Origin: a virus
IMG/VR virus record: IMGVR_UViG_3300042691_043155
Span: 2,644 to 66,643 of that record
Reading direction: 5' to 3' (one strand)
DNA: 64,000 nt
A model generated the notes under the pieces. The model worked only from the letters and a program-made list of their open reading frames with translations, was not told the origin of the DNA and made no database searches. Of this stretch, positions 1 to 64,000 are shown piece after piece. How positions within the stretch are numbered: position 1 is the stretch's first letter; the number at the start of each line of letters is the position of its first letter. The translations under genes were made by a program, and so were the position numbers.

Positions 1-1
1 T

Positions 2-529
2 TTCCACTTAGATGGTATCATGCCAGCTCCAAGAGGAATTCCTCAAATCGAGGTGACTTTTGATATAGATGCTAATGGTATCTTATCTGTACACGCTAAA
101 GATAAGGCAACTGGTAAAGAAAATAAAATCCGTATCGAAGGTGGTTCTCAATTAACTAAAGAAGAAATTGAGAAAATGAAAGCTGAGGCTGAGGCAAATG
201 CTGAAGCAGATGCTAAAGAAAGAGAGTTAGTTGATAAAATAAACTCAGCAGACTCAATGATTTTCCAAACCGAAAAACAAATTAAAGAGTTTGATGAAAA
301 ATTAACAGCTGATGATAAGAATGCTTTGAACGCTGACCTTGACGAATTGAAGAAAGCTCATTCCGATAAAGATGTTCAAAGAATTGATGAATCAATCAGT
401 AAGTTAAACTCGACTTGGAATACAATTTCAACTAAGTTGTATGAACAAAGTCAAACTGAACAAACAACAGAAAATACTTCCAGTGGTAATGATGGAGTAG
501 ATGATGTTGATTTTGAAGAAGTAAAATAA
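2..529 (+). CDS. dnaK: DnaK/Hsp70 chaperone, 3' part (starts before window)
   Basis: [28 protein letters not shown] substrate-binding domain motif; ends DVDFEEVK; frame open to window edge. Confidence 0.97.
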
Positions 530-532
530 TTT

Positions 533-564
533 AAAAAAGTCCTTGAGAAATCAAGGACTTTTTT
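533..564. terminator. Intrinsic terminator (A/T tails both sides)
   Basis: aaaaaagtccttga-gaaa-tcaaggactttttt perfect hairpin. Confidence 0.85.
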
Positions 565-588
565 ATTATATTTATATAAAATTATTAT

Positions 589-978
589 ATGGAAACAAGA
601 ACCGCTAAATTAGCAGCAACCGCTCTTATCTTTAACGAAGATAAATCTAAACTATTAGGTGTATCAAGAAAAGATGATACAACTAAATTTGGATTACCTG
701 GAGGTAAAGTAGATGTTGGTGAAACATTATATGACGCTTTAGTTAGAGAATTAAAAGAAGAAACAGGATTAGATGTAAACTCAGCAAAACCAATTTTCTT
801 TAGAGAAGATGGTGATTTTGTTGCTGTTGTTTATTTAGTAACTGATTGGTCTGGTGAAGTTTCAACAACCGAAAAGGGAGTTGTTAAGTGGATTACTTTT
901 GAGGATTTAAAACACGGTGCTTTTTCTGAATATAATACTATGTTAGAAGAACATTTAAGGTTTATCAAACTTTTATAA
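589..978 (+). CDS. Nudix hydrolase
   Basis: Nudix box [25 protein letters not shown]. Confidence 0.93.
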
Positions 979-985
979 TAAAAAA

Positions 986-996
986 TTTAATATATA
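986..996 (+). promoter_or_regulatory. TTAATATATA motif, putative phage late promoter (one of ~20 copies)
   Basis: Recurs upstream of many genes in the sense orientation (e.g. 3120-3129-, 4663-4672-, 10885-10894-, 11701-11710-, 15307-15316-, 23424+, 25665+, 29470+, 30310+, 37341+, 41524+, 47678+, 50455+). Confidence 0.65.
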
Positions 997-1017
997 ATAA
1001 AAAATTATTATATTTAC

Positions 1018-1512
1018 ATGAAATACATCAAAAGATTTAAAGTCAACGAAAATATGAGCGGTAAGAAAATTGTTTACGTAGATATGGACGACACTCTTTG
1101 TGATTTTACAGGTCCTTTTAGAAGTGGTCAACAAAATACAGAGGCTTCAGAGGATGAACCAATTAGAAAGTGGCCTCAGTCAAAAGTTGGTTTTTTCTTA
1201 GGTTTACAACCACTACCAGGAGCAATCGAAGGAATGAATACCTTGATGTCTAAGTATGATGTTTGGATTTTAACTAGACCATCTATTAAAAACATTCACT
1301 GTTATACCGAAAAAGCTGAATGGATTAAGAAATATTTTGGTGAAAAAATGTTAGAGAATATGATTATTTGTCCAAATAAATCCCTTGTTAAAGGAGACTA
1401 CTTAATTGATGATGATACAAGACATGGTCAAGTTGAATTTGAAGGAGAACATATTCATTTTGGTAAGGAAAAATTTCCTAATTGGGATTCAGTTATAGAA
1501 TACTTAATGTAA
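1018..1512 (+). CDS. 5'(3')-deoxyribonucleotidase (HAD, NT5C-like) with N-terminal MKYIKRF..NE tag
   Basis: VYVDMDDTL HAD motif I, EKAEWI, KSLVKGDYLIDD. Confidence 0.9.
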   Translation: MKYIKRFKVNENMSGKKIVYVDMDDTLCDFTGPFRSGQQNTEASEDEPIRKWPQSKVGFFLGLQPLPGAIEGMNTLMSKYDVWILTRPSIKNIHCYTEKAEWIKKYFGEKMLENMIICPNKSLVKGDYLIDDDTRHGQVEFEGEHIHFGKEKFPNWDSVIEYLM

Positions 1513-1724
1513 TGTTTATTTATTGTATAAATAATCGAGGTTTGGAGAAATATCTAACCATCAATAAAAAATATGAAAATATTGAAGATTTTGTAGAAAT
1601 TGATGAAGATTTTAACTGGTATAGAATTATCAATGATAAAAACATATCAGGAACATATGATAAATCAAGATTTGTGACAGTTGATAAGTGGAGAGAAATT
1701 CAATTAAATAAATTATTAAAATAA
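1512..1724 (+). CDS. Small hypothetical protein with C-terminal WREIQLNKLL tag
   Basis: ATG overlaps upstream TAA (TAATG); C-terminal motif shared with many ORFs. Confidence 0.75.
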   Translation: MFIYCINNRGLEKYLTINKKYENIEDFVEIDEDFNWYRIINDKNISGTYDKSRFVTVDKWREIQLNKLLK

Positions 1725-1756
1725 AAAAACCCAACTTTTTCAAGTTGGGTTTTTTT
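1723..1756. terminator. Bidirectional intrinsic terminator
   Basis: aaaaaaacccaactt-tttc-aagttgggttttttt between convergent genes. Confidence 0.85.
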
Positions 1757-1762
1757 CATTTA

Positions 1763-3097
1763 TTACCATTCATCATCATCATCATCTCCATCGCCATAAG
1801 AATCATCTTCACCATATCCTTCCCACGTACCATCAGTATGTTGACAATATCTAATTCTATCTTCATTTAAACCTTCAATATCGCTATCGTTAGCAGCTTT
1901 ATTATTTTCAACATCAATACAATACATAGTATCCATATAAGGATACATATCAAACTCAGCTCTATCTAAATCACAAACAATATCTGGTCTAGTAATCGTT
2001 CTTGATCCATTAGAAATATCTCTACCCCCGTATCCTTGATTTGTTTTATAAAAGAATCCTTCTTTTTCAGCGAATTGTTTGAATAATTCCGTATCACTTT
2101 CATAAGCTGTGTAAATTCTATCCATAAAATCTACTTTTTCACCATTGACAGTACAGTTTCTCCAAAGAATTGCTCTACCTTTAATTTTATTAGATTGATA
2201 AACACCATCAACAACTTCACCTTCATCCGAATAAAGTATAACTAATTCAACATTTTCATTATCACAATAAATTGCTAACTTTGTTCTACTAGCACTTTTC
2301 ATACAAGAATTATTTAATGAACCACCACCACTTACATATCTCAAACCATTATACCAGTGATAAATTTGATCACCTTTAACAATTGAGAATTGTCTTAAAG
2401 CATCTGCTGCAAAGTCAAATGTTGCTGTAAATTGTTCAACAAATTGAGATAACTCATGATCTGTAAACTCTATTTTACCAGCAGTTAAAATAGCTCTCGC
2501 CATTCTACCAATTCTCAATGGGTTTCTAGCTGTTGTCCAAATACCATCTAATTCAGGTGCGAATAACTCTAATCCTTCTTTGTTAATAACAGATACTCTT
2601 GGATTTTCTTTATCAGAACCATCTCTGTTAGTTTCTTCAACTTTACAATAAACTTTACCTGAACTTTTTGAAGTTGTTTCGGTTACAATTTTCATAACTT
2701 CTCCAACACCAACAGACCATCTATCACCAGTACCACCCGGCCATGGCTCAGCTTTATTATATTCTAATCTCCCGAAGATTGCATCATTTGAGTCACTATG
2801 AGTTAAACATTTATTACCTTGGATACATTTCCAAACTACTGGTCTAGCAGCTAATAATTGTTGAACTCTTCTGTCTGGTGTGAAAGAGAAAGTTTCTCTA
2901 TCAGTCACATCAATATAGTTTTGTGTAATACCATCAACATCAACTTTATTTAATTTCAATAACTCTTGAGCAATTCTATTACGAGTCATTCTTTTTAACA
3001 AATTAACTAATTTAGGTGAAAAAATCAACACAGATTCGTTGATTAAATCAAAAACTTGTTTCTCTGTTAAGTATTCATTATATCTTAAAATACTCAT
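1763..3097 (-). CDS. Conserved phage hypothetical protein (SCM / RAILW / MDRIY / YPYMDT motifs), N-terminal tag, acidic tail
   Basis: 444-aa ORF; motif series recognisable in phage proteins of unknown function. Confidence 0.75.
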   Translation of the reverse strand: MSILRYNEYLTEKQVFDLINESVLIFSPKLVNLLKRMTRNRIAQELLKLNKVDVDGITQNYIDVTDRETFSFTPDRRVQQLLAARPVVWKCIQGNKCLTHSDSNDAIFGRLEYNKAEPWPGGTGDRWSVGVGEVMKIVTETTSKSSGKVYCKVEETNRDGSDKENPRVSVINKEGLELFAPELDGIWTTARNPLRIGRMARAILTAGKIEFTDHELSQFVEQFTATFDFAADALRQFSIVKGDQIYHWYNGLRYVSGGGSLNNSCMKSASRTKLAIYCDNENVELVILYSDEGEVVDGVYQSNKIKGRAILWRNCTVNGEKVDFMDRIYTAYESDTELFKQFAEKEGFFYKTNQGYGGRDISNGSRTITRPDIVCDLDRAEFDMYPYMDTMYCIDVENNKAANDSDIEGLNEDRIRYCQHTDGTWEGYGEDDSYGDGDDDDDEW

Positions 3098-3163
3098 CCT
3101 TAAAAATTTCTTTTTTTTGTATATATTAATTTTTTATCATGAAAAAATAAAAATATATACATT

Positions 3164-3403
3164 ATGAAAAGAAAAGTGGCTAAAATAATAGAAATATTGG
3201 GTATAGGTCTAACAGAAATTGTTATTGACTTAGATACTAGTTTAGGTACTTTTAATTCAATAGAGTGGTCTAAATCAGAGAATAAAGTTTGGCTTCATAT
3301 GTTTCATGAAGATGATATACAAATATCATTTGATTTTGATGATCTAGACAAAATAGACAAATCTATGGTTTATACATTATTAGCTTCTATAGCTTATAAT
3401 TAA
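3164..3403 (+). CDS. Hypothetical protein
   Basis: 79-aa ORF preceded by AATATATA motif. Confidence 0.7.
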   Translation: MKRKVAKIIEILGIGLTEIVIDLDTSLGTFNSIEWSKSENKVWLHMFHEDDIQISFDFDDLDKIDKSMVYTLLASIAYN

Positions 3404-3903
3404 ATTCCTCTATTACCTCTTTCTTTTTCTAAATAAGCTTTAACATCTTCCCAAGTTACTCCACCAGGATTACTAGTTAATTTATCAGCATTACCTTTTG
3501 GTTTTTCTTCTTGTTTTTTTAGTTCGTTATTTTTAACTAACTCTTCATATTTCTCATCAATATCTTTAATAATAGATCCTAAATAAGCGTCAATTCCTTT
3601 TTGGTTAAGAATACTCTTATCAAAATCAACTACAAACTCTTCGAAAGTATCACCATAATAAATACCCATAACCGGTTCCATAATATAATGATCTGTGTAA
3701 AATCTTATATTTCCAATTCGACCTTGCGCGTAAATAGTTGTTTTATAATTACCATTATAAGATTGAGAAAATCGATCTTGATCATTAAAAACTCTTTGAC
3801 CATTTTTTTCAACGGTTGGTACAAAACCTAAATTAACTTGAAAGTATTTAGATCTTTTTATCTCTTGTAAGATTGTAAAGTTTGTTACTATATTTATTTC
3901 CAT
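3400..3903 (-). CDS. Hypothetical protein
   Basis: 167-aa ORF with normal composition. Confidence 0.75.
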   Translation of the reverse strand: MEINIVTNFTILQEIKRSKYFQVNLGFVPTVEKNGQRVFNDQDRFSQSYNGNYKTTIYAQGRIGNIRFYTDHYIMEPVMGIYYGDTFEEFVVDFDKSILNQKGIDAYLGSIIKDIDEKYEELVKNNELKKQEEKPKGNADKLTSNPGGVTWEDVKAYLEKERGNRGI

Positions 3904-3965
3904 GAATTATTTATTTAAAAATAAAATTTCCCTAAACAAAAAAATCACCATTTAGGTGATTTTAT

Positions 3966-4658
3966 TTATTCTGTTTCGTATTCTAATCCTTTATTTTCTC
4001 CATACTTATCATCAAAATCTGATTTTAAGAATTCTAAAAATTCAAGTAATGACATTTTTTCACTTTCTGGTGTTTCTTCTTGAGTAGGAGCTTCTTGTTG
4101 ATTTTGACCTTGAGCAGGAGCTTGAGCGGCAGGCTTTTTATTTAGACTTAATTTAAACTCACCATCTTCCTTTTCTATATTAACATTATGTGTTGTTTGA
4201 CCAATTAAATCAATTTCATCTACACCATATTTCTTAAACTTAACATACATTTTTGTTATATCATCACTTGAAAAATCAGCATTTGGATCTTTTGGTATAC
4301 CATCTTTTATATTAATAGAAATATAAAGATTATAAACACCATCACCATCAGAGTATTTAACTGTTAATGAATCGTCTGTTTGTGAATAAACTGATATTTC
4401 AGAACTATGTAGTTTAACTCCTTGTTCTGAAAGGCTAACAACACGTTTCTTACTTTTTTTATTTGAATTTTCTTTAGCTTGATTAATTGATATATTCTCT
4501 TCTTCTGTTTCATCAACATTATCTTCATTAAATAAATCATCAACAGCTTTTTTTAACTCCATTAATTTACCTTTGATGTAAGTTTCAGGTGTATCGTTTG
4601 CTTCATTAATTTTGTTTTCATTAACAAAATCAGAATATCTTAATATTTTACTTTTCAT
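3966..4658 (-). CDS. Hypothetical, probable virion protein (N-terminal ILRYSDFVNE tag)
   Basis: 230-aa ORF; TTAATATATA 4 nt upstream of ATG. Confidence 0.75.
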   Translation of the reverse strand: MKSKILRYSDFVNENKINEANDTPETYIKGKLMELKKAVDDLFNEDNVDETEEENISINQAKENSNKKSKKRVVSLSEQGVKLHSSEISVYSQTDDSLTVKYSDGDGVYNLYISINIKDGIPKDPNADFSSDDITKMYVKFKKYGVDEIDLIGQTTHNVNIEKEDGEFKLSLNKKPAAQAPAQGQNQQEAPTQEETPESEKMSLLEFLEFLKSDFDDKYGENKGLEYETE

Positions 4659-4787
4659 ACTTTATATATTAATTTTTTATTCCCAAAAATAGATAGAAAG
4701 ACAATTAATTCAATATATATGGTATATACTAAACTTAGACTGTAAGTTATTGTATAATAAAAAAAGACAAAAATAAATCTTAAATAT

Positions 4788-6707
4788 ATGAGTTTATTAA
4801 GCACGATAAAAAAAGACTTTACCCAAGGTGATAAAGATATTTCTTTACAGGAATTTTTAGAACTTTGTAAAAAGGATAAAGTTTATTCTTCACCAGCTGA
4901 GAGAATGTTACAAGCTATTGGTGAACCAGAAGTAGTTGATACTAAGCTAGATGAAAGACTTAGTAGAATTTACTCTAACAAATTAATTAAAAGATATCCA
5001 GCATTCTCGGAATTCTTTGGAATGGAAGATACTATTGAACAAATTGTTTCTTTCTTTAGACACGCAGCTCAAGGATTAGAAGAAAAGAAACAAATTCTTT
5101 ACCTTTTAGGACCAGTTGGTGGTGGTAAATCTTCTTTAGCAGAAAGATTAAAACAACTAATGGAAAAAAGTCATATTTATGTGCTTGTTGCTGACGGTGA
5201 AGTTTCACCGGTATTTGAGAACCCACTTGGATTATTTTCTTCTTATAGAGAAGAATTAGAAAAGGAATATGGTATTCCAAAAAGATATATTCCTTCTTGT
5301 GCTTCTCCATGGGCTACTAAAAGATTAGCTGAGTTTGATGGTGATGTAACTAAGTTCTCAGTTAGAAAATTAAAAATGTCTATCGCATCTCAAGTAGGTA
5401 TCGCTAAAACTGAACCAGGTGATGAAAACAACCAAGATATCTCAGCTTTAGTTGGTAAAGTAGATATCCGTAAATTGGCTGAGTTTCCACAAAATGATGC
5501 TGATGCTTATAACTACTCTGGTGCTCTTTGTAGAGCTAATCAAGGTATGATGGAATTCGTAGAGATGTTTAAAGCTCCTATCAAAGTTTTACACCCACTA
5601 TTAACTGCTACTCAAGAAGGTAACTTTAATGGTACTGAAAACTTACCAGCTATTCCGTTCCAAGGGATTATTTTAGCTCACTCAAATGAGTCTGAATGGG
5701 AAACATTCTCAAACGATAAAAAGAACGAAGCTTTCTTAGACCGTGTTTACATTGTAAGAGTTCCTTATTGTTTAAGAGTTGATGAAGAAGTTGAAATCTA
5801 TGAAAAACTTTTAAAACATTCTTCTTTATCTGAAGCACCTTGTGCACCACAAACTTTAGACTTGTTGGCTAAGTTTTGTGTTATGACAAGATTAAAACAC
5901 CCTGAGAACTCAAATTTATACTCTAAAATGAGAGTTTATAATGGTGAATCTTTAAAAGAATCTGATCCTAAAGCAAAATCTTTACAAGAATATAAAGATG
6001 ACGCGGGTATCACAGAAGGTATGAATGGTATTTCTACTCGTTTCGCTTTTAAAGTTCTTTCTAAAGTATTTAATCACGACACTGAAGAAGTTGCTGCTAA
6101 CCCAGTACACCTTTTCTATGTGTTAGAAAATGAAATTGTTAAATTACAATTACCAAAAGAAACTGAAGAATACTACTTAAATATCTTAAAGTCTAAAATC
6201 AGTACAAAATATGCTGAGTTTATTGGTGATGAAATTCAAAAAGCTTATGTAGATTCTTATCAAGAATATGGACAAAACTTATTTGAAAGATATATCACTT
6301 ATGCTGACCACTGGTGTCAAGATAATGACTTTAGAGATCCAGAAACAGGACAACAATTTGATAGAGCTGCTCTTAACGAAGAGTTAGAGAAAATTGAAAA
6401 ACCAGCTGGTATCGCTAATCCAAAAGATTTCAGAAATGATGTTGTACAATTCTATTTAAGACATAGAGCTAAGAATGGTGAATCACCAACTTGGGATTCT
6501 TATGAGAAAATTAGAAGTGTGATTGAAAAGAGAATTTTTTCTAAAACTGAAGATATCATTCCAGTTATTTCTTTCACTTCTAAAGCTTCTAAAGACGAAG
6601 AAAAGAAACATTCAGAATTCATCAATAGAATGAAGGATAGAGGATACACTAACAAACAGATTAAGTTATTAACTGACTGGTATCTAAGAGTTAGAAAATC
6701 AAATTAA
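4788..6707 (+). CDS. prkA: PrkA/YeaG family AAA+ ATPase ('serine protein kinase')
   Basis: GLEEKKQILYLLGPVGGGKSSLAE Walker A; EFVEMFKAPIKVLHPLLTATQEG; AHSNESEW. Confidence 0.97.
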   Translation: MSLLSTIKKDFTQGDKDISLQEFLELCKKDKVYSSPAERMLQAIGEPEVVDTKLDERLSRIYSNKLIKRYPAFSEFFGMEDTIEQIVSFFRHAAQGLEEKKQILYLLGPVGGGKSSLAERLKQLMEKSHIYVLVADGEVSPVFENPLGLFSSYREELEKEYGIPKRYIPSCASPWATKRLAEFDGDVTKFSVRKLKMSIASQVGIAKTEPGDENNQDISALVGKVDIRKLAEFPQNDADAYNYSGALCRANQGMMEFVEMFKAPIKVLHPLLTATQEGNFNGTENLPAIPFQGIILAHSNESEWETFSNDKKNEAFLDRVYIVRVPYCLRVDEEVEIYEKLLKHSSLSEAPCAPQTLDLLAKFCVMTRLKHPENSNLYSKMRVYNGESLKESDPKAKSLQEYKDDAGITEGMNGISTRFAFKVLSKVFNHDTEEVAANPVHLFYVLENEIVKLQLPKETEEYYLNILKSKISTKYAEFIGDEIQKAYVDSYQEYGQNLFERYITYADHWCQDNDFRDPETGQQFDRAALNEELEKIEKPAGIANPKDFRNDVVQFYLRHRAKNGESPTWDSYEKIRSVIEKRIFSKTEDIIPVISFTSKASKDEEKKHSEFINRMKDRGYTNKQIKLLTDWYLRVRKSN

Positions 6708-6752
6708 TAAAAAGGGAGTTTATCTCCCTTTTTTAAAATATAATAATATGAT

Positions 6753-6872
6753 ATGCCACTTCCTCATTATGCTTATAACTATAATAGATATTTAGTTATG
6801 AATCGTAGAAGAAAAATTAAAAAAATTTATAAAGATGTCAATAAATATAGTAGATCGAAGAAAGAGTCCTAA
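6753..6872 (+). CDS. 39-aa small ORF with NRRRKIKKIY motif (not in ORF track)
   Basis: MPLPHYAYNYNRYLVMNRRRKIKKIYKDVNKYSRSKKES; motif matches end of 17338-17520. Confidence 0.45.
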   Translation: MPLPHYAYNYNRYLVMNRRRKIKKIYKDVNKYSRSKKES

Positions 6873-8100
6873 GGGAAAATCTTCGGAAAATAGACAAAGA
6901 TTATTAAAAAGAATTGAAGGTCAAATTAAAAAGGCTCTTCCTGACATCGTTAAGAATACCAATGTTAAAGATTTGACATCTTCAAAAGAAAGAGTTAATA
7001 TCCCAGTCAAAGGCATTAATGAACCACAATTCACTTATGATAAAGATACTGGTGATAAAAAACATGTACATCCTGGTAACAAAGAATATTCAGAAGGTGA
7101 TTTAATAAAAAAACCAAAAAGTGGTCAAGGTAAAGGTAGTGGTCAAGGTAAAGGATCAAATGATCCAAATGCTACAGAAGATGACTTTACTGTATCAATA
7201 AGTCGAGAAGAATTCTTAGATTACTTTTTCAATGATCTAGAATTACCAGATATGGTTAAAAAACATTTAAACTCTATTGTTGATTTTAAACAAAAAAGAG
7301 CTGGTTATTCTAACTATGGTAATCCAAGTAGATTAAATATAACTCGTTCATATAAAAACTCAATGGCTCGTAGGATGGCTGTTGGTATGTTTTTCGATAA
7401 AAAGATTAAAGAAATTGAAGAAAAATTAAAGTCTGATTTATTAGATGATGAGAGAAATGAATTACTTAAAGAATTAGATAAGCTAAAAAAGATGAAGTTA
7501 TCAGTTTCTTTTATGGAGGAAGTTGATTTACAATATAATAACTTTGAGAAAGTTGCTATACCAGTTACTTCAGCTGTTATGTTTTGTGTAATGGACGTTT
7601 CTGGTTCAATGGGTGAGAAAGAGAAAGATATAGCTAAAAGATTTTTTATGTTATTATATATGTTTCTTACAAAACAATATGAGAAAATTGAGATTGTCTT
7701 TATAAGACACCATACTTCAGCAAAAGAAGTTACTGAGGATGAATTCTTTAACTCTAAAGAAAGTGGTGGTACCGTTGTGGTAACTGCTTTAGAATTGATG
7801 GCAAAAATCATTAGAGAAAGATATAATGAAAACTGGAACATATACGCCGCTCAAGCCTCTGATGGTGATGTTTGGGATAAGGCAGATGCTAGTGATTGTT
7901 ATAAAATATTAGACGTTGATATATTAAACAAAGTTCAGTATATGACATATATCGAAATATGTAGAAGTGTAGATGGTGATCTTTGGAACAACTATAAGGT
8001 TTTATCTGATAAAAGAAAGAACTTTGAGATAGGTAAGATTAATGAAGTAAGTGAAATTTGGAAAGTATTCCAAGATTTCTTTAAAAAGAAAACAGCATGA
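6835..8100 (+). CDS. yeaH: YeaH/YhbH (DUF444) vWA-containing protein
   Basis: IVDRR..KS..NRQR; VHPGNKEY; AVMFCVMDVSGSM (MIDAS); FIRHHT; ESGGT; WNIYAAQASDGD. Confidence 0.95.
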   Translation: MSINIVDRRKSPKGKSSENRQRLLKRIEGQIKKALPDIVKNTNVKDLTSSKERVNIPVKGINEPQFTYDKDTGDKKHVHPGNKEYSEGDLIKKPKSGQGKGSGQGKGSNDPNATEDDFTVSISREEFLDYFFNDLELPDMVKKHLNSIVDFKQKRAGYSNYGNPSRLNITRSYKNSMARRMAVGMFFDKKIKEIEEKLKSDLLDDERNELLKELDKLKKMKLSVSFMEEVDLQYNNFEKVAIPVTSAVMFCVMDVSGSMGEKEKDIAKRFFMLLYMFLTKQYEKIEIVFIRHHTSAKEVTEDEFFNSKESGGTVVVTALELMAKIIRERYNENWNIYAAQASDGDVWDKADASDCYKILDVDILNKVQYMTYIEICRSVDGDLWNNYKVLSDKRKNFEIGKINEVSEIWKVFQDFFKKKTA

Positions 8101-9590
8101 TGACTAAAGAAGAATTAAAAAAATTATTTTCAAAACCTGATTGGACTGATGAAACTATTATAGAAGCTGATAAAGTTGTTAGTAGAATCGCTAGTGAATA
8201 TTTAGGTATTGAAACATATCCAAATCAATTTGAAATAATAACATCTGAACAAATGTTGGATGCTTATTCATTAATTGGTTTACCAATTTCTTATAATCAC
8301 TGGAAATTTGGTAAAGACTTTGTTATTAACTCAAATCAATATAAGAAAGGTAGAATGGGATTGGCTTATGAGTTAGTTATTAATTCAAATCCTTGTATAT
8401 CTTACAATATGGAAGATAACACAACTTGTCTTATGATCTTAGTATTAGCTCACGCCGCATACGGTCATAACACATTCTTTAAAAATAATTATCTTTTCAA
8501 ACAATGGACTCAGGCAGATTCAATCATTGATTATATGGTCTTTGCTAAAGAGTTTGTTGCTAAATGCGAAGAGAAATACGGATTTGAAGAGGTAGAAATG
8601 GTTTTAGATGCTTGCCACGCCTTAATGAACTATGGTGTTGATAAATATAAAAAACCTAGAAAATTAAGTCCAACTGAAGAAGGAGAAAGACTTAAAAAGA
8701 AATTAGAAGATGATAGAATTCTTTTAAATGATTTATGGAGAACTATTCCTAAAGATGAGAAAGAAAAACTTAAAGAAAAAAGATTTCCTGAATCACCGGA
8801 AGAAAATATTCTTTACTTCATTGAGAAAAACTCTCCTAAGTTGAGAGGGTGGCAAAGAGAAATTGTTAGAATTGTTAGAAAAACTGCTCAATACTTTTAC
8901 CCACAAGGTCAAACAAAAGTTATTAATGAAGGATGTGCTACTTTTACACACTATGAAATTATTAATAAAATGTTCGATGAAGGTTATTTATCAGACGGTT
9001 TTATGCAAGAGTTTTATCATAATCATTCTAATGTTATTTTTCAACCAGGATTTGACTCTAAGTTTTACTCTGGATTGAATCCATATACATTAGGGTTCAA
9101 TATCTTTCAAGATTTAAAAAGAATGTCTTTAAACCCAACTAAAGAAGATTTGGAATGGTTTCCTAAGATTGCTGGAAAAGGTAATTGGGCTGAAAACTTC
9201 AAATATATCGTTGAAAACTTTAAAGATGAAACATTTGTTTTACAATATCTTTCACCTAAGGTTATTAGAGATATGAAATTATTTGAAATTGATGATAAAA
9301 TGGATAATAACTATTATGAAGTTAGTTCTATACATAATGAGAATGGTTATAAAAAAGTAAGAGAATCTTTATCACAATCTTATAATAGAAGTAGATACGT
9401 ACCAGATATTCAAGTATATGATGTTGATATATTCGGAGATAGAACACTTACTTTAGAATATACACCTATTAATAATAAAGGTCTAGATTATAATGATATT
9501 AAAAAAGTTTTACCTCACGTTGAATATCTATGGGGATTCCCAGTTAGAATGACTGAAAATGGTAAAGAATTAGCAACTACAAAGAAATAA
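8097..9590 (+). CDS. spoVR: SpoVR/YcgB family protein
   Basis: YPNQFEIIT, HWKFGK, GLAYELVINSNPCISY, AHAAYGHNTFFKNN, YFYPQGQTKVINEG. Confidence 0.96.
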   Translation: MMTKEELKKLFSKPDWTDETIIEADKVVSRIASEYLGIETYPNQFEIITSEQMLDAYSLIGLPISYNHWKFGKDFVINSNQYKKGRMGLAYELVINSNPCISYNMEDNTTCLMILVLAHAAYGHNTFFKNNYLFKQWTQADSIIDYMVFAKEFVAKCEEKYGFEEVEMVLDACHALMNYGVDKYKKPRKLSPTEEGERLKKKLEDDRILLNDLWRTIPKDEKEKLKEKRFPESPEENILYFIEKNSPKLRGWQREIVRIVRKTAQYFYPQGQTKVINEGCATFTHYEIINKMFDEGYLSDGFMQEFYHNHSNVIFQPGFDSKFYSGLNPYTLGFNIFQDLKRMSLNPTKEDLEWFPKIAGKGNWAENFKYIVENFKDETFVLQYLSPKVIRDMKLFEIDDKMDNNYYEVSSIHNENGYKKVRESLSQSYNRSRYVPDIQVYDVDIFGDRTLTLEYTPINNKGLDYNDIKKVLPHVEYLWGFPVRMTENGKELATTKK

Positions 9591-9594
9591 AAAG

Positions 9595-9620
9595 AAACCC
9601 ACTCATTTGAGTGGGTTTTT
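9595..9620. terminator. Bidirectional intrinsic terminator
   Basis: aaacccactc-attt-gagtgggttttt between convergent genes. Confidence 0.8.
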
Positions 9621-9827
9621 TAATATATCATCTAATTTTTCATCTCTTACTTTTGAAACAGATTTAAAATCCGATAAATAAGCTTGAATTGTTTTATATC
9701 CTACTGATGTAGTCTTATCAGGTATTTTAACCCAAACACATTTAGGGTGTTCGTGTTCAAATATTTCATAGGTTTTTCCTATTTCTATCTCACTTCTATT
9801 TGAAGTATTACTAATACAAATATACAT
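9603..9827 (-). CDS. Small hypothetical protein, C-terminal RDEKLDDIL tag
   Basis: 74-aa ORF; host-type TATATTTG promoter just upstream (~9846-9853). Confidence 0.75.
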   Translation of the reverse strand: MYICISNTSNRSEIEIGKTYEIFEHEHPKCVWVKIPDKTTSVGYKTIQAYLSDFKSVSKVRDEKLDDILKNPLK

Positions 9828-9865
9828 ATCACCAATTTATAAAAACAAATATAATAAAAATTATG

Positions 9866-10537
9866 TTATTTAACTTTTATTTTATATGCTTTTTCAACTT
9901 TAGCTCCTCTTAAATCATATTTAGATAAATCAACATTTTCAATTTTACCTAAAGTTTTTAATTTACCTATTTTATTTTCAATTGGTTTTAAAGAACAAAA
10001 AGCAATAGTTCCACCTACTTCAGATACTTTTGACTCCATTCTAGATGAAGCATTTACAGCATTTCCGAAAAAGTCTCTTAACTCAACCTTTTGAATACTA
10101 TATGTTTTTTCATCCATATGACCTTCACAAATACCAACTCTTAAACTATAAGCTTTTTCATTAAGTATAAGTTCTTTTGAGAATTTAATAGCATTGAATA
10201 ATGAGTTCTCATTTGGTTCAAAATAAACCATGAAAGCATCACCAATTGTTTTAACAATCCATCCATTATTTTTAGAAGCTAAACTATCCACTAATTTATG
10301 ATGAGCTTCTAATTGACCAATCATAGTAACTGGATCATCAGACCACATTTTTGATGAACCTACAACATCAGTAAAAACCATTGTTGGAACTGGTCCCGAT
10401 TTTTTCTGTAATTCTGGACTTTCTTTATATTCTTTTTGAGCTTGTGTTAAAACTCTTTCGGATCTTACATTTGATTTATTATCAGTTGGTTCTTGCTCAT
10501 CAGCTTCAAATAAACGAAAATTATTGATGTGTTTCAT
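9866..10537 (-). CDS. Class III nucleotide cyclase, adenylyl-type, with N-terminal tag
   Basis: VFTDVVGSS, VKTIGDAFM, LRVGI, DFFGNAVNASSRMES; Lys/Asp specificity pair typical of adenylyl cyclases. Confidence 0.9.
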   Translation of the reverse strand: MKHINNFRLFEADEQEPTDNKSNVRSERVLTQAQKEYKESPELQKKSGPVPTMVFTDVVGSSKMWSDDPVTMIGQLEAHHKLVDSLASKNNGWIVKTIGDAFMVYFEPNENSLFNAIKFSKELILNEKAYSLRVGICEGHMDEKTYSIQKVELRDFFGNAVNASSRMESKVSEVGGTIAFCSLKPIENKIGKLKTLGKIENVDLSKYDLRGAKVEKAYKIKVK

Positions 10538-10856
10538 TTGTTAGTTTATTTTTTATAAGAGCACACTTTTCATACTCTTCTTTTTCTTCTAATTCAGGAA
10601 GTAATTTTTTCAATTCATATACATCATTTAGTTCTAAACAAACCCAGAACTTTATATCAGATAAATCACTATAATCTTCGATATAATGATCGATTATATC
10701 ATTTACTTCATTACTATGTTCAGCTTTCATAAAGATATCTTCCCACTTATCTATACAGTTTCTTTTTAGATAATCTAATATCTCATCAACTATAACTTCA
10801 ATATGTAATTCTTTTTCTGTTGAAAAATTCTCATTAAATCTTTTTAAGTATTTCAT
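10521..10856 (-). CDS. Hypothetical protein with MKYLKRFNE tag and C-terminal UVR-like motif
   Basis: EEKEEYEKCALIKNKL resembles UvrB/C motif. Confidence 0.7.
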   Translation of the reverse strand: MKYLKRFNENFSTEKELHIEVIVDEILDYLKRNCIDKWEDIFMKAEHSNEVNDIIDHYIEDYSDLSDIKFWVCLELNDVYELKKLLPELEEKEEYEKCALIKNKLTNETHQ

Positions 10857-10901
10857 AATATAAAAAAAAATAGTTTTATATATATATATATTAAATCAAC
10901 A

Positions 10902-11696
10902 TTATTGATTTTTCTGCCAATAGTTTTTACCAGGCATTTCTAATTTATTTTTTTTAATACACCAAGTTACTTGCCTTGCTGTCACATTTAGTTCCTTAGC
11001 TATTTTTGGGACTGACATTTTCCAGATTAGTGGTTTTATTAGTTCTAATAATTCACTATCATCTTTGAAATAACCATCTTTTCTTTTCTCTTTTGTTTTA
11101 AGAAAAACATTTTTGTAAAAATCCTCCAAATCAGACTTCAAATATTCTTCTCTCTTCTCATCAAAGTTTATAAAACAATATTTACCAAGTAAATATAGAG
11201 AAACTTTATCATACATCTCAGCTGCTTCAATTTCACTATTTGTGAATTTAACTTTTGATATTTGATTATTATCAAATCTACACATCCAAGATTTTTTACT
11301 TTCCTTCCAATAAACACCTTTATACTTTGATGATTTTTTATTATTTGGTTTATAACTAGTTCCTAATCTAAAGGTAGATAGATGTTTTTTCAACTCATCA
11401 TCAACAAATTTATTATCACCACAACCTCTTATATTATAACCATTTGGTCTGTATGTATTATACTTTTCTGCATATTTAACTTCTAATTTGTTTAACTCAT
11501 CAATATCTTTAACATTATCTTCTAATATTTCAAAATCAAAATTTTCTAACCCGTATTTATCAACCGAGTTTTTAAGAATTATGTTGTGTGTATATTTTAA
11601 CCAATCACCACCTTTGTATCTTTTATTGAAACTATGAACAGATTGTCCTATATAAGATTTGCAATTTATTTTATTAAAAATTCTATATATTATCAT
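10902..11696 (-). CDS. GIY-YIG homing endonuclease with AP2-like DNA-binding domain
   Basis: IIYRIFNKINCKSYIGQS...GYNI; SSKYKGVYW..SKKSW..EIEAAEMYD. Confidence 0.88.
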   Translation of the reverse strand: MIIYRIFNKINCKSYIGQSVHSFNKRYKGGDWLKYTHNIILKNSVDKYGLENFDFEILEDNVKDIDELNKLEVKYAEKYNTYRPNGYNIRGCGDNKFVDDELKKHLSTFRLGTSYKPNNKKSSKYKGVYWKESKKSWMCRFDNNQISKVKFTNSEIEAAEMYDKVSLYLLGKYCFINFDEKREEYLKSDLEDFYKNVFLKTKEKRKDGYFKDDSELLELIKPLIWKMSVPKIAKELNVTARQVTWCIKKNKLEMPGKNYWQKNQ

Positions 11697-11739
11697 AATA
11701 TATATATTAAAAAAGCTTATTTTTGTAAAAAATATCTAT

Positions 11740-12666
11740 ATGAATCGAGTAGGTTATTGTTGTATAAACATTTCTATAAATAATGGTAAGAAGAAAAAAG
11801 ACTTCATAACCGTAAATAGAGGAATGACTAAGAAAACCTTTGAAACAAAAGGTTTAGAATATGTCACTGAGTTAGCACTCTTGAATATAGATGATATGTT
11901 CAAGATTATAAAATGGAATAAGGAAAATGATATATTAGTTTACAGAATGTCTAGTGATATTCTACCTTGTATCGGATTCTATAAAATAGAAAATCTACCA
12001 AAATTTGATATAATATCAAAAAAGTTAAAAGAAATTGGTGACTATGCTAAAAGTGTAGATATGAGATTATCATTCCATCCAACCCACTTTTGTATACCTG
12101 CTAGTGAAAATCCAGTTGTAGTTAAAAACGCAATTGATGAATTAGATAAACATGCTCAAATTATGGATTTAATGGGTTTAGATCAAACTCACTATTATCC
12201 AATTAATATACACGTAAACACAACAAAACCAACCAGAGAAGAGGCAGCTGAAAGATTTTGTACTCAATTTTATAATTTAAGCGAGTCTTGTAGAAAGAGA
12301 TTAGTTGTTGAGAATGATGATGGACCTAACCAATACTCAACCAAAATGTTATATGATCTAATATATACTAAAATTGGTATTCCAATAACTCATGACTTTC
12401 ACCATCATAATTACGGACCACAAGATATTTCTCAAGAAGAGGCGATAAAACTTGCTTGTTCCACATGGGGTGATGTAAAACCAATGACTCACATTAGTTC
12501 ACCTAAAATATTAGAAGATGCAGCAGGCAGAGAAACAGCACACGCTGACTATATTTATGAAGAGATTCAAACGTTTGGTCTTGAATTTGATACAGAGATT
12601 GAAGCAAAAGCCAAAGATTTGGCGGTTATCAAGTATAGAAGTCAGTTTCAAGTACTCAAAGGCTAA
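11740..12666 (+). CDS. uvsE: UV DNA damage endonuclease UvsE/UvdE (start corrected to MNRVGYCC)
   Basis: GYCCIN, YRMSSD, RLSFHP, INIHV, RLVVENDD, HDFHHH, AHADY, EIEAKAKD. Confidence 0.95.
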   Translation: MNRVGYCCINISINNGKKKKDFITVNRGMTKKTFETKGLEYVTELALLNIDDMFKIIKWNKENDILVYRMSSDILPCIGFYKIENLPKFDIISKKLKEIGDYAKSVDMRLSFHPTHFCIPASENPVVVKNAIDELDKHAQIMDLMGLDQTHYYPINIHVNTTKPTREEAAERFCTQFYNLSESCRKRLVVENDDGPNQYSTKMLYDLIYTKIGIPITHDFHHHNYGPQDISQEEAIKLACSTWGDVKPMTHISSPKILEDAAGRETAHADYIYEEIQTFGLEFDTEIEAKAKDLAVIKYRSQFQVLKG

Positions 12667-12931
12667 GTTTAAAGTAGGTGATGAAGTTTTAATCAAAACA
12701 CGTATAAATACCTTTGATGGGTTTTTTAAACATGGAATTATATTAGAAGTTGTTTTATCACCTAAACTACGTGGTGATAGTCTTGACGAATGGTATTATA
12801 GAGTTGAATATGATCCACTTGAAGGTAGAAGTTCGGAAAATCATAAATACACTGATTACTTTAATGAAACCGAATTAGATTACACATTACAAACGAAAAG
12901 AGATAATAAACTAAAGGAACTTGGATTATGA
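12557..12931 (+). CDS. Hypothetical protein (KFKVGD...FNE.ELDY family), C-terminal RDNKLKELGL tag; start uncertain
   Basis: Paralog of 13320-13607; overlaps uvsE 3' end in +1 frame. Confidence 0.7.
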   Translation: MKRFKRLVLNLIQRLKQKPKIWRLSSIEVSFKYSKAKFKVGDEVLIKTRINTFDGFFKHGIILEVVLSPKLRGDSLDEWYYRVEYDPLEGRSSENHKYTDYFNETELDYTLQTKRDNKLKELGL

Positions 12932-13323
12932 AAAATTATATACTCATAAAGTTACCTAATACTATTAATTGGTATTCAAAAGGAAAGACTATAACAGATT
13001 TAATGTATAGCTCAAAACCTCTTATAACTAATCACACAATTGATAGTTTAATCAGATGTGGCTTACAAAAAAGTTACCAAGATGATTATAGAAAATATGA
13101 AGGTCCGTTCAGTGTTATAGTAGATACTCTTAGACTTGATGGTATAAGAATGGATTATTGGTATGACGACCTAAAAGATAAAGGATTTGGAGTTATATCC
13201 AGAAATGAATTGGTTATAGATAAAAGGAAATTCGAATCAATTCCTAATATATTTAAAGATTGGTTAAACCCCATTATTGTAATGGAGACAAGAGATAATA
13301 AACTAAGAGAATTGGGAATATGA
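12928..13323 (+). CDS. Hypothetical protein, C-terminal RDNKLRELGI tag
   Basis: ATGA overlaps on both sides. Confidence 0.8.
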   Translation: MKNYILIKLPNTINWYSKGKTITDLMYSSKPLITNHTIDSLIRCGLQKSYQDDYRKYEGPFSVIVDTLRLDGIRMDYWYDDLKDKGFGVISRNELVIDKRKFESIPNIFKDWLNPIIVMETRDNKLRELGI

Positions 13324-13607
13324 TTTGGACTATATGGATATTAATAAAATCACTCTTTAAAAAGAAGGAAATAAATAAATCTCCTAAGTTTAAAGTTGGT
13401 GATGAATTGAAAATTAATAGCGAATTCTATAAAAATAGAGAAGGTGTTGTTTTGGAAGTTTCTGAACATTTTGTTGATATATGGATTTATCAAGTTGAAA
13501 TTAAAATGGATGATGGTTATAATCATATTCAATACTTTAATGAAAACGAATTAGATTATCCATTATGGAAGAAAAGAGATGATAGATTAAAAGAGTTAGG
13601 AATATGA
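13320..13607 (+). CDS. Hypothetical protein (KFKVGD family), C-terminal RDDRLKELGI tag
   Basis: Paralog of 12557-12931. Confidence 0.8.
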   Translation: MIWTIWILIKSLFKKKEINKSPKFKVGDELKINSEFYKNREGVVLEVSEHFVDIWIYQVEIKMDDGYNHIQYFNENELDYPLWKKRDDRLKELGI

Positions 13608-13804
13608 AAGAAAATACGTTAAGAGAAAATATAAAACCTGGTTTAAGAGTTTTAATAGTTTTAAAGAAGGATCAGAAAAGTGGAATACTAACAGAAGGTA
13701 TTGTTAAAGATTTACTAACTAAAGTGCCTAAGCATCACAGAGGTATAAAAGTTAGATTAGAAGATGGCCAAATAGGAAGAGTGCAAGAAATTTTAGATAT
13801 ATAA
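13604..13804 (+). CDS. YwbE (DUF2196) family protein
   Basis: IKPGLRVLIVLKKDQKSGILTEGIVKDLLT...HHRGIKVRLEDGQIGRVQ. Confidence 0.88.
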   Translation: MKENTLRENIKPGLRVLIVLKKDQKSGILTEGIVKDLLTKVPKHHRGIKVRLEDGQIGRVQEILDI

Positions 13805-13808
13805 GTCT

Positions 13809-14489
13809 ATGAGAAAAAGTAAATTAGAAAAAATTGTATGGTTCATAGTTATGAACTTTTTAATCATGTCAAGTGTTTTATCACAAAATGTGGTTAGTAA
13901 AAATGGTTTAGTGATTGACCACGGCGACGTTAAACTTTATTTAGATGATGATACAACATCAATGGTATCAATACACAAACTAAAATATGAAAACTTTTTA
14001 AAACTAGGTAGTGTTGCTAGAGGAAACAACTGGTATGATGATACTTACAAAGGTAAATACTTACCAGTTAAATATAAGAAAAGTGGATTTGATAAAGGAC
14101 ACTTAACACCTTCACACATAACTACATATGATAGTATTACAAATAGAAATACTTTCAGTATGTTTAACGCAGCTCCTCAATATCCGTATTTTAATGAACA
14201 TCCTTGGCAAGAATTAGAAGCTGATGTAGAAGATAGTATTAAGAAATATAAATCAGATGTTATTATAATTACTGGTGTTATTTATAATGAGAATAAGAAA
14301 AATTATATACCAAAATCACGAATTAAAATACCAACACATTATTTTAAAATAGTTACAATTGGATCAAAGACTTGGGTTTGGTTAGGAGTTAATGCTGATG
14401 GTAAGAAAGATTGTATAGTTACAGTAACAACACTTGAAGATTTAAACAACCGATTTAAAGTCAATGGTATGAAAGTTAGAATTAAATAA
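13809..14489 (+). CDS. DNA/RNA non-specific endonuclease (NucA/EndA family) with signal peptide
   Basis: SGFDKGHLTP, TFSMFNAAPQ..FN...WQELE, IPTHYFKIV; hydrophobic N-terminus. Confidence 0.9.
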   Translation: MRKSKLEKIVWFIVMNFLIMSSVLSQNVVSKNGLVIDHGDVKLYLDDDTTSMVSIHKLKYENFLKLGSVARGNNWYDDTYKGKYLPVKYKKSGFDKGHLTPSHITTYDSITNRNTFSMFNAAPQYPYFNEHPWQELEADVEDSIKKYKSDVIIITGVIYNENKKNYIPKSRIKIPTHYFKIVTIGSKTWVWLGVNADGKKDCIVTVTTLEDLNNRFKVNGMKVRIK

Positions 14490-14532
14490 ATTAAATCCTG
14501 TTTTTATAACAGGATTTTTTTATCTTTGTACT

Positions 14533-14850
14533 ATGAAAGAAAAAATATTTAAACTGGCTAAAATAGAAGCCGAATGGATGAGGTACTACGGTCATATCGA
14601 CTCTAGAATTAGTGAAACTTTTGAAGATATAAACTTTTATGAGAGAATGTTACCAATTGGTTATTCTAAAGTTTATACACCATTAGTTAATAAATGTCCG
14701 ATGGGTTATGTCAATAGCTTAGATCTTGAAAAGGTTGAAGTTGTTTATGGTCCGAGAAATCATGAGAAAGGAGTTTACACACCACTAGAATATGTTATCT
14801 ACAACAAAGTTGATGGGTATTTAGATTTAATCAAACTGATAAAAGGCTAG
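14533..14850 (+). CDS. Hypothetical protein
   Basis: 105-aa ORF preceded by host-type TATCTTTG (14521-14528). Confidence 0.75.
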   Translation: MKEKIFKLAKIEAEWMRYYGHIDSRISETFEDINFYERMLPIGYSKVYTPLVNKCPMGYVNSLDLEKVEVVYGPRNHEKGVYTPLEYVIYNKVDGYLDLIKLIKG

Positions 14851-15302
14851 TTTGAAATTACTTCAATACCCAATTTTAATTTACTCAAATATTCCATATT
14901 ATAATCTTCTATATAATAATTTGGATACTCATCTTTAATATTATCTGATGCACCTATTATAGTATTTACCAAACTCTTTAATTCATCACACCAATTGGAA
15001 ATTTCACTATTGGAATCTGGGATACTTTCAATGTATTTTTCTATTTTTATACCTATTATTTCTTTTTCGTAATCACCATTTTCTGATCTAAAATATTTTT
15101 CTATTTCGGAATGCAATAGAAAATCACTCTCAAGCCATCTATCATATTTTTTATATTGATATTTATAATAAACTTTAGAATTATCAATTTCTATTAAGTC
15201 AATTAGACAATTCGTAACATATTCCAAGTCAAGTTCTTCTTTCTTCTTACCACCAATAGAGATAGCTTCGTTATACTTTTTATAATTCTTAATATTTTTC
15301 AT
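14847..15302 (-). CDS. Hypothetical protein with MKNIKNYKKYNE tag
   Basis: TTAATATATA 4 nt upstream. Confidence 0.75.
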   Translation of the reverse strand: MKNIKNYKKYNEAISIGGKKKEELDLEYVTNCLIDLIEIDNSKVYYKYQYKKYDRWLESDFLLHSEIEKYFRSENGDYEKEIIGIKIEKYIESIPDSNSEISNWCDELKSLVNTIIGASDNIKDEYPNYYIEDYNMEYLSKLKLGIEVISN

Positions 15303-15333
15303 AAAGTATATATTAAAATATACATTACAAAAA

Positions 15334-16083
15334 TCATCTTGATACCCATTTATAAGTTTTACCTTTAATTATATCAGAAACACAACTTTTTGATATACCA
15401 TATTTATTACTAAGTTTATCATAAGATAATTTGTTATTATTATAATCAAATATTAAATTTAATACTTCATCTTCTCTCAACTTTGAATTTCTTTTCGAAT
15501 TTTCAATACTATAAATTTCTAGCATTTTAGAATATGGTTCAATATTATCATAATTACCATCTTTATATTTCCATAAGAATCCCGTGTGATGTATAACACC
15601 CTTCTCGATACCAGTCAATTTAATATTGTTCTGCCTTTCTGCTTCTGACTTACTTGGATACTCCTCTATAAAAATACCATTTAAATCATATTTCAATGTT
15701 ACATAACTCATACTGATTAATTGAGATTTTGGCATTTTCTTACCTTTATTCGATTTGGAGATTTTTTCTTTAGTTTCATCAGAAATTTTTCTACATTCTT
15801 TGGAAAATCCACCATATCCACCATCAGTTAAATTATAATAATCATCACTATCAACCGCATTTTTTTCTGATATTAAATATCTTTCATATTCTCTAGCGTC
15901 ATTTTCATTATCAAATACTTTTATAATATTTTTCTCAAAATTCTCCCTACCATATTTCTTTATAGCTCTAACTAATAGTTTTCCTGATCCTAAATATTTT
16001 TTAGACTTCTTCTCATTTTTGGTTACACAAACCCCAATGTATTTTTTACCATTAATCAAATTTTTTGTTTCATATACATACAT
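15334..16083 (-). CDS. GIY-YIG (Seg-like) homing endonuclease with NUMOD3/NUMOD1 motifs
   Basis: YVYETKNLINGKKYIG, YLGSG, YYNLTDGG; ISDETKEKISKSNKGK; YDLNGIFIEEYPSKSEAER. Confidence 0.92.
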   Translation of the reverse strand: MYVYETKNLINGKKYIGVCVTKNEKKSKKYLGSGKLLVRAIKKYGRENFEKNIIKVFDNENDAREYERYLISEKNAVDSDDYYNLTDGGYGGFSKECRKISDETKEKISKSNKGKKMPKSQLISMSYVTLKYDLNGIFIEEYPSKSEAERQNNIKLTGIEKGVIHHTGFLWKYKDGNYDNIEPYSKMLEIYSIENSKRNSKLREDEVLNLIFDYNNNKLSYDKLSNKYGISKSCVSDIIKGKTYKWVSR

Positions 16084-16087
16084 AATT

Positions 16088-16123
16088 GACTTTAAATTTT
16101 AATATATATTAAAATTTAAAGTC
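16088..16123. promoter_or_regulatory. Perfect 36-bp palindrome containing the TTAATATATA motif, directly upstream of the GIY-YIG gene
   Basis: gactttaaattttaatatatattaaaatttaaagtc equals its reverse complement. Confidence 0.75.
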
Positions 16124-16128
16124 TTCCA

Positions 16129-16527
16129 TTATCTACGCACCGAACTAAATCTATCCTTTATTATTTCTGATATTGGAACAGGTCCTCCCTCATCATCAAT
16201 TTGAACAAAAACCATTTTTGTGGAACAAACTAACTTCTCTTGAGATGTTTGAACATTATACTTTCTAGCTTCTAGATTTATAGTAATTGATGTGTTACCT
16301 ATACTATTTACAGATCCATATATTTTAATCAAGTTTCCAACTTTTACAGGATTTTGAAAAACAACCTCTTCAACTTTTTTAGTTACAATATTTGTTGTTT
16401 CACACACTTGATAAGCAAATGCTGCTCCAGCTTCATCTAGAAAAGACATCATATTACCACCAAATAAATTATTATTTACTCCTAAATCCAGAGTCATACA
16501 TATCTTAGTTGTTATTAATTCCATCAT
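16129..16527 (-). CDS. Acyl-CoA thioesterase (hotdog, YciA-like)
   Basis: DLGVNNNLFGGNMMSFLDEAG, VFQNPVKVG, IGNTSI, VFVQID. Confidence 0.9.
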   Translation of the reverse strand: MMELITTKICMTLDLGVNNNLFGGNMMSFLDEAGAAFAYQVCETTNIVTKKVEEVVFQNPVKVGNLIKIYGSVNSIGNTSITINLEARKYNVQTSQEKLVCSTKMVFVQIDDEGGPVPISEIIKDRFSSVRR

Positions 16528-16760
16528 AATCCTAAATCATTTAGTTTTTCATCTCTTATCATCATCTTCAATTCCTCAAACATTCTTACCACACCAGGTC
16601 CAAAGTCTTTTAAATCAGTCATACTCAATCTATAAATATATTTATTCCCGGTTTTTTTGTGTATGAATTCGTATACCGGCCTCATAGTATATTTATCAAT
16701 AATCATTTCACTATCATAGTAATGACTCAATTTTTCTAATTCTTGAGATAAATCTTTCAT
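16524..16760 (-). CDS. Small hypothetical protein, C-terminal RDEKLNDLGL tag
   Basis: Overlapping stop/start junctions. Confidence 0.75.
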   Translation of the reverse strand: MKDLSQELEKLSHYYDSEMIIDKYTMRPVYEFIHKKTGNKYIYRLSMTDLKDFGPGVVRMFEELKMMIRDEKLNDLGL

Positions 16761-17209
16761 AACCAATCATATTTTACTATTTCTACTCCAGCATCTCTTA
16801 AAAACTCTAAACCGGTTATATCTTTATAATCTTCAACATAAACTAATCTTTTAATTCCGGATTGTAAAATTAGTTTAGAGCAATCACGACAAGGAGAATG
16901 TGTTTGATAAAGAGTTCCACCATCACAAGAATGACCGTGTCTAGCACACTTTAGAATAGCATTAGCTTCACCGTGAATAACATCCCACTTAGTTTCTCCG
17001 TTATCCATTTCACATGCGTTATCTTGACCAGCAGCAGTTCCGTTATAACCATCAGAGATAATCATACCATTCTTAACTATAAGAGCACCAACTTGCTTTC
17101 TAGTACAGTGTGAAAGTTTAGCCCATTCACGAGCCATATTTAAATAAGTTCTGTCGTATCTTTCTTGTTTTTTCAAGTCATACACTACTTTATCAAATTG
17201 GTTTGCCAT
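16757..17209 (-). CDS. dCMP deaminase (ComEB-like)
   Basis: SHCTRKQVGA, GYNG, HGEANA, SPCRDC zinc motifs. Confidence 0.95.
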   Translation of the reverse strand: MANQFDKVVYDLKKQERYDRTYLNMAREWAKLSHCTRKQVGALIVKNGMIISDGYNGTAAGQDNACEMDNGETKWDVIHGEANAILKCARHGHSCDGGTLYQTHSPCRDCSKLILQSGIKRLVYVEDYKDITGLEFLRDAGVEIVKYDWL

Positions 17210-17348
17210 ATATTCTTTTAATTTTAGATTTTCTAATATCAGTTTTTGAAATTTTCAAAATTTTATCCATTATATAATCAGTGTCGAAATAACCAGTTGT
17301 CATTGTGTCTTTCAATATGTCTTTCAATATGTCATATTTATTTACCAT
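17193..17348 (-). CDS. 51-aa small ORF (not in ORF track) ending IRKSKIKRIYGKPI
   Basis: MVNKYDILKDILKDTMTTGYFDTDYIMDKILKISKTDIRKSKIKRIYGKPI fills the gap and overlaps both neighbours. Confidence 0.6.
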   Translation of the reverse strand: MVNKYDILKDILKDTMTTGYFDTDYIMDKILKISKTDIRKSKIKRIYGKPI

Positions 17349-17520
17349 AAATCTTTTTTATTTTTTCTCTACGGTTTTTTACCAAGACATAATTTTCATA
17401 AATGTCCATTACTTCTTGATTGACAACTATATAGTTACCAGATGATTTTGACTTCTTTGATATCTCTTCAGAAGCTTTTAATATCTTATCATAAATCGAA
17501 GATTGATAGTTCATCACCAA
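17338..17520 (-). CDS. Small hypothetical protein ending NRREKIKKIYGK
   Basis: Tag variant; operon position. Confidence 0.65.
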   Translation of the reverse strand: MVMNYQSSIYDKILKASEEISKKSKSSGNYIVVNQEVMDIYENYVLVKNRREKIKKIYGK

Positions 17521-17896
17521 GTAAATTATCTAATTTTTCATTTCTTTCTCTTTCGAGTATAGTCTGAATTAGTTTCAATTCAATGTGTGTTATATCAAAA
17601 TATCCAGGTTCACCGGTTTCATAGTCACCTCTATACAATTTCATAATAACTTTGAATTCATATTCGCCATCAGTGCTAACACCATCTTCTTCATCAAATG
17701 CGTAATCCTCTAAACATTCTATGATATCTTCATCAGAACCTCTTCCAATAATTCTATAATATGAATCTTTATTTAGATTTTTGAAAGTATATCCAGTTTC
17801 ACTGATAACTATATCACACCAACCTATAATAACAACGACACTCTCTTCTAATTCGAGAATGTCGTACATTATTTCTTTCCAATCATTATCTATCAT
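17489..17896 (-). CDS. Acidic hypothetical protein, ERNEKLDNLL tag
   Basis: 135-aa ORF. Confidence 0.75.
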   Translation of the reverse strand: MIDNDWKEIMYDILELEESVVVIIGWCDIVISETGYTFKNLNKDSYYRIIGRGSDEDIIECLEDYAFDEEDGVSTDGEYEFKVIMKLYRGDYETGEPGYFDITHIELKLIQTILERERNEKLDNLLGDELSIFDL

Positions 17897-18495
17897 TGGT
17901 TATCTTTAAGTTCTTGAATTCTATCTCTTAATTCAGCAGCGATTTCATACTCTTCATTTTCAAGAGCTTTTTCCATCATCTTTTCTAAATCTTCGATTGA
18001 AACAATTCTTTTTCTTGGTTTAGCATCTTTTATTTCTATATGAAGATCATCATCATCATCATCATTTTCAATTTCAGTTCCATCATCATTGATATTAATA
18101 CCAGCACTTGATAAAACATCTTCTGAAATCATAATTGGGCAACTATAAATCAAAGATAATGTAATAGCATCTCCAATATTACATTCAATTTCGATATCTT
18201 CAACACCGTTGTTTGTTACTATTTTACAATAGAAAACACCTTCTACAATTGTTTGTATGAATACTTCTTGAACGTCAATACTAAAAGAGTCTGTTAAAGA
18301 TTTAAAAAGATCATGTGTCAAAGGTCTCGGTGACTTAATCTTTTCAAGTTTCAAAGCAATTTGTTGAGCATCAGTTGCTTTAACAACAACTGGAATCTTT
18401 CTATTACCTTTTACTTCTGATAGTACGACTATATAAGATCCTGCTTGAGTTTGACTATAAGATAAACCTAATACTTTTAATTTTTTCCTTTTCAT
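17893..18495 (-). CDS. Bifunctional nuclease (DUF151) with C-terminal UVR domain
   Basis: LSYSQTQAGSY, PRPLTHDLF, EGVFY, ALENEEYEIAAELRDRI. Confidence 0.92.
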   Translation of the reverse strand: MKRKKLKVLGLSYSQTQAGSYIVVLSEVKGNRKIPVVVKATDAQQIALKLEKIKSPRPLTHDLFKSLTDSFSIDVQEVFIQTIVEGVFYCKIVTNNGVEDIEIECNIGDAITLSLIYSCPIMISEDVLSSAGININDDGTEIENDDDDDDLHIEIKDAKPRKRIVSIEDLEKMMEKALENEEYEIAAELRDRIQELKDNQ

Positions 18496-18511
18496 AGTTA
18501 TTATATTTATT

Positions 18512-18709
18512 TTAACTCAAAGGTTTGATTTCATATTCCATAAAACCATCACCACCATCTAACTCAACAATTTCCAATCCGTATGATTTTAGTTGTGATG
18601 CTATTCTATCAACAACATCATTTGGTTGATCATCATACCAAATCTTAAATTTAACTTCTTCTTTCATCATCTTTATTTTTACAATTATCTCCCCTGTGGA
18701 TAAAATCAA
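18512..18709 (-). CDS. Small hypothetical protein
   Basis: 65-aa ORF, start uncertain. Confidence 0.6.
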   Translation of the reverse strand: MILSTGEIIVKIKMMKEEVKFKIWYDDQPNDVVDRIASQLKSYGLEIVELDGGDGFMEYEIKPLS

Positions 18710-19344
18710 GTATTCTTTAAAAGTAGGTCGGCCGCTGATGTACTGGCGAAACCAAGCGGTTTAGCCCAAGTTCTAAAAGCCATACCTCTTAACCAAGGTG
18801 AGTAACTCTTATAAGCTGAGTTTGATTTGTTTTTACCAGATACACCTTCAAATGGATTAAAGTCGATATGTAAGTCAACTAATTTCCATTCCATTTCATC
18901 ACTAGGAAGAAGTGTTAAGTTTTTGATTACACCTTCTTCTTGGTGTGATGGTACATGAGAGTATTCACCGTTACATTTTAAAAGGTGGTATTTATATCTT
19001 TTTTTCTCAAAGTCAGTTAAATCTTGTCTCACATAGAATTTAGATAACTCTTCTTGTAAATACATACCAACATCATGTAAGTATTGAGCCTCTTTGAAAA
19101 GTCTCTCGTTGTTATCTCTAATTTTTGTTTGAGATTCTCTGAAGAAAACTACGTGTGCTCCTCTACGAATATCAGTATTATACATCATAATAGTAACGGC
19201 ATAAACTGTTCTACGTCTCATTTGTACAGAGTCACACCCAACTGATATAGTTGCGGTTGGATCTTTCTCCAAGTAGTTTTTCAAATATTCTATTATATCA
19301 GGTATGTGTTCACCACCAAACCTTTTAAATCTATCTTTATACAT
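18706..19344 (-). CDS. RNase H-like YkuK (DUF458) family protein
   Basis: ISVGCDS, RLFKEA, LHIDFN, KPLGFASTSAAD. Confidence 0.8.
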   Translation of the reverse strand: MYKDRFKRFGGEHIPDIIEYLKNYLEKDPTATISVGCDSVQMRRRTVYAVTIMMYNTDIRRGAHVVFFRESQTKIRDNNERLFKEAQYLHDVGMYLQEELSKFYVRQDLTDFEKKRYKYHLLKCNGEYSHVPSHQEEGVIKNLTLLPSDEMEWKLVDLHIDFNPFEGVSGKNKSNSAYKSYSPWLRGMAFRTWAKPLGFASTSAADLLLKNT

Positions 19345-19360
19345 CTCATTTTATAATTTT

Positions 19361-19391
19361 AAAAAAGGGGTATCAATTAAGATACCCCTTT
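19361..19391 (-). terminator. Intrinsic terminator
   Basis: aaaggggtatc-aattaa-gatacccct hairpin with U tract on minus strand. Confidence 0.8.
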
Positions 19392-19396
19392 GAAAA

Positions 19397-20557
19397 TTAC
19401 TTACCCTCACCAGGTTTGTTGATTTTCTTGATTTTTCTTAACAATTCTTCGAATTGTAATAAGAAACCTTTCATCTTCTTGTTGTTGATGTCAGCCACGT
19501 TATCTAAAATCCATAACAAGTAAGCTGTTTTTTCATCATCTCCAACTCGTCCTAAGAACTTAACGATGTTACCCAATTGTTTCTCATTAAGTGTTGAGAT
19601 ATCAATTGCTTTTAAAGAGTGGATCAACTCAGAGTTTTTATCTCTGTTGTATTTTTCCAAATCTTTCTTAATACCATCGTAGTTGTTGATTACATCTTGA
19701 ATAGAGATATTCAACATATCTTCACAGTATTGGATGAACTTCATTGCTGAGTTACCAACGTAAGAGTGAGCTACTCTTTTTAAACTTGGTAAGAAGTCTC
19801 TTGGTGAAGCGTTTTTACCAAAGTTTCTTGTGATGAAACGTGATAACATTGTCCAAGAACGTGGTGTAGCGTATCCTTTAACGTTATCAGAAACTTTGTA
19901 GATTTGCTCTGGGTGAGTTTCGATATAAGAAACAATCAAGTTGTGACAGTTCTCTTTTGCGAAATCTTCAATCCATTCGTTTACCCCTAAAGAGTGGTCT
20001 ACGTGGATCAAACGGTTGTTCAAAGCCGCGTCAAACTCTTCTACGTCAGTACCATCTTCGTCACCTAAGTTACCAGATGCCATCATCAGTACGTTATCGT
20101 TGAATTTGAAATCACCAATTTCACGTTCAAGTAAGATTTGTAAAGCCGCGTTTCTTACGAATTGTGGAGCTCTGTTCAACTCTTCAAAGTGAATGATAGT
20201 TGGTTGTTGATTTGACTCGAAAGCCCATTTAGGAACTGCGTATCCAGATACTTTGTACATTTTACCATCGTACTCTAAATCCTCAAGGTAAGGGTACTTA
20301 AAGTCAGATTCATCAGACATTGATAAACGCATATCAAGGTATCTAAATCCTAACTTCTGTGCGATTGATAAACCAATTGCTGATTTAGCGACACCTGGTT
20401 TTGATGTAATGAAAAGTACACCATATTTCGGCCACATAATCGACAAATACTCTCTTTCTTTTTGTGTTAACAAATGTAATTTGTCTAACATCCATTGTGG
20501 CATCATACCTGGTTCTACTGTGTTGACTACATCAACTGTTAAATTATCCATACTCAT
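19397..20557 (-). CDS. MoxR-like AAA+ ATPase
   Basis: SKPGVAKS Walker A variant, IIHFEELNRA Walker B, ASGN, FDAALNNRL, ATPRSW. Confidence 0.9.
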   Translation of the reverse strand: MSMDNLTVDVVNTVEPGMMPQWMLDKLHLLTQKEREYLSIMWPKYGVLFITSKPGVAKSAIGLSIAQKLGFRYLDMRLSMSDESDFKYPYLEDLEYDGKMYKVSGYAVPKWAFESNQQPTIIHFEELNRAPQFVRNAALQILLEREIGDFKFNDNVLMMASGNLGDEDGTDVEEFDAALNNRLIHVDHSLGVNEWIEDFAKENCHNLIVSYIETHPEQIYKVSDNVKGYATPRSWTMLSRFITRNFGKNASPRDFLPSLKRVAHSYVGNSAMKFIQYCEDMLNISIQDVINNYDGIKKDLEKYNRDKNSELIHSLKAIDISTLNEKQLGNIVKFLGRVGDDEKTAYLLWILDNVADINNKKMKGFLLQFEELLRKIKKINKPGEGK

Positions 20558-20592
20558 TTTTTAAAATTGATTTTTTAATTTATAACTTTTAT

Positions 20593-20769
20593 TTATTTAA
20601 ACATTTTTCTGATTTGTTTACCAAGATCTTGGTCATTAGTAAAACTTTTACAGACATCAATATCTCTGTAAAGAGATCTTACTTTACTACCCAATTCCAT
20701 ATCATTGGAATATGAACGTCTTAGTTTTTTAATAACTTCAACATCATCAATTGAGAAAATTTCTACCAT
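20593..20769 (-). CDS. Small hypothetical protein (MVEIFSID...; start corrected)
   Basis: Internal repeat NDMELG/NDQDLG; the ORF track extension runs into a tRNA. Confidence 0.7.
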   Translation of the reverse strand: MVEIFSIDDVEVIKKLRRSYSNDMELGSKVRSLYRDIDVCKSFTNDQDLGKQIRKMFK

Positions 20770-20784
20770 AGTTTTATTTTTTAG

Positions 20785-20857
20785 TAGCGGAGGATGGATT
20801 CGAACCACCGACCTCAAGGTTATGAGCCTTGCGAGCTGACCACTGCTCTACTCCGCG
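20785..20857 (-). tRNA. tRNA-Met(CAT), initiator-like, copy 1
   Basis: Cloverleaf CGCGGAG..CAAGG-CTCATAA-CCTTG..GGTTCGAATCC; C1:U72 mismatch; no encoded CCA. Confidence 0.93.
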
Positions 20858-20866
20858 ATATTTTAG

Positions 20867-20952
20867 TAGCCTCATGTGGATTCGAACCACAGTCTTTAAG
20901 TCGAAAAACTTAATATCCTCACTCTTTCGAGTATCCGCTAGACGATGAAGCC
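20867..20952 (-). tRNA. tRNA-Glu-like with 8-nt anticodon loop (TTTTTCGA) and D-loop hairpin insertion
   Basis: GGCTTCA-TC-GTCT-AGCGGA[TACTC-GAAA-GAGTG]AGGAT-A-TTAAG-TTTTTCGA-CTTAA-AGAC-TGTGG-TTCGAAT-CCACA-TGAGGCT-A. Confidence 0.85.
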
Positions 20953-20962
20953 ATATTTTTAG

Positions 20963-21035
20963 TAGCGGAGGATGGATTCGAACCACCGACCTCAAGGTTA
21001 TGAGCCTTGCGAGCTGACCACTGCTCTACTCCGCG
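20963..21035 (-). tRNA. tRNA-Met(CAT), initiator-like, copy 2
   Basis: Identical to 20785-20857. Confidence 0.93.
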
Positions 21036-21043
21036 ATATTTAG

Positions 21044-21116
21044 TAGCCCTATGTGGATTCGAACCACAGTCTCTTAGTCGAAAAACTAAGTATCCTATCC
21101 GCTAGACGATAGAGCC
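21044..21116 (-). tRNA. tRNA-Glu-like with 8-nt anticodon loop (TTTTTCGA)
   Basis: GGCTCTA-TC-GTCT-AGCGGATA-GGAT-A-CTTAG-TTTTTCGA-CTAAG-AGAC-TGTGG-TTCGAAT-CCACA-TAGGGCT-A. Confidence 0.87.
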
Positions 21117-21122
21117 ATATTT

Positions 21123-21212
21123 GAGTGTTTTAACCAGGGGGTTACCTGAACACTCTTAATATCTACCAGGGGGTTACCTGGATTTTTAGTTGTGCCAGGG
21201 GGTTACCTGGAC
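21123..21212 (-). repeat. Three tandem CAGGTAACCCCCTGG hairpins inside the tRNA operon
   Basis: ccagggggttacctg at 21134, 21166, 21195 (+ strand). Confidence 0.85.
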
Positions 21213-21217
21213 TTTAG

Positions 21218-21305
21218 TAGCCTCATATGGATTCGAACCACAGTCTCTTAATCGAAAAATCAAGTATCCTAAGTGTTTTACAACACACCGCTAGACGATA
21301 AGGCT
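21218..21305 (-). tRNA. tRNA-Glu-like with 8-nt anticodon loop (TTTTTCGA) and D-loop hairpin insertion
   Basis: AGCCTTA-TC-GTCT-AGCGGT[GTGTT-GTAA-AACAC]TTAGGAT-A-CTTGA-TTTTTCGA-TTAAG-AGAC-TGTGG-TTCGAAT-CCATA-TGAGGCT-A. Confidence 0.85.
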
Positions 21306-21330
21306 CATAGGTCGCCATTTTTTATTTTTT

Positions 21331-21376
21331 CAAAGATACGGAAGATTTTTCAATCTACCAAATCTTTTTTAATTTC
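21331..21376 (-). promoter_or_regulatory. Bacteroidota-type sigma70 promoter cassette (-33 TTTG, -7 TATCTTTG)
   Basis: minus strand tttggtagattgaaaaatcttccgtatctttg; near-identical copy at 21785-21830, related copies at ~22008-22045, 22278-22310, 25529-25560. Confidence 0.8.
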
Positions 21377-21394
21377 AAAGAACGTTTTCTTTAG

Positions 21395-21478
21395 TAGCCC
21401 CATGTGGATTCGAACCACAGTCTCTCAGTCGAAGAACTGATTATCCTACCTCTTACGAGTCCGCTAGACGATAGGGCC
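21395..21478 (-). tRNA. tRNA-Glu-like with 8-nt anticodon loop (TTCTTCGA) and D-loop hairpin insertion
   Basis: GGCCCTA-TC-GTCT-AGCGGA[CTC-GTAA-GAG]GTAGGAT-A-ATCAG-TTCTTCGA-CTGAG-AGAC-TGTGG-TTCGAAT-CCACA-TGGGGCT-A. Confidence 0.85.
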
Positions 21479-21523
21479 ATATTTGATTCTGTTAGTCTAA
21501 GCTAAACTACCAGAATACTGGTG

Positions 21524-21606
21524 TTGGAAGGGAGGGATTCGAACCCCCGTACCCTTGCGAGAACAGATTTACAGTCTGTCGGTTTTAACCACTCACCCAC
21601 CTTCCA
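21524..21606 (-). tRNA. tRNA-Tyr(GTA)
   Basis: ACAGA-CTGTAAA-TCTGT anticodon arm, long variable arm TCTC-GCAA-GGG, GGGGGTTCGAATCCCTC. Confidence 0.92.
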
Positions 21607-21695
21607 AGGTTAAAAAAAATAGAGCCAAATCTAACTGACATCCTTCACCGTAAACTAGACGATACTTCGTGTTTTATTTAAACTATCTATTTTAG

Positions 21696-21767
21696 TAGTC
21701 CATAGGAGGATCGAACTCCTATTTTCAGGATGAAAACCTGATATCCTAACCATTAGATGAATGGACC
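21696..21767 (-). tRNA. tRNA-Glu(TTC), canonical 7-nt loop
   Basis: GGTCCAT..TCAGG-TTTTCAT-CCTGA..AGGAG-TTCGATC-CTCCT-ATGGACT-A. Confidence 0.92.
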
Positions 21768-21784
21768 ATTTTTATTTCTTTTAT

Positions 21785-21830
21785 CAAAGATAAGGAAGAT
21801 TTTTCAATCTACCAAATCTTTTTTAATTTC
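21785..21830 (-). promoter_or_regulatory. Bacteroidota-type promoter cassette (copy)
   Basis: 46-bp near-identical repeat of 21331-21376. Confidence 0.8.
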
Positions 21831-21959
21831 TTTTGATTACCCAACCACTCACGTCCTTTTACTCTTGTGGTTAAAGGTCTTGCGGACCACCATAACGGGT
21901 TTGTCATACTAGGAAGACGCTCAGTACACAAACCTTGCTCCTCTCTGAGGTAATCAAAA
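21831..21959 (-). ncRNA. Candidate multi-stem structured RNA
   Basis: Closing stem TTTTGATTACC/GGTAATCAAAA with three internal hairpins; GC-rich in an AT-rich background; no ORF. Confidence 0.6.
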
Positions 21960-21969
21960 ATGTAATATT

Positions 21970-21998
21970 TCAAAGAACTTGTATCAGACGTTTCTGAT
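21970..21998 (-). promoter_or_regulatory. boxB-like hairpin plus boxA-like GTTCTTTGA (antitermination leader)
   Basis: ATCAGA-AACG-TCTGAT followed by AAGTTCTTTGA immediately downstream of the promoter at ~22008; second GTTCTTTGA at 21375-21383. Confidence 0.55.
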
Positions 21999-22045
21999 TT
22001 TGTTTTACAAAGATAAGTAATCTTTTTTAATCTACCAAATCTTTT

Positions 22046-22273
22046 TTATAATCTTTTTCTAACAAATGAATCTACATAATAAACAACTGAAGATCTAACT
22101 TCATCAGACATACCTTTTTCCATAACTCCCTTCTTAACAAGTTTGTTACAAGCTTTTATCTCTTCTGATGTTAAAAGCTTTCTCAAAACACTGGTATCTC
22201 CAAAGTTAATTAAAAAATCTCTTTCTTCTTTTGAAAGTCCCTTAATAACTGATGTAATCTCTTCGTTTATCAT
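22046..22273 (-). CDS. Small hypothetical protein (possible winged-helix)
   Basis: 75-aa ORF directly behind a promoter cassette. Confidence 0.7.
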   Translation of the reverse strand: MINEEITSVIKGLSKEERDFLINFGDTSVLRKLLTSEEIKACNKLVKKGVMEKGMSDEVRSSVVYYVDSFVRKRL

Positions 22274-22310
22274 AAATCAAAGATAAGGATACTTTTTTAA
22301 TCTACCAAAT

Positions 22311-22766
22311 TTATATTAAATAAATGTCACCTGATCCAGGTCTAAACTTTTGTAAGTTTCTTATAGCTGAAGAACTTATATGTGAGAACTCTTCATCACA
22401 TCGAAAGAAAACAACATTTATATCCTTCTTAAAATCCTTAATGAATTTAATCTGGTTATCCTCATAATCTAAGTCATTACCATTTCTTAAACCACGAACA
22501 ATAACAACATTGTACCCGTCTACTTCTTTCTGTTCGATAAACTCATGTAAGAAAGAAGAATAAACCTCAACTGGTCTTTGTAACTTATTACCAATTTCTT
22601 CTGCTCTGATAACAGAAGTAACTGCTGAGTTTTCTTTATCTGTATTTATACCAATCGCAATTAAAACATTACCTTCACCAAAAACTTTCTCAGCCTTTTG
22701 AACAATATTCAAGTGACCTAAGTGAAAGGGATTAAAAGAACCTGGGTAAATTGCTAATGTTTTCAT
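22311..22766 (-). CDS. coaD: Phosphopantetheine adenylyltransferase-like cytidylyltransferase family protein
   Basis: AIYPGSFNPFHLGH, IVRGLRNGNDLDYE, SHISSSAIR. Confidence 0.88.
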   Translation of the reverse strand: MKTLAIYPGSFNPFHLGHLNIVQKAEKVFGEGNVLIAIGINTDKENSAVTSVIRAEEIGNKLQRPVEVYSSFLHEFIEQKEVDGYNVVIVRGLRNGNDLDYEDNQIKFIKDFKKDINVVFFRCDEEFSHISSSAIRNLQKFRPGSGDIYLI

Positions 22767-23194
22767 AATAATTTTTTTAACTTACGATCTCTAATATATG
22801 AGATTAGATTTCTAACATGCCAACTTTGCTTGAATTCATCATCTTTAATATAGAAACATAATTTTTCAAATACAAAATCATCAATTTCTTCCCACTTTTC
22901 TTCTAAAGTTGTAGACCAAGACCAAGCATCAGATCCACTGGATTCAGTTTTACAATAAATATTAGATTTTATTTCTTTTACTAAATTCCAACTACTAATG
23001 TATATTTTCAATGATTGTTCATTAAATTGATTTTTTGTGAAATCTTCATAGTCACAAATAATACATGGAAATACCAAATCTGTTTTATTCAACATATAAG
23101 TATTTGAACTCCGTTTATATTCATTTATCAAATTGTTTAATGGTTCGGGATCACCTATCCGTATAACAATTGATTTACTTACTACTTCCATCAT
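22763..23194 (-). CDS. Hypothetical protein, C-terminal IRDRKLKKLL tag
   Basis: 143-aa ORF. Confidence 0.75.
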   Translation of the reverse strand: MMEVVSKSIVIRIGDPEPLNNLINEYKRSSNTYMLNKTDLVFPCIICDYEDFTKNQFNEQSLKIYISSWNLVKEIKSNIYCKTESSGSDAWSWSTTLEEKWEEIDDFVFEKLCFYIKDDEFKQSWHVRNLISYIRDRKLKKLL

Positions 23195-23204
23195 TGAGAT
23201 TTAG

Positions 23205-23275
23205 CACGGGTACCAAGATTCGAACTCGGAACAACGGTTTTGGAGACCGGCATGATACCATTTCACTATACCCGT
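23205..23275 (-). tRNA. tRNA-Trp(CCA)
   Basis: ACGGGTA..CCGGT-CTCCAAA-ACCGT..CCGAG-TTCGAAT-CTTGG-TACCCGT-G. Confidence 0.92.
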
Positions 23276-23281
23276 GTAACC

Positions 23282-23366
23282 ATGTATGATACCACCGTGT
23301 AAAGTTTCATCACCAGTATCTAATACCTGGGAGAGGAAGAGCTTTTCCACTACTACTCTCATACAT
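23282..23366 (-). ncRNA. Candidate small structured RNA upstream of tRNA-Trp
   Basis: Closing stem ATGTATGA/TCATACAT, internal GGAA/TTCC and CCAG-GTAT/ATAC-TGG hairpins; follows TATATTTG promoter (~23375-23382). Confidence 0.4.
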
Positions 23367-23461
23367 TTCTTATACAAATATAAGCTTTATTTGTTTATAA
23401 ACAACAAAGGAGGTATATATTTTTTAATATATAGTTAAGTGGGAAAAAATAATACTTAACT

Positions 23462-24004
23462 ATGAAAAAAGAAGAACTAGAAAAATATATCAATGAAGGT
23501 ATATCATTAAATCAAATATCAAAAGAAACATGTAAATCTTTAACTACAATAAGGTACTGGGTAAATAAGTATGATCTAAAATCAAACTTTGTTACTTTTA
23601 AAGACCAAGTTAAAACAGAATATGGTGAAACCAGATTTTGTCCAAGATGTGGAAAATATGTTGAAACTAAAAACTTCCATCAGAGAAGAGGAAAAGAAAA
23701 TGGATCATCATATTGCAAACCTTGTACAACTGATCAAACTTTAGAAAGAATGAGAAAATTAAAAAGTCAAATGGTTGAATATAAAGGTGGATGTTGTGTT
23801 AGATGTGGATATAATAAATATATGGGTGCTCTTGAGTTTCACCATTTAGATCCAAGTGAAAAAGATTTTAACCCATCACATTTAAGAAAATATAAGTTTG
23901 ATGATAGAGCTAAAATGGAGTTAGATAAATGTGTTTTAGTTTGTTCAAATTGTCATAGAGAAATACATCACGAACTTAAACAAAAAGAAAAAGAGACACT
24001 TTAG
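23462..24004 (+). CDS. HNH homing endonuclease with N-terminal HTH
   Basis: YKGGCCVRCGY..ALEFHHLDP..ELDKCVLVCSNCHREIH. Confidence 0.92.
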   Translation: MKKEELEKYINEGISLNQISKETCKSLTTIRYWVNKYDLKSNFVTFKDQVKTEYGETRFCPRCGKYVETKNFHQRRGKENGSSYCKPCTTDQTLERMRKLKSQMVEYKGGCCVRCGYNKYMGALEFHHLDPSEKDFNPSHLRKYKFDDRAKMELDKCVLVCSNCHREIHHELKQKEKETL

Positions 24005-24018
24005 AGTGTCTCTTTTTT
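23989..24018. terminator. Bidirectional terminator
   Basis: aaaagagacact-ttag-agtgtctctttttt. Confidence 0.8.
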
Positions 24019-24021
24019 GAG

Positions 24022-24096
24022 TGATTCCGGATGGACTCAAACCATCGACCTATTCATTAGAAGTGAATTGCTACTATTCAACTGAGCTACGGAACC
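24022..24096 (-). tRNA. tRNA-Arg(TCT)
   Basis: GGTTCCG..ATTCA-CTTCTAA-TGAAT..GATGG-TTTGAGT-CCATC-CGGAATC-A. Confidence 0.88.
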
Positions 24097-24152
24097 AAAT
24101 GAGGGTTATTCGAACTCCCTCAAACTTTTTTATATCATGATACAAAGTATCG

Positions 24153-24226
24153 TGGTCCAGTCAGGACTCGAACCTGAGACTTCAACATTATGAGTGTCGC
24201 ACTCTAACCAACTGAGTTACAAGACC
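24153..24226 (-). tRNA. tRNA(CAT), Ile2 or elongator Met
   Basis: GGTCTTG..CGACA-CTCATAA-TGTTG..TCAGG-TTCGAGT-CCTGA-CTGGACC-A. Confidence 0.9.
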
Positions 24227-24366
24227 TAAAGTAGGGAGGCGTCGTCCAGTACGTTACTGAACTACTCCCTCTGGTTACGTTATTTGTTCATTACTATTGT
24301 AACTCAAATAAGAGGCTTGACCAGGCACCATTTGAAAAAAGTGAGAGTATCAACCACACTCTCACA

Positions 24367-24855
24367 TCAGAGTGTAAAATGCTTTGAAAAATCAAAGTCT
24401 CTTACTAAATTTTTTCTTTTAAGACTTCCAATGCCATTATCTTGTACAATCCATATTAAATCTTTCAATCCAGAGATATACTCTTGAATCTTAGGATCTA
24501 AATCTTTAACAAAGGATTCATCACCCGCTATTGACTCAGTATATCTTTTCTTGATACCATCAATCTTAACGTAATATTTTTCACCAGATTTATAAAAGGG
24601 ATAATCATTTACATCTTCAATACAGGTATAAAGTTTGAATTCGCCATTTTCAATTGCTTTGGAGATGGCTTCATCTTCTTCTTTTTCCATCTGATCTCTT
24701 AGATCTTTTAGTTGTGCTCGATACTCTTGAATTTCTTCTTTGTATTCTCTCACATCTAATCCAGAGTCTAATAGTTTAATTAGTATGTTTTGTTTTTCCT
24801 CAGGAGAACTTGAGTTTTCAAATTCTCCTTTGAATGTTTCATACGTGTATTCCAT
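24367..24855 (-). CDS. Hypothetical protein
   Basis: 162-aa ORF. Confidence 0.78.
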   Translation of the reverse strand: MEYTYETFKGEFENSSSPEEKQNILIKLLDSGLDVREYKEEIQEYRAQLKDLRDQMEKEEDEAISKAIENGEFKLYTCIEDVNDYPFYKSGEKYYVKIDGIKKRYTESIAGDESFVKDLDPKIQEYISGLKDLIWIVQDNGIGSLKRKNLVRDFDFSKHFTL

Positions 24856-24866
24856 AGTCTTATTTA

Positions 24867-25490
24867 TTACCCTTTGATAACTTCAACGTTTTTGATTGCT
24901 ACTACTGGTTTAACAGTTTCCATCATTTCAGTAACTTCACCATATTGTTTGAACTTATCAATTGTACCTTTAGCCACAGAGTAAGTTGTAACAGCTTTGA
25001 TAATTTTTTCTCTATCAGACTCTTTAATCTCGTCACAGTTTTCGATTAAAGAAGAAAGGATTTCACCATATTTCTCGATCATTGTTTCGTCGAAAGAGAA
25101 TACTGTTTTTTCTTCAACGATATCTTCACCATAAGCTTCTTTCAATTCTTCAGCTCTTTCTTCGTTGATAGAGATATATTTGTCTGTAGCCAAAAACATG
25201 AACTGTGAAGTTGACCCACTTTCATTCTCTTGACAAATCATTACTGATTCTGGGTTTTTCTTAGTCTTCTCATACTCAGCTGCCCACAATTCTTTAGCGA
25301 TGTCTTTCAATTCATCTGAAATCAAATCAGCTTTAGCTTTAGCAGATTTCATAGTTTCTTGCAAAGACTCCAATTTCTCAACTTTTTCGAAGAAAGTTGG
25401 ATCTTCAACAACTAATCTTACTTTCTTATCTTTCGCTGAAGTTTTCTTAACTGGTGTTGATTTTTTCGCCTTGTCAAATAAAGAAGCCAT
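24867..25490 (-). CDS. Hypothetical protein (start corrected to MASLFDKAKK), likely early gene
   Basis: Host-type promoter cassette at 25529-25560 lies inside the ORF-track extension. Confidence 0.8.
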   Translation of the reverse strand: MASLFDKAKKSTPVKKTSAKDKKVRLVVEDPTFFEKVEKLESLQETMKSAKAKADLISDELKDIAKELWAAEYEKTKKNPESVMICQENESGSTSQFMFLATDKYISINEERAEELKEAYGEDIVEEKTVFSFDETMIEKYGEILSSLIENCDEIKESDREKIIKAVTTYSVAKGTIDKFKQYGEVTEMMETVKPVVAIKNVEVIKG

Positions 25491-25678
25491 AATATAAAGT
25501 TTTAAAGTTATTTTCTGTTTCTGTTTATCAAAGATAAGGAGACTTTTATATTTTACCAAACTTTTTAGAAACTTTTTTTAATTTCTTTTTGTCGGTATGT
25601 CTCTCTCACATTGACAATACAAATATAAGGAACTTTTATAAATAACCAAGGGGATACATGAGATTTAATATATAAATT

Positions 25679-25813
25679 ATGAGAAAATGTAAATGGTGTG
25701 AAAAAGAATTGATCGATAAGAGATCCGATGCTCTTTTTTGTAGAAGAGCTTGTAAAAATATGTATAGAAGAAGTATTAAAAATAAACTAAATAAAGATGG
25801 GAAAGTTTTGTAA
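25679..25813 (+). CDS. 44-aa Cys-rich zinc-finger peptide (not in ORF track)
   Basis: MRKCKWCEKELIDKRSDALFCRRACKNMYRR...; TTAATATATA 4 nt upstream. Confidence 0.65.
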   Translation: MRKCKWCEKELIDKRSDALFCRRACKNMYRRSIKNKLNKDGKVL

Positions 25814-26534
25814 GGAATGTGAAAATGAAAAGGATATATCAGATTTCTATCTTAAAAAGGATGGTAAACCAAAAACTTCTTATTGTAAGTCTTGTTATAG
25901 TAAAATCTATAAAAAAGAATATAATAAAGAATACTACGAAAATAATAAAGATAAATTTAAAGAGAATTACAAAAAGTGGATTGTGGAAAATGATAGAACA
26001 GAATATCGAAAAAAATATTGGGAAGAAAATAAAGAAATTATAAAAGAAAAGAAAAAAGAATATAGAAAAAATAATAAAGAATTAGTTTCTCAACAAAAGA
26101 GAGAATATTATAAAAATCTATCACCAGAGAAAAAAGAGGAATTAAAAATCAGAAAAAGAGAATTATATCATAAAAATAATTATAAAGAGAAAAAAAGTGA
26201 ATATGTTAAAGATAAATTAGATGTAGATCCATTTTTTAAAATGAAATTCAATATAAGATCATTGATCAGAAATGCGTTCAAAAGAGGGTTTACATCTAAA
26301 TCAAAAAAAACCGTGGAGATATTAGGATGTTCGTTTGAAGATTTCAAATTACATCTTGAATCAAAATTCGATGAAAACATGAATTGGGAAAACCATGGAA
26401 CATACTGGGAATTAGATCATATAATACCAATTTCATCTGCTAAAACAGAAGAGGAAGTTTATAAATTAAATCATTATACAAACTTCCAACCTCTTTACTG
26501 GTTAGATAATATTAGAAAAAGTAATAAACTATAA
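25797..26534 (+). CDS. HNH-type homing endonuclease
   Basis: ILGCSFEDFKLHLESKF..MNWENHG..WELDHIIPIS..LNHYTNFQPL. Confidence 0.88.
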   Translation: MGKFCKECENEKDISDFYLKKDGKPKTSYCKSCYSKIYKKEYNKEYYENNKDKFKENYKKWIVENDRTEYRKKYWEENKEIIKEKKKEYRKNNKELVSQQKREYYKNLSPEKKEELKIRKRELYHKNNYKEKKSEYVKDKLDVDPFFKMKFNIRSLIRNAFKRGFTSKSKKTVEILGCSFEDFKLHLESKFDENMNWENHGTYWELDHIIPISSAKTEEEVYKLNHYTNFQPLYWLDNIRKSNKL

Positions 26535-26732
26535 AACAAATTCTATCCAAAGTTTTCCATACTTATTGCTCATCAGTCTATTAACGTTTTCGAGAAAAAG
26601 TTCTATTGAACCTGGACTTTCTTTTTCGAGTTCCTTTACTTTGTTTTTAATTTGAGTGTGTACTTTGTAAACATCTTCAATACTATATTCTTCTTTCTTT
26701 TTATTCGAGAATAGATACCAAGGAAATGCCAT
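26529..26732 (-). CDS. Hypothetical protein
   Basis: Tightly packed minus-strand operon. Confidence 0.65.
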   Translation of the reverse strand: MAFPWYLFSNKKKEEYSIEDVYKVHTQIKNKVKELEKESPGSIELFLENVNRLMSNKYGKLWIEFVL

Positions 26733-26989
26733 TATTTAAAGTAATATTCGTTATTTTTTATTTGGTTCAATATCTTTATTAGATTTTGACCATTGATTAA
26801 GTCCCAACTAATTGATATTTCATTTGGCATAAAAACGTGACCAAAGTCATTAACTCCGATCACATGAAATCTATACCCAGCAGAAACCTTTTCCTTAAAG
26901 AATAGTCTTTTCTCATTATTATTATCTAAAATATCAAGTACTCTTTTATTTATTTGATCTATAATCGATTTGTGTATAAATGATCTCAT
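26732..26989 (-). CDS. Hypothetical protein
   Basis: TAATG junction. Confidence 0.7.
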   Translation of the reverse strand: MRSFIHKSIIDQINKRVLDILDNNNEKRLFFKEKVSAGYRFHVIGVNDFGHVFMPNEISISWDLINGQNLIKILNQIKNNEYYFK

Positions 26990-27441
26990 AATACTCCCCC
27001 TTCTTTATTTGGTTTTTCTTTGGTTGTTGTTTCTGATACCGAAGGATTCGTTATTGGCTTTGCCACAGTTTTATTTCCAGACCAATTCTTTCCTTTCCAG
27101 GTGGTAGTCGGTTTCTTTGGTGTTGTATCAACAACAGTAATTCTTTCAAATGGTTTAACTCTAACAACTTTATACTCACCTCTGATTAGTTGTTGGTATA
27201 TCTTTGCTAACTCACCTCCTTTTAAAGTATTGAAGTCTGTTGTCATACCATGTTTGAATCTAAAAAAACCTTTATCACAAATCATATTAAGATCGTCTGC
27301 TTGTTTTTTGTAAATAGACTTCTCTGGATTATCAGAGAATGGTTTTTCTAACCTAACATATGACTTATCTGGCATACCATCAAGTAAGATTTTACAAATC
27401 TTTGTTATTTCAAATCTACAATATTTATTTAAAAAACTCAT
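26986..27441 (-). CDS. Hypothetical protein
   Basis: 151-aa ORF. Confidence 0.7.
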   Translation of the reverse strand: MSFLNKYCRFEITKICKILLDGMPDKSYVRLEKPFSDNPEKSIYKKQADDLNMICDKGFFRFKHGMTTDFNTLKGGELAKIYQQLIRGEYKVVRVKPFERITVVDTTPKKPTTTWKGKNWSGNKTVAKPITNPSVSETTTKEKPNKEGGVL

Positions 27442-27445
27442 TTTA

Positions 27446-27706
27446 TTATTTTGTAAAGTTATTATTTTTTAATTTAAAATAGATTTTAATTAAGTCTATT
27501 GATTTTATCAAAATTGGATCAACACCACCAATACCATCTTTAGTAAATTTTGTTTTCACTATTGGATGAAAATCTATTTTTCTCATACCGATTATATCGA
27601 AATTACCACTTTTTATTGTTTCATCAAAAAAGATATAATTTGTTTTAACTTTCAATCCAGAGATTGATTCAATATTTTTCAGTATATGTTTTCTAATAAA
27701 ATCCAT
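27446..27706 (-). CDS. Hypothetical protein
   Basis: 86-aa ORF; MxFIRKHI / LIKIY pattern similar to neighbours 26732 and 28064. Confidence 0.7.
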   Translation of the reverse strand: MDFIRKHILKNIESISGLKVKTNYIFFDETIKSGNFDIIGMRKIDFHPIVKTKFTKDGIGGVDPILIKSIDLIKIYFKLKNNNFTK

Positions 27707-27710
27707 AGTA

Positions 27711-28064
27711 TTACCATTTACCTTCTTTTAATAATTGTTCTCTTGGTTCCAATTCAATTCCATTTTCAACCCAATAGTTCCAATTTATCATCAATTTATT
27801 TGAGTTATAATTCAATGCTGAACCATCATTTCTCTTTATATGAGACATAATAGATTCTGTCCAAATTGAGAAGTGATCGTATTCATTTTTACCACAACCA
27901 CATGCTGTGGCTCTGCCGTTGTCAAACTCCCAAACAAGTGGTCTTAATCCACAATTTGGACAAGGTGACCAACTCTCTGGGTTTTTTGGTATTTCATAAG
28001 CAGATATACATTTATATTTACCTTGTAGTATATCTAATTTTATATCTCTTACAACTTGAATCAT
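27711..28064 (-). CDS. Zn-ribbon protein (CPNCG...CGC, Lar-like)
   Basis: WSPCPNCGLRP..FDNGRATACGC. Confidence 0.7.
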   Translation of the reverse strand: MIQVVRDIKLDILQGKYKCISAYEIPKNPESWSPCPNCGLRPLVWEFDNGRATACGCGKNEYDHFSIWTESIMSHIKRNDGSALNYNSNKLMINWNYWVENGIELEPREQLLKEGKW

Positions 28065-28354
28065 TATATAAAACTATCTGTTAGGTGACACTTACCTTCT
28101 TTTAATTTTCGAAATATTTGTAATACTTCTGTATCTGTAAATGAATACCAACCAATATGTGTCTTTTGTTTTGTTATTGGAGCACCATTTTGTTTCAAAC
28201 CATAAATCTTAAACTTTGGTTGACGACTTAACTCAATATACTCGTCAAATCCGATAACAATAGCAAGTCTATGGTCTTTTGTCATTTTACATGACATTTG
28301 GATTATTTTGTTTATAAGATGTATTCTTATAAAGTTTTTGTTATCTGTAGCCAT
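28064..28354 (-). CDS. Hypothetical protein
   Basis: 96-aa ORF. Confidence 0.7.
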   Translation of the reverse strand: MATDNKNFIRIHLINKIIQMSCKMTKDHRLAIVIGFDEYIELSRQPKFKIYGLKQNGAPITKQKTHIGWYSFTDTEVLQIFRKLKEGKCHLTDSFI

Positions 28355-28959
28355 TGTGTAAAAGTTCTTTTAGTATTTTTTCTTCTTTCCTCTTCTTCTT
28401 TAGTTTTGATATACTTTCTCCACTCAGTATTAGATAAGTAGGTTTGATAGTCTAACAAAATCTGTACTAATTGGTGTTCTGGTATATCAATACCTTTTAA
28501 TATCTTATCAGTGTATTTGCTTCTTGTAAAATATGTTTTTGTACCAATTTCTTGAATTTTATTCTCTTGTAAGAATTGATATGCTATGTTTTTACGTCTT
28601 TTTATTTCTTTACCCTCTGGACAAAAATCAACTACACTTGAAAATAACTCTTCTAAGTTTTCCTCACCACTCTTAACTAATTCAATAAAGTTGAAAAGAT
28701 TTGAGTGTCTTATTTTAAGTTCGTCAAACTTAACTGTTTCTTCTTCTGAAAATTTAGAAGAATTCATATCCATCTTTAAACCGGTTGTTATATATGTTTT
28801 TACTGAACCAGGTTTGTTTAAGACTAATCTTTTACTTCTAAAGTAGGTTTGTTTACCAATACTAGTTCTTATATCTCTTTTCTCAAAATCTTTAAGAGAT
28901 TTTTCAGCATCTTCTTTACTAAAGTTAGTAATTAGTTCAATAGCCTTTTCCAGTTTCAT
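28327..28959 (-). CDS. Hypothetical protein
   Basis: 210-aa ORF after TATATTTG promoter (~28978-28985). Confidence 0.75.
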   Translation of the reverse strand: MKLEKAIELITNFSKEDAEKSLKDFEKRDIRTSIGKQTYFRSKRLVLNKPGSVKTYITTGLKMDMNSSKFSEEETVKFDELKIRHSNLFNFIELVKSGEENLEELFSSVVDFCPEGKEIKRRKNIAYQFLQENKIQEIGTKTYFTRSKYTDKILKGIDIPEHQLVQILLDYQTYLSNTEWRKYIKTKEEEERRKNTKRTFTQWLQITKTL

Positions 28960-28991
28960 ATACTTAATTTTATTTTACAAATATAATGATT

Positions 28992-29447
28992 TTAAGCCAA
29001 AATTCCAATAACTCTATCAAAAACTTCATCATTGAGACCTTTTAAAGGATCACATTTAATTACTTTTACAAAAGGTATTCTATTTACTATATCTTTTATA
29101 TTATCATCAATTACAACAAAGTTATCAATTCGATGTTCGTTTAACCACTCTACGATTTCTTCTCCTCTTGTATCACAAGCTCCAGTTATACCAATAATAT
29201 CACCTCTAAATCCTCTCGATCTAAATAAAGATTTTAATTCAGTTAGTGTGTAGAATAGTCTCCAGGTTGATGTAATCACTATTTTCGCACCTGTTAAGAG
29301 TGTAATATAGTTTAGATTTTCCAGAGCGTCTGGTGAGAAATGTCTTTTATGTAATTCCGGTATTGGTTCTCCTAGTTTTTGAGACCAAAAGCAATCACTT
29401 TCATGAGTTCTTAATACACCATCTATGTCTAGAAATACTATATTCAT
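28992..29447 (-). CDS. HAD phosphatase of the 'Swiss Army Knife' RNA-repair type
   Basis: IVFLDIDGVL, KIVITSTWR, RGEEIVEWL, FVVIDD. Confidence 0.85.
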   Translation of the reverse strand: MNIVFLDIDGVLRTHESDCFWSQKLGEPIPELHKRHFSPDALENLNYITLLTGAKIVITSTWRLFYTLTELKSLFRSRGFRGDIIGITGACDTRGEEIVEWLNEHRIDNFVVIDDNIKDIVNRIPFVKVIKCDPLKGLNDEVFDRVIGILA

Positions 29448-29483
29448 TTTACAAATATAAAAAAATAATTTAATATATAGAAT

Positions 29484-30203
29484 ATGAAATACATTAAATT
29501 ATTTGAGGACTTCCAGGACAATCTAGAAGATATAAAGTGGGCTTTAATATCAGCTTTTGATACATCTGATTTTGAAATAATGACAAGAACTCCATTAAAA
29601 GATGAGTTTGTTGTTGTGAAAATACAATTAGATGAAGATCAAAAGAATGATACTACAAAAGAAAGATTTATATCTTTGGTAAAAGGTATAGATGAAGATT
29701 ATAATTGTTTTTGGACCGAAGTGGTTTACTTTCCAAAAAATGTAGCTGATACTGTTATCGTAATAGTTAAGGGTAAAGCTTCTGATGTTTTATATAGAAA
29801 CTTTGGTTTTAGAGATATGAATGGTTATTTAAACTATATAAAAGAGAGAGTTAAGAAAATTGAAAATAAATGGGTAAATATTAAAGACCTTGTTGAATCA
29901 TCTGGATTATATGACTTTAATCTTAAAATGTGTTTAGATGATGGTGTAATAGATGTTGAATTAGAAGAAGGAAGTGAATTACAAAGTATTCATGATGAGC
30001 TTTTTGATATAAAAGATTGTTTCTCAGGAAATAGTGATAAAAATGGTGCAGGTGAAGTTGCTGAAGAAGTTACTGAACTATTATTCCAATACTTAATAAA
30101 TAATAAAGATTTAAATCTAATCAGAATGTATGGTAAGCATACTGGAGAAGATTTGGATTTTTTAAATGATATTACTGACGAAATAGAATATGAAATAACA
30201 TAA
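29484..30203 (+). CDS. Hypothetical protein with MKYIKLFEDF tag
   Basis: TTAATATATA-gaat-ATG. Confidence 0.78.
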   Translation: MKYIKLFEDFQDNLEDIKWALISAFDTSDFEIMTRTPLKDEFVVVKIQLDEDQKNDTTKERFISLVKGIDEDYNCFWTEVVYFPKNVADTVIVIVKGKASDVLYRNFGFRDMNGYLNYIKERVKKIENKWVNIKDLVESSGLYDFNLKMCLDDGVIDVELEEGSELQSIHDELFDIKDCFSGNSDKNGAGEVAEEVTELLFQYLINNKDLNLIRMYGKHTGEDLDFLNDITDEIEYEIT

Positions 30204-30323
30204 AGTTCTTAAATCTATTAAAAAAAGATTAGATGAAATAGGCTATTAATAAAAACCACTCAATTTGAGTAGCTTGAGTTGATACAATTAGAATTATAAC
30301 ATAAAAAATTTAATATATAGAAT

Positions 30324-30722
30324 ATGAAATATCTAAAAAAATTCAATGAAGAATTAAATCCAAGTACATATAGAAGTGCTGCTGATAAAAGAGAAAAACA
30401 AGGAGATCCAAATGGAACCGTTTCTGATTTGAGAAATCATGCTGATAAAATTGAAGATGAATCTGCTAAAAAAATATTAAATGATTTAAAAGCGGGAACA
30501 AGAAGTTCAATTCTTTCTAAAGAAGAAAGAGATTTATTAATTGATTATGGTATTTGGTGGTTAAAATATGGTTATACAAACATAAGATATAGTGATCATG
30601 GTCATATTCAGGCAATGGGTTATTGCCCAGGTTGTAAAAAATATACCTATTTATCAACTCAAGAAGGTAATGTTAAACTTGTTCCAAAATGTTTTCATTG
30701 TGTCGTAAAAAATAGAAGTTAA
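30324..30722 (+). CDS. Hypothetical protein with MKYLKKFNEELNP tag
   Basis: TTAATATATA-gaat-ATG; two C-terminal CxxC. Confidence 0.78.
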   Translation: MKYLKKFNEELNPSTYRSAADKREKQGDPNGTVSDLRNHADKIEDESAKKILNDLKAGTRSSILSKEERDLLIDYGIWWLKYGYTNIRYSDHGHIQAMGYCPGCKKYTYLSTQEGNVKLVPKCFHCVVKNRS

Positions 30723-30754
30723 AATGTATATAGATATTTAACAATCCAATAATA

Positions 30755-30779
30755 AAAAACCACTCAATTTGAGTGGTTT
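30755..30779. terminator. Bidirectional terminator
   Basis: aaaccactc-aattt-gagtggttt between convergent genes. Confidence 0.75.
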
Positions 30780-30785
30780 AATTTT

Positions 30786-30977
30786 TTATAAAATTGAATA
30801 AAACCAATCTGGTAGACTCGGATAGTCTGACCTATCATTAGGATCATATTTGAATCCTCTTTTATTCTTTTCATCAAATAACTTATTTGATTCGATAAGT
30901 TTAGTCATTGATCTTTCTGGTTTTATAGATTTCATTTCTCTATGCCAGAAGTCATATCTTTCGTAATCGTTATTCAT
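30786..30977 (-). CDS. Small hypothetical protein
   Basis: 63-aa ORF. Confidence 0.6.
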   Translation of the reverse strand: MNNDYERYDFWHREMKSIKPERSMTKLIESNKLFDEKNKRGFKYDPNDRSDYPSLPDWFYSIL

Positions 30978-30991
30978 ATTAAAATTTATTT

Positions 30992-31273
30992 TTAGTATTC
31001 TTCTTCATCATCATAATAACCATAGTCCTCGTCGTCTTCATCCTCTTCATCTTTGTCTAAATAAGGGAAAACATCATGTTCATCAAACATTTCTAATAGT
31101 TCTTCAATATCAGAATCTTCTAGATCTAAATCTTCAATCTCAAATACATCAGTTGACTTATCCAAATCAAAATCAATTTTTCCTTCTTTCTGAAGGTCTT
31201 TTAATTGTTTTAAAACTAATTTTCTATTAGTACATTCATCAAGACTGTAATAATTATGTAAGTTCATTTCCAT
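30992..31273 (-). CDS. Highly acidic small protein
   Basis: 93-aa D/E-rich ORF. Confidence 0.75.
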   Translation of the reverse strand: MEMNLHNYYSLDECTNRKLVLKQLKDLQKEGKIDFDLDKSTDVFEIEDLDLEDSDIEELLEMFDEHDVFPYLDKDEEDEDDEDYGYYDDEEEY

Positions 31274-31277
31274 ATAT

Positions 31278-32021
31278 TTATTTTTTATTTAAAATTTTTG
31301 CTATCTCTGTCTCAGGAAGTCTTGGTAAATCTTCATCTACTGGGTATTTGGTGTAAATACGTAAATTATCACCTTCTTCCTGATATCCAATATCTAAGTA
31401 ATAACCATCACACTTAAACTTAATTGTAGTATCATTAAGTTTTACTGGTATAACTTCCGTTCTTGGATCTAAATCAAAATTTTTTATCTTTTTAACAAAA
31501 TCCCAATTTTCATTTTTATAGAACTCTTGTCTCAAAAGTTGTATAAATTTCCCCTCTTTTTTAAATAATTCGTTTTTTCTAACTCCGAATACGTCGCGCC
31601 ACTTAAAGCCTAAAGTTATGTGAAAGTCTTGTTTAGGTAAGTTAAATCTTTCTCTAACAGCATCTAATTTATCTGATTGACAAACAATAAAGAAAGATGT
31701 GTTCTCATTCTTCTGAGCTCTACCAACACCTAATAATTTCAAATCGTCAATTGTGTACTTGAAGATTGGATCTAATGAATTAACAAACTTATCTATACCC
31801 ATTTGTTTGGACAAACGGTTATAATCCACAACATTGACAACTGTTATATGATAATGACCACCATCACGTTTGATTTGATTCTCAGTGAATGTTTCGTAAT
31901 CATTATCACCTAAAATCTCTCTCAACTCATTTAAGTATGGTTGTACAATTGTAGTTGGTAAATCTATACCCAAATAATTATTTCCAATAACATCACGAAG
32001 ATGTGTTATATAACATATCAT
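31278..32021 (-). CDS. 2H phosphoesterase (RNA-repair type)
   Basis: Two HxT motifs: YHITVV and FHITLGF. Confidence 0.82.
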   Translation of the reverse strand: MICYITHLRDVIGNNYLGIDLPTTIVQPYLNELREILGDNDYETFTENQIKRDGGHYHITVVNVVDYNRLSKQMGIDKFVNSLDPIFKYTIDDLKLLGVGRAQKNENTSFFIVCQSDKLDAVRERFNLPKQDFHITLGFKWRDVFGVRKNELFKKEGKFIQLLRQEFYKNENWDFVKKIKNFDLDPRTEVIPVKLNDTTIKFKCDGYYLDIGYQEEGDNLRIYTKYPVDEDLPRLPETEIAKILNKK

Positions 32022-32033
32022 AATTTTATTTAC

Positions 32034-32318
32034 TTATTTAATATTTTCTACTGGGTAAGCATTTAAGATTGTGTCTTTATCAATAGCATCATAAGCTCCT
32101 TCTTGAAGAAACTCATAAGCAAAATCTGTTAAAGATGCTTTATCACTAGCAGCTTTCAAAGCAGCTTCTACGTGAAGTTTAGCAAACTCAACCATTAAAC
32201 TTATAATATCACGACTACTACTATCAGCCTCAAATCCATGATATTGTTCAAATAGTTCATTCGCAGTTGGTATCTTACCCTCAACTGACTCATTTATTTT
32301 ATCTGTAAATTTTTTCAT
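32034..32318 (-). CDS. Hypothetical protein with MKKFTDKINES tag
   Basis: FAKLHVEAALKAAS..ILNAYP motif. Confidence 0.75.
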   Translation of the reverse strand: MKKFTDKINESVEGKIPTANELFEQYHGFEADSSSRDIISLMVEFAKLHVEAALKAASDKASLTDFAYEFLQEGAYDAIDKDTILNAYPVENIK

Positions 32319-32896
32319 AACATTTCTTTAAATTTTTCTACTTCTAATCTCTTTATTTCGAGACCAAGTTCTTTTCCTTTTATACCTCTATCCATCAACT
32401 CTTGAGCTGATACAGTTGGTTTGTAATCAATAAACTTAATTAGAGTATTACTTTCATTTCCAGTAACTTTTAACCACTCTAATATTGTACTATCACTAAT
32501 ACCAGATGCTACTTTCTTTTTATAAAGATCAAAAACATCTTCTACTTTCATTTTACTAAACTCAAGTAAGAAAATAATTTTCTTAGCAACCTCAGTTTCT
32601 ATTTTGAACTCTTGTACTAATTTACTTTCTAATACTTTAGTATCTTCTAACTTAAATAGGTTAGTGAAGATAACAACAAAGTCTTTACTATCAACTAAAT
32701 CTGTGTTTATTTTAACACCTGGGAATATATATTGTGATAACTTAAAATCTAAAATATATTTTAGATATTCATTAAAGTCTTTTGATTGACTAAATGATTT
32801 TTTTATTTCATCCCATATTCTTTCTCTGGATAAAGTTTCTAATAAATATCCATTTTTAATTATAGATTCCTTCGTCTTGGTTTCAATTATAGCCAT
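32315..32896 (-). CDS. cca: CCA-adding enzyme, C-terminal part (split gene)
   Basis: LSRERIWDEIKK body motif; VSAQELMDRGIKGKELG tail motif. Confidence 0.8.
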   Translation of the reverse strand: MAIIETKTKESIIKNGYLLETLSRERIWDEIKKSFSQSKDFNEYLKYILDFKLSQYIFPGVKINTDLVDSKDFVVIFTNLFKLEDTKVLESKLVQEFKIETEVAKKIIFLLEFSKMKVEDVFDLYKKKVASGISDSTILEWLKVTGNESNTLIKFIDYKPTVSAQELMDRGIKGKELGLEIKRLEVEKFKEML

Positions 32897-33932
32897 TTCT
32901 TTTTAATTTTTCTATATCACTTACAATTTTTTTATATTCTATATCAATCTCATATGCTTTAATTATATATTCAATTTCTATATCAGAAACATGTTGCTTT
33001 CTTCTATTATATGAACTTTCTATAATTCTAAGATTTGAAATATGACCTATTATATATGCTGGTATTCCATTTTTAAATCCGTTAATTTTTGAGTATATAT
33101 GGTCTAAATCATATCCAAAATAATTTCCTCTTAATTCTATATTATCTATATTGTAATTATTAAGCGATAATCTAGTATATTTATTCACATCATAAATATA
33201 ATCAATAAATTTCTTTCTATCTTGTTTTTTTATCTTTGAATTAGATAGTGATATTTTATTATTTTTATCTAACCATTTTTCCAATCCAATTTCATTACCA
33301 AATTTATCAATATAATAAGATAAAAGATTTTTATTTTTTTGAACATCTCTCCACTTTTGATAAATTTTTTCACCCTCAATCACACCATGTTTATTTATAC
33401 AATTTTCTAAAGTAATTGCTTTTTTATTTTGAACTTCTCTAAAAATTTTAATACCCTCAATATCCCCATATCTATCAATATATGACTGTTTACCATTTTT
33501 ATATTTTTTATTTTCTTTCATTTTATTAAAAAGTAACAAACCATCAACCTCACCATACTTTTCTTTATACCCATCTAATGTATGTGATCTCGATAATTTA
33601 TCAGACATCTCTTTATTCATTAAATTAGAAAGTGTATCTTTTTTCTTTCTTGTATTTTCTGATGTTCTGCTAGATTTAAACATATTGTCATATTCATCAC
33701 AAGTTATATTATGTTGTTTTATGTGATCATTATTTATTTCTTTAAATTTAAGTCCACATATTTTACATATAACAAAGTCCAAACCCTCAACACCGGTTAT
33801 CTTATTTTGTGAGTAAGACAAAGATCTACAGCTCTGTGAGCAATATTTTGCGTTTTTTTGTCTAGAGTCGTATTCATATGATTTTCCACAAAGATTACAA
33901 TCTCTACTATTTAATATTATCCAATCTTTCAT
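32883..33932 (-). CDS. HNH-like homing endonuclease inserted in cca
   Basis: N-terminal Zn fingers, KYG..EG repeats, YDLDHIYSK..GHISNLRII..YNRRK. Confidence 0.75.
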   Translation of the reverse strand: MKDWIILNSRDCNLCGKSYEYDSRQKNAKYCSQSCRSLSYSQNKITGVEGLDFVICKICGLKFKEINNDHIKQHNITCDEYDNMFKSSRTSENTRKKKDTLSNLMNKEMSDKLSRSHTLDGYKEKYGEVDGLLLFNKMKENKKYKNGKQSYIDRYGDIEGIKIFREVQNKKAITLENCINKHGVIEGEKIYQKWRDVQKNKNLLSYYIDKFGNEIGLEKWLDKNNKISLSNSKIKKQDRKKFIDYIYDVNKYTRLSLNNYNIDNIELRGNYFGYDLDHIYSKINGFKNGIPAYIIGHISNLRIIESSYNRRKQHVSDIEIEYIIKAYEIDIEYKKIVSDIEKLKRNGYN

Positions 33933-33979
33933 TTAATATATATTAAATATAAAAGATGATATTTTTCGAAGAGATTTTA

Positions 33980-34558
33980 CTATAATCTACAAGCCATTCT
34001 AATAGCTCTTAAAATTCTTAAAGGATCCTCTTTTATTCTTAAATCAGGTTCTCCAATCATTGATATAACACCATTCTTTATATCATCAATTCCTCCAACC
34101 AAATCGACTATTTCATTCTTGTCTAAGTCATAAAAAAGTCCATTTATCCGCAAGTCTCTTCTAAGAACATCATTTTCAATTGTTGAGAATTTAACATCTG
34201 GATTTCTAGTTTTACCTAATTTTTCATCATAAACATCCTCTCTGAATGTTGCGATTTCCATTCCTTCTGGTTGATCTTTGGTAAATACCACGACAACTCC
34301 AAATGCTTTACCTTGTAAGTTAGTTCTGAATTTACCATCTAAAATACTTAAAACCTCATCTGGTAAGGCATCGGTTGCTAAGTCAAAGTCCTTTGGTTTA
34401 TCACCTGTAAGAAAATCTCTAACTGAACCACCAACCAAATAAAGTTTCTTACCATTCTTAGAGAATAGTTTATGTAAATCTTTAACTGACTGTGGAATAA
34501 TATCCAACATTGTTTTAGTTGATTCCAAGAATTTTTCGTATTTAGTTATTATTTTCAC
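33980..34558 (-). CDS. cca: CCA-adding enzyme, N-terminal catalytic part (split gene), with N-terminal tag
   Basis: YLVGGSVRD, DFDLATD, EIATFR, RRDLRINGLFYD, EDPLRILRAIR. Confidence 0.92.
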   Translation of the reverse strand: MKIITKYEKFLESTKTMLDIIPQSVKDLHKLFSKNGKKLYLVGGSVRDFLTGDKPKDFDLATDALPDEVLSILDGKFRTNLQGKAFGVVVVFTKDQPEGMEIATFREDVYDEKLGKTRNPDVKFSTIENDVLRRDLRINGLFYDLDKNEIVDLVGGIDDIKNGVISMIGEPDLRIKEDPLRILRAIRMACRL

Positions 34559-34574
34559 AAATATAGTAATTTTT

Positions 34575-35357
34575 TTAGAATTGTTCTGTTTTAAGAAAGT
34601 CTATATATCTTTCTTTCTTTTCATATGGGAACTCATGCCAACCTGAGCCACCTCTTCTCTGTAATATATAAGGAGAGTATGTTCTATTTGTGTTTATAAC
34701 AAAAATTGGATGCTCATTTGTTATAATTTTTTCAACATCACTACTTAATAAGAAGTTAAAACAAACAACTTGACTATAATTTTTATCTTCGAATTTTGGC
34801 ATTGAAAATATCAAATCCACATTATATAGTTCTTCTAAAGTATCATAAGCTAATTTAAACGCATCTAATTCGGTTTTGTAATAAAAACCATAGAAACTTT
34901 TTAACCATTCCAATATCTTAACAGCTGTTTCATAATCACAAAATCCACCAACTCCTTTACTAATTACATTATCAAAATCATAAGTTTCCTCTAAATTGAA
35001 ATGATTGATAGTTATTCTAGCATCAGGAACTTTCGATAATTTAACTTCGATGTTCCTTTTACTTGAATTTACATTATTTTTGGCTATGATAAAATGTTTT
35101 GTCATTGAGTATATTCTCTCATTCAAATCATAGATATCATCTATTATATAAGTTGACATTTCTAAGTTATTATAACTTATAAATAATTCTGGATCATTAG
35201 CAACATACTTTGATTCCGCGTTTTTATCTACAACATCATCAATTGATATATGATATTTATCTAGTATTTCAGATTGGATAATATCTTTAACATCTAACCA
35301 ATCATTTATATCTAAACTAGCGTATTCAAATAGTTTGTATTTTTTTAAATGTTTCAT
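34575..35357 (-). CDS. Hypothetical protein with MKHLKKYKLFE tag
   Basis: 260-aa ORF. Confidence 0.78.
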   Translation of the reverse strand: MKHLKKYKLFEYASLDINDWLDVKDIIQSEILDKYHISIDDVVDKNAESKYVANDPELFISYNNLEMSTYIIDDIYDLNERIYSMTKHFIIAKNNVNSSKRNIEVKLSKVPDARITINHFNLEETYDFDNVISKGVGGFCDYETAVKILEWLKSFYGFYYKTELDAFKLAYDTLEELYNVDLIFSMPKFEDKNYSQVVCFNFLLSSDVEKIITNEHPIFVINTNRTYSPYILQRRGGSGWHEFPYEKKERYIDFLKTEQF

Positions 35358-36211
35358 TTGTTAAATAAATTTGTTCTTCCAGATGTTTGAAGTTCTTTAT
35401 AGAATAAAGATTTATTTGAGTACTGTCTGAAGAAAAACTCGGTTATATCTTCTACTGAATTGACTACTCCCCACTCACTTGATATTAAGGTTACAATATT
35501 AGTTTCGATCCAATCATAAAAACTTATATTCTTATCTTTACGAATTGGATAATCAATCTTTCCCGTCAAAGCCTTTTTAAGTAGATTTAAACATGTTTTA
35601 GCACCAGCATCATCACATAACTTAAATCTACTAGTGATCCAATCTCTATCTTGACTTTCAGTTACATGTATGTTTCCTGTTTCCGCATTTACATCAATAA
35701 TAAACATTCTATCAAATAGAATAGGAGCAGCATCGTTATCAACTAAATCCCAACCTCTATAATCTTTACTTACTTCTTTACTAATATCAAAAATTATATT
35801 CATTGTTTCTTCATCCGCTGGTATAAATCCCTCAACAACTTCAAAATATACAACATTATTTTGTCTTTTAACCGCATCTATGTTTGGATATTGATCTTTA
35901 AACCACCAATCACTATCTATTTCATAAACTGGGTAAAAATTCAATGGTTTGATAAATCCACATTTAATTAATATAGTTTGTAACTGTGAAGAAGGTAAAC
36001 CATTGAAATTAATATCACATTTAACTGGATTAGAAAACTTAGAATAAAATTCCGCTATTTCTTTACATTTTTTAATATATTCTCTTCTCTGTAAATTATC
36101 AGCATGTTTTAACATGTCACTTCTTTTCGTAGGATGAGTTGTAAGTTTAGAAGCAATATTTCTATATGTATCTGGATTTAGTTCTTCATTAAATTTCTTT
36201 AAGTATTTCAT
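35354..36211 (-). CDS. Hypothetical protein with MKYLKKFNEELNP tag
   Basis: First 17 aa nearly identical to 30324-30722. Confidence 0.78.
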   Translation of the reverse strand: MKYLKKFNEELNPDTYRNIASKLTTHPTKRSDMLKHADNLQRREYIKKCKEIAEFYSKFSNPVKCDINFNGLPSSQLQTILIKCGFIKPLNFYPVYEIDSDWWFKDQYPNIDAVKRQNNVVYFEVVEGFIPADEETMNIIFDISKEVSKDYRGWDLVDNDAAPILFDRMFIIDVNAETGNIHVTESQDRDWITSRFKLCDDAGAKTCLNLLKKALTGKIDYPIRKDKNISFYDWIETNIVTLISSEWGVVNSVEDITEFFFRQYSNKSLFYKELQTSGRTNLFNK

Positions 36212-36212
36212 A

Positions 36213-37322
36213 TTAAATTTCAGCTATTTTTTTGTAGAAGTAACTATTATAGAATTTTTCGTTTGGTTGTGGACTTTCTGGAAGTAATCTATTATTACTT
36301 ATTCTATTGAATACACTCATCGCTTCATCCAAATCTTCTGATGGATCGTGACTTAAAATACCAAGTAGTTCTGTTAGTTTTTTTCTAAAATCTTCGTTTT
36401 TAGCTACTAACTTAGGTAAGTCTTTTGTGAACTCGATAGCTGATCTTTTATCCGAGAAAACAGCTGTATAGTAACCACTAAAAATATTTTTAGGAGATAT
36501 TTCTAATGATATTTTCTTACTATCTTCAAAGAATGCTTGAACATCATAAATTGGATTACCATTTTCATCTTTATCAAGCGGTATTATTTTACCATTTACC
36601 CATATTGAACTCGCAACTCCAGTTCCATTACAACTCTCACATTTTTGAGGTCCTTTATGACCATCACATTGTGGACATTCTCCACCATCGTAGTCTTCTC
36701 CATGACCATCACATTCATAACAGTAAAATTCACCGTCACCATCACAATCTTGACATCTTGTAAAATCTTTCATACCATAACTTGACCTACTAAGAACTAA
36801 TGATATACTAAATGGTGTCCATCTATAAATCTTTATAAGCTCATTAAAGTGTCCATTTGACTTTCCATCCAATTCTGATTTACTACTATTAAGTAATCTA
36901 AAAGAAACATCAAATGTTAATCCCAGATGTGTATTATTACCATTTTTCCAACTATTTATAATATCATCAACACTATAATTAATATCAGTAAGTACCTGTG
37001 ATTCCTTTCCATATGGAGTTACTCCATATCTAACATTTTCTATTCTAAGATCAGTCATTTTAACACTTTTCTCAAGATAACTGGTTCTATTCTTCAAAAC
37101 AGTTACATTATAATAACCAAACTCTTTTTCATCTGCGTAGTCTCTCAAAATACCCGCCTTTTTTGTTTGATTAGCACTTGTAGCTAACGCCCCTGCTCTT
37201 CTGAATTTTTCAGGTTGAAATCCAGTTGATGGAACTGATTGTGTAACACCAGTTTCTTCATCATATTCTTTCTTTGTCAATCTTGGACCTATAGCCTCGT
37301 TATACTTCTTAATATATTTCAT
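36213..37322 (-). CDS. Hypothetical protein with MKYIKKYNE tag and DnaJ-type Zn finger
   Basis: CQDCDGDG, CYECDGHG, CPQCDG, CESCNGTG. Confidence 0.8.
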   Translation of the reverse strand: MKYIKKYNEAIGPRLTKKEYDEETGVTQSVPSTGFQPEKFRRAGALATSANQTKKAGILRDYADEKEFGYYNVTVLKNRTSYLEKSVKMTDLRIENVRYGVTPYGKESQVLTDINYSVDDIINSWKNGNNTHLGLTFDVSFRLLNSSKSELDGKSNGHFNELIKIYRWTPFSISLVLSRSSYGMKDFTRCQDCDGDGEFYCYECDGHGEDYDGGECPQCDGHKGPQKCESCNGTGVASSIWVNGKIIPLDKDENGNPIYDVQAFFEDSKKISLEISPKNIFSGYYTAVFSDKRSAIEFTKDLPKLVAKNEDFRKKLTELLGILSHDPSEDLDEAMSVFNRISNNRLLPESPQPNEKFYNSYFYKKIAEI

Positions 37323-37354
37323 AAAGTATATATTTAGTTTTTAATATATAAATT

Positions 37355-37618
37355 ATGAAATGGATAAAATTATTTGAGGATTTTAAGCAAAATAATGAAG
37401 ATGGTGACTTAATAACAGTCGAAGATATTATTAAAGCTAAAGAAAGTGGAGAGAAGATATATGCTACTATTATAGAAGATGTAGCGGGTAATGATCCAGA
37501 AGAACCTTTAGAGATAAAGGATATTGATGATGATGGTCTTATTACAGTTGATTACAAAGGAAAAATGGGTTATGTGAAATTAAAAAATGTTAATCGAATA
37601 GGGGATAAATTAGATTAA
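37355..37618 (+). CDS. Small hypothetical protein with MKWIKLFEDF tag
   Basis: TTAATATATA-aatt-ATG. Confidence 0.78.
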   Translation: MKWIKLFEDFKQNNEDGDLITVEDIIKAKESGEKIYATIIEDVAGNDPEEPLEIKDIDDDGLITVDYKGKMGYVKLKNVNRIGDKLD

Positions 37619-37644
37619 TTCATTTTAGATTTTCTTTAAAAATA

Positions 37645-37672
37645 AAAAAGGGAGATTAAATCTCCCTTTTTT
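37645..37672. terminator. Bidirectional terminator
   Basis: aaaaaagggaga-ttaaa-tctccctttttt. Confidence 0.85.
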
Positions 37673-39258
37673 TACTTTTCTGTGTTTTCGATAACGATTT
37701 GTTTTACCTTACCGTTACTTCTACTGATTGGACATTTAACACCAACTGAGATAATTAAAACTTTACCTTTGACTTTTGAGAAGTCTAATGTATCTGTATA
37801 ACCATCTGTTAAAAGTACAGAGTTACAATCGTTGAAGTTTGCTACAATGTGATCAATCATCGGTTGTAAACAAGTACCACCTAAACCTTTAATTGGAATA
37901 CTTTCTAATTGTTTCTTACTTTTAATTCTTTCTACCCAATTTACTTGTGTATCAGACTCCATAAAGTTGATCTCAATGTCATTTCGGTAAACATATGATA
38001 GAACTCTCTCGAAAGTACCTTGACCACCCATTGAACCAGATGTATCTAATCCAACATTGATTTTAGTTTTAACTTTCTTGTTACCTTTCAAACCAGAGAT
38101 ACTCTTACGGTTTGGTTTAACAATAGTTCTTTCTTTAACAGTACCAAAAATCATATTAGAAACTGCTCTCTTAATTTCTCTAAGATAGTCTTTTCTTTTC
38201 TTTCTTAATTTATTAAGAGTTTGTTCAACGTTACCTGCTGATAAACCTCGAGCGGCTAATCTTTCCATAACATCTTTAACCATAGCATTTCTCATTTCCT
38301 CAGGAACATCATCACCGATGTGTTTATCTAAGTATTCGCCATTGTTACCATCTTCTAAGTCTTGGAAGATTTTCTCTTTAGACCAAGTATCTAATGAGTT
38401 GCCATCTTTACCTTGTGGGTTTTTACCATAAGGTCCATAAGAAGGCTTACCAGTTGAGTCAGTATCGCCATCACTTCCAGTACCATTACAATCTGGACAA
38501 TCTTCACCTTGACCACCACCATTTTGTGGTTGATTTTGACCTTGTTGTTGACCTTGTCCACCACCTTGACCATTTTGATCTTGTTGGTCTTGACCTTGTC
38601 CTTGACCTTCACCTTCACCAGGTTGTTGTCCTTGACCATCTTTTTGATCTTGACCTTGACCACCACCTTGATTTTGTGGTTGACCTTGTCCTTGACCATC
38701 TTGTTTTTGTCCTTGACCTTCTTTTTTACCAGATCCGTTACAAGTTTTACAACAATTTTTCTTTTGTTCTTTTTGCCACTTCTCTTTCTCTTCTTTCATC
38801 CACTCGTATAACTCCTCGAAGATAAGGTTACCTGTGTATTCTTTAGGAACAAAAAGTGCCATGTTTTTACCATCTGGTGACTTTGGAATTTCAACGAAAT
38901 CGTGTGTAATATCTTCCCAAATAACATGGTTGATAATCATATCTTGTACGATATTAGACATTTTATGATCATATTGACCAGTTACGGTACGTTTTGGGTG
39001 ATCAAAAAGTAAGTGGAAGTCCTCGTGTAAAGTAATAAAGTTTACTTCTTTTTGAGACATATCAGCAAGAAACTTCGGAGAATAGTAAAAGTTCATACCT
39101 TTACTAGTCACGTTTACAGCACAAGTACCAATAGTATCTTGTTCATGGAAATTGACATGTAAGTTGAACTCACCATAGTAAGGTAGGTTAACTTTGGTAT
39201 CAATCAAGAGTTGTTGAATACCATTCAACAGTTTTTCGTGAATGTTTTTAAGTGTCAT
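37672..39258 (-). CDS. DUF2201-type metallopeptidase-vWA protein (MoxR partner)
   Basis: LHEDFHLLFDH (HExxH), NIVQDMIIN, VGLDTSGSM, GLGGT, LLTDGY. Confidence 0.9.
   Translation of the reverse strand: MTLKNIHEKLLNGIQQLLIDTKVNLPYYGEFNLHVNFHEQDTIGTCAVNVTSKGMNFYYSPKFLADMSQKEVNFITLHEDFHLLFDHPKRTVTGQYDHKMSNIVQDMIINHVIWEDITHDFVEIPKSPDGKNMALFVPKEYTGNLIFEELYEWMKEEKEKWQKEQKKNCCKTCNGSGKKEGQGQKQDGQGQGQPQNQGGGQGQDQKDGQGQQPGEGEGQGQGQDQQDQNGQGGGQGQQQGQNQPQNGGGQGEDCPDCNGTGSDGDTDSTGKPSYGPYGKNPQGKDGNSLDTWSKEKIFQDLEDGNNGEYLDKHIGDDVPEEMRNAMVKDVMERLAARGLSAGNVEQTLNKLRKKRKDYLREIKRAVSNMIFGTVKERTIVKPNRKSISGLKGNKKVKTKINVGLDTSGSMGGQGTFERVLSYVYRNDIEINFMESDTQVNWVERIKSKKQLESIPIKGLGGTCLQPMIDHIVANFNDCNSVLLTDGYTDTLDFSKVKGKVLIISVGVKCPISRSNGKVKQIVIENTEK
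38505..38720 (-). repeat. Gln/Gly low-complexity coding repeat
   Basis: Repeated ttgacc/ttgtcc units encoding GQGQ.. linker. Confidence 0.85.
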
Positions 39259-39306
39259 AATTCGCTTTTAATTTATTTTACAAATATAATAATAATTTTT
39301 CAAATA

Positions 39307-39768
39307 CTATTTTCTTTTTAGATTTTTTTCTTCTTGTTGTAAGAGTTTATCTAAATCACTCTCAATTATAAATCTTTTCTTAGATTCTGTATCAGACATT
39401 CTTTTATCCATTTCATCATCAAAAAGATCACAAACATATAATGAGTTTTTAACTGGTATATGTAACTCATATAAGTTATGACTTGTTTCATTTATATCCA
39501 TAATAGTCATAACTGATTCACCAGTTGGGTTATGTTGAAAAACAAGAAGAAGATTATCTTTTTCTATTTGTCTAATTCCAAATGTATTAAAAGCCAACTT
39601 AGTATTTTTATCCTTTAAAAGAAGTTTCCAAAGTCTTATAGACTTTTCCTGGAAAGGAGTAATGGTTTTGTTCTGTTCCGGTGTAATAGAATTATCGAAA
39701 CGTCTTTTCCATTGTCTCCAACGAACTCTTAATCTTTTAAATCTCCAACTTAATTTATATCTAAACAT
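39307..39768 (-). CDS. Hypothetical protein
   Basis: 153-aa ORF. Confidence 0.75.
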   Translation of the reverse strand: MFRYKLSWRFKRLRVRWRQWKRRFDNSITPEQNKTITPFQEKSIRLWKLLLKDKNTKLAFNTFGIRQIEKDNLLLVFQHNPTGESVMTIMDINETSHNLYELHIPVKNSLYVCDLFDDEMDKRMSDTESKKRFIIESDLDKLLQQEEKNLKRK

Positions 39769-40160
39769 TACTTAATCATATTAATTTTTGCGTCTCTAAC
39801 TTCAGCCTTATTAAGAGGCTCTCTTAACTCATTACCTTTACTATCAACTAAAACTGATGTATCAACTGTATCTGATCCAGTTTTCTCAATAAGTGAAAGA
39901 ATGTAAGGATTAGTTGTTTCTTTACCATCTTCAGGTGAAATTTGCTCATATATATTCATAGCAACTTCTTCAAACGGAGTTAAGTTAAGAATAACCGATG
40001 GATCTTCATCACTGTGTTTGTCAAGTGCTAAAATAAGTAACAAATAAAGTTCTTCTTTATCTAATTGGTTCATCTTCTCAATTTGAGAACATACATTTAA
40101 GTTTGTGTAAATATCTACAAATAAGTCAGATACTACTAGTTTTTTTTCTTCTTTAATCAT
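39768..40160 (-). CDS. Hypothetical protein, C-terminal VRDAKINMI tag
   Basis: 130-aa ORF. Confidence 0.75.
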   Translation of the reverse strand: MIKEEKKLVVSDLFVDIYTNLNVCSQIEKMNQLDKEELYLLLILALDKHSDEDPSVILNLTPFEEVAMNIYEQISPEDGKETTNPYILSLIEKTGSDTVDTSVLVDSKGNELREPLNKAEVRDAKINMIK

Positions 40161-40190
40161 ATTAATTTATATGTTTTAGTTTCTAATTGT

Positions 40191-40343
40191 TTAGAATATA
40201 AAATATAAAAAGTATATTATAAAATATACAATGTTTATTAGCATTAGAGAAACAAAATATTCCTCATAGTCGGTTTTTTTAATACCTAAAAATGATATTA
40301 GAGTTACCAATGTAAATATAATAAGGTGTGCTAAAATACTCAT
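40191..40343 (-). CDS. 50-aa two-helix membrane peptide (not in ORF track)
   Basis: MSILAHLIIFTLVTLISFLGIKKTDYEEYFVSLMLINIVYFIIYFLYFIF; ATGA overlap with upstream ORF. Confidence 0.55.
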   Translation of the reverse strand: MSILAHLIIFTLVTLISFLGIKKTDYEEYFVSLMLINIVYFIIYFLYFIF

Positions 40344-40621
40344 ATTCGATTTAATATTTCATCTATTCTTTTATCTCTAGTTTCATCAACATCATAGAAT
40401 ACCGCTCTAAAAGTAATTCTATCCATTTTATGTTTGATATTTTTATTATCAATGACCCAGTATGTTTTCCAACCACCATTAGTTTTATAACCATCTTCCC
40501 AAGAGTATGTTTCATAAAAACCATCATATATCTTACCTTTCTCATAGATCTGATTATCAGAAATGCTCATTGCATTCTTACAAAGGAATTTTGCTTTAAT
40601 TACTTCAGATTTCATATACAA
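40340..40621 (-). CDS. Hypothetical protein, TRDKRIDEIL tag
   Basis: 93-aa ORF. Confidence 0.75.
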   Translation of the reverse strand: MYMKSEVIKAKFLCKNAMSISDNQIYEKGKIYDGFYETYSWEDGYKTNGGWKTYWVIDNKNIKHKMDRITFRAVFYDVDETRDKRIDEILNRI

Positions 40622-40938
40622 TCGTAACCTTCAGAATCTCTTAAATCATTTACCAAGTTCTCAACAAAACTAACGAATGTGTAAATAGTTGCGTCTTTTG
40701 AGAAAAGATGTTTATGTTTTTCGAAGAATCTAAAATATCTTTCTCTTGTTAAAAAGTTTTTAATCTCAACACAAACTTCTTTAACTTCATCACTAGTCAT
40801 TTCATAAGCCATAACTGGACCATCGAAATCTTCAAAGTATTTACCACCAACTTCTTTACAGATGGCACCTATCAATCTTTCCGAACTTATACTTGTTAAG
40901 AAACTACTACCGGAATTTGTTACAATTGTTCTACTCAT
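40612..40938 (-). CDS. Hypothetical protein
   Basis: 108-aa ORF. Confidence 0.72.
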   Translation of the reverse strand: MSRTIVTNSGSSFLTSISSERLIGAICKEVGGKYFEDFDGPVMAYEMTSDEVKEVCVEIKNFLTRERYFRFFEKHKHLFSKDATIYTFVSFVENLVNDLRDSEGYDCI

Positions 40939-41387
40939 ATTCCCAATTTTTCCAATCTATATTCTCTATATGCTTGTTTTGTAACAGAACCTAATTCATA
41001 TGCTCTATGGAAAAAGACTTCAAATATTTCTTCATGTCCTTTTTCTTTAGCAACCATTGCTCTATTTAGAGCTTTCCACTCATCATGAATTCGACCTGCT
41101 TGTGTTCTCGATAAAGATACCATCTTATCACAATCACCATTTGATTTATCAACTATGTCTTTTACTCGTTTATAGTTTTTTTCAAATTCGGCTTTACTTT
41201 GACCGTTCCATTTACCACTCATAATATCAAAACAATTATAAAATCCATTTTTAAGTCTTTGACCATTCCACTCTAGAGTGCCCGATAAGTTCTTTCTATT
41301 TATTTTACCTTTAAACCAGAACCAATAACAATTATCTCTTTCATTTTGTAGAAAGTCAGTTAGTTTTGATTTTGATAATTCTTTCAT
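40935..41387 (-). CDS. Hypothetical protein, YREYRLEKLGI tag
   Basis: 150-aa ORF starting 3 nt after the suppressor tRNA. Confidence 0.75.
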   Translation of the reverse strand: MKELSKSKLTDFLQNERDNCYWFWFKGKINRKNLSGTLEWNGQRLKNGFYNCFDIMSGKWNGQSKAEFEKNYKRVKDIVDKSNGDCDKMVSLSRTQAGRIHDEWKALNRAMVAKEKGHEEIFEVFFHRAYELGSVTKQAYREYRLEKLGI

Positions 41388-41390
41388 AAG

Positions 41391-41462
41391 TGCGAATAAT
41401 GGGATTCGAACCCATGACTTAGAGTTTTAGAGGCTCCTACTCTACCACTGAGTTATATTCGC
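41391..41462 (-). tRNA. Amber suppressor tRNA (anticodon CTA)
   Basis: GCGAATA-TA-ACTC-AGTGGTA-GAGT-A-GGAGC-CTCTAAA-ACTCT-AAGTC-ATGGG-TTCGAAT-CCCAT-TATTCGC-A; own TATATTTG promoter at 41475-41482. Confidence 0.88.
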
Positions 41463-41552
41463 GTATAATTTATACAAATATATAAAAAGTAATTAAAAAG
41501 TTATAGTTTTGAACTACATTTTTTTAATATATACAATAAAAATGGTGTTCAA

Positions 41553-42245
41553 ATGACTAAAATAGAAAAACTAACAAAAGATGAATTGATTATTTTAATT
41601 GATAATTCTAAAAGTATAAAGGATTTATTATTAAAAATTGGATATAAAAACACAGGTACTTATTTATATAATATATTTTATGAAGTTTTAAAAAAATATA
41701 ATATAGATAATCCGAATTTTAAACCACTACCAAGTAATTTAAAGGATTATAAAAAATATGAACTATCTGAAATATTTGTAGAGAACTCTAGTTTTAGAAG
41801 TAGAAGTTCAATGAAAAAAAAACTTATAAAGTATGGAATATTAGAATACGAATGTGCTAAGTGCTCTATTTCTGAGTGGCTGGGTAAATCAATCACACTT
41901 CAACTCGAGCACAAAAATGGAATCAACAATGATAATAGAATTGAAAATTTAGAGTTATTGTGTCCAAATTGTCATAGCCAAACATCAACATTTTGTGGTA
42001 AAAATATCAAAATGGAGGAAAAGTTTTGTTTATGTGGTGAAAAAATAGATAAGAAGAAGACAAAATGTAGGAAATGTATCTTGAATAAGATGAAGGAGAC
42101 AAACTTTAATAACAGAAAAGTTAAAAATAGACCGAGCATTGAGGAACTATCCAAATGTGTAGAGGAATATGGTTTTTTAAAAACTGGTAAGAAATATGGT
42201 GTATCTGATAATACAATAAGGAAGTGGTTAGGAATAAAAAAATAA
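41553..42245 (+). CDS. HNH homing endonuclease with C-terminal HTH
   Basis: LQLEHKNGINNDNRIENLELLCPNCHSQT; GKKYGVSDNTIRKW. Confidence 0.93.
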   Translation: MTKIEKLTKDELIILIDNSKSIKDLLLKIGYKNTGTYLYNIFYEVLKKYNIDNPNFKPLPSNLKDYKKYELSEIFVENSSFRSRSSMKKKLIKYGILEYECAKCSISEWLGKSITLQLEHKNGINNDNRIENLELLCPNCHSQTSTFCGKNIKMEEKFCLCGEKIDKKKTKCRKCILNKMKETNFNNRKVKNRPSIEELSKCVEEYGFLKTGKKYGVSDNTIRKWLGIKK

Positions 42246-42971
42246 TTAATTTAAAATATCATCTATTCTACCATTTCTTGACCAACAAAGATTATCTTCA
42301 ATTTCTCTTTCAATATCGCCATATTTAATAATACTACCAGTTGATATCATCTCAGCAATAACATAATTTATGATATAAGCACCACCTCTTAAATCATAGT
42401 GTAAATCAAGTACAAGATAATCAACGGATTTATCATTTGGTTTAGAAACTATTGATCCAATTGAATATTTAAGTAGATTGTGTTCCACTCCATCTTTATC
42501 ATATCCCCATATTTTGGAAAAGAATTCGATAGTAGCTTCTAATAAATAAATCCAAGCAATTATAGAAGAAGCATATGCACTAAAGTTATAAGTATATCTA
42601 ATATAATCAGTATTTAAAACTCTGTGTTCTGTTTGCTCAATATTAGAAATATCTTTTTCGCTAATTTTTACTTTATCATAAGTGCCATTTTTATTCATCT
42701 TTTTATTATCAAAAGATCTTACTTTTAGTTTGTCTAAAATTTCAAAAAAGAAATCAGATCTATCTTTAGCAATAGAAAATGTAAATCTAAAATCAATTAT
42801 TGGATCAGGACATTTAAAATTTGACATTCCTGTCGGAGAATTGTAACTTAGTTCGTTAATACTAAATTCTATATTAATATCAGTGGTATTAGTATATTTA
42901 GCAAACACCATTATATTATGTGGAAGTCTACCACCATTCCACTTCATTATATCTACGTCAGTTAACTGCAT
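42246..42971 (-). CDS. Hypothetical protein, SRNGRIDDILN tag
   Basis: 241-aa ORF. Confidence 0.78.
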   Translation of the reverse strand: MQLTDVDIMKWNGGRLPHNIMVFAKYTNTTDINIEFSINELSYNSPTGMSNFKCPDPIIDFRFTFSIAKDRSDFFFEILDKLKVRSFDNKKMNKNGTYDKVKISEKDISNIEQTEHRVLNTDYIRYTYNFSAYASSIIAWIYLLEATIEFFSKIWGYDKDGVEHNLLKYSIGSIVSKPNDKSVDYLVLDLHYDLRGGAYIINYVIAEMISTGSIIKYGDIEREIEDNLCWSRNGRIDDILN

Positions 42972-43699
42972 TTTCTTTTTCTTAAAAGGTTATTAATTTT
43001 TCTATTTCTATTCTCAACTGTTGAAATTGTTTTCTCAAACCCATCAAATTTAAAATTTGAGGTTCCGGTTCCAACTAATGTTAAATTAAATTGTCTTGAT
43101 AATAATTTGAATATTCTATCATTATGACTCTCAAGTCCTCTCAATCTTTGAGAGATATAAGCAATCTTAAATAATCTCTTTCTTGTTTGTTTAGGAAGTT
43201 TATCAAGGAACATTTCTAAATTATCAATCATTTCAGATCTGTAATAACTGGATGATAATTGCCATCTACTCATTCTGAATGTGTATTGAATATGCGAACT
43301 TGAACCCCAACCAACTGAGAAGTTTAGTTTTGAACTAATTTCAATTGAATACGTTTTTTCGTAATGAAATGCTTTTGAGTTATCGACTTTATCAGCCGAA
43401 TATGTATAAGATTTAACCCAGTCATATTTATCTCTTAAATATGTTTCACCCGGTTTAATTATAGTTGTTTTATGTCTTTTGGTTTTGTTGCAATAGTCGT
43501 AACTATATCTTGGGTATTTATAAGTGACTTCCATTTCACCGGTTTTCACTAATGTTCGATTATAAAATCGATATTCATTTGCCTTAAAATCAACGAATAT
43601 GGTTTTAAAGGCTTCAATTAGTATTTCTGCTAATTGTCTATTGGTAAACTTCTTAGTTTTCCAATCTAATTTTTCTACATTTGTAATCTAGTTGTTCAT
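42962..43699 (-). CDS. Hypothetical protein with in-frame TAG at codon 4 (MNN*ITNVEK...), NRNRKINNLL tag
   Basis: ATG at 43699 is in frame with the 42962-43549 ORF; the only stop in between is TAG at 43688-43690. Confidence 0.7.
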
Positions 43700-43710
43700 A
43701 ATTATTTATT

Positions 43711-43836
43711 TTATTTTTTAATTCTAAATCCAGTAAACCAAAGATCGATTCTGAAAAAGAATTGACCTTTATTTTTACCAAATCCAATTCTTAACATTCT
43801 ATTATCTTTGTCTAGTGGAATTTTTTCTAATTTCAT
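43711..43836 (-). CDS. 41-aa small ORF (not in ORF track)
   Basis: MKLEKIPLDKDNRMLRIGFGKNKGQFFFRIDLWFTGFRIKK; ATGA overlap with upstream ORF. Confidence 0.65.
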   Translation of the reverse strand: MKLEKIPLDKDNRMLRIGFGKNKGQFFFRIDLWFTGFRIKK

Positions 43837-44078
43837 CTTAATATATTATTTATTCTTAAATCCCTAAGATCCTCTTTTGTATAAAAGTATTTATCAAAGT
43901 CTGATTTTGATAAAGCCCAATCTCTATCTTCAGTTAAGATATAACAATAGATATGTTTACTTTCATAGTTATTTGGTTCTCGATAGTTGTACCAAACATC
44001 TTTTTTCCATCTAACATATCCCCATTTTTGTTCTTCATCACCTCTATTAAATTTAGTTCGTTTACAAAAAACCTTCAC
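43833..44078 (-). CDS. Hypothetical protein, LRDLRINNIL tag
   Basis: 81-aa ORF. Confidence 0.75.
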   Translation of the reverse strand: MKVFCKRTKFNRGDEEQKWGYVRWKKDVWYNYREPNNYESKHIYCYILTEDRDWALSKSDFDKYFYTKEDLRDLRINNILR

Positions 44079-44305
44079 TTTAAAATATCTCTTATTTTAT
44101 CGTCTCTTAAATCTTCTTTACTACGATTATTAAGACGTTCAAAAGATTTATTTGATATGTATAAGAATGATAGAAATATGATAATGTTTATCCAAACAAA
44201 TGTTTTATTATTTGCTAACCATTGTGGTATAATAAATGGCATAACAAATATTTTAAAAATACTAACAAATCCTAAATAGATTGAGTATCTATCATATCTT
44301 CTCAT
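44075..44305 (-). CDS. Small membrane protein, LRDDKIRDIL tag
   Basis: Two hydrophobic segments. Confidence 0.72.
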   Translation of the reverse strand: MRRYDRYSIYLGFVSIFKIFVMPFIIPQWLANNKTFVWINIIIFLSFLYISNKSFERLNNRSKEDLRDDKIRDILK

Positions 44306-44481
44306 TTCCTTTTAAATTTTTTATTAACTATTTCAAATGGAATAGATTTTATCTTATCACCAAGACTTAGAGTTACCATAATATGTAATTGTTCATTATC
44401 AACTACTAAAACTTGATACTCAATATCTTTTTCAAAAAGATCAAAATCTTCTTTACATATCAAAATATCACCTTTTTTCAT
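44302..44481 (-). CDS. 59-aa small ORF (not in ORF track)
   Basis: MKKGDILICKEDFDLFEKDIEYQVLVVD...; ATGA overlap with downstream ORF. Confidence 0.65.
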   Translation of the reverse strand: MKKGDILICKEDFDLFEKDIEYQVLVVDNEQLHIMVTLSLGDKIKSIPFEIVNKKFKRK

Positions 44482-44566
44482 AGGTTTTTTATGATTTTAT
44501 ATAATAAATGTTTAAAAAATAACCAGATTTTTTTAAATAGGTGTAGATTTATTTTATATATAAAAT

Positions 44567-45286
44567 ATGAATAAGTTAGATAAAAAGATTTGTAAAGTAT
44601 GTAATATTGAGAAAGATCTATCTTCTTTTGTTAAATGGAAAAGAACATGTAGAAAGTGTGATATTGAAAATAATAAAAAATGGAAAGAAAAAAATAGAAA
44701 AATTATAAAGAGTAATTGTATAGACTGTAATATTGAATATGAGACTGTTATTTATTCAACAGAAATTCCTAATATTAGATGCAGGAAATGTAGTATAAGA
44801 AGTAAAAAAGTTATTTTAACAAATAAGACATGTAAGATTTGTGAGATAAATAAAAGTATAGATGATTTTTATAGAGGAAATATTTGTAAGAAATGTTTAT
44901 TCAAAAAAAGAAATGAGAGATATTATCAGAGATTAAAAGAAGATTTTCTTTTTAGAATAAAACATAACCTGAAAGTAAGTTTTAAAAAAAATATTAAAAG
45001 TTTCAACACTAAAAAAGACTCAAAAATGATAGAAATAATAGGATGTTCGATCGATGATTTAAAAATACATATAGAGTCTAAATTTGAAGATTGGATGAAT
45101 TGGGAAAACTATGGTAAATATAACGGTAAATTAAATTATGGATGGGATATAGATCACATAATACCAATATCATCATCAAATGATAGTGATGAATTGAAAA
45201 AACTATATAATTATACAAACTTACAACCTCTTTGTAGTAAAGTAAATAGAGATATTAAAAAAGATAAAATAAATTATGAAAATTAA
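44567..45286 (+). CDS. HNH-type homing endonuclease (paralog of 25797-26534)
   Basis: IIGCSIDDLKIHIESKF..MNWENYG..WDIDHIIPISS..NYTNLQPL. Confidence 0.88.
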   Translation: MNKLDKKICKVCNIEKDLSSFVKWKRTCRKCDIENNKKWKEKNRKIIKSNCIDCNIEYETVIYSTEIPNIRCRKCSIRSKKVILTNKTCKICEINKSIDDFYRGNICKKCLFKKRNERYYQRLKEDFLFRIKHNLKVSFKKNIKSFNTKKDSKMIEIIGCSIDDLKIHIESKFEDWMNWENYGKYNGKLNYGWDIDHIIPISSSNDSDELKKLYNYTNLQPLCSKVNRDIKKDKINYEN

Positions 45287-46211
45287 ACATAAACTACTAA
45301 CTGATTATCAATATATGAGTGTTGATAAAAAGATATTTGTTCTAAAAGCTGGTACGGTCTTAGAAAATTATAACTACAATATAAAAGGAGATTTTATTTA
45401 TATAGATAAAGATATTGTTGAAGCTAATCCTGAAATATTCTCTTTAATTGATTGGAAGTTTGAATTGATGGCTTTTATGAAAGTTAATAAACTTCCACAA
45501 CCAGCTCAGTTAGGAAAAAAGTTAATTCCTTTTATAGAAGAGATGGTTTTATCTTCGGTTAGTCAACAAACTGGTGTTAAGATTGATGAATCTAAGATAA
45601 GAGAATTAGAAGAAAAAGAAACCGAACTATTCTCACAAGAACAAAACATTCAGAGAGAGAAAGTTTCTTTAGGAACTAGAGAAAGAATTATCAAAGATAA
45701 AGAAGATGATTTGGAAGCTAGGTTAAAAAGACTTGAGAAAAAAGAAAATGATTTTAAATCTGAGTTAGCTCAATTCGAAAAAAGAGAAGATGAATTAAGA
45801 GAAAGAAATAGAGAGTTAATTGATAAAAAAATTGATTTAGATGATAAGCTACAAGATCTAAATGAAAGAGAAAGAAACTTAGATTTAAACGCTTTGAAAT
45901 CATCTGAACAAATTGACATCAAATATGCGGAATTACAAGCAAAAATGGATAGTGATTTAAAAGATCTTTCTAATAAAGAAAAAGAATTAGAGTTAAAATT
46001 AAAAGAATTATCTAAAAGAGAATCTGAAATAGAAAAAAGAGAAGAAGAAATCTCAGATAAAATAAATGAGATAAACGATTTTGATAATCTAAAAAAAGAG
46101 TTTGACTTATATAAGGAAGAAGTATTTAAACTAGATCAAGAAATAAAAGAATGGGAGAGTTTAAATGTTAAACTTCAAAGAATAAATCTTCCACCATCAG
46201 CAATACTTTAA
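45276..46211 (+). CDS. Long coiled-coil protein
   Basis: E/K/L heptad-rich C-terminal ~200 aa. Confidence 0.8.
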   Translation: MKIKHKLLTDYQYMSVDKKIFVLKAGTVLENYNYNIKGDFIYIDKDIVEANPEIFSLIDWKFELMAFMKVNKLPQPAQLGKKLIPFIEEMVLSSVSQQTGVKIDESKIRELEEKETELFSQEQNIQREKVSLGTRERIIKDKEDDLEARLKRLEKKENDFKSELAQFEKREDELRERNRELIDKKIDLDDKLQDLNERERNLDLNALKSSEQIDIKYAELQAKMDSDLKDLSNKEKELELKLKELSKRESEIEKREEEISDKINEINDFDNLKKEFDLYKEEVFKLDQEIKEWESLNVKLQRINLPPSAIL

Positions 46212-46256
46212 TTTAAAAATCCATCTTTTTAAGATGGATTTTTTTATATATAGTTT

Positions 46257-46997
46257 ATGAAAGAGTTAAAAAACCTTTATAGCTATTTGAAAAAATCAGA
46301 TAAAAAGATTTTATTCCTAACAACTTCTAATCGTTGGTCAGGACAAAATGAATTACCTAAATCAACAATAATTGCTAATGAATTAGCATCTCAATTAAAA
46401 TCTGTTGAAATTATAAACGTTTCTAAATTAAAAATATTTCCTTGTGAAGGAAATGTATCAACACACTCTGGTAATACTTGTGGTATTAAAGAAGCTCTTT
46501 TAAAAGACAGTAAAAAAGATCCTAATAAATTTATTAGATGTTGGGCCTCTATCAATAACCCAACAGATGAAATGTGGAAAGTGGCAAACGCTATTCATGA
46601 TGCTGATATAATCATTTTCTTTGGTTCTATTAGATGGGGTAAAATGAACGCTATCTATACACAGTTGATAGAAAGACTAACTTGGTTAGAAAATAGATGG
46701 ACTACGTTAGGTGAAACAAATATTTTAAAAGATAAAGAAGCTGGTGTTATTGCGGTTGGTCAAAACTGGAATGGTAAAGAATCTGTAAAACTAGAAAAAG
46801 AGGTCTTGAAATTTTTTGGTTTCAAAACCCCTGATGTATTAAGTTTTAATTGGCAATACTTAAATGATGCTAAAGATGAATCTAAAAAAGGTTATAAGGA
46901 TGCTTATAAAACCTTTATGAAAGATTTCAACTTTGTGCAAACATTAAAAGAAGGTATTAGAAAATTCAAGGATTTTATAAGTCATGTAACATCATGA
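46257..46997 (+). CDS. Flavodoxin-fold / NAD(P)H-FMN reductase-like protein
   Basis: FLTTSNR..KST, IFPCEGNVS..CG..CW..DEM, ADIIIFFGSIRWG. Confidence 0.8.
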   Translation: MKELKNLYSYLKKSDKKILFLTTSNRWSGQNELPKSTIIANELASQLKSVEIINVSKLKIFPCEGNVSTHSGNTCGIKEALLKDSKKDPNKFIRCWASINNPTDEMWKVANAIHDADIIIFFGSIRWGKMNAIYTQLIERLTWLENRWTTLGETNILKDKEAGVIAVGQNWNGKESVKLEKEVLKFFGFKTPDVLSFNWQYLNDAKDESKKGYKDAYKTFMKDFNFVQTLKEGIRKFKDFISHVTS

Positions 46998-47002
46998 TAT
47001 AA

Positions 47003-47641
47003 TTAACATAAATAATCTCTTAATTTAATAAAAGGTATTATTGTATCTTCTTTTATATTTTTCTTTTCATAAACATCTAAATCTATCTCATACATATCTA
47101 ATTCTTCTTCTGGAAGATTTATTAGTTTATTAGTTATACCATCTTCAATTGTTAGAAATGCTTTTAATGCTAATTGTCCTGGTTTTTTTGGTTGACCAGA
47201 AGACCAATTCTTATCAGTTGATATCTCGATAGATGCTTCTGATAATGTTATAGCAGTCTTTCTTTGTCTATCAAAGTATTTTGAAATTTCCGGTTCACAA
47301 GGTGTTGAATTCAATAATAATTCACGTAGTTTTAGGTGTCTCCAAACAGTATAATAATTTATACTTATAACACCTTTCTTCTCACTTATCCATTTCATAT
47401 CAGATATGCGTTTTTTCGCATATTTTACATAGTAAACGGCATATTTAACTCTGGCTTTTTCAATTTTATCCCAGTCTAACTGACTAGCTTCTTCGTATGA
47501 AATACCATCTTTATCAAGAACTTTAGCAATATTTTTACTTCTTTCTCTTAATTCTTTAACAACACTGAATATAGTTGATCCAGTAGAAAAAGCTGTTTCA
47601 ATTTTTCTATCAATCATACTTTCAATTTGCTCTTTTCTCAT
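47003..47641 (-). CDS. Hypothetical protein
   Basis: 212-aa ORF. Confidence 0.75.
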   Translation of the reverse strand: MRKEQIESMIDRKIETAFSTGSTIFSVVKELRERSKNIAKVLDKDGISYEEASQLDWDKIEKARVKYAVYYVKYAKKRISDMKWISEKKGVISINYYTVWRHLKLRELLLNSTPCEPEISKYFDRQRKTAITLSEASIEISTDKNWSSGQPKKPGQLALKAFLTIEDGITNKLINLPEEELDMYEIDLDVYEKKNIKEDTIIPFIKLRDYLC

Positions 47642-47692
47642 ATGCCTATTAATTTTTCATAAAGTTAAAAAATTATTTTAATATATACAAAT

Positions 47693-48028
47693 ATGAAAAC
47701 AATTAAAACATTTGAAGGTTTTTTTGATTTTTTCAAAAATGAAAAATCCGATTATAATGAAATTTTATTAGGAGATAATAAAATTTATAAAGTTAAAAAA
47801 GGTGATAAATTAGTATTTATGGAACATTATAAGAATTATCTTCTGAAAAAAGATCCTTCTTTAAGTGATAAAATAAACTTAGATGATCCAGTAACTTTTA
47901 TACAAATTGAGTCTTCTCATTTAATTCGACCAAATTTGATAGTTCAAACCATAGATGGTGTTGATTGGGTATTTGGTTCCGATGCTTTTATGTTAGATAA
48001 AAATATTAACAATGATGAAAACAATTAA
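47693..48028 (+). CDS. Hypothetical protein, MKTIKTFEGFFDFFK tag
   Basis: TTAATATATA 5 nt upstream. Confidence 0.78.
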   Translation: MKTIKTFEGFFDFFKNEKSDYNEILLGDNKIYKVKKGDKLVFMEHYKNYLLKKDPSLSDKINLDDPVTFIQIESSHLIRPNLIVQTIDGVDWVFGSDAFMLDKNINNDENN

Positions 48029-48551
48029 AACATACGAAGGTTTTTTTGACTTTTTCAAAAAGAAAAGATCTGAGGATGATAAAATCGTAATGGATTATAT
48101 CAAAAGATTAGAACGCCTAAAAAGTTATTTAGAAAAAGGTGGAGTTGCTCCTTATGATATAACAATTAATCTTAACGGTACTGAACCAGGTGAACAATAT
48201 TTTACAAGATATAGATTCCAATTTGATGATAGTCCTATAAGAATTGTTAAAGCTGAGGCTGATAGAAAATATAGACGAGGTTGGAGTGAAGAAATTCAAA
48301 AACAATTTATTAACGATGATGGTGCGGTTAAGAAAAACAACAATGTATTTTATCAACTTTATATTGAGAATGCTGACGAATCGGTTAGAGCTGATGTTGA
48401 TCTTTTAGAAGAAATGCATGAGCTATCTGAATGGTGTTTTAAACAAAACAAAGAAAATAAAAGAATTAAAAAAATCAGAGGTAATATGAATCCAGCAGCT
48501 GATTTATTAGATGATGATGTTTGGGGTAATACACCTTTAGATAAGAGATAA
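48012..48551 (+). CDS. Hypothetical protein, MKTIKTYEGFFDFFK tag
   Basis: Shared 15-aa N-terminus. Confidence 0.78.
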   Translation: MMKTIKTYEGFFDFFKKKRSEDDKIVMDYIKRLERLKSYLEKGGVAPYDITINLNGTEPGEQYFTRYRFQFDDSPIRIVKAEADRKYRRGWSEEIQKQFINDDGAVKKNNNVFYQLYIENADESVRADVDLLEEMHELSEWCFKQNKENKRIKKIRGNMNPAADLLDDDVWGNTPLDKR

Positions 48552-48552
48552 A

Positions 48553-48915
48553 CTAAATTAGTAAATCTCTTATCAATTTATCTCTCCTTTTGGAAATATA
48601 TCTACCATACCATTCATCATCTTCAAATTTTATAGTTGATTTTAATGTTAAGTTTATTTTATCTCCCTCAATCTCAATTTCTTTTGAATATATTTTATAA
48701 AATATTCTTTTCATTTTTATACCAAATCTACTTGAAATTTGACTATAATCAAATCTATCAGATTGACTCCAGCGAAAATCACAATCCGGATCAAATTTTT
48801 TAGTCAATCGAATTAAAATTTCTACATCATCAATAAATATATCCTTATAAAATATAGGAACTTTATATTTAATATGATAAGTCTTATAACTAACTTTATT
48901 TACTATCAACTCCAC
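48553..48915 (-). CDS. Hypothetical protein, RRDKLIRDLL tag
   Basis: 120-aa ORF. Confidence 0.72.
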   Translation of the reverse strand: MELIVNKVSYKTYHIKYKVPIFYKDIFIDDVEILIRLTKKFDPDCDFRWSQSDRFDYSQISSRFGIKMKRIFYKIYSKEIEIEGDKINLTLKSTIKFEDDEWYGRYISKRRDKLIRDLLI

Positions 48916-49558
48916 TATCTATAGCACTTATTCTTGTTATTATATTCCACAAATCATTTATGTGTTTTCTATAAATGTCCTTTTCAACAGGTCTTTGGTT
49001 TTCATCATACTTCTCGGCTAATTCTAACTTATGATGTATGATATCTAAGAAGTTATGAACTTTACAACCATTATGTATTGTATAATTTATCTTTTCATCA
49101 GTTCCAATCAAGTCATAATCACAACTAAAACTATAACCTTTATAAACGCCATATGAATCATAACCTCTATAATTACCAGTATTTACATTTATTGATAAAA
49201 AGTTTTTTTCATATACAACTTTATTTAAATTAAAAACACCACAAAACGAAATAAAGTTATCTCTACCTATAATAAAATCAAGATCATCCGGAACTCGACT
49301 AAATATATTTTGCCCTTTATATCTATAAGCCCTCAAAGCACTTGAACCAGTTAAAATAGAGTCCAGTTTCAATAAAGTATTTAAATATTTTGCTCTCTTT
49401 GGATAAAATAATTTTTCAAAGAAATTATTGAAGTGACTAAATGGTAAATCACTTAATGTTATATTATTGTTGTTCTCTAATATTAACTTAAATTTAAGAT
49501 CTCTTAAATAAGTTTTAACATCATTTAGTTTTTGTAAATCGCTCATATAAATATCCAA
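48896..49558 (-). CDS. Putative Pol-beta-fold nucleotidyltransferase
   Basis: LTGSSAL..PDDLDFII (GS..DxD), later YDLI and KHINDL. Confidence 0.6.
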   Translation of the reverse strand: MDIYMSDLQKLNDVKTYLRDLKFKLILENNNNITLSDLPFSHFNNFFEKLFYPKRAKYLNTLLKLDSILTGSSALRAYRYKGQNIFSRVPDDLDFIIGRDNFISFCGVFNLNKVVYEKNFLSINVNTGNYRGYDSYGVYKGYSFSCDYDLIGTDEKINYTIHNGCKVHNFLDIIHHKLELAEKYDENQRPVEKDIYRKHINDLWNIITRISAIDSGVDSK

Positions 49559-50258
49559 TTATTATCCCAGTTAAAGCACCCGCAACGTGGGCTATATGTC
49601 CAATTCCATCTTTTTGGTGTCCTAATGAAATTATAAATTCATCTACAATAAAATAAAGTGGTATTAAAAAAGTCGGAAAGTTTATTTTACCAATTTTATT
49701 GGTTATTTTCATTCCAACAAAAATACCCATTAGTCCATAAATAGAAGAAGAAGCTCCTGCTACAGTGGCTGTTAGTAAACCATCAAGATATATTTGTAAA
49801 AAACCACCAATCGAACCACATATTAAATAAAAGATAATGAATTGTAAAGATTTCATTCTTCTTTCAATTGGTGGGCCAACTAAAAGTAATACACACATAT
49901 TATTTCTTAAATGTTCGGTACTGGCATGTATAAATTGATGTGTTATTAGTTTATCAAATGAAAACGAACCTAAACTCATTAGAAGTGGTTGAATTATTTG
50001 TGATGGTAGTAATAACTCACAATTAAATATAAAAAAGTTCATAGCAACTAAACCAATTACTATTGGAGTTATTGATCTTATACTTTTATCGAAATTATCT
50101 ACTTTTTTAGAAGTAAAGACAAATAGTGATGCGATAACAGGTGTTAATAACAAACTGATAAAGTATGTTATATTATAGCCTATCTTTCTCTTTTCACCTT
50201 CAAAACTTAATCTAACACAAAGAATTGAGTATAGAAAGGCTAATGTAAGTAAAATCAT
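49521..50258 (-). CDS. Rhomboid intramembrane serine protease
   Basis: THQFIHASTEHLRNNM, GASSSIYG (catalytic Ser), AHVAGALTG (catalytic His). Confidence 0.9.
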   Translation of the reverse strand: MILLTLAFLYSILCVRLSFEGEKRKIGYNITYFISLLLTPVIASLFVFTSKKVDNFDKSIRSITPIVIGLVAMNFFIFNCELLLPSQIIQPLLMSLGSFSFDKLITHQFIHASTEHLRNNMCVLLLVGPPIERRMKSLQFIIFYLICGSIGGFLQIYLDGLLTATVAGASSSIYGLMGIFVGMKITNKIGKINFPTFLIPLYFIVDEFIISLGHQKDGIGHIAHVAGALTGIIIGYLYERFTKTK

Positions 50259-50422
50259 AAACCTCTTTCTCTATTATCAATAACTATTCTCATACAACCA
50301 TGACAAACAACAACTGGTCCAGCTGGAGTCATAACTGGTTCTCTCTCACATTTAGATTCACACGGTTTTGTACCTTGTGGTGCGTAATCTCTCAAAGATC
50401 TTCTTTTTTCTCTTTCTCTCAT
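50255..50422 (-). CDS. 55-aa Cys-containing small ORF (not in ORF track)
   Basis: MREREKRRSLRDYAPQGTKPCESKC..VVCHGCMRIVIDNRERGL; after TATATTTG-like promoter ~50442-50449. Confidence 0.65.
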   Translation of the reverse strand: MREREKRRSLRDYAPQGTKPCESKCEREPVMTPAGPVVVCHGCMRIVIDNRERGL

Positions 50423-50487
50423 GACTATAAGTTTTATTTTACAAATATACGAATTTAATATATACGATAGAAAAAAAATATAATAAT

Positions 50488-50910
50488 ATGAAATACTTAA
50501 AGAAGTTTAATGAGAGTTTTGGTAGAACATTATTTGAGGACTTTGGTTCTAAAGACATTATTGATGATATAAAGAGTATATCATACATATTAGAAGATAA
50601 AGGATATGAATTAGGTGTTTATGAGTTTTCTCTTCATACGAATTGGGAAGATGTAATAACTATTAAAATAGAACTTTGGACTGAACAATATGTAACTGGA
50701 GTTGGTGCTTTTACTGATAGCAGTCATGAAAATCTTATGAAAAAAGTGGAGTCTGATATTGATAACTACAAAACTCTTCTAATGGAACATTTAGACTATA
50801 TACCATCAGATAAATTTCATGTAGGTAAAATAACTCATAGAATTGGGTCTCAAGTTTCATTTTCTAAAGAGAGTGTTCGTTTTGAATGTAAAATAAAAAT
50901 AGATTTGTAA
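50488..50910 (+). CDS. Hypothetical protein, MKYLKKFNES tag
   Basis: TTAATATATA at 50455. Confidence 0.78.
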   Translation: MKYLKKFNESFGRTLFEDFGSKDIIDDIKSISYILEDKGYELGVYEFSLHTNWEDVITIKIELWTEQYVTGVGAFTDSSHENLMKKVESDIDNYKTLLMEHLDYIPSDKFHVGKITHRIGSQVSFSKESVRFECKIKIDL

Positions 50911-51545
50911 TGAAAAATATTAAAACATATGAAGGTTTCTTTGACTTTTTTAAAAAGAAAAATAAAGAAGTAAGTAACGAACCTGTTTATTTAGATGATA
51001 TAAAAGAATGTCTTTATGATATAACAGAAGATACTAGATTTGATAATTCCTTAGATGGTACAATTGATGGAGTCTTCAACACTTATCGTGATGTTTTTAA
51101 AATTAAGAGTAATCTAAGTTTAGATTCTGATTATGAACAATTGGGTAATGATATAGAAGGATTACCTGAATATGTTAAAGATAATATGATGGCTGTTAGA
51201 ATTAGATATAAGAGAGAAGAAGAAGATGATAGATATTCGGGAGTAGATAAAGTTGGTGTATTAGATGATGATTTTAAGAGATTATTGGAAATTTGTGAAT
51301 CCAAATTAAAAACATATAATTGTGAAGTTTCTTATTATGTTTGTATTGGTAATACACACTTAGTGAATGGTGCTAGTTGTATTCCGGATGAGTTTAAATC
51401 AATTGATAAGTTATTTTATTTTTTACAAAATAGGAGAGAAATTTTAGGATCAGCTCGTCGTGATTCATCCGGTACTACATTTTTCATTCGAGGATCAATA
51501 AACTTAACTATGAAAATAACATCACCTTCAAAAATAATAGTATAA
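50910..51545 (+). CDS. Hypothetical protein, MKNIKTYEGFFDF tag
   Basis: Tandem paralog of 51548-52066. Confidence 0.8.
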   Translation: MKNIKTYEGFFDFFKKKNKEVSNEPVYLDDIKECLYDITEDTRFDNSLDGTIDGVFNTYRDVFKIKSNLSLDSDYEQLGNDIEGLPEYVKDNMMAVRIRYKREEEDDRYSGVDKVGVLDDDFKRLLEICESKLKTYNCEVSYYVCIGNTHLVNGASCIPDEFKSIDKLFYFLQNRREILGSARRDSSGTTFFIRGSINLTMKITSPSKIIV

Positions 51546-51547
51546 AT

Positions 51548-52066
51548 ATGAAAAATATAAAAACATATGAAGGTTTCTTTGACTTCTTAAAAAAGAAAAA
51601 AAATTTAGAACCGGTGTATTTAGAGGATATAAAAGAATGTCTTTATGATATAACAGAAGATGAACCAAGAATTAAAAACTCTTTAGATGGAAATGTTGAT
51701 GGTATATTTAAAAGTTATGATGAGATATTTGGTATTAAAAATGGAAGAAGTATTGAATATTATGGGTCAATGGATCATATTAAAGATAATATGATAGCGG
51801 TTAGACTTACTTATAATCTAAATGAAATTAGTAATGAAGAAGTTAAAAGATTATTAGAAATATGTTCTTCTAAATTAAGAACATATGATTGTGTAGCAAC
51901 TTTTTATTTATCATATGGTAGAGATGAAGGTAGAACAGATGATAAAGAATATAAATCAGTTGATAAATTATTCAATGCAATAAATAAATATTACAGCTGG
52001 TCTGTTAGACAAAGAAATCCTAATATCGCAATGAAAATAACAGCACCTTCAAAAATAATAGTATAG
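51548..52066 (+). CDS. Hypothetical protein, MKNIKTYEGFFDF tag
   Basis: Shares EPVYL.DIKECLYDITED and MKIT.PSKIIV with previous ORF. Confidence 0.8.
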   Translation: MKNIKTYEGFFDFLKKKKNLEPVYLEDIKECLYDITEDEPRIKNSLDGNVDGIFKSYDEIFGIKNGRSIEYYGSMDHIKDNMIAVRLTYNLNEISNEEVKRLLEICSSKLRTYDCVATFYLSYGRDEGRTDDKEYKSVDKLFNAINKYYSWSVRQRNPNIAMKITAPSKIIV

Positions 52067-52098
52067 TAAACCTAAATTACTTTTTTAATATAATTATC

Positions 52099-52599
52099 AT
52101 GTATTTAAATAAAGATAGAAAAAATTGTACTCTATATTTTGTTAAATCAAACGATATAAATGATTTGATAAAAAGTAATAGTTTGGGGAGTGTGTATGAT
52201 TTAGAGATTTTAAAAAGTGATTCAGATAGCATTAAATATGGTAGAGTTGAAACGCAGATAGTAGGTGCTCTTAGATATACAACCGATGAAGATATTAGTA
52301 GTTTTATCGAGAAAAGTGATATAATAGTTGAAGTAATTAAGAATAAAAGTAGTTATTCTTCTTTTCATTTAGAACCATCTTCTTCGACAGAAGTTAGAAT
52401 AATAATGTATGAACTTTTAAACTTTAGTGAGATAAAAGAATTTGAAAATATTGGTAGTATTGAAAGAAGACTTATAACAACAATTGAAATTGAAATAAAA
52501 CCAATAAAAGTAGTTGAAACGGAATCAAATAATATTTTAAGAGATATAAAGTCTTTAATACGTGATAATAAATTGGATAACTTATTAGGAAATTCCTAA
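52099..52599 (+). CDS. Hypothetical protein, IRDNKLDNLLG tag
   Basis: 166-aa ORF. Confidence 0.75.
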   Translation: MYLNKDRKNCTLYFVKSNDINDLIKSNSLGSVYDLEILKSDSDSIKYGRVETQIVGALRYTTDEDISSFIEKSDIIVEVIKNKSSYSSFHLEPSSSTEVRIIMYELLNFSEIKEFENIGSIERRLITTIEIEIKPIKVVETESNNILRDIKSLIRDNKLDNLLGNS

Positions 52600-52950
52600 A
52601 TTATTAAGTTTTTCGTCTCTTTCAGCAGATTTTAATAGATTTTCTATTTCAGAATCTTCAACACTAAGAAATTTTTTAAATGATTTTATATTAGATATAT
52701 TAACTACGAATTCATTTTCCCAAAAATCTTCTTCGTTATCAGGTCTTATAATATTTAAGGCTAAGCCTAATCTAGCTTTGTTAGCTCCATATTGAACACC
52801 CCAATTTAAAATTGATAAAGTATTTACTTCACTACTTATAAACTTTTTAAAATCGGAAAAGTCTTTCATATACCAAGTCATTGGATGTACGTTTAGAACC
52901 TCTCTAATACCGACAGTTCTTGATAATATGTTCAAAGATATGATTATCAT
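52585..52950 (-). CDS. Hypothetical protein, ERDEKLNNLGI tag
   Basis: 121-aa ORF. Confidence 0.75.
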   Translation of the reverse strand: MIIISLNILSRTVGIREVLNVHPMTWYMKDFSDFKKFISSEVNTLSILNWGVQYGANKARLGLALNIIRPDNEEDFWENEFVVNISNIKSFKKFLSVEDSEIENLLKSAERDEKLNNLGIS

Positions 52951-52951
52951 A

Positions 52952-53317
52952 TTATATTATTTTATCTATATTAAAATTTCTTAATATGGCTTTTAATTCA
53001 GATACACTTTCTTGTATCTTTTCTGATTTAGTTATTCTACTAATATCTTGTTGTTTTTCAAACTCAGATTTAGCAAATCTCTCAGTTAAAACTTTTTTGT
53101 TATATTTAAACCATTCTTTTTGTAGAGTATTCGGCATACTACATATTTCAACTAGTTTATCCATAGTTTCAATTATATAGTAGTAGTTGTTATCTAATTC
53201 GAAAATTATATTACACTTTCTAACTATTGTATGATGTTCCCATGTATCGGAATAAGATACAATTCTCATTCCTTCTACTAAAAAACCACCAGCTCCATTT
53301 TCGCCAATTAGTCCCAT
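52952..53317 (-). CDS. Hypothetical protein, LRNFNIDKII tag variant
   Basis: 121-aa ORF. Confidence 0.72.
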   Translation of the reverse strand: MGLIGENGAGGFLVEGMRIVSYSDTWEHHTIVRKCNIIFELDNNYYYIIETMDKLVEICSMPNTLQKEWFKYNKKVLTERFAKSEFEKQQDISRITKSEKIQESVSELKAILRNFNIDKII

Positions 53318-54657
53318 TACTTAAATTTCTTTTTTAATTCATTTAAGTCATCAAGATACATATCTTTAGGATCGGTTTCTTCTAACTTTTTAATATCTAA
53401 CTTTTTATTTGTAAAATCTTCTTTCAATTTCTCAAATAATTCTTTAGTTAAAGAGTAGATTGGCATTCTTAATAAGTAGTCATAAGAATCATCTATCTTA
53501 TCCAACCCCATTTCTTCAATACCTTTTATGATATCTGGTTTAGAAACATTATTTACTTTTAACTTTTCATCTAAGATAGCTTTAATAAATCTACCTCTAT
53601 TACTTAAAACTTTCAATTCGTGTTGCATTTTATCCAACATGAATTTCTTTCTTTTATGATAGTATGAAAGTCTGAAATTAACAAAGTATTCAATTATATC
53701 AGATGAATTTTCAAATATCTTTAATTTACCCCATTCATCTAATGTTGAAAATATTTCAGTTGATGATTCTTCTAATTTTAAGAGTTTAACTAATTTTTCA
53801 TCGTCATATTTTTCTAAATCAGCTCTTGTAAACTTTATTGTATAATCAATGTTATCTTTACAATTATCATCATAAGAAACTATATCTTTATTATCACATA
53901 ACTTATCTAATATTTCTTCATATTTCTCATAAGTCATTGACGGTGGTAATTCAGTAATTCTAACAGTTGATGTGTTAACTCTTTGAAATTTTCCTTTTAT
54001 AATCCATCTTCTATTGTTCTCTGGATCTTGTATAAACTCACCTGTAAACTCATTAAGTGATGGTTTTATTTCTTTTATAGATTTACCATTTAATAAACTA
54101 ATACAAGCATCTGTGACAGATTTAACATCTCTGTTTAATAGATTCGATGAGAATCCAACGGCAATACCAGAAGAACCATTTATTAAAATAGTTGGTATAA
54201 TTGGGAGAAAAAACTTAGGTTCAATTATTTCACCTTCTTCTTCTTTATATTCAAGTAGTTCAAAATCTTTATAAAGTAATTTAAAGTTACCATTTAATTT
54301 AGTACCAATATATCTGGGAGCTCCAGCTTGTGGAGATCTCAATGAACCAAATTGACCAATCTCATCTAATAGAGGAGCATTGTTTTTGAATTTTTGGGCC
54401 ATTGTAGTAATTGCGTTTTCTAACGATTGGTTACCGTGATGGTAGAAAGCGTCAGAAGCAACTTTACCGGCTAATTGGAATACTTTTAATGGCTTCTCTG
54501 ATCCTGTTTTCCATATTTGATTACAAACGTGTATAATCTTCCTGTGTGTTGGTTTAAAACCATCTACAACAGAAGGAATTGCTCTACCCTCAATAGAGTA
54601 CATAGCGAATTCTTTATATTCGTTTGATAAAAATTCTGTAATACTTTTTTCAATCAT
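53317..54657 (-). CDS. Type II DNA topoisomerase, cleavage subunit (T4 gp52-like)
   Basis: RAIPSVVDGFKPTHRK, YHHG, GQFGS..AGAPRYI (catalytic Tyr), NGSSGIAVGF. Confidence 0.95.
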   Translation of the reverse strand: MIEKSITEFLSNEYKEFAMYSIEGRAIPSVVDGFKPTHRKIIHVCNQIWKTGSEKPLKVFQLAGKVASDAFYHHGNQSLENAITTMAQKFKNNAPLLDEIGQFGSLRSPQAGAPRYIGTKLNGNFKLLYKDFELLEYKEEEGEIIEPKFFLPIIPTILINGSSGIAVGFSSNLLNRDVKSVTDACISLLNGKSIKEIKPSLNEFTGEFIQDPENNRRWIIKGKFQRVNTSTVRITELPPSMTYEKYEEILDKLCDNKDIVSYDDNCKDNIDYTIKFTRADLEKYDDEKLVKLLKLEESSTEIFSTLDEWGKLKIFENSSDIIEYFVNFRLSYYHKRKKFMLDKMQHELKVLSNRGRFIKAILDEKLKVNNVSKPDIIKGIEEMGLDKIDDSYDYLLRMPIYSLTKELFEKLKEDFTNKKLDIKKLEETDPKDMYLDDLNELKKKFK

Positions 54658-54712
54658 AGAGTTATATATACAAAATCTTTTTTTTGTTTTCTATTTTTTT
54701 ATATATAGAGTT

Positions 54713-55579
54713 ATGAAAAGAGTTAAAAATTATAACGAGTTTGTTAATGAAGGTATCTTCTTTAAGAAAGATGAATACTTGAGAGCTGAGTTAAATAAAT
54801 TATATAATACTGATGAGAATAAAGTTAGATTACAAGAAATCATTAGTACTTTCAAGAATTTAAATAAATTACAATTAATTCATAAATTAAAAAGTTTAGG
54901 TTATTCAGAATATTTAATCGATGACAAGAAACTTTATAAAGAGTTTGAAAAGTTTAAAAAAACTGGTGAACCATTTGGTTTAGAAAAGTTATTATTAGGT
55001 GATGAGATACAAAGACAAATTGTTCTTTCCAAAAGAGGTCAGTTAAGTAGATACTTAATGGAACATGGTGAAGAATTCACTTTTGGTATGTTAAGAGCTA
55101 TTTTCAAAGATGCTAAAGACGCTAAAATCTTAATGGATACTAAAACAGCTTTTTATCAAGCACTTCCAAGAGCTATTCCTACAATCATAGCACCTTTTTA
55201 TCCAATTTTAGCAATTGTTGGTTTGGTTTTAGGAACATCCAGAACATTTAATAAGTTTTTGAAACCACTTTTTAAACATATTGATTCGGAATCTAAATAT
55301 GTTGATTTCTTAAAGACGATGGTTAATTACTATATGAAAGTTCCGGAAGGTGATGTAAATGTAAAAGATCGTTTTTCGAGAGCTTTTGTTGTTACTGATA
55401 GATTAATAGATGCTGTTAAACCAGAAGTTATACAAGATTTTACAAATAAATTAATTATAAAAATGGATTCTGAACCGGATGATAAGCCGGTGCCAGATCA
55501 CTATATTGAAAATCAATTGAAGACTTATCTGAATGATAATTTTGATGTTGATCCAGAAATACCATTAAAAATAGAATAA
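54713..55579 (+). CDS. Hypothetical protein, MKRVKNYNEFVNE tag
   Basis: 288-aa ORF with one hydrophobic segment. Confidence 0.78.
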   Translation: MKRVKNYNEFVNEGIFFKKDEYLRAELNKLYNTDENKVRLQEIISTFKNLNKLQLIHKLKSLGYSEYLIDDKKLYKEFEKFKKTGEPFGLEKLLLGDEIQRQIVLSKRGQLSRYLMEHGEEFTFGMLRAIFKDAKDAKILMDTKTAFYQALPRAIPTIIAPFYPILAIVGLVLGTSRTFNKFLKPLFKHIDSESKYVDFLKTMVNYYMKVPEGDVNVKDRFSRAFVVTDRLIDAVKPEVIQDFTNKLIIKMDSEPDDKPVPDHYIENQLKTYLNDNFDVDPEIPLKIE

Positions 55580-55581
55580 TT

Positions 55582-55946
55582 ATGAAATATTTAAAGGGAT
55601 ATAATGAATCAATAAGGTTGTATGATTTGCAAGTCTTCAAAGGGAGAAAGAGAAATTATAAAACTTTTGAATAATTTAAATGTAAATTATATACATCAAA
55701 AAAAAATTCAAAGATTGTAAATATTTATCAAATTTAATTTTTGATTTTTACTTACCAGATTATGATATTTGTATAGAGTATAATGGCGCACAGCATTATG
55801 AACCATTTGATTATTTTGGTGGAAAAGAATCTTTTGAATTAGTAGTTAAAAGAGATAAAATTAAAAAAAACTTTTGTAGAAAAAATAATATTAAGTTATT
55901 TACAATATCATATAAAAAAAATATAGAAAAAGAGATAAAAAAATAA
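55582..55946 (+). pseudogene. Broken gene: MKYLKGYNES tag followed by frameshifted Vsr/DUF559-like endonuclease domain
   Basis: GCMICKSSKGEREI..HQKK / FKDC..FDFYLP..CIEYNGAQHY..FGG..RDKIK..FC; shift at A9 run 55698-55706. Confidence 0.75.
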
Positions 55947-55953
55947 TAGAGAA

Positions 55954-57786
55954 ATGTCAGCTGATAAATATAAAAAATTAACAGATAGAGAACACGTACT
56001 ACTTAGACCATCTATGTATTTGGGTTCGATGAAACCAAATATTTCAAATAAATGGGTTTTTGAAGATGGTAAAATATTAAAGAAAGAAATTAATAATGTC
56101 CCGGCTTTTATAAAGTTATTTGATGAAATAATCACCAATTCCATAGATGAGAGTCGTAGAGATGGTAGTAGATTAAATGTTATTAAAATAAATATAGATA
56201 ATGATATTGTAACCGTTTGGGATAACGGGGGAATATCTGTTGTAAAAAATAAAGATGATGAGTGGATTCCAGAGATGGTATTCTCTAATATGCGAGCAGG
56301 TTCTAATTTTTCAGATGATGAGAATAGAACTTGGGCAGGTACTAATGGTGTTGGGAGTTCTTGTGTGAATATATTTTCAGAAGAATTTAGAATATCAACT
56401 TGTGATGGTAAAAACCATTTTACTCAAGTTTTCTCTAAAAATATGAGTGAGAGATCTAATCCTATTATTAAGAAATCAAAAGCAAATCATACTGAAATAA
56501 CTTATAAACCAGATTATGAAAGATTTGGTTTAAATGGTATTGATGACGATCATTTTAAAATGATTGAGAAAAGAGTTTATGATTTAGCTGCCTGTAACAC
56601 ACATTTAAAAATATATTTTAATGACTTATTGCTAAATTTTAATACATTTGAAGATTATATTAAGTTATATACGAGTGAATACTTCTATGAAAGTAATAAA
56701 GATAAAACATGGTCTATCGCAGTTGCACTTTCAGAAAACGGATTTCAACAAGTTAGTTTTGCTAACTCTACGGAGACTTATGATGGTGGTACACACGTTG
56801 ACTACATAATGGGTCAGATAATCTCACAGATGAGAGAATTCTTCTTGAAAAAACACAAAGTTGATATTAAACCATCTGAGTTGAAAAATCATATGACACT
56901 TTTCTTAAACTCAACCGTTATCAATCCTAGTTTCTCATCACAAACAAAAGAGAAATTAATTACTGAGGTTAAAGAATTTGGTTCTACATTTGAAGTATCA
57001 ACTAAGTTTATACAACAAATACTTAAATCCGAAATTGTAAACTCTATTTTAGATTGGATTCAACAAAAAAAGAATGCTGATGATAATAAATTACAAAGAG
57101 AGTTAAATAAAAAACTATCTAAGATTAAAGTGGATAAACTAATTGATGCTAAAGGTAAAGATAGATGGAAATGTTCATTGGCTCTTTTCGAGGGAGACTC
57201 TGCTTCTGGTGCTTTTAGAAAGTATAGAACTCCTGAAACAATGGGTGCTTTCTCATTAAGAGGTAAGTTTATAAATGTTTCTGAAATATCTAATCAAAAA
57301 TTAGTTCAGAATACAGAGGCTGTTAACTTAATGGCGGCAATTGGTTTGAAATTAGGTCAGAATATAGAACTTAAAACATTAAGATATGGTAGAGTATTGA
57401 TTTACACTGATGCTGATGTTGATGGTAATTCGATATCTGGATTATTGATAAACTTTTTCTACAAGTATTGGCCTGATATGTTCGAAAGAAGAATGATTTA
57501 TAAGGTTGAAACTCCGATAGTAGTAGCAACACCTAAAGATAAAAAGAAAAAGAAAGCTCTTTTCTATACTCAAAGTGAGTACAATGATTGGGAATCTAAA
57601 ACAGACTTAAAAGGTTGGGATGTTAGTTATAAAAAAGGTTTAGCAGCTTTGGTTGATGATGAGTATGGTGACATCATTAATAATCCAAAGTTAACACTTA
57701 TAACTAAAGATGATGTCTCTGAAACTTCATTAGATGTTTGGTTTGGTAAGAATTCGGATTTAAGAAAGACTGAGTTATTAAAATGA
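55954..57786 (+). CDS. Type II DNA topoisomerase, ATPase/TOPRIM subunit (T4 gp39+gp60-like, unsplit)
   Basis: EHVLLRPSMYLGS, DEIITNSIDE, GTNGVG, FEGDSA, LRGK, TDADVDG, YKKGL. Confidence 0.96.
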   Translation: MSADKYKKLTDREHVLLRPSMYLGSMKPNISNKWVFEDGKILKKEINNVPAFIKLFDEIITNSIDESRRDGSRLNVIKINIDNDIVTVWDNGGISVVKNKDDEWIPEMVFSNMRAGSNFSDDENRTWAGTNGVGSSCVNIFSEEFRISTCDGKNHFTQVFSKNMSERSNPIIKKSKANHTEITYKPDYERFGLNGIDDDHFKMIEKRVYDLAACNTHLKIYFNDLLLNFNTFEDYIKLYTSEYFYESNKDKTWSIAVALSENGFQQVSFANSTETYDGGTHVDYIMGQIISQMREFFLKKHKVDIKPSELKNHMTLFLNSTVINPSFSSQTKEKLITEVKEFGSTFEVSTKFIQQILKSEIVNSILDWIQQKKNADDNKLQRELNKKLSKIKVDKLIDAKGKDRWKCSLALFEGDSASGAFRKYRTPETMGAFSLRGKFINVSEISNQKLVQNTEAVNLMAAIGLKLGQNIELKTLRYGRVLIYTDADVDGNSISGLLINFFYKYWPDMFERRMIYKVETPIVVATPKDKKKKKALFYTQSEYNDWESKTDLKGWDVSYKKGLAALVDDEYGDIINNPKLTLITKDDVSETSLDVWFGKNSDLRKTELLK

Positions 57787-58166
57787 TGGAAGTTTTATTA
57801 TATGGAGATTTCGGATATGAAATACTTTACATAAAATCACCAATTAGAGCAATTTATGATACAGTTGGTGATAATCACATGATAACTATCGAAAAGTCAT
57901 CTTTAAAATCAAATAGTTTGATAGAACTATCTAATGGATATTTGATTATTCGATATAATCAATATGATAGACTTGGTAATATCATAAGGTCTGTCATTTT
58001 TAATATAGTTGATTTTGGTGAAAATGATCTTAATTACTTTTTCAAATTCTCAAAAATAAAAGATGTGTATTTTGATAGAAAAGAATCTAAAAAAGATTTA
58101 ATTGATTTGGATAATTACATCAAATCTTATATAAGAGATTATAGATTAGATGAGATATTTGATTAA
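57783..58166 (+). CDS. Hypothetical protein, IRDYRLDEIF tag
   Basis: 127-aa ORF. Confidence 0.75.
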   Translation: MMEVLLYGDFGYEILYIKSPIRAIYDTVGDNHMITIEKSSLKSNSLIELSNGYLIIRYNQYDRLGNIIRSVIFNIVDFGENDLNYFFKFSKIKDVYFDRKESKKDLIDLDNYIKSYIRDYRLDEIFD

Positions 58167-58215
58167 TCTGAATTATTGAAGTAGATTTTTTGATATATAA
58201 AAGAAAAATCTAATT

Positions 58216-59631
58216 ATGAGTTACACACCTACAACCTGGGACTACACAGTAAATTCAAAGAATGAAAAGATATATAAAGATCATATTTTAAATATTGTTC
58301 AAGAGAATTTATTAACCATTTCAAAGTTTATAGATGATTTTAGAGATGACGCTCGTTATGATATAACTATTGTTCAAGATAATGTTAATGCTAAAACAGT
58401 TCATGATCCAAGTGTTTCAATTATCGGAATGTTTGTTTCTAAAATTATTGAAGGACTTGGAGTTATATTTCCAGCTGGAACAGCGGCTGCTATAATAACA
58501 ACTATTGCTTGTAAAATTATAAGTGGTATAATATCAACTTTAACCACAGATAAATCAACTGATGTTTACAATAAAATCTTAGATGCTTCTAATGATTTAA
58601 GAGATGCTTTAGAACAAGTTTGTTTTGGTATTCAATTACAAATCGGTAGATGGCTTGATGATATGAGATCAAATTGGTTGGTTGAGTTTGAGTGCGATGG
58701 TAATAAATACCCTGAATTTAAAGGTAAAGTAAAATTAGCTGATTTTGCTGACACAGAAGAATACTTCCCTAAACCAGCATCGGCTGATTATATCTTGATG
58801 AGAGAAAAGTTAAGTAAAGATTCTAAATATGAATCAGCGTCAATATTACTACCAGTTAGATGGAAAATAAGAGCTCATAGAGGATTTCCTGCTGATGGAA
58901 TATCCAATTTTGTTAAAGGTTGGACAGTTTGTTTCTATAAAGTTAGAAACAGATCAACTTGGGATAAATGGCATTCAAGTCAAGAATTTCCTAATATCCC
59001 TAGTTACTTATCTGGAGATATTGAAGGTCCTTATGAATATACAGAGAAGGGTGATGATTCTACAAAACAAAGAATTATGGGTTGGGGTCAAGAGTATAAA
59101 GATTATCCTTGGTCAGATGGTCAACAATTTAGAGATTCGAGACAATGGAATGGAACTCGATGGATGGGTATTTCTGGTAATAATAAGCTAGAGTTGGAAG
59201 ATAATAAAAACCTTAAAAGTGGAACATCTTTTAAAGATTGTGTAGATGATATATTAAATGGGTATTATAGTGGTTGGGAACAAAATACAAAAAATTATCT
59301 TCCTAAAACGCCGTCATATTATCTTTGGTATAAAACAAAAAGAAATAATGAAAATATTGAAATAATCAATGATAGAAGAATTTGGACTTTAATGGGTAAT
59401 GATTCTACAATAGATTGGGCTTATGACTCTTATGATATATTTCATTGGGGAAGAGCTTATAGAGGAATTACTTTTAATCACTATACATTAGTTGATCAAG
59501 ATAGTAATTACGCACCAAGTGTTTTATGTAAATGGTTATTCATTGATAATGGACATGGTAAAATCGTAAACGAACATGGAGTTGCTAATATGGAAGATGT
59601 TTATCACAAATGGAATTTAAAATTTGAATAA
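58216..59631 (+). CDS. Large hypothetical protein with hydrophobic hairpin and Trp-rich C-terminus
   Basis: 471-aa ORF. Confidence 0.78.
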   Translation: MSYTPTTWDYTVNSKNEKIYKDHILNIVQENLLTISKFIDDFRDDARYDITIVQDNVNAKTVHDPSVSIIGMFVSKIIEGLGVIFPAGTAAAIITTIACKIISGIISTLTTDKSTDVYNKILDASNDLRDALEQVCFGIQLQIGRWLDDMRSNWLVEFECDGNKYPEFKGKVKLADFADTEEYFPKPASADYILMREKLSKDSKYESASILLPVRWKIRAHRGFPADGISNFVKGWTVCFYKVRNRSTWDKWHSSQEFPNIPSYLSGDIEGPYEYTEKGDDSTKQRIMGWGQEYKDYPWSDGQQFRDSRQWNGTRWMGISGNNKLELEDNKNLKSGTSFKDCVDDILNGYYSGWEQNTKNYLPKTPSYYLWYKTKRNNENIEIINDRRIWTLMGNDSTIDWAYDSYDIFHWGRAYRGITFNHYTLVDQDSNYAPSVLCKWLFIDNGHGKIVNEHGVANMEDVYHKWNLKFE

Positions 59632-59632
59632 T

Positions 59633-59662
59633 AAAAAAACCCTCAATTAAGAGGGTTTTTTT
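59633..59662. terminator. Bidirectional terminator
   Basis: aaaaaaaccctc-aattaa-gagggttttttt. Confidence 0.85.
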
Positions 59663-60644
59663 ATTTAAAGAAATCTTTTATTTTATCAAGTTGTTTATTT
59701 AAAATTTGATCATTAACACAATCAATTATATATCTTAATGTTTCTTCTCTTGAATCGTCCATTTCACTTCTATCTTGTTCATCTATAATAAATTGAAGTC
59801 TAAGAAACTTATCTAGTGGTAATTGTTGGCATTCATAATCAACACATTTTGATGATGCTTGTAGCATAACCGTTGAAATAGGAACAGCCCAATTTAAAGC
59901 TCCCCACTTTTTAATTGGTCGGTGCCACCATTTTCTTCTATACCCTAACTTTTCGGAATGGAATCCGGTTCCTAATGAAAGTAATTGAATATCCTCAACA
60001 GTTATATCTGGGTTTCCATATTTATATCTAAGTGTATCCGCAACAGCTGCCATGGCTGGATTGTTAATATAAATACCACCATCAACTAAAATTCTATCAA
60101 CATCGTTATAGTTATATTCGAATGGTGATAAATATACAGGAGCCGCACTTGTTGCTCTACAAACATCTTTTAGTGGTAGATCAAATCCATACTCATTAGT
60201 TCTTCTACTTTTAAACATAACAATTTCATTATGTATTATATCATATGATGTGACAATTATTGGTTTAAGAACTTCTGATAGTCTTATATCACCAAAGTAT
60301 TCAGATAATTGATCTTCTAAACCATTCTTTTTATATTTTGGTAAAAAAATTGATCTTATTCCTCTATATTTCTTTTTTAACCAAGTGTTTTGTTTTGGGA
60401 ATATTTTATTACCATTGGTGTTGTAAAGATCTATTAGTTTATCAACTGTTAATACTGGTTTTCCATTTTTTGCCGCGGTTAATCCACATGCTATTATACC
60501 ACCAGTTGATGTACCAACTATCAAATCAAATAGTTCATAAATTCTTTTACCAGTTATATCTTCAATTCTCTTCAGAATAATTAATTCTGCTAATCCTCTC
60601 AAGCCTCCACCATCTAAGGATAAAATTTTAAACTTCTTTTTCAT
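59661..60644 (-). CDS. Patatin-like phospholipase
   Basis: ILSLDGGGLRG, GTSTGG, ATSAAP, LVDGG..NNP, LSLGTG. Confidence 0.95.
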   Translation of the reverse strand: MKKKFKILSLDGGGLRGLAELIILKRIEDITGKRIYELFDLIVGTSTGGIIACGLTAAKNGKPVLTVDKLIDLYNTNGNKIFPKQNTWLKKKYRGIRSIFLPKYKKNGLEDQLSEYFGDIRLSEVLKPIIVTSYDIIHNEIVMFKSRRTNEYGFDLPLKDVCRATSAAPVYLSPFEYNYNDVDRILVDGGIYINNPAMAAVADTLRYKYGNPDITVEDIQLLSLGTGFHSEKLGYRRKWWHRPIKKWGALNWAVPISTVMLQASSKCVDYECQQLPLDKFLRLQFIIDEQDRSEMDDSREETLRYIIDCVNDQILNKQLDKIKDFFK

Positions 60645-60697
60645 AAAATTATATATAAATAATTTACTTTTTCATATTTATTTTATAGTTTTGTATT

Positions 60698-61012
60698 ATG
60701 AGAGATCGTGCTTGGAGAAGATCAACTTATGAGAAAGTCACACTCAGAAGATTGAGAGAAAATTTGTATAAATCTTGGTGGTATTATAAAGATGCCAATG
60801 GGTATTATATACAAAATGCGGTCTTGCCTGATTATATAGGAACTGAGTATCATCGTAGTAAGAGATATATCGGTAACTATGGTAAAGATAAATATTCTCC
60901 AAATAAAAGTAATAGAAGAAAAAGTTTTCCAAGACCTGGAGATACACCAAATACAAGAGAATGGAATAAGAGATATCTATTAAAAATATTAAAAGAAAAT
61001 GGAATTAAGTGA
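60698..61012 (+). CDS. Basic hypothetical protein
   Basis: 104-aa ORF after TAGTTTTG promoter-like element. Confidence 0.7.
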   Translation: MRDRAWRRSTYEKVTLRRLRENLYKSWWYYKDANGYYIQNAVLPDYIGTEYHRSKRYIGNYGKDKYSPNKSNRRKSFPRPGDTPNTREWNKRYLLKILKENGIK

Positions 61013-61547
61013 TTTAATACCAAGAAAACCAGGATATTCTATAAGTGGAGATATTCTACATTTTAAGAAATTGATCAATATACCTATTTGTTATATTGAT
61101 ACTTATGATGTTGCTTATGTTTTCTTAGATATGAGAATAAAGAAAGAAGTAATTAGATTTGTTCAACATTTAATGAAAATTGGAATTGAATTTTATTTTG
61201 CTTATCCAGATAGTGCTAATCCATCGGGTGTTTTAAACTATAAGGAGAAAGTAATCTATCACTATTTAATTATCTATTTAGGTATCTTTGAACACGAAAG
61301 TAATGATAGAAGTTTATATCTTGGTTTAGAAAGAGTAGGTCTTGATTATTTTAAAAACTTAGTTAATTGGTGTTTAAAAGAAGATTGTTTACCAGTTTTG
61401 AAAAAGATTTACGATGAATTAAAACCAAAAGTTGAAGCTAATTTTTACGATTGGTATTCAAAAGATAAAAGATATAATTATACTGATGAAGTTAGAGAAG
61501 ATTATAAAACACTTTGGAGAGAAATACAACTTAATATGATATTATAA
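60999..61547 (+). CDS. Hypothetical protein, WREIQLNMIL tag
   Basis: 182-aa ORF. Confidence 0.75.
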   Translation: MELSDLIPRKPGYSISGDILHFKKLINIPICYIDTYDVAYVFLDMRIKKEVIRFVQHLMKIGIEFYFAYPDSANPSGVLNYKEKVIYHYLIIYLGIFEHESNDRSLYLGLERVGLDYFKNLVNWCLKEDCLPVLKKIYDELKPKVEANFYDWYSKDKRYNYTDEVREDYKTLWREIQLNMIL

Positions 61548-61575
61548 AAAAACCCACCAAATTTGGTGGGTTTTT
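61546..61575. terminator. Bidirectional terminator
   Basis: aaaaacccacca-aatt-tggtgggttttt. Confidence 0.85.
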
Positions 61576-61593
61576 ATTTTGTTATTTTTCTAA

Positions 61594-62076
61594 TTAAGAA
61601 ATTTTAACAGTTCTGTAATTAGTATTAGAAACACTTTTAGGGATCATAATTGTTAAGATACCATTATCATACTTAGCTCTTGTTTCAGATGTTTCTGCGT
61701 TATTAGGAATATTAAATTCTCTTGTAAAAGAAGAATAGTTATATTCTCTGTATGAATAATTTGTAGGTCTTTCTGATTTATTTTCAGTAGCTTTAACAGT
61801 TAAAGTTTGATACATACTGTTGTTTGAGTAAGCAACCTCAAAAGATTCTTTTGTGTAACCAGGTGCTGCGATTTCAAATACGTAACTATCAGAAGTTTCA
61901 TAAGTGTTAACACTTGGTGTAGTTGGTGTGTAGTTTACCCAGTTAGTAACTGTGTTTAATGCTGGGTTGTTTGTGAATGGTGCTACATTCCACAATGAAA
62001 ATGGAGTTTCAAGTAGAATAGAATTAGTGTTGTTAGTGTTTTCCCAGTTGAATGGGAAGTTGTTAGGTTTGTTCAT
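61594..62076 (-). CDS. Small heat-shock protein (Hsp20)
   Basis: PSVNTYET, EIAAPGY.KE, REYNYSSFTREF.IP, AKYDNGILTIMIPK. Confidence 0.92.
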   Translation of the reverse strand: MNKPNNFPFNWENTNNTNSILLETPFSLWNVAPFTNNPALNTVTNWVNYTPTTPSVNTYETSDSYVFEIAAPGYTKESFEVAYSNNSMYQTLTVKATENKSERPTNYSYREYNYSSFTREFNIPNNAETSETRAKYDNGILTIMIPKSVSNTNYRTVKIS

Positions 62077-62186
62077 TTATTAGATTTATTTTTTATTTTA
62101 TATTATTGATAATTAAAATAGTTTAAAAACTATAAAACATAATAACATATTTATACTATATACATTATAAAAAATAATAACATGGA

Positions 62187-63158
62187 ATGTTAGTAGATTT
62201 AATTATTGATGGTAACTATATTTTAAGTCGTTTAGTTTTTACTTTACACAAAAATAATTTACTTTATGGTGCTTTACACCAATCATTAGAAAACACAATA
62301 AGAAATTACAGAAAATGGTTTCCTTTTGCGAACGTTTATTTAGTTTCTGACTCTAAAGAAAAATCTTGGAGAAAACAAATTATAAGTGAATATAAAGCCA
62401 CTAGAAAAAAAGATTCAGATATAGATTGGAATTTTGTTTATCAAACATATGGAGAATTTAAAGAAGAGATTAAATCAATCTCTAAAATTTTAGAAGCACC
62501 TCACGTAGAAGGTGATGACTGGATTTCTTTTTTAGTTGAAAAGGCAAACTCAGAAGGTCGTTCAACTGTGATTGTATCAAATGACTATGATATTAAACAG
62601 ATAGTTAATTTTGGTGTTGATCCTTTATACATTAATATTATGACTAATGAAATGTATAATAAAGAAAAACTTTTCTTACCTAAAAACTATCAAATATTTT
62701 TAAACAAGTTATCTAAATTACCAAATGATGATATTTTTGATCTAAATGATAATAGTGAGTTTATTGGACTTTTGAATAGATTTCTTAATAAATATGAGAT
62801 TAATGAAATTAACTCAACAGAATCATTAATTATTAAGATTATATCAGGTGATACATCTGATAATATTGAATCTGTTTGGTCACAAGTTAAAAATGGTAAG
62901 AAAAGAGGAATTGGTGCGAAAGGCGCGAAAACTATTTATGATCAGTATATATCAGAGTTTGGTGAAGTAAATTTAAAAGATCCAGATTTATATGAGAATA
63001 TAGCGGACTTAATTTGTGAGAAAAAGAAATTAAGTAAAACTAAAATTGAAGATATAGTTGATAATATTAAAAGTAATATGAAACTAATTGATCTTAGAAT
63101 AAATAACTTACCAACAGATATTGTTGATAAAATGTATAATGTTTATGATAAAATTTGA
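62187..63158 (+). CDS. rnh: RNase H / 5'-3' flap exonuclease (T4 rnh-like)
   Basis: IIDGNY, SWRK..EYKATR, VEGDDWI, VSNDYDIKQ, ISGDTSDNI. Confidence 0.88.
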   Translation: MLVDLIIDGNYILSRLVFTLHKNNLLYGALHQSLENTIRNYRKWFPFANVYLVSDSKEKSWRKQIISEYKATRKKDSDIDWNFVYQTYGEFKEEIKSISKILEAPHVEGDDWISFLVEKANSEGRSTVIVSNDYDIKQIVNFGVDPLYINIMTNEMYNKEKLFLPKNYQIFLNKLSKLPNDDIFDLNDNSEFIGLLNRFLNKYEINEINSTESLIIKIISGDTSDNIESVWSQVKNGKKRGIGAKGAKTIYDQYISEFGEVNLKDPDLYENIADLICEKKKLSKTKIEDIVDNIKSNMKLIDLRINNLPTDIVDKMYNVYDKI

Positions 63159-63642
63159 TTTTGATAAAGCTATTTCAAAATGGTCTCCTGTAATAGAGAA
63201 TACCATAATGAAACACAAATATACTTATTGTAGAGATTTAATTGAATCAATAAGTATATTTTGTGAATGGTTTTCTCGGAATGAAGATCAAAAAATTAAT
63301 CAATATAATCAATATGCCAGTACTTGTACTACATTAGGTCAGATACCTAATGGTACACCGGGTAGTGGTGATTATGAAAATCCATTACCAGGTAAGCTTA
63401 AAGATATTTATGAAAAATTAAAATCAATTGATCTTAGAGTTGAAATAGTTGGTGAGTATTTGAATATGGCAACTGGACAAGTTGAATATAAATTAGCTGA
63501 TGGTAGGTATATACCAAAAGATTTTAAAAACTTTAAACCATCAGAGGATATTTATTTACAAGTTTTCGATCATGATTTCCTAACTTTTTGGAAACCGGAT
63601 ATTATAAGAGATTGGAAACTTAATAATATTTTAAATGGCTGA
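63145..63642 (+). CDS. Hypothetical protein with KWSPVIE N-terminal motif and IRDWKLNNIL tag
   Basis: Start set at MIKFDF. Confidence 0.72.
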   Translation: MIKFDFDKAISKWSPVIENTIMKHKYTYCRDLIESISIFCEWFSRNEDQKINQYNQYASTCTTLGQIPNGTPGSGDYENPLPGKLKDIYEKLKSIDLRVEIVGEYLNMATGQVEYKLADGRYIPKDFKNFKPSEDIYLQVFDHDFLTFWKPDIIRDWKLNNILNG

Positions 63643-64000
63643 GATAACTGATATTGCTAGAGCAATTTTTCAAAAAAGAAGTGAATGGTCAAATATAACG
63701 GATGAAGATAAAATCAAGTGGTTTTTTATATTCAATCGATATTTTTCTAAAATTTACCCTGATAAAGCACAACTTTTAAATCTAAAGAATATAGACAAAG
63801 TAATGGCTATGGATATTTGGTATCATTTTATGAAAACTGAGCCTTATCCAGATAATTTTTGGAGTAAGACACCCAAAGTTGAAAAAGATATTCCAGATAA
63901 AGATTGGAAGATGCTTAAAAAACATCTTAAAGTAAAAGAAGAAGATTTAGATTACTTAATCAATAAATTTCCAGATTTTATAAAAGAAGAGTTAAGTTAT
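63635..64000 (+). CDS. Partial ORF, possible clamp-loader small subunit (gp62-like)
   Basis: MAEITDIARAIFQKR..FFIFNRYFS..AQLLN..MAMDIWY..FWSK; runs off window; family call from weak pattern only. Confidence 0.45.
   Translation, partial: MAEITDIARAIFQKRSEWSNITDEDKIKWFFIFNRYFSKIYPDKAQLLNLKNIDKVMAMDIWYHFMKTEPYPDNFWSKTPKVEKDIPDKDWKMLKKHLKVKEEDLDYLINKFPDFIKEELSY

What the first reader, a model, noticed from the sequence alone, without database searches (positions are those of the whole stretch)
20867..21478. Four tRNA-Glu-like genes with a conserved 8-nt anticodon loop: natural quadruplet/+1-frameshift tRNAs?
Seen: four cloverleaves (20867-20952, 21044-21116, 21218-21305, 21395-21478, minus strand) with Glu-type bodies (TCGTCTAGCGG..AGGAT, 4-nt variable loop). 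All have 8-nt anticodon loops: TTTTTCGA three times and TTCTTCGA once. The flanking stems differ but keep pairing (TTAAG/CTTAA, CTTAG/CTAAG, CTTGA/TTAAG, ATCAG/CTGAG), so the extra base is conserved across diverged copies and is unlikely to be a sequencing error or decay. A normal tRNA-Glu(UUC) with a 7-nt loop sits in the same cluster (21696-21767). Known: 8-nt-loop tRNAs such as Salmonella sufA/sufJ cause +1 frameshift suppression. Inference: UUUC and CUUC could decode GAAA and GAAG as Glu, giving phage-programmed +1 recoding. Alternatively these RNAs are decoys or nuclease-resistant tRNAs against anticodon-nuclease defences, or GluRS sponges.
Basis: partly seen in the sequence, partly recalled or inferred. 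Interest (0 to 1): 0.93.

Follow-up and report, generated by a model that had tools for sequence, protein, structure and literature searches.

The report
Phage glutamate-tRNA look-alikes, closed anticodon loop
A lake phage carries four real genes for glutamate-tRNA look-alikes with one extra base in the anticodon loop; they belong to a widespread, apparently undescribed family that more likely mimics tRNA than reads four-letter codons.

Summary
Four paralogous Glu-type tRNA-like genes lie on the minus strand at 20867-20952, 21044-21116, 21218-21305 and 21395-21478. Their anticodon loops are UUUUUCGA (three) and UUCUUCGA (one). An independent DNA run carries the same sequences. Three copies also have a hairpin in the D-loop.

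The extra base is a family trait. I collected 41 distinct anticodon arms of this type from phages, metagenomes and a few Planctomycetota genomes. All read N-U-N-UUC-R-N', and the first and last loop bases can pair in 41 of 41. The arm is therefore effectively 6 bp closing a hexaloop.

Related huge phages carry the same Glu scaffold with anticodon arms that cannot decode. In 9 of 10 records that hold GOLLD RNA, these genes lie beside it. This window has no GOLLD.

Quadruplet (+1) decoding gains no genomic support. GAA-A and GAA-G are not avoided, and no gene in the window needs a +1 shift at them.

My best reading (about 0.45) is a tRNA-Glu mimic that is processed like a tRNA and is probably still recognised through UUC, but is not a normal decoder. 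Function is not shown.

This scan had already found the same family on other DNA. My literature searches found no description of it.

The parts
20867..20952 (-). Copy A. Glu-type tRNA-like gene, 86 nt. D-loop hairpin ACTC-GAAA-GAGT at 20921-20932. Loop UUUUUCGA at 20901-20908.
   Evidence: 109.1 bits with covariance model R1. Partial Rfam tRNA match of 23.3 bits. Sequence checked. Covered with 0 differences by DNA run X6.
21044..21116 (-). Copy B. Glu-type tRNA-like gene, 73 nt, no D-loop insert. Loop UUUUUCGA at 21078-21085.
   Evidence: Rfam tRNA 48.6 bits with a 1-nt loop insertion. ARAGORN calls it tRNA-??? (tt). R1 gives 94.4 bits.
21218..21305 (-). Copy C. Glu-type tRNA-like gene, 88 nt, with an A1-U72 acceptor pair. 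D-loop hairpin GTGTT-GTAA-AACAC at 21273-21286. Loop UUUUUCGA at 21252-21259.
   Evidence: R1 gives 98.7 bits. Sequence checked. The X6 contig has an 11-nt deletion at 21303, which would give the acceptor GGCCTTA in that strain (my reading of the flank).
21395..21478 (-). Copy D. Glu-type tRNA-like gene, 84 nt. D-loop hairpin CTC-GTAA-GAG at 21450-21459. Loop UUCUUCGA at 21429-21436. The 27-43 pair is an A.G mismatch.
   Evidence: R1 gives 103.1 bits. Sequence checked.
21696..21767 (-). Ordinary tRNA-Glu(UUC) with the 7-nt loop UUUUCAU, in the same array.
   Evidence: ARAGORN. Rfam 60.3 bits.
20785..20857 (-). tRNA-Met(CAU), downstream of copy A. It is identical to the copy at 20963-21035.
20963..21035 (-). 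tRNA-Met(CAU), between copies B and A.
   Evidence: A tRNA-Met also lies within the Glu-like arrays in 6 of the 9 related loci scanned.
21524..21606 (-). tRNA-Tyr(GUA), normal loop, upstream of copy D.
21331..21362 (-). Promoter-like element TTTGGTAGATTGAAAAATCTTCCGTATCTTTG, upstream of copy C. It probably starts the unit C - three hairpins - B - Met - A - Met.
   Evidence: It is one of five near-identical elements. Naming it a Bacteroidota-type -33/-7 promoter rests on recall.
21785..21816 (-). The same promoter-like element, upstream of tRNA-Glu. It probably starts the unit Glu - remnant - Tyr - copy D.
21134..21210 (-). Three direct copies of the hairpin CCAGG-UAACCC-CCUGG, between copies C and B.
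   Evidence: 3 matches, 0 expected. One more copy lies in the tRNA array of phage LR745206.

Best explanation
The four genes belong to a conserved, mostly phage-borne family of RNAs derived from tRNA-Glu.

Shown:
- They keep the whole tRNA body: acceptor stem with G1.U72 and A73, D-stem, G18G19, 4-nt variable loop and T-arm.
- They keep U33, UUC and a purine at position 37.
- They have one extra base between U33 and UUC.
- The two outer loop bases form a covarying pair, so the arm is 6 bp closing the hexaloop U-N-U-U-C-R.

Inferred:
- They are transcribed with tRNA-Met and tRNA-Tyr from host-type promoters.
- They are cut out like tRNAs and given CCA, which the genes do not encode.
- They are still recognised through the Glu body and UUC.
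- The closed loop, and in three copies a hairpin at the tRNA elbow, keep them from working as ordinary decoders.

My commitment: they act as tRNA-Glu mimics. Either they are a decoy or competitor for a host or phage factor that recognises the anticodon arm of tRNA-Glu (an anticodon-directed nuclease, GluRS or a modification enzyme), or they partner the GOLLD RNA module that accompanies the family in related phages. They are not tools for programmed four-base decoding.
For: 1. The genes are real and under selection.
- The four copies score 94-109 bits with model R1.
- Compensatory changes keep the anticodon stems and the D-loop hairpins paired.
- An independent DNA run carries the same sequences.

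2. The loop is a defined motif.
- I collected 41 distinct arms. Most came from a pattern that fixed TTTTCG but left the flanking bases free.
- The loop ends read CG 22, UA 16, UG 2, GC 1 and unpaired 0 of 41.
- The helix covariation score is 1.19 against 0.29 in shuffles, and 0 of 500 shuffles reach it.
- Among 13 normal 7-nt-loop tRNA-Glu genes of the same phage loci, only 2 have pairable 32/38 bases.

3. Sister genes have non-decoding arms.
- The same scaffold in G011, G018, G022 and G031 carries long hairpins capped by UUCG, loops of 9-25 nt, or 7-nt loops with non-Glu triplets.

4. The family is not a codon supplement.
- Records G039, G040 and G042 show the variant and no normal tRNA-Glu at E <= 1e-4.

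5. The family is linked to GOLLD.
- GOLLD is present in 10 of 42 records.
- In 9 of those 10, Glu-like genes lie within about 1.5 kb of it, often 8-14 nt from its 3' end.

6. The genome shows no adaptation to +1 reading.

7. Recalled, not checked here: a Watson-Crick 32-38 pair weakens ribosomal A-site binding (Olejniczak and Uhlenbeck, work on tRNA-Ala GGC).
Against: - No expression, processing or charging data exist. Contigs of the three RNA runs did not usefully cover the four genes.
- U33, UUC and R37 are exactly what a working anticodon loop needs, so decoding is not excluded, whether in frame or by four bases.
- An 8-nt loop can decode triplets: yeast mitochondrial tRNA-Thr1 does (PMC3113583, passages read).
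- One relative (L074:1501) combines a D-loop hairpin with a normal 7-nt Glu loop, so the hairpin alone does not mark a non-decoder.
- This window, and the 66.6-kb record it comes from, has no GOLLD. The record is only 23% of a genome.
- No partner protein or nuclease has been identified.
- A few Planctomycetota genomes carry the same loop on a chromosomal gene beside housekeeping genes. A phage-defence story does not explain that.
Confidence: 0.45

Rival explanations
1. They are working tRNA-Glu that read GAA/GAG in frame. The remodelled loop (extra base, G37, closed 32-38 pair), the varied anticodon stems and the elbow hairpin make them insensitive to a host factor that cuts or modifies normal tRNA-Glu. 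The phage then keeps translating after host tRNA-Glu is disabled.
For: - U33, UUC, R37 and the Glu body are strictly kept.
- GAA is 6.2% of codons in the window: 1135 of about 18,300.
- Some phage records have only this form of tRNA-Glu.
- In L105 the variant sits in a 14-gene tRNA array where a Glu member would be expected.
- 8-nt loops can read triplets (PMC3113583).
- Phage tRNAs are known to escape anticodon nucleases through loop changes (PMC10264068; abstract from the search listing, and a term search of the text).
Against: - No tRNA-Glu-directed nuclease is known to me or was found in the papers I searched.
- A closed 32-38 pair on a weak A/U-rich anticodon should weaken decoding (recalled).
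- Sister copies in the same arrays lack any anticodon.
- The window already has a normal phage tRNA-Glu.
Confidence: 0.25
2. They are natural four-base decoders: UUUC and CUUC read GAAA and GAAG as Glu and shift the frame by +1, giving phage-programmed recoding.
For: - The extra base sits directly 5' of UUC and after an invariant U33, where a fourth anticodon base would be.
- It is U in most copies, C in copy D, A in L071:1375 and G in L094:1526.
- Inserted loop bases cause +1 suppression in SufB2 and SufJ (abstracts only, from the search listing).
Against: - GAA-A (40.3%) and GAA-G (29.7%) are not avoided. That leaves roughly 800 such sites in 83 ORFs.
- No ORF pair in the window needs a +1 shift at GAAA or GAAG: 9 of 235 candidate junctions, none enriched. 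Eight lie at normal gene boundaries; the GAAG site at 27725 was not matched to a listed ORF boundary.
- The loop ends pair in 41 of 41 arms.
- Chromosomal copies in Planctomycetota coexist with a normal tRNA-Glu in 5 of 5 genomes. A constitutive frameshifter there would be costly.
- Only 23% of this phage genome is available, so a target gene elsewhere is not excluded.
Confidence: 0.13
3. They are processing signals. As tRNA-shaped elements they recruit RNase P and 3' tRNA-end nucleases to cut a long transcript into its parts (GOLLD in relatives; tRNA-Met and the hairpin RNAs here), as mascRNA does for MALAT1. They would have no role of their own.
For: - In relatives they lie 8-14 nt after the GOLLD 3' domain (L071, L073, L086). 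In G003 and G007 they flank GOLLD on both sides.
- The anticodon end is free to vary across the family.
Against: - Any tRNA would serve as a processing signal. That does not explain the strict N-U-N-UUC-R-N' loop across distant phages and bacteria, the fixed Glu body, or four copies here without GOLLD.
Confidence: 0.1
4. They are decaying duplicates of the phage tRNA-Glu gene, that is, pseudogenes created by slippage in the T-run.
For: - An extra T in a run of T is an easy mutation.
- A truncated fifth copy lies at about 21630-21672.
Against: - The same loop, with covarying closing pair and G37, recurs in 41 distinct arms from many lineages.
- Stems and hairpins keep pairing through compensatory changes.
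- Acceptor stems pair in 7 of 7 positions in 24 of the 25 insert-bearing family genes.
Confidence: 0.03

Closest known systems
Canonical bacterial and phage tRNA-Glu(UUC) (Rfam RF00005)
   Same: - Same cloverleaf body: U8, G18G19, T-loop UUCGAAU, 4-nt variable loop AGAC.
- U11-A24 and U13.G22 in the D-stem.
- UUC in the loop.
- G1.U72 and A73, like the normal phage tRNA-Glu next door.
   Different: - 8-nt loop with an extra base before UUC.
- G instead of A at position 37.
- Loop ends that pair.
- A 10-14-nt hairpin in the D-loop of three copies.
- Only copy B passes the Rfam threshold.
+1 frameshift-suppressor tRNAs with 8-nt loops (Salmonella SufB2, SufA6, SufJ)
   Same: One base is inserted in the anticodon loop next to the anticodon, so a four-base complement to a codon plus one base is possible.
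   Different: - Those are laboratory suppressor mutants. These are conserved natural genes in many copies.
- Here the 32-38 bases form a covarying pair.
- No target genes and no avoidance of GAAR were found.
Yeast mitochondrial tRNA-Thr1(UAG), with a natural 8-nt anticodon loop
   Same: It is a natural, conserved tRNA with an enlarged 8-nt loop, and it shows that such loops can work on ribosomes (PMC3113583, passages).
   Different: - That tRNA is the only reader of its codons and reassigns them.
- Here a normal tRNA-Glu is present as well, and sister genes lack anticodons.
tRNAs and pseudo-tRNAs in and around GOLLD RNA (Rfam RF02032)
   Same: - GOLLD is known to lie in phage tRNA islands, downstream of tRNA-Met, sometimes with a tRNA in its linker (bioRxiv 10.1101/2024.12.08.627333, PMC12990946 and PMC6582537; passages read).
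- In relatives the Glu-like genes touch GOLLD.
   Different: - Those papers, in the passages I read, do not describe a Glu-derived family with D-loop hairpins and remodelled anticodon arms.
- This window has the family but no GOLLD.
mascRNA and other tRNA-like processing elements
   Same: A tRNA-shaped RNA with an anticodon arm that does not decode, next to a large non-coding RNA.
   Different: - mascRNA is eukaryotic, single-copy and lacks a conserved anticodon-like motif (recalled).
- Here UUC and its neighbours are strictly kept.
Phage tRNAs with anticodon-loop changes that escape anticodon nucleases (T5 and others)
   Same: Phage-encoded tRNA variants whose differences cluster in the anticodon arm (PMC10264068, abstract; PMC11464382, abstract).
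   Different: - Those keep 7-nt loops and are shown to decode.
- No insertion or D-loop hairpin is reported there. A term search of PMC10264068 for 'insertion' and 'Glu' found nothing.

Membership tests
Canonical tRNA (Rfam RF00005) / tRNA-Glu | Score at or above the Rfam gathering threshold of 29 bits | tested here: inconclusive
   Copy B scores 48.6 bits. Copy A scores a partial 23.3 bits, below threshold. Copies C and D are not reported at E <= 1.
Canonical tRNA (Rfam RF00005) / tRNA-Glu | Seven-base anticodon loop with U33, a three-base anticodon and a purine at 37 | tested here: not met
   All four copies have eight bases between the 5-bp stem strands. ARAGORN reports a non-triplet anticodon for copy B.
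Canonical tRNA (Rfam RF00005) / tRNA-Glu | Glu body elements: U11-A24, U13.G22 with A46, no base 47, and UUC (the E. coli GluRS identity set, recalled) | tested here: met
   The sequence shows GUCU/AGGAU D-stem pairing, the variable loop AGAC and UUC in all four copies. A37 is replaced by G.
Canonical tRNA (Rfam RF00005) / tRNA-Glu | Aminoacylation with glutamate and use on the ribosome | not testable with these tools
   This needs charging assays or tRNA-seq.
+1 frameshift-suppressor / quadruplet-decoding tRNAs | Extra base in the anticodon loop giving a four-base complement | tested here: met
   UUUC and CUUC follow U33. Across the family the base is U, C, A or G.
+1 frameshift-suppressor / quadruplet-decoding tRNAs | Genes or sites that depend on the +1 reading, or a genome adapted to it | tested here: not met
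   GAA-A and GAA-G are not avoided. None of the 6 GAAA and 3 GAAG junction candidates is enriched, and eight of the nine lie at ordinary gene boundaries. Only the 64-kb window was tested.
+1 frameshift-suppressor / quadruplet-decoding tRNAs | Measured +1 frameshifting | not testable with these tools
   This needs a reporter assay.
Phage tRNA-Glu mimics of the GOLLD locus (family named only in this scan's earlier notes) | Glu-type tRNA body with a conserved acceptor and T-arm | tested here: met
   Model R1, built from the four copies, finds the elongated relatives at 37-62 bits.
Phage tRNA-Glu mimics of the GOLLD locus (family named only in this scan's earlier notes) | Hairpin inserted in the D-loop after G18G19 | tested here: met
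   Three of the four copies have it. So do 25 of 55 distinct 8-nt-loop family genes, capped mostly by UUCG, UUUA or GNRA loops.
Phage tRNA-Glu mimics of the GOLLD locus (family named only in this scan's earlier notes) | Anticodon arm remodelled away from a 7-nt loop | tested here: met
   The arm is an 8-nt loop, or 6 bp plus a hexaloop.
Phage tRNA-Glu mimics of the GOLLD locus (family named only in this scan's earlier notes) | Position beside GOLLD RNA | tested here: not met
   No GOLLD in the window at the gathering score, none at E <= 1 in 20000-25000, and none in the 66.6-kb record. The record is 23% complete.

The most novel reading that the evidence does not exclude
The loop U33-N-UUC-R37, held in shape by a Watson-Crick 32-38 pair, is a natural four-base anticodon. 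Phages, and a few Planctomycetota, would then carry dedicated tRNA-Glu that read GAAN as one step, with N matched by U, C, A or G in different genes. That would give programmed or conditional +1 recoding at sites still to be found in the parts of these genomes that I could not search.
Probability: 0.12. Interest if true: 0.95.

Novelty: new variant of a known kind. Interest (0 to 1): 0.7.

Why it matters
This is a conserved, multi-copy tRNA derivative that standard tRNA finders miss or mislabel.

It matters in either reading:
- If these RNAs are mimics, they point to an unrecognised conflict or regulation centred on tRNA-Glu. Through their relatives they also give a concrete handle on the unknown function of the cage-forming GOLLD RNA.
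- If they decode, they would be the first natural family of 8-nt-loop tRNAs outside organelles, and possibly natural quadruplet readers.

The defined motif (N-U-N-UUC-R-N' on a Glu body) and the genes listed here make both ideas directly testable with in vitro transcripts.

Tried and rejected
1. Exact patterns taken from the four copies found nothing outside this genome in IMG/VR. The family had to be reached through a covariance model and a looser pattern.

2. RNA evidence. Three metatranscriptome runs (X18-X20) held only small shares of the stretch. Their contigs did not usefully cover the four genes. No conclusion on expression or splicing of the inserts can be drawn.

3. The idea that the D-loop inserts or long anticodon arms are introns. 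I saw no bulge-helix-bulge or group I features by eye, and no joints in the reads. It remains untested.

4. The idea that UUUUCG pairs with a conserved CGAAAA in GOLLD.
- The GOLLD internal loop at that place reads CGAAAA, UGAAAA, CGAAAG or AGAAAG in different phages.
- It does not covary with the tRNA loop. Dropped.

5. The idea that UUCGA in the loop forms a T-loop, or that UUCG forms a tetraloop closed by the third loop base. The G..C and C..G classes do not fit. Dropped.

6. Neighbours of the chromosomal copies in Planctomycetota. They are leuA-like, polysaccharide-export and HEAT-repeat genes, and give no functional hint.

7. Distribution of the chromosomal form.
- 0 of 400 other genomes sampled across that phylum have it.
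- 7 of 31 genomes in the genus of G045 have it.
- It is therefore not a general bacterial trait.

8. The sigma-70 promoter and terminator scanner was not used. I searched the host-type TTTG...TAnnTTTG motif instead: 9 matches against 4.2 expected, and 4 of 100 shuffles reached 9.

9. Literature searches found no description of Glu-type tRNAs with this loop or with D-loop hairpins.
Full report
**What is there**

The window comes from a 66.6-kb fragment of an uncultured virus, estimated at 23% of a genome. Its G+C content is 25-33%. Topoisomerase IV subunit A links it to phage contigs of up to about 600 kb, at 50-83% identity over 64 loci. Runs that hold the stretch are freshwater and lake metagenomes from several studies, with two 'fungus metagenome' labels among the best holders.

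On the minus strand, between 20785 and 21767, lies an array of RNA genes in this order:
- tRNA-Glu(UUC)
- a truncated Glu-like remnant
- tRNA-Tyr
- copy D
- a promoter-like element
- copy C
- three small hairpins
- copy B
- tRNA-Met
- copy A
- tRNA-Met

The four copies align at 85% mean column identity. They share a Glu-type body: acceptor stem with G1.U72 (A1-U72 in copy C), U8, D-stem GUCU/AGGAU, G18G19, variable loop AGAC, T-arm UGUGG-UUCGAAU-CCACA and A73, with no encoded CCA. Standard tools see only copy B. ARAGORN calls it 'tRNA-??? (tt)' and Rfam gives it 48.6 bits with one inserted loop base.

The loops are UUUUUCGA three times and UUCUUCGA once. Contigs of DNA run X6, from another study, reproduce copies A, B and C without a base difference inside the genes. 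The one exception is an 11-nt deletion at the 5' edge of copy C. The same run covers copy D within a piece that has two differences.

Copies A, C and D each carry a short hairpin inserted after G18G19A in the D-loop. The hairpins are capped by GAAA or GUAA and have different but paired stems. This explains the lengths of 84-88 nt and why the tRNA finders fail.

**The family**

I built covariance model R1 from the four copies. It found matches in 16 of 38 related phage records. Many matches are 85-116 nt long, lie in clusters of two to six, and have the same Glu body.

Their anticodon arms fall into two kinds:
- The first kind resembles the window, with 8-nt loops: CUUUUCGG, UUUUUCGA, CUUUUCAG, CUAUUCAG and UUGUUCAA.
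- The second kind cannot decode Glu, or cannot decode at all. It includes long hairpins capped by UUCG, loops of 9-25 nt, and 7-nt loops reading UCG or UAG.

I then searched with a pattern that fixed only the Glu D-arm, TTTTCG and the T-loop. It found 6 loci in IMG/VR, 32 in metagenome contigs and 13 in species genomes. All 13 are Planctomycetota MAGs.

Together these searches gave 55 distinct full genes and 41 distinct anticodon arms. The arm is always N-U-N-UUC-R-N'.
- U33 and UUC are invariant.
- The base before UUC is mostly U, but C, A or G each occur once.
- Position 37 is G in 38 arms and A in 3.
- The first and last loop bases read CG 22, UA 16, UG 2 and GC 1, and never fail to pair.

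The search pattern did not constrain those two outer bases, so this is real covariation. For comparison, among 13 ordinary 7-nt-loop tRNA-Glu genes in the same phage loci, only 2 have pairable 32/38 bases. The arm is therefore better described as six pairs closing a hexaloop.

D-loop inserts are present in 25 of the 55 genes. They fold into one or two hairpins capped mostly by UUCG, UUUA or GNRA loops. A tRNA-Tyr-like gene in one relative (L071:112-197) has the same loop design around GUA.

**Context in relatives**

Rfam finds GOLLD RNA, the large phage RNA that forms cages and has no known function, in 10 of 42 records. In 9 of those 10, Glu-like genes lie within about 1.5 kb of it.
- In L071, L073 and L086 they start 8-14 nt after its 3' domain.
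- In G003 and G007 they flank it on both sides.
- In G011, G018, G031 and G039 they precede its 5' domain.

A tRNA-Met lies within the array in 6 of the 9 related loci scanned, as in this window.

Papers on GOLLD note its place in tRNA islands, downstream of tRNA-Met, and occasional embedded tRNAs or a 'pseudo tRNA' (passages read). I found no description of this Glu-derived family in eight literature searches.

The window itself has no GOLLD.

**Test of the quadruplet idea**

If UUUC and CUUC read GAAA and GAAG with a +1 shift, one of two things should show. Either the phage avoids those quadruplets in frame, or some genes need the shift.
- In 83 non-overlapping ORFs, GAA occurs 1135 times. 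It is followed by A in 40.3% and by G in 29.7% of cases, against 38.1% and 29.1% after all codons. There is no avoidance.
- A scan for places where one frame closes and the +1 frame opens found 235 candidates over all quadruplets.
- Six of these are at GAAA and three at GAAG. Eight of the nine lie at ordinary gene boundaries, though the two GAAG sites at 12559 and 12601 are looser than the rest. The count is no higher than for other A-rich quadruplets.

This covers only the window, and three quarters of the genome is missing.

The chromosomal copies in Planctomycetota coexist with a normal tRNA-Glu in 5 of 5 genomes checked. They sit among housekeeping genes. They are confined to a narrow group: 0 of 400 other genomes sampled across the phylum, and 7 of 31 in one genus.

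**Reading**

What is shown:
- a selected, widespread RNA design on a tRNA-Glu body;
- a closed 8-nt loop that keeps UUC;
- frequent elbow hairpins;
- sister genes without anticodons;
- a tie to GOLLD in relatives.

What is inferred:
- maturation like a tRNA;
- recognition through UUC and the Glu body;
- poor or no ordinary decoding.

My probabilities are:
- about 0.45 that these are tRNA-Glu mimics, acting as decoys or competitors for a factor that reads the tRNA-Glu anticodon arm, or as partners of the GOLLD module;
- 0.25 that they are in-frame decoders hardened against such a factor;
- 0.13 that they are true +1 or quadruplet readers;
- the remainder on processing signals or decay.

None of these is tested by experiment.

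This scan had already noted the same family on other genomes and reached a similar 'mimic beside GOLLD' reading. I reached the GOLLD link independently, before reading those notes. This report adds four things:
- the defined loop motif with its covarying closing pair;
- its presence on bacterial chromosomes;
- the negative codon-context and frameshift tests;
- a case of the family without GOLLD.

Noticed in passing
window 21134-21210 (-): Three direct copies of a small hairpin, CCAGG-UAACCC-CCUGG, lie between copies C and B. There are none elsewhere in the window. One similar copy lies in the tRNA array of the 635-kb phage LR745206 (L001 2821-2836). Function unknown.
   Followed up: partly
window about 21630-21672 (-): A truncated fifth Glu-like copy lies between tRNA-Glu and tRNA-Tyr. 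Only the acceptor 5' strand and the D-arm (UAUCGUCUAG...AGGAU) are recognisable, and a T-run follows.
   Followed up: partly
window 21331-21362, 21785-21816, 22008-22039, 22278-22309, 25529-25560 (-): Five near-identical promoter-like elements read TTTGGTA(G/A)A...TTATCTTTG. The same element precedes tRNA-Met and GOLLD in relatives L071 and L086. It fits the Bacteroidota-type -33/-7 motif as I recall it, which hints at the host.
   Followed up: partly
window 21831-21959 (-): A structured RNA of about 130 nt lies downstream of the promoter-like element at 22008-22039 and upstream of tRNA-Glu. The predicted fold is -40 kcal/mol for 141 nt. No Rfam match at E <= 1.
   Followed up: partly
L071:112-197 and L086:237-323: Class II (Tyr-like) tRNA genes in GOLLD arrays of relatives also have a 6-bp stem with a 6-nt loop: G-UAGUAA-C and G-UUGGUG-C. 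The loop remodelling is therefore not limited to the Glu scaffold.
   Followed up: partly
L150-L162 (Planctomycetota MAG contigs): A chromosomal Glu-type tRNA gene with loop UUUUUCG(G/A) and G1.U72 lies near leuA-like genes in a subset of one Pirellulaceae genus. In the five genomes checked it sits alongside a normal tRNA-Glu.
   Followed up: partly
window 41391-41462 (-): ARAGORN reports a tRNA with anticodon CUA (an amber suppressor, labelled Pyl). Rfam tRNA score 69.8 bits.
   Followed up: no
window 4788-9590 (+): The phage carries a prkA - DUF444 (yeaH-like) - spoVR gene trio with very strong Pfam matches.
   Followed up: no
window 21303 region: In DNA run X6 a strain variant lacks 11 nt at the 5' edge of copy C. 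That would restore the GG start of the acceptor stem seen in the other copies.
   Followed up: partly

What the first reader, a model, noticed from the sequence alone, without database searches (positions are those of the whole stretch)
42962..43699. Amber-gated gene: in-frame TAG at codon 4, 1.5 kb from the suppressor tRNA
Seen: the ORF track starts this gene at a GTG (43549), but the frame stays open for 46 more codons up to a TAG at 43688-43690. Three codons above it is an ATG (43699) placed 11 nt after the upstream stop in a typical aataaataattATG context. Translation: MNN*ITNVEKLDWKTKKFTNRQLAEILIEAFKTIFVDFKANEYRFYNRTLVKTGEMEVTY... Inference: the full 245-aa protein is made only when the phage suppressor tRNA is present, a possible timing or self-recognition switch. 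A recent nonsense mutation tolerated because of the suppressor is the simpler alternative.
Basis: partly seen in the sequence, partly recalled or inferred. Interest (0 to 1): 0.85.

Follow-up and report, generated by a model that had tools for sequence, protein, structure and literature searches.

The report
Conserved amber-gated gene in jumbo phage
A lake phage that otherwise reads DNA with the normal code keeps a UAG stop as the fourth codon of one gene of unknown function and carries its own UAG-reading tRNA, so the protein is probably made only when that tRNA overrides the stop.

Summary
In detail: minus-strand frame 42962-43699 reads ATG AAC AAC TAG ATT..., and a high-scoring tRNA(CUA) lies at 41390-41462.

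The TAG is old, not a recent nonsense mutation.
- It is present in 3 of 3 DNA loci read and in the contigs that cover it in 4 runs from 4 studies.
- All 42 N-complete database relatives read M-x-N-Q-I, including a clade only 28% identical.
- Every relative on a contig above 6.3 kb was called N-truncated at varying downstream starts.
- One truncated call equals the code-11 ORF of L001, whose DNA has TAG.

Residues 5-50 are coding and part of the predicted fold. No downstream start codon is conserved.

The 66.6-kb record is about 23% of a jumbo phage. It otherwise uses code 11: 92% coding density, and about 8 genes end in TAG.

Best reading (0.55): programmed read-through by the phage tRNA(CUA). 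This is inferred. Relative L001 lacks the tRNA at the syntenic site.

Function is unknown. This scan noted similar amber-gated genes on other phage DNA.

The parts
42962..43699 (-). Gene of unknown function, 245 codons plus TAA stop, with TAG as codon 4. Its family has no Pfam, PHROG or PDB relative.
   Evidence: Searches give the frame. Searches give the homologues. Searches found no known family or fold. One search is the AF2 model of 87%-identical relative P0002, pLDDT 82.6.
43697..43699 (-). ATG start. It is the only canonical start between the upstream in-frame TAA (43708-43706) and the TAG. The upstream context is AT-rich with no Shine-Dalgarno, as is typical here.
   Evidence: Searches show the stop-to-stop frame starting at 43705. 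In one search only 8 of 107 ORFs have an SD-like 4-mer, and T is at position -1 in 59%.
43688..43690 (-). In-frame TAG (codon 4), flanked by AAC and ATT. It is conserved in relatives.
   Evidence: Searches give the DNA. Searches give the indirect, family-wide evidence.
43550..43687 (-). Codons 5-50. They are open, conserved and part of the fold. Code-11 gene calls lose them.
   Evidence: One search gives the codon table. One search gives dN 0.08-0.10, the same as the rest of the gene. In one search, helix 20-40 has pLDDT about 90.
41390..41462 (-). tRNA with anticodon CUA (amber suppressor), on the same strand and downstream of the gene. The gene at 41387 starts 3 nt after it.
   Evidence: ARAGORN; cloverleaf: G1-C72, C2-G71, G3-C70, A73, C31/A39 mismatch; Rfam tRNA, 69.8 bits; sequence.
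41553..42245 (+). HNH homing endonuclease next to the tRNA. HNH plus tRNA form a cassette that relative L001 lacks.
   Evidence: phrog_10822, E 7e-45; translation; L001 has a 158-aa ORF there instead; that ORF has no match in G000.
43711..43836 (-). Upstream 41-aa ORF of the same leftward gene string. Its TAA lies 11 nt before the ATG.
   Evidence: L001 6828..6953. One search gives 95% identity.
42246..42971 (-). Downstream 241-aa gene. Its ATG overlaps the last 10 nt of the amber-gated gene, so its translation may be coupled to it.
   Evidence: One search gives 78% identity to L001. One search finds no PHROG.

Best explanation
The TAG at codon 4 is a programmed, evolutionarily maintained in-frame amber codon.

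Ribosomes start at the ATG at 43699. With host release factor 1 alone, they would mostly release the tripeptide Met-Asn-Asn.

When the phage's own tRNA(CUA) (41390-41462) is expressed and charged, it decodes UAG. The favourable UAG-A context helps. The ribosome then goes on to make the full 245-aa protein. This probably also delivers ribosomes to the overlapping downstream gene.

The gene is therefore licensed by the phage's suppressor tRNA, a one-codon translational lock inside a genome that otherwise uses the standard code.

Shown:
- the codon, its conservation, and the coding nature of residues 5-50;
- the lack of a conserved alternative start;
- the presence of a well-formed tRNA(CUA);
- the standard-code character of the fragment.

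Inferred:
- that this tRNA reads this codon;
- which residue it inserts;
- that the purpose is gating (timing, dosage or self-recognition).
For: (1) TAG is present in 3 of 3 DNA loci: the window, L001 at 86% aa identity, L002 at 74%. In 4 runs of 4 studies, the contigs that cover the codon keep it.

(2) All 42 N-complete database relatives begin M-[N/K/I]-N-Q-I. N3, 'Q'4 and I5 are invariant, even in the P0035 clade, which is 28% identical overall.

(3) The 'Q' is best read as TAG translated by a code-15 gene model.
- Within single 90% clusters, full-length forms sit only on contigs of 6,217 bp or less.
- All 19 members listed with a longest contig above 6.3 kb (up to 231,750 bp, and one of 629,176 bp) are N-truncated. 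They start at different places: L26, L38, V51, M88, M146, or residues 8-10.
- P0058 (218 aa, contig 45,796) is 218/218 identical to the code-11 ORF of L001, whose DNA has TAG.
- P0002 ('Q4') is 241/243 identical to L001 read with TAG=Q.

(4) No downstream start is conserved. L001 has GTA at codon 51 and ACA at codon 56, and its first start is TTG at codon 26.

(5) Codons 5-50 are coding.
- dN is 0.08-0.10, against 0.08-0.13 in the rest of the gene.
- Helix 20-40 is modelled at pLDDT about 90 as part of the fold, while residues 1-7, which include the amber position, are disordered.

(6) A canonical tRNA(CUA) lies on the same strand 1.5 kb downstream.

(7) The fragment otherwise uses code 11. 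It has 107 ORFs and 92% coding density, with stops TAA 67, TGA 30, TAG 10. This is the only credible early in-frame TAG. It is also the only in-frame TAG shared inside conserved coding sequence in the 15.7 kb syntenic with L001.

(8) Context, as weak evidence.
- The in-frame TAG is followed by A. Six of the 8 credible terminator TAGs are followed by T, two of them as TAG-TAA.
- From recall, not from a call: E. coli work by Bossi 1983, Miller and Albertini 1983, and Poole et al. 1995 found that a 3' A favours suppression and a 3' U favours termination.
Against: (a) L001 keeps the TAG. It lacks the HNH-tRNA cassette at the syntenic site and has no tRNA in its 15.7 kb. I could not read the remaining 30 kb of its contig. 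So co-occurrence of gene and tRNA is shown in one genome only.

(b) The tRNA sits beside a homing endonuclease. It therefore looks like mobile accessory DNA, not a fixed partner.

(c) About 8 real genes end in TAG. An efficient suppressor would extend them by 1-27 residues.

(d) The tRNA's charging identity is unclear. It has a Gly-like acceptor stem but A73, and a C31/A39 mismatch. Its nearest phage tRNAs are annotated Gly at only 75% identity.

(e) No homologue with a sense codon at position 4 was found, so nothing shows that an amino acid is inserted there.

(f) ATT directly after the TAG is invariant. This also fits re-initiation.

(g) TAG identity across the three DNA loci is weak evidence on its own, because the first 6 codons are all identical. 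The deep conservation rests on inference from gene-call patterns.
Confidence: 0.55

Rival explanations
1. Mini-ORF plus re-initiation. ATG-AAC-AAC-TAG is a 3-codon leader ORF. Ribosomes terminate at UAG and re-initiate at the adjacent AUU (codon 5) or another non-canonical codon, so the protein is made without any suppressor. The mini-ORF loads or throttles ribosomes in a host without Shine-Dalgarno sequences.
For: ATT follows the TAG directly and Ile5 is invariant in 42 of 42 N-complete relatives. Positions 1-5 are more conserved than positions 6-9, which suggests a translation signal and not a protein constraint. L001 keeps the arrangement with no tRNA in view. The genome's genes mostly lack SD: 8 of 107 have one. 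Neighbouring genes are translationally coupled by overlaps.
Against: AUU is a poor start codon (general knowledge, recalled). An ATG already stands in frame 3 codons upstream, so a sense codon at position 4 would be simpler. Yet none of 42 relatives has one. A tRNA(CUA), rare in standard-code phages according to passages of Borges et al., sits 1.5 kb away. No structure that would hold a ribosome is predicted around the site.
Confidence: 0.15
2. General late-gene recoding, not a gene-specific switch. The phage is a partly TAG-recoded (code-15-like) jumbo phage. Its many in-frame TAGs lie in structural or lysis genes in the roughly 77% of the genome not in this record, and this gene is just one recoded gene that falls in the sampled part.
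For: The record is a fragment with 23% CheckV completeness, and no structural genes were seen among the 20 proteins scanned. Borges et al. describe recoding concentrated in late genes, with replication genes left in standard code (passages). GC is low at 28.5% and TAG is the rarest stop, which is the proposed precondition.
Against: TAG still ends about 8 genes here. On long Logan/ENA contigs of relatives (14-231 kb), the same collection that gives 'Q4' on short contigs gives code-11-style truncated calls. This suggests in-frame TAGs are rare genome-wide. The TAG sits at one fixed position near the start and is invariant down to 28% identity. It is not scattered through the gene, as it is in recoded genes. 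No release-factor gene is in the fragment.
Confidence: 0.15
3. Leaky termination without a dedicated tRNA. [quoted passage not shown] This holds a potent protein at very low dosage or couples it to host translation state. The nearby tRNA(CUA) is coincidental or merely boosts the leak.
For: L001 shows the TAG without a visible tRNA. The TAG-A context is weak for termination (recalled). Conserved in-frame stops with read-through are reported for bacterial genes (PMC7918605; I saw only the search listing and the start of the abstract).
Against: Spontaneous UAG read-through in bacteria is usually well below 1% (recalled), which is costly for a gene kept across a whole family. A phage-encoded tRNA(CUA) in the same contig is an unlikely coincidence.
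Confidence: 0.1
4. Recent nonsense mutation, pseudogene or sequencing error. The real product is the 195-aa GTG-started ORF, or nothing.
For: The code-11 ORF track starts at GTG 43549. The gene's codon score (0.28) is below the genome mean of 0.49 +/- 0.10.
Against: The TAG is shared by independent assemblies and divergent relatives. GTG51 is not conserved. Residues 5-50 are conserved and structurally integral. There are no frameshifts or further stops in any relative.
Confidence: 0.03

Closest known systems
Stop-codon-recoded phages with their own suppressor tRNAs (TAG read as Gln, 'code 15'; crAss-like, Lak, Agate and others). Sources: Borges et al., bioRxiv 10.1101/2021.08.26.457843, passages read; Peters et al. 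PMC9523058 and Yutin et al. PMC7886860, seen only in search listings and abstract starts.
   Same: A low-GC phage with TAG as its rarest stop. It encodes a tRNA(CUA) and has an in-frame TAG that must be read as sense. Gating of expression by suppressor availability was proposed there for late and lysis genes. Borges et al. also note a standard-code relative that has acquired a suppressor tRNA.
   Different: Here one codon of one gene, out of 107 ORFs in the fragment, is affected. It is always at codon 4 and invariant across the protein family. TAG still terminates about 8 genes, and coding density under code 11 is 92%. No Gln-aligned homologue exists. The gene is not a recognisable lysis or structural gene.
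Programmed stop-codon read-through genes, such as the Qbeta A1 read-through protein and retroviral gag-pol (recalled; reviews appeared in the listing).
   Same: A conserved in-frame stop is followed by conserved coding sequence. The outcome depends on competition between release factor and a tRNA at one codon.
   Different: Classical cases make two useful products, a short and an extended one, by rare decoding with host tRNAs. Here the short product would be a tripeptide, and the virus brings its own cognate suppressor tRNA. The stop therefore acts as an on/off lock and not as a ratio-setter.
Amber-gated genes next to tRNA(CUA) in other large standard-code phages, noted earlier in this scan (TAG at codons 3-8 of Pth2-like genes, and TAG-containing leader peptides). 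These are AI notes, mostly unchecked.
   Same: The same design: a large phage with the standard code, its own tRNA(CUA), and a TAG within the first few codons of a specific gene.
   Different: A different gene family. No Pth2 domain and no R-x-P-P leader peptide occur in this record. The gated gene is 1.5 kb upstream of the tRNA and not adjacent to it. The tRNA here travels with an HNH endonuclease.
Leader mini-ORFs or minigenes, and termination-reinitiation coupling in bacteria and phages, such as the lambda bar minigenes (recalled).
   Same: A 3-codon ORF (AUG-N-N-stop) lies at the 5' end of a message, in a string of translationally coupled genes.
   Different: The mini-ORF is in frame and contiguous with the conserved coding sequence. 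No canonical restart codon follows: the nearest is 47 codons away in the window and is not conserved.

Membership tests
TAG-recoded (code 15) phage genome | Many genes are interrupted by in-frame TAG, so code 11 gives fragmented genes and low coding density | tested here: not met
   Under code 11 there are 107 ORFs and 92% density. Reading TAG=Q lengthens no other credible gene. This holds only for a fragment of about 23% of the genome.
TAG-recoded (code 15) phage genome | Phage-encoded tRNA with anticodon CUA | tested here: met
   ARAGORN and Rfam tRNA at 69.8 bits, at 41390-41462.
TAG-recoded (code 15) phage genome | TAG is no longer used as a terminator | tested here: not met
   10 of 107 ORFs end in TAG, and about 8 of them are credible genes. 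One TAG terminator is kept, shifted by one codon, in L001.
TAG-recoded (code 15) phage genome | In-frame TAG aligns with Gln (CAA/CAG) in standard-code homologues | tested here: inconclusive
   All 42 N-complete relatives show 'Q', but this is most likely TAG translated as Q. No DNA with a sense codon was found.
TAG-recoded (code 15) phage genome | Accessory code-change genes (RF2, aminoacyl-tRNA synthetase) in some members | tested here: inconclusive
   No RF-1/PCRF-type domain (PF00472) in the record. The record is a fragment, and synthetases were not searched for.
Programmed stop-codon read-through gene | The stop codon is conserved in frame among relatives, with the downstream sequence under purifying selection | tested here: met
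   TAG in 3 of 3 loci. For codons 5-50, dN is 0.08-0.10 and dN/dS is 0.28-0.72; for the rest of the gene, dN/dS is 0.15-0.18.
Programmed stop-codon read-through gene | Demonstrated read-through product (protein or ribosome footprints across the stop) | not testable with these tools
   No RNA holder was listed among the sequencing runs, and no proteomics is at hand.
Leader mini-ORF with separate downstream start (uORF or re-initiation) | A start codon for the main ORF lies close to the mini-ORF stop and is conserved | tested here: inconclusive
   No canonical start is conserved: GTG51 and ATG56 in the window are GTA and ACA in L001. The non-canonical ATT directly after the TAG is invariant. Whether it is used as a start cannot be judged in silico.
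Nonsense-mutated pseudogene | The stop is lineage-specific, with relaxed constraint, further stops or frameshifts | tested here: not met
   The stop is shared by divergent relatives. No other lesion appears in any of the 3 loci or 42 full-length database members.

The most novel reading that the evidence does not exclude
The invariant AAC-TAG-ATT at codon 4 is a dedicated translational lock. Only a phage tRNA(CUA) opens it, and here that tRNA is carried on a mobile HNH-linked cassette. On this reading, the puzzling 'orphan' suppressor tRNAs of standard-code jumbo phages exist to license a small set of amber-gated genes such as this family. That would be a natural counterpart of the synthetic amber-suppression gene switch. 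It could also act as a self-recognition device, so that the gene is silent if copied into a genome or cell without the tRNA.
Probability: 0.4. Interest if true: 0.8.

Novelty: new variant of a known kind. Interest (0 to 1): 0.68.

Why it matters
Phage stop-codon recoding is known as a genome-wide or block-wise change of code. Suppressor tRNAs in standard-code phages have had no clear job.

A single amber codon kept at the same position across a whole gene family, in a phage that still uses TAG as a stop, would show that one stop codon plus one tRNA can serve as a gene-specific switch. It would also give those tRNAs a concrete, testable target.

There is a practical point too. Code-11 annotation cuts 50 residues, including an integral helix, from this family on every long contig. 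Code-15 calls on short contigs write a 'Q' that nobody has verified.

Tried and rejected
- **Phage GenBank collection.** No DNA or protein match for the locus.

- **IMG/VR viral contigs.** Three peptide-pattern scans (A1, A3, A4) and one tRNA DNA pattern found no relative.

- **GTDB genome contigs.** Two scans found none.

- **DNA of database homologues.** I could not read the DNA of the distant relatives (the P0035 clade, P0022 on a 629-kb contig, or the 200-kb contigs). I could not test co-occurrence with tRNA(CUA) either.

- **Rest of the L001 contig.** It is not held.

- **Function.**
  - No PHROG.
  - Only a sub-threshold Pfam hit: FcoT at 15.9 bits against a cut-off of 27.
  - No PDB sequence match below E 0.02.
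  - No Atlas lead.
  - The first AF2 model was too poor to use, pLDDT 52.8.
  - The second model (pLDDT 82.6) gave no Foldseek PDB match at E <= 0.001.
  - Its best VIA-align Z was 4.6, below the noise level the tool states.
  - Its one BFVD match is an uncharacterised marine-phage protein: A0A8D9FRE6, E 2.2e-8, TM 0.57.

- **Paralogues.** None in the window by HMM.

- **Expression.** No RNA holder was listed among the sequencing runs, so nothing can be said about expression.

- **RNA structure.** Folding around the start gave only a mild signal (z = -2.0). No structure is predicted at the ATG-TAG site in the centroid. I dropped the idea of a read-through-stimulating hairpin.

- **Frameshift or T4 gene-60-type bypass.** Rejected by reading the sequence. 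The +1 frame stops after 4 codons (ATG TAG), and the sequence directly after the TAG is conserved as protein.

- **Other early-TAG frames.** Those at 13764, 17541, 34624 and 47982 are ordinary genes whose ATG, GTG or TTG follows the TAG.

- **Motifs from earlier scan notes.** No Pth2 domain and no R-x-P-P leader in this record.

- **Literature.** Three full-text searches found nothing on a single conserved near-start amber codon gated by a phage suppressor tRNA in a standard-code phage. Supplementary tables, such as those of Borges et al., were closed and may list such cases.
Full report
**Observation**

On the minus strand the window reads TAA (43713-43711), then 11 nt (aataaataatt), then ATG AAC AAC TAG ATT ACA AAT GTA GAA.
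- The ATG is at 43699 and the TAG at 43690-43688.
- The next canonical start is GTG at 43549 (codon 51), where the code-11 ORF list begins the gene.
- Read through the TAG, the frame is 245 codons long.
- ARAGORN finds a 73-nt tRNA with anticodon CTA at 41390-41462 on the same strand.
- Rfam scores that tRNA at 69.8 bits, the highest of the nine tRNAs in the window.

**What the record is**

- G000 is a linear IMG/VR virus record of 66,643 bp. CheckV puts it at 23% completeness, so it is a fragment of a phage of roughly 290 kb.
- GC content is 28.5%.
- It encodes T4-type topoisomerase II subunits, several HNH endonucleases and many unknowns.
- Only 8 of 107 ORFs have a Shine-Dalgarno-like 4-mer. 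Start regions are A/T-rich, so the aataaataattATG context is typical for this genome.
- Runs that hold the stretch are labelled lake, freshwater or aquatic metagenomes, plus three labelled fungus metagenome.

**Genetic code of the fragment**

- Under code 11, a greedy set of 107 ORFs covers 92% of the record. Their stops are TAA 67, TGA 30 and TAG 10.
- Reading TAG as sense lengthens no other credible gene.
- Six frames have an ATG within 10 codons upstream of a TAG followed by 60 or more open codons. Four have a normal start 4-15 codons after the TAG, and one is antisense with a non-coding codon score.
- Only the target needs the TAG to be read.
- About eight credible genes end in TAG. The next base is T in six (two of them as TAG-TAA), C in one and A in one. 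The in-frame TAG is followed by A.
- This sample is small. The link to termination strength comes from recalled E. coli work, not from a call.

**Conservation of the TAG: direct evidence**

- Two metagenome loci encode relatives at 86% (L001) and 74% (L002) amino-acid identity.
- Both read ATG AAC AAC TAG ATT ACA AAC.
- In runs of four different studies, the contigs that cover the codon keep it. One of them has 7 other differences and another has 11. A further 46-nt piece of X10 aligned too poorly to be read.
- These close relatives alone are weak evidence, because the first six codons are all identical.

**Conservation of the TAG: indirect evidence**

The stronger evidence is indirect.
- All 42 N-complete database relatives begin M-[N/K/I]-N-Q-I, including the P0035 clade, which is only 28% identical overall.
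- Inside single 90%-identity clusters, these full-length forms occur only on contigs of 6,217 bp or less.
- All 19 members listed with a longest contig above 6.3 kb are N-truncated.
- The truncated forms start at different residues: L26, L38, V51, M88, M146, or residues 8-10.
- All members from the JGI source, 19 in number, lack residues 1-7.
- The link was checked in one case. P0058 (218 aa, contig 45,796 bp) equals the code-11 ORF of L001 at 218/218 residues, and L001's DNA has TAG. P0002 ('Q4') is 241/243 identical to L001 read with TAG=Q.

The simplest reading is that 'Q' is a code-15 gene model's rendering of TAG on short contigs, and that long contigs are called in code 11. That in turn suggests these phages are standard-code overall. 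I could not see which gene callers were used, so this step is an inference.

**The segment between the TAG and the first start is real protein**

- L001 has GTA at codon 51 and ACA at codon 56, so the window's GTG and ATG are not conserved starts.
- For codons 5-50, dN is 0.08-0.10, as in the rest of the gene (0.08-0.13).
- For the same codons, dS is lower: 0.14-0.29 against 0.54-0.71. This hints at an added nucleotide-level constraint near the 5' end.
- An AF2 model of the 87%-identical relative P0002, built with a 36-sequence alignment, reaches pLDDT 82.6 and pTM 0.72.
- In that model, residues 1-7, which include the amber position, are disordered. Helix 20-40 and strand 43-59 are confident parts of the fold.
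- A product started at codon 51 would lack them. The identity of residue 4 probably matters little.

**The tRNA and its neighbourhood**

- The cloverleaf is regular: G1-C72, C2-G71, G3-C70, discriminator A73, loop CU-CUA-AA, and a C31/A39 mismatch.
- Its nearest phage tRNAs are annotated Gly, at 75% identity over 88% of the query.
- Which residue it carries cannot be decided. 'Gln' is only a convention.
- The tRNA lies 90 nt from a divergently oriented HNH endonuclease at 41553-42245 (phrog_10822, E 7e-45).
- L001 is collinear with window 50935 to 35222. It replaces HNH plus tRNA by an unrelated 158-aa ORF, and it has no tRNA in its 15.7 kb.
- The tRNA is therefore on a variable, probably mobile cassette.
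- Whether the L001 phage has a tRNA(CUA) elsewhere is unknown.

**Mechanism**

I favour programmed read-through by the phage tRNA(CUA), at 0.55.
- Initiation is at the ATG.
- Without the suppressor, the tripeptide is released.
- With the suppressor, translation continues. It probably also couples to the overlapping downstream gene at 42971.

Rivals:
- A 3-codon mini-ORF with re-initiation at the invariant ATT (0.15).
- Membership in a wider late-gene recoding whose bulk lies in the unsampled genome (0.15).
- Leaky termination without a dedicated tRNA (0.10).
- A recent nonsense mutation or error (0.03, contradicted).

Frameshifting and bypass were excluded by reading the frames. No stimulatory RNA structure is predicted at the site.

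**Function**

Unknown.
- No PHROG, Pfam, PDB-sequence or Atlas lead.
- No solved fold above noise: Foldseek found none at E <= 0.001, and the best VIA-align Z was 4.6.
- The only structural relative is an uncharacterised marine-phage protein in BFVD.
- HMMER over 1.84 billion representatives finds only 13 proteins.
- The conserved core is the C-terminal half, ending in a basic R-N-R-K-I-N-x-L-L-R-K-R-K tail.

**Comparison with what is known**

- The closest published frame is stop-codon recoding in phages with their own suppressor tRNAs. It includes the proposal that recoding gates late genes, and an evolutionary path through low GC, loss of TAG stops and gain of a suppressor (Borges et al., passages read).
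- A 2026 jumbo-phage survey reports code 15 and CUA tRNAs in jumbo phages (PMC13037316, passages).
- This case meets the tRNA criterion. It fails the criteria of widespread in-frame TAGs and of TAG no longer terminating, at least in the sampled quarter of the genome.
- It works like a recoded gene, but the genome is not a recoded genome.
- It is best described as a one-codon, one-family variant.
- Earlier notes of this scan describe the same design on other phage DNA with other genes: Pth2-like genes and TAG-bearing leader peptides. Those elements are absent here.
- Three literature searches found no description of such a single-gene amber lock. Supplements were closed.

**Verdict**

- The nonsense-mutation alternative is rejected.
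- Suppressor-dependent gating is the best-supported but unproven mechanism.
- The main gap is that gene and tRNA are seen together in one genome only, and the one relative that could be checked lacks the tRNA at the same place.

Noticed in passing
window 41390-42245; L001 8408-9110: The tRNA(CUA) and the adjacent HNH endonuclease form a cassette. In the collinear relative L001 an unrelated 158-aa ORF takes its place. This looks like a swap hot spot between two conserved genes, which suggests the suppressor tRNA is mobile.
   Followed up: partly
16 ORF ends across the window, e.g. 12928-13323, 13320-13607, 16524-16766, 40935-41387, 42246-42971, 42962-43549, 52585-52950: 16 of 107 ORFs carry R-[DENKRSG]-x-[KR]-[LI]-x-x-[LI] within their last 16 residues, often as RDxKLxxLGI. 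They include the amber-gated gene and both flanking genes of the HNH-tRNA cassette (42246..42971 and 40935..41387). The meaning is unknown.
   Followed up: partly
window 43550-43687 (codons 5-50 of the gene): Synonymous divergence is 2-5 times lower in the first 46 codons after the TAG (dS 0.14-0.29) than in the rest of the gene (0.54-0.71), while dN is the same. This suggests an added nucleotide-level constraint near the 5' end.
   Followed up: no
TAG terminators at 14850, 14847, 24004, 26529, 33980, 39307, 48553, 52066: Six of the 8 credible TAG terminators are followed by T, two of them by an immediate TAA. The read-through TAG is followed by A. This may be a context split between 'stop' and 'read' TAGs, but the sample is small.
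   Followed up: partly
whole record: Only 8 of 107 ORFs have a Shine-Dalgarno-like 4-mer upstream. Start regions are A/T-rich with T at position -1 in 59%. This fits a host that does not use SD, such as Bacteroidota (host recalled, not tested).
   Followed up: no
window 987-50455, 18 sites: The 10-mer TTAATATATA occurs 18 times on both strands, including 29 nt before the HNH gene at 41553.
   Followed up: no
window 21043-21116: ARAGORN calls a tRNA of undetermined type with a two-base 'tt' anticodon readout, that is, an unusual anticodon loop. Rfam scores it at 48.6 bits, the lowest of the nine tRNAs.
   Followed up: no
window 53317-54657 (-) and 55954-57786 (+): T4-type DNA topoisomerase II subunits (phrog_551, E 2.8e-148; phrog_543, E 1.7e-185) on opposite strands. 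They mark the phage as a large T4-like or jumbo type.
   Followed up: no
protein databases (P0004, P0011-P0016, P0057-P0059, P0061-P0067, P0075-P0084): Public gene calls for this family are systematically wrong in one of two ways. They are either N-truncated by 7-146 residues under code 11, or written with an unverified Gln at position 4.
   Followed up: yes
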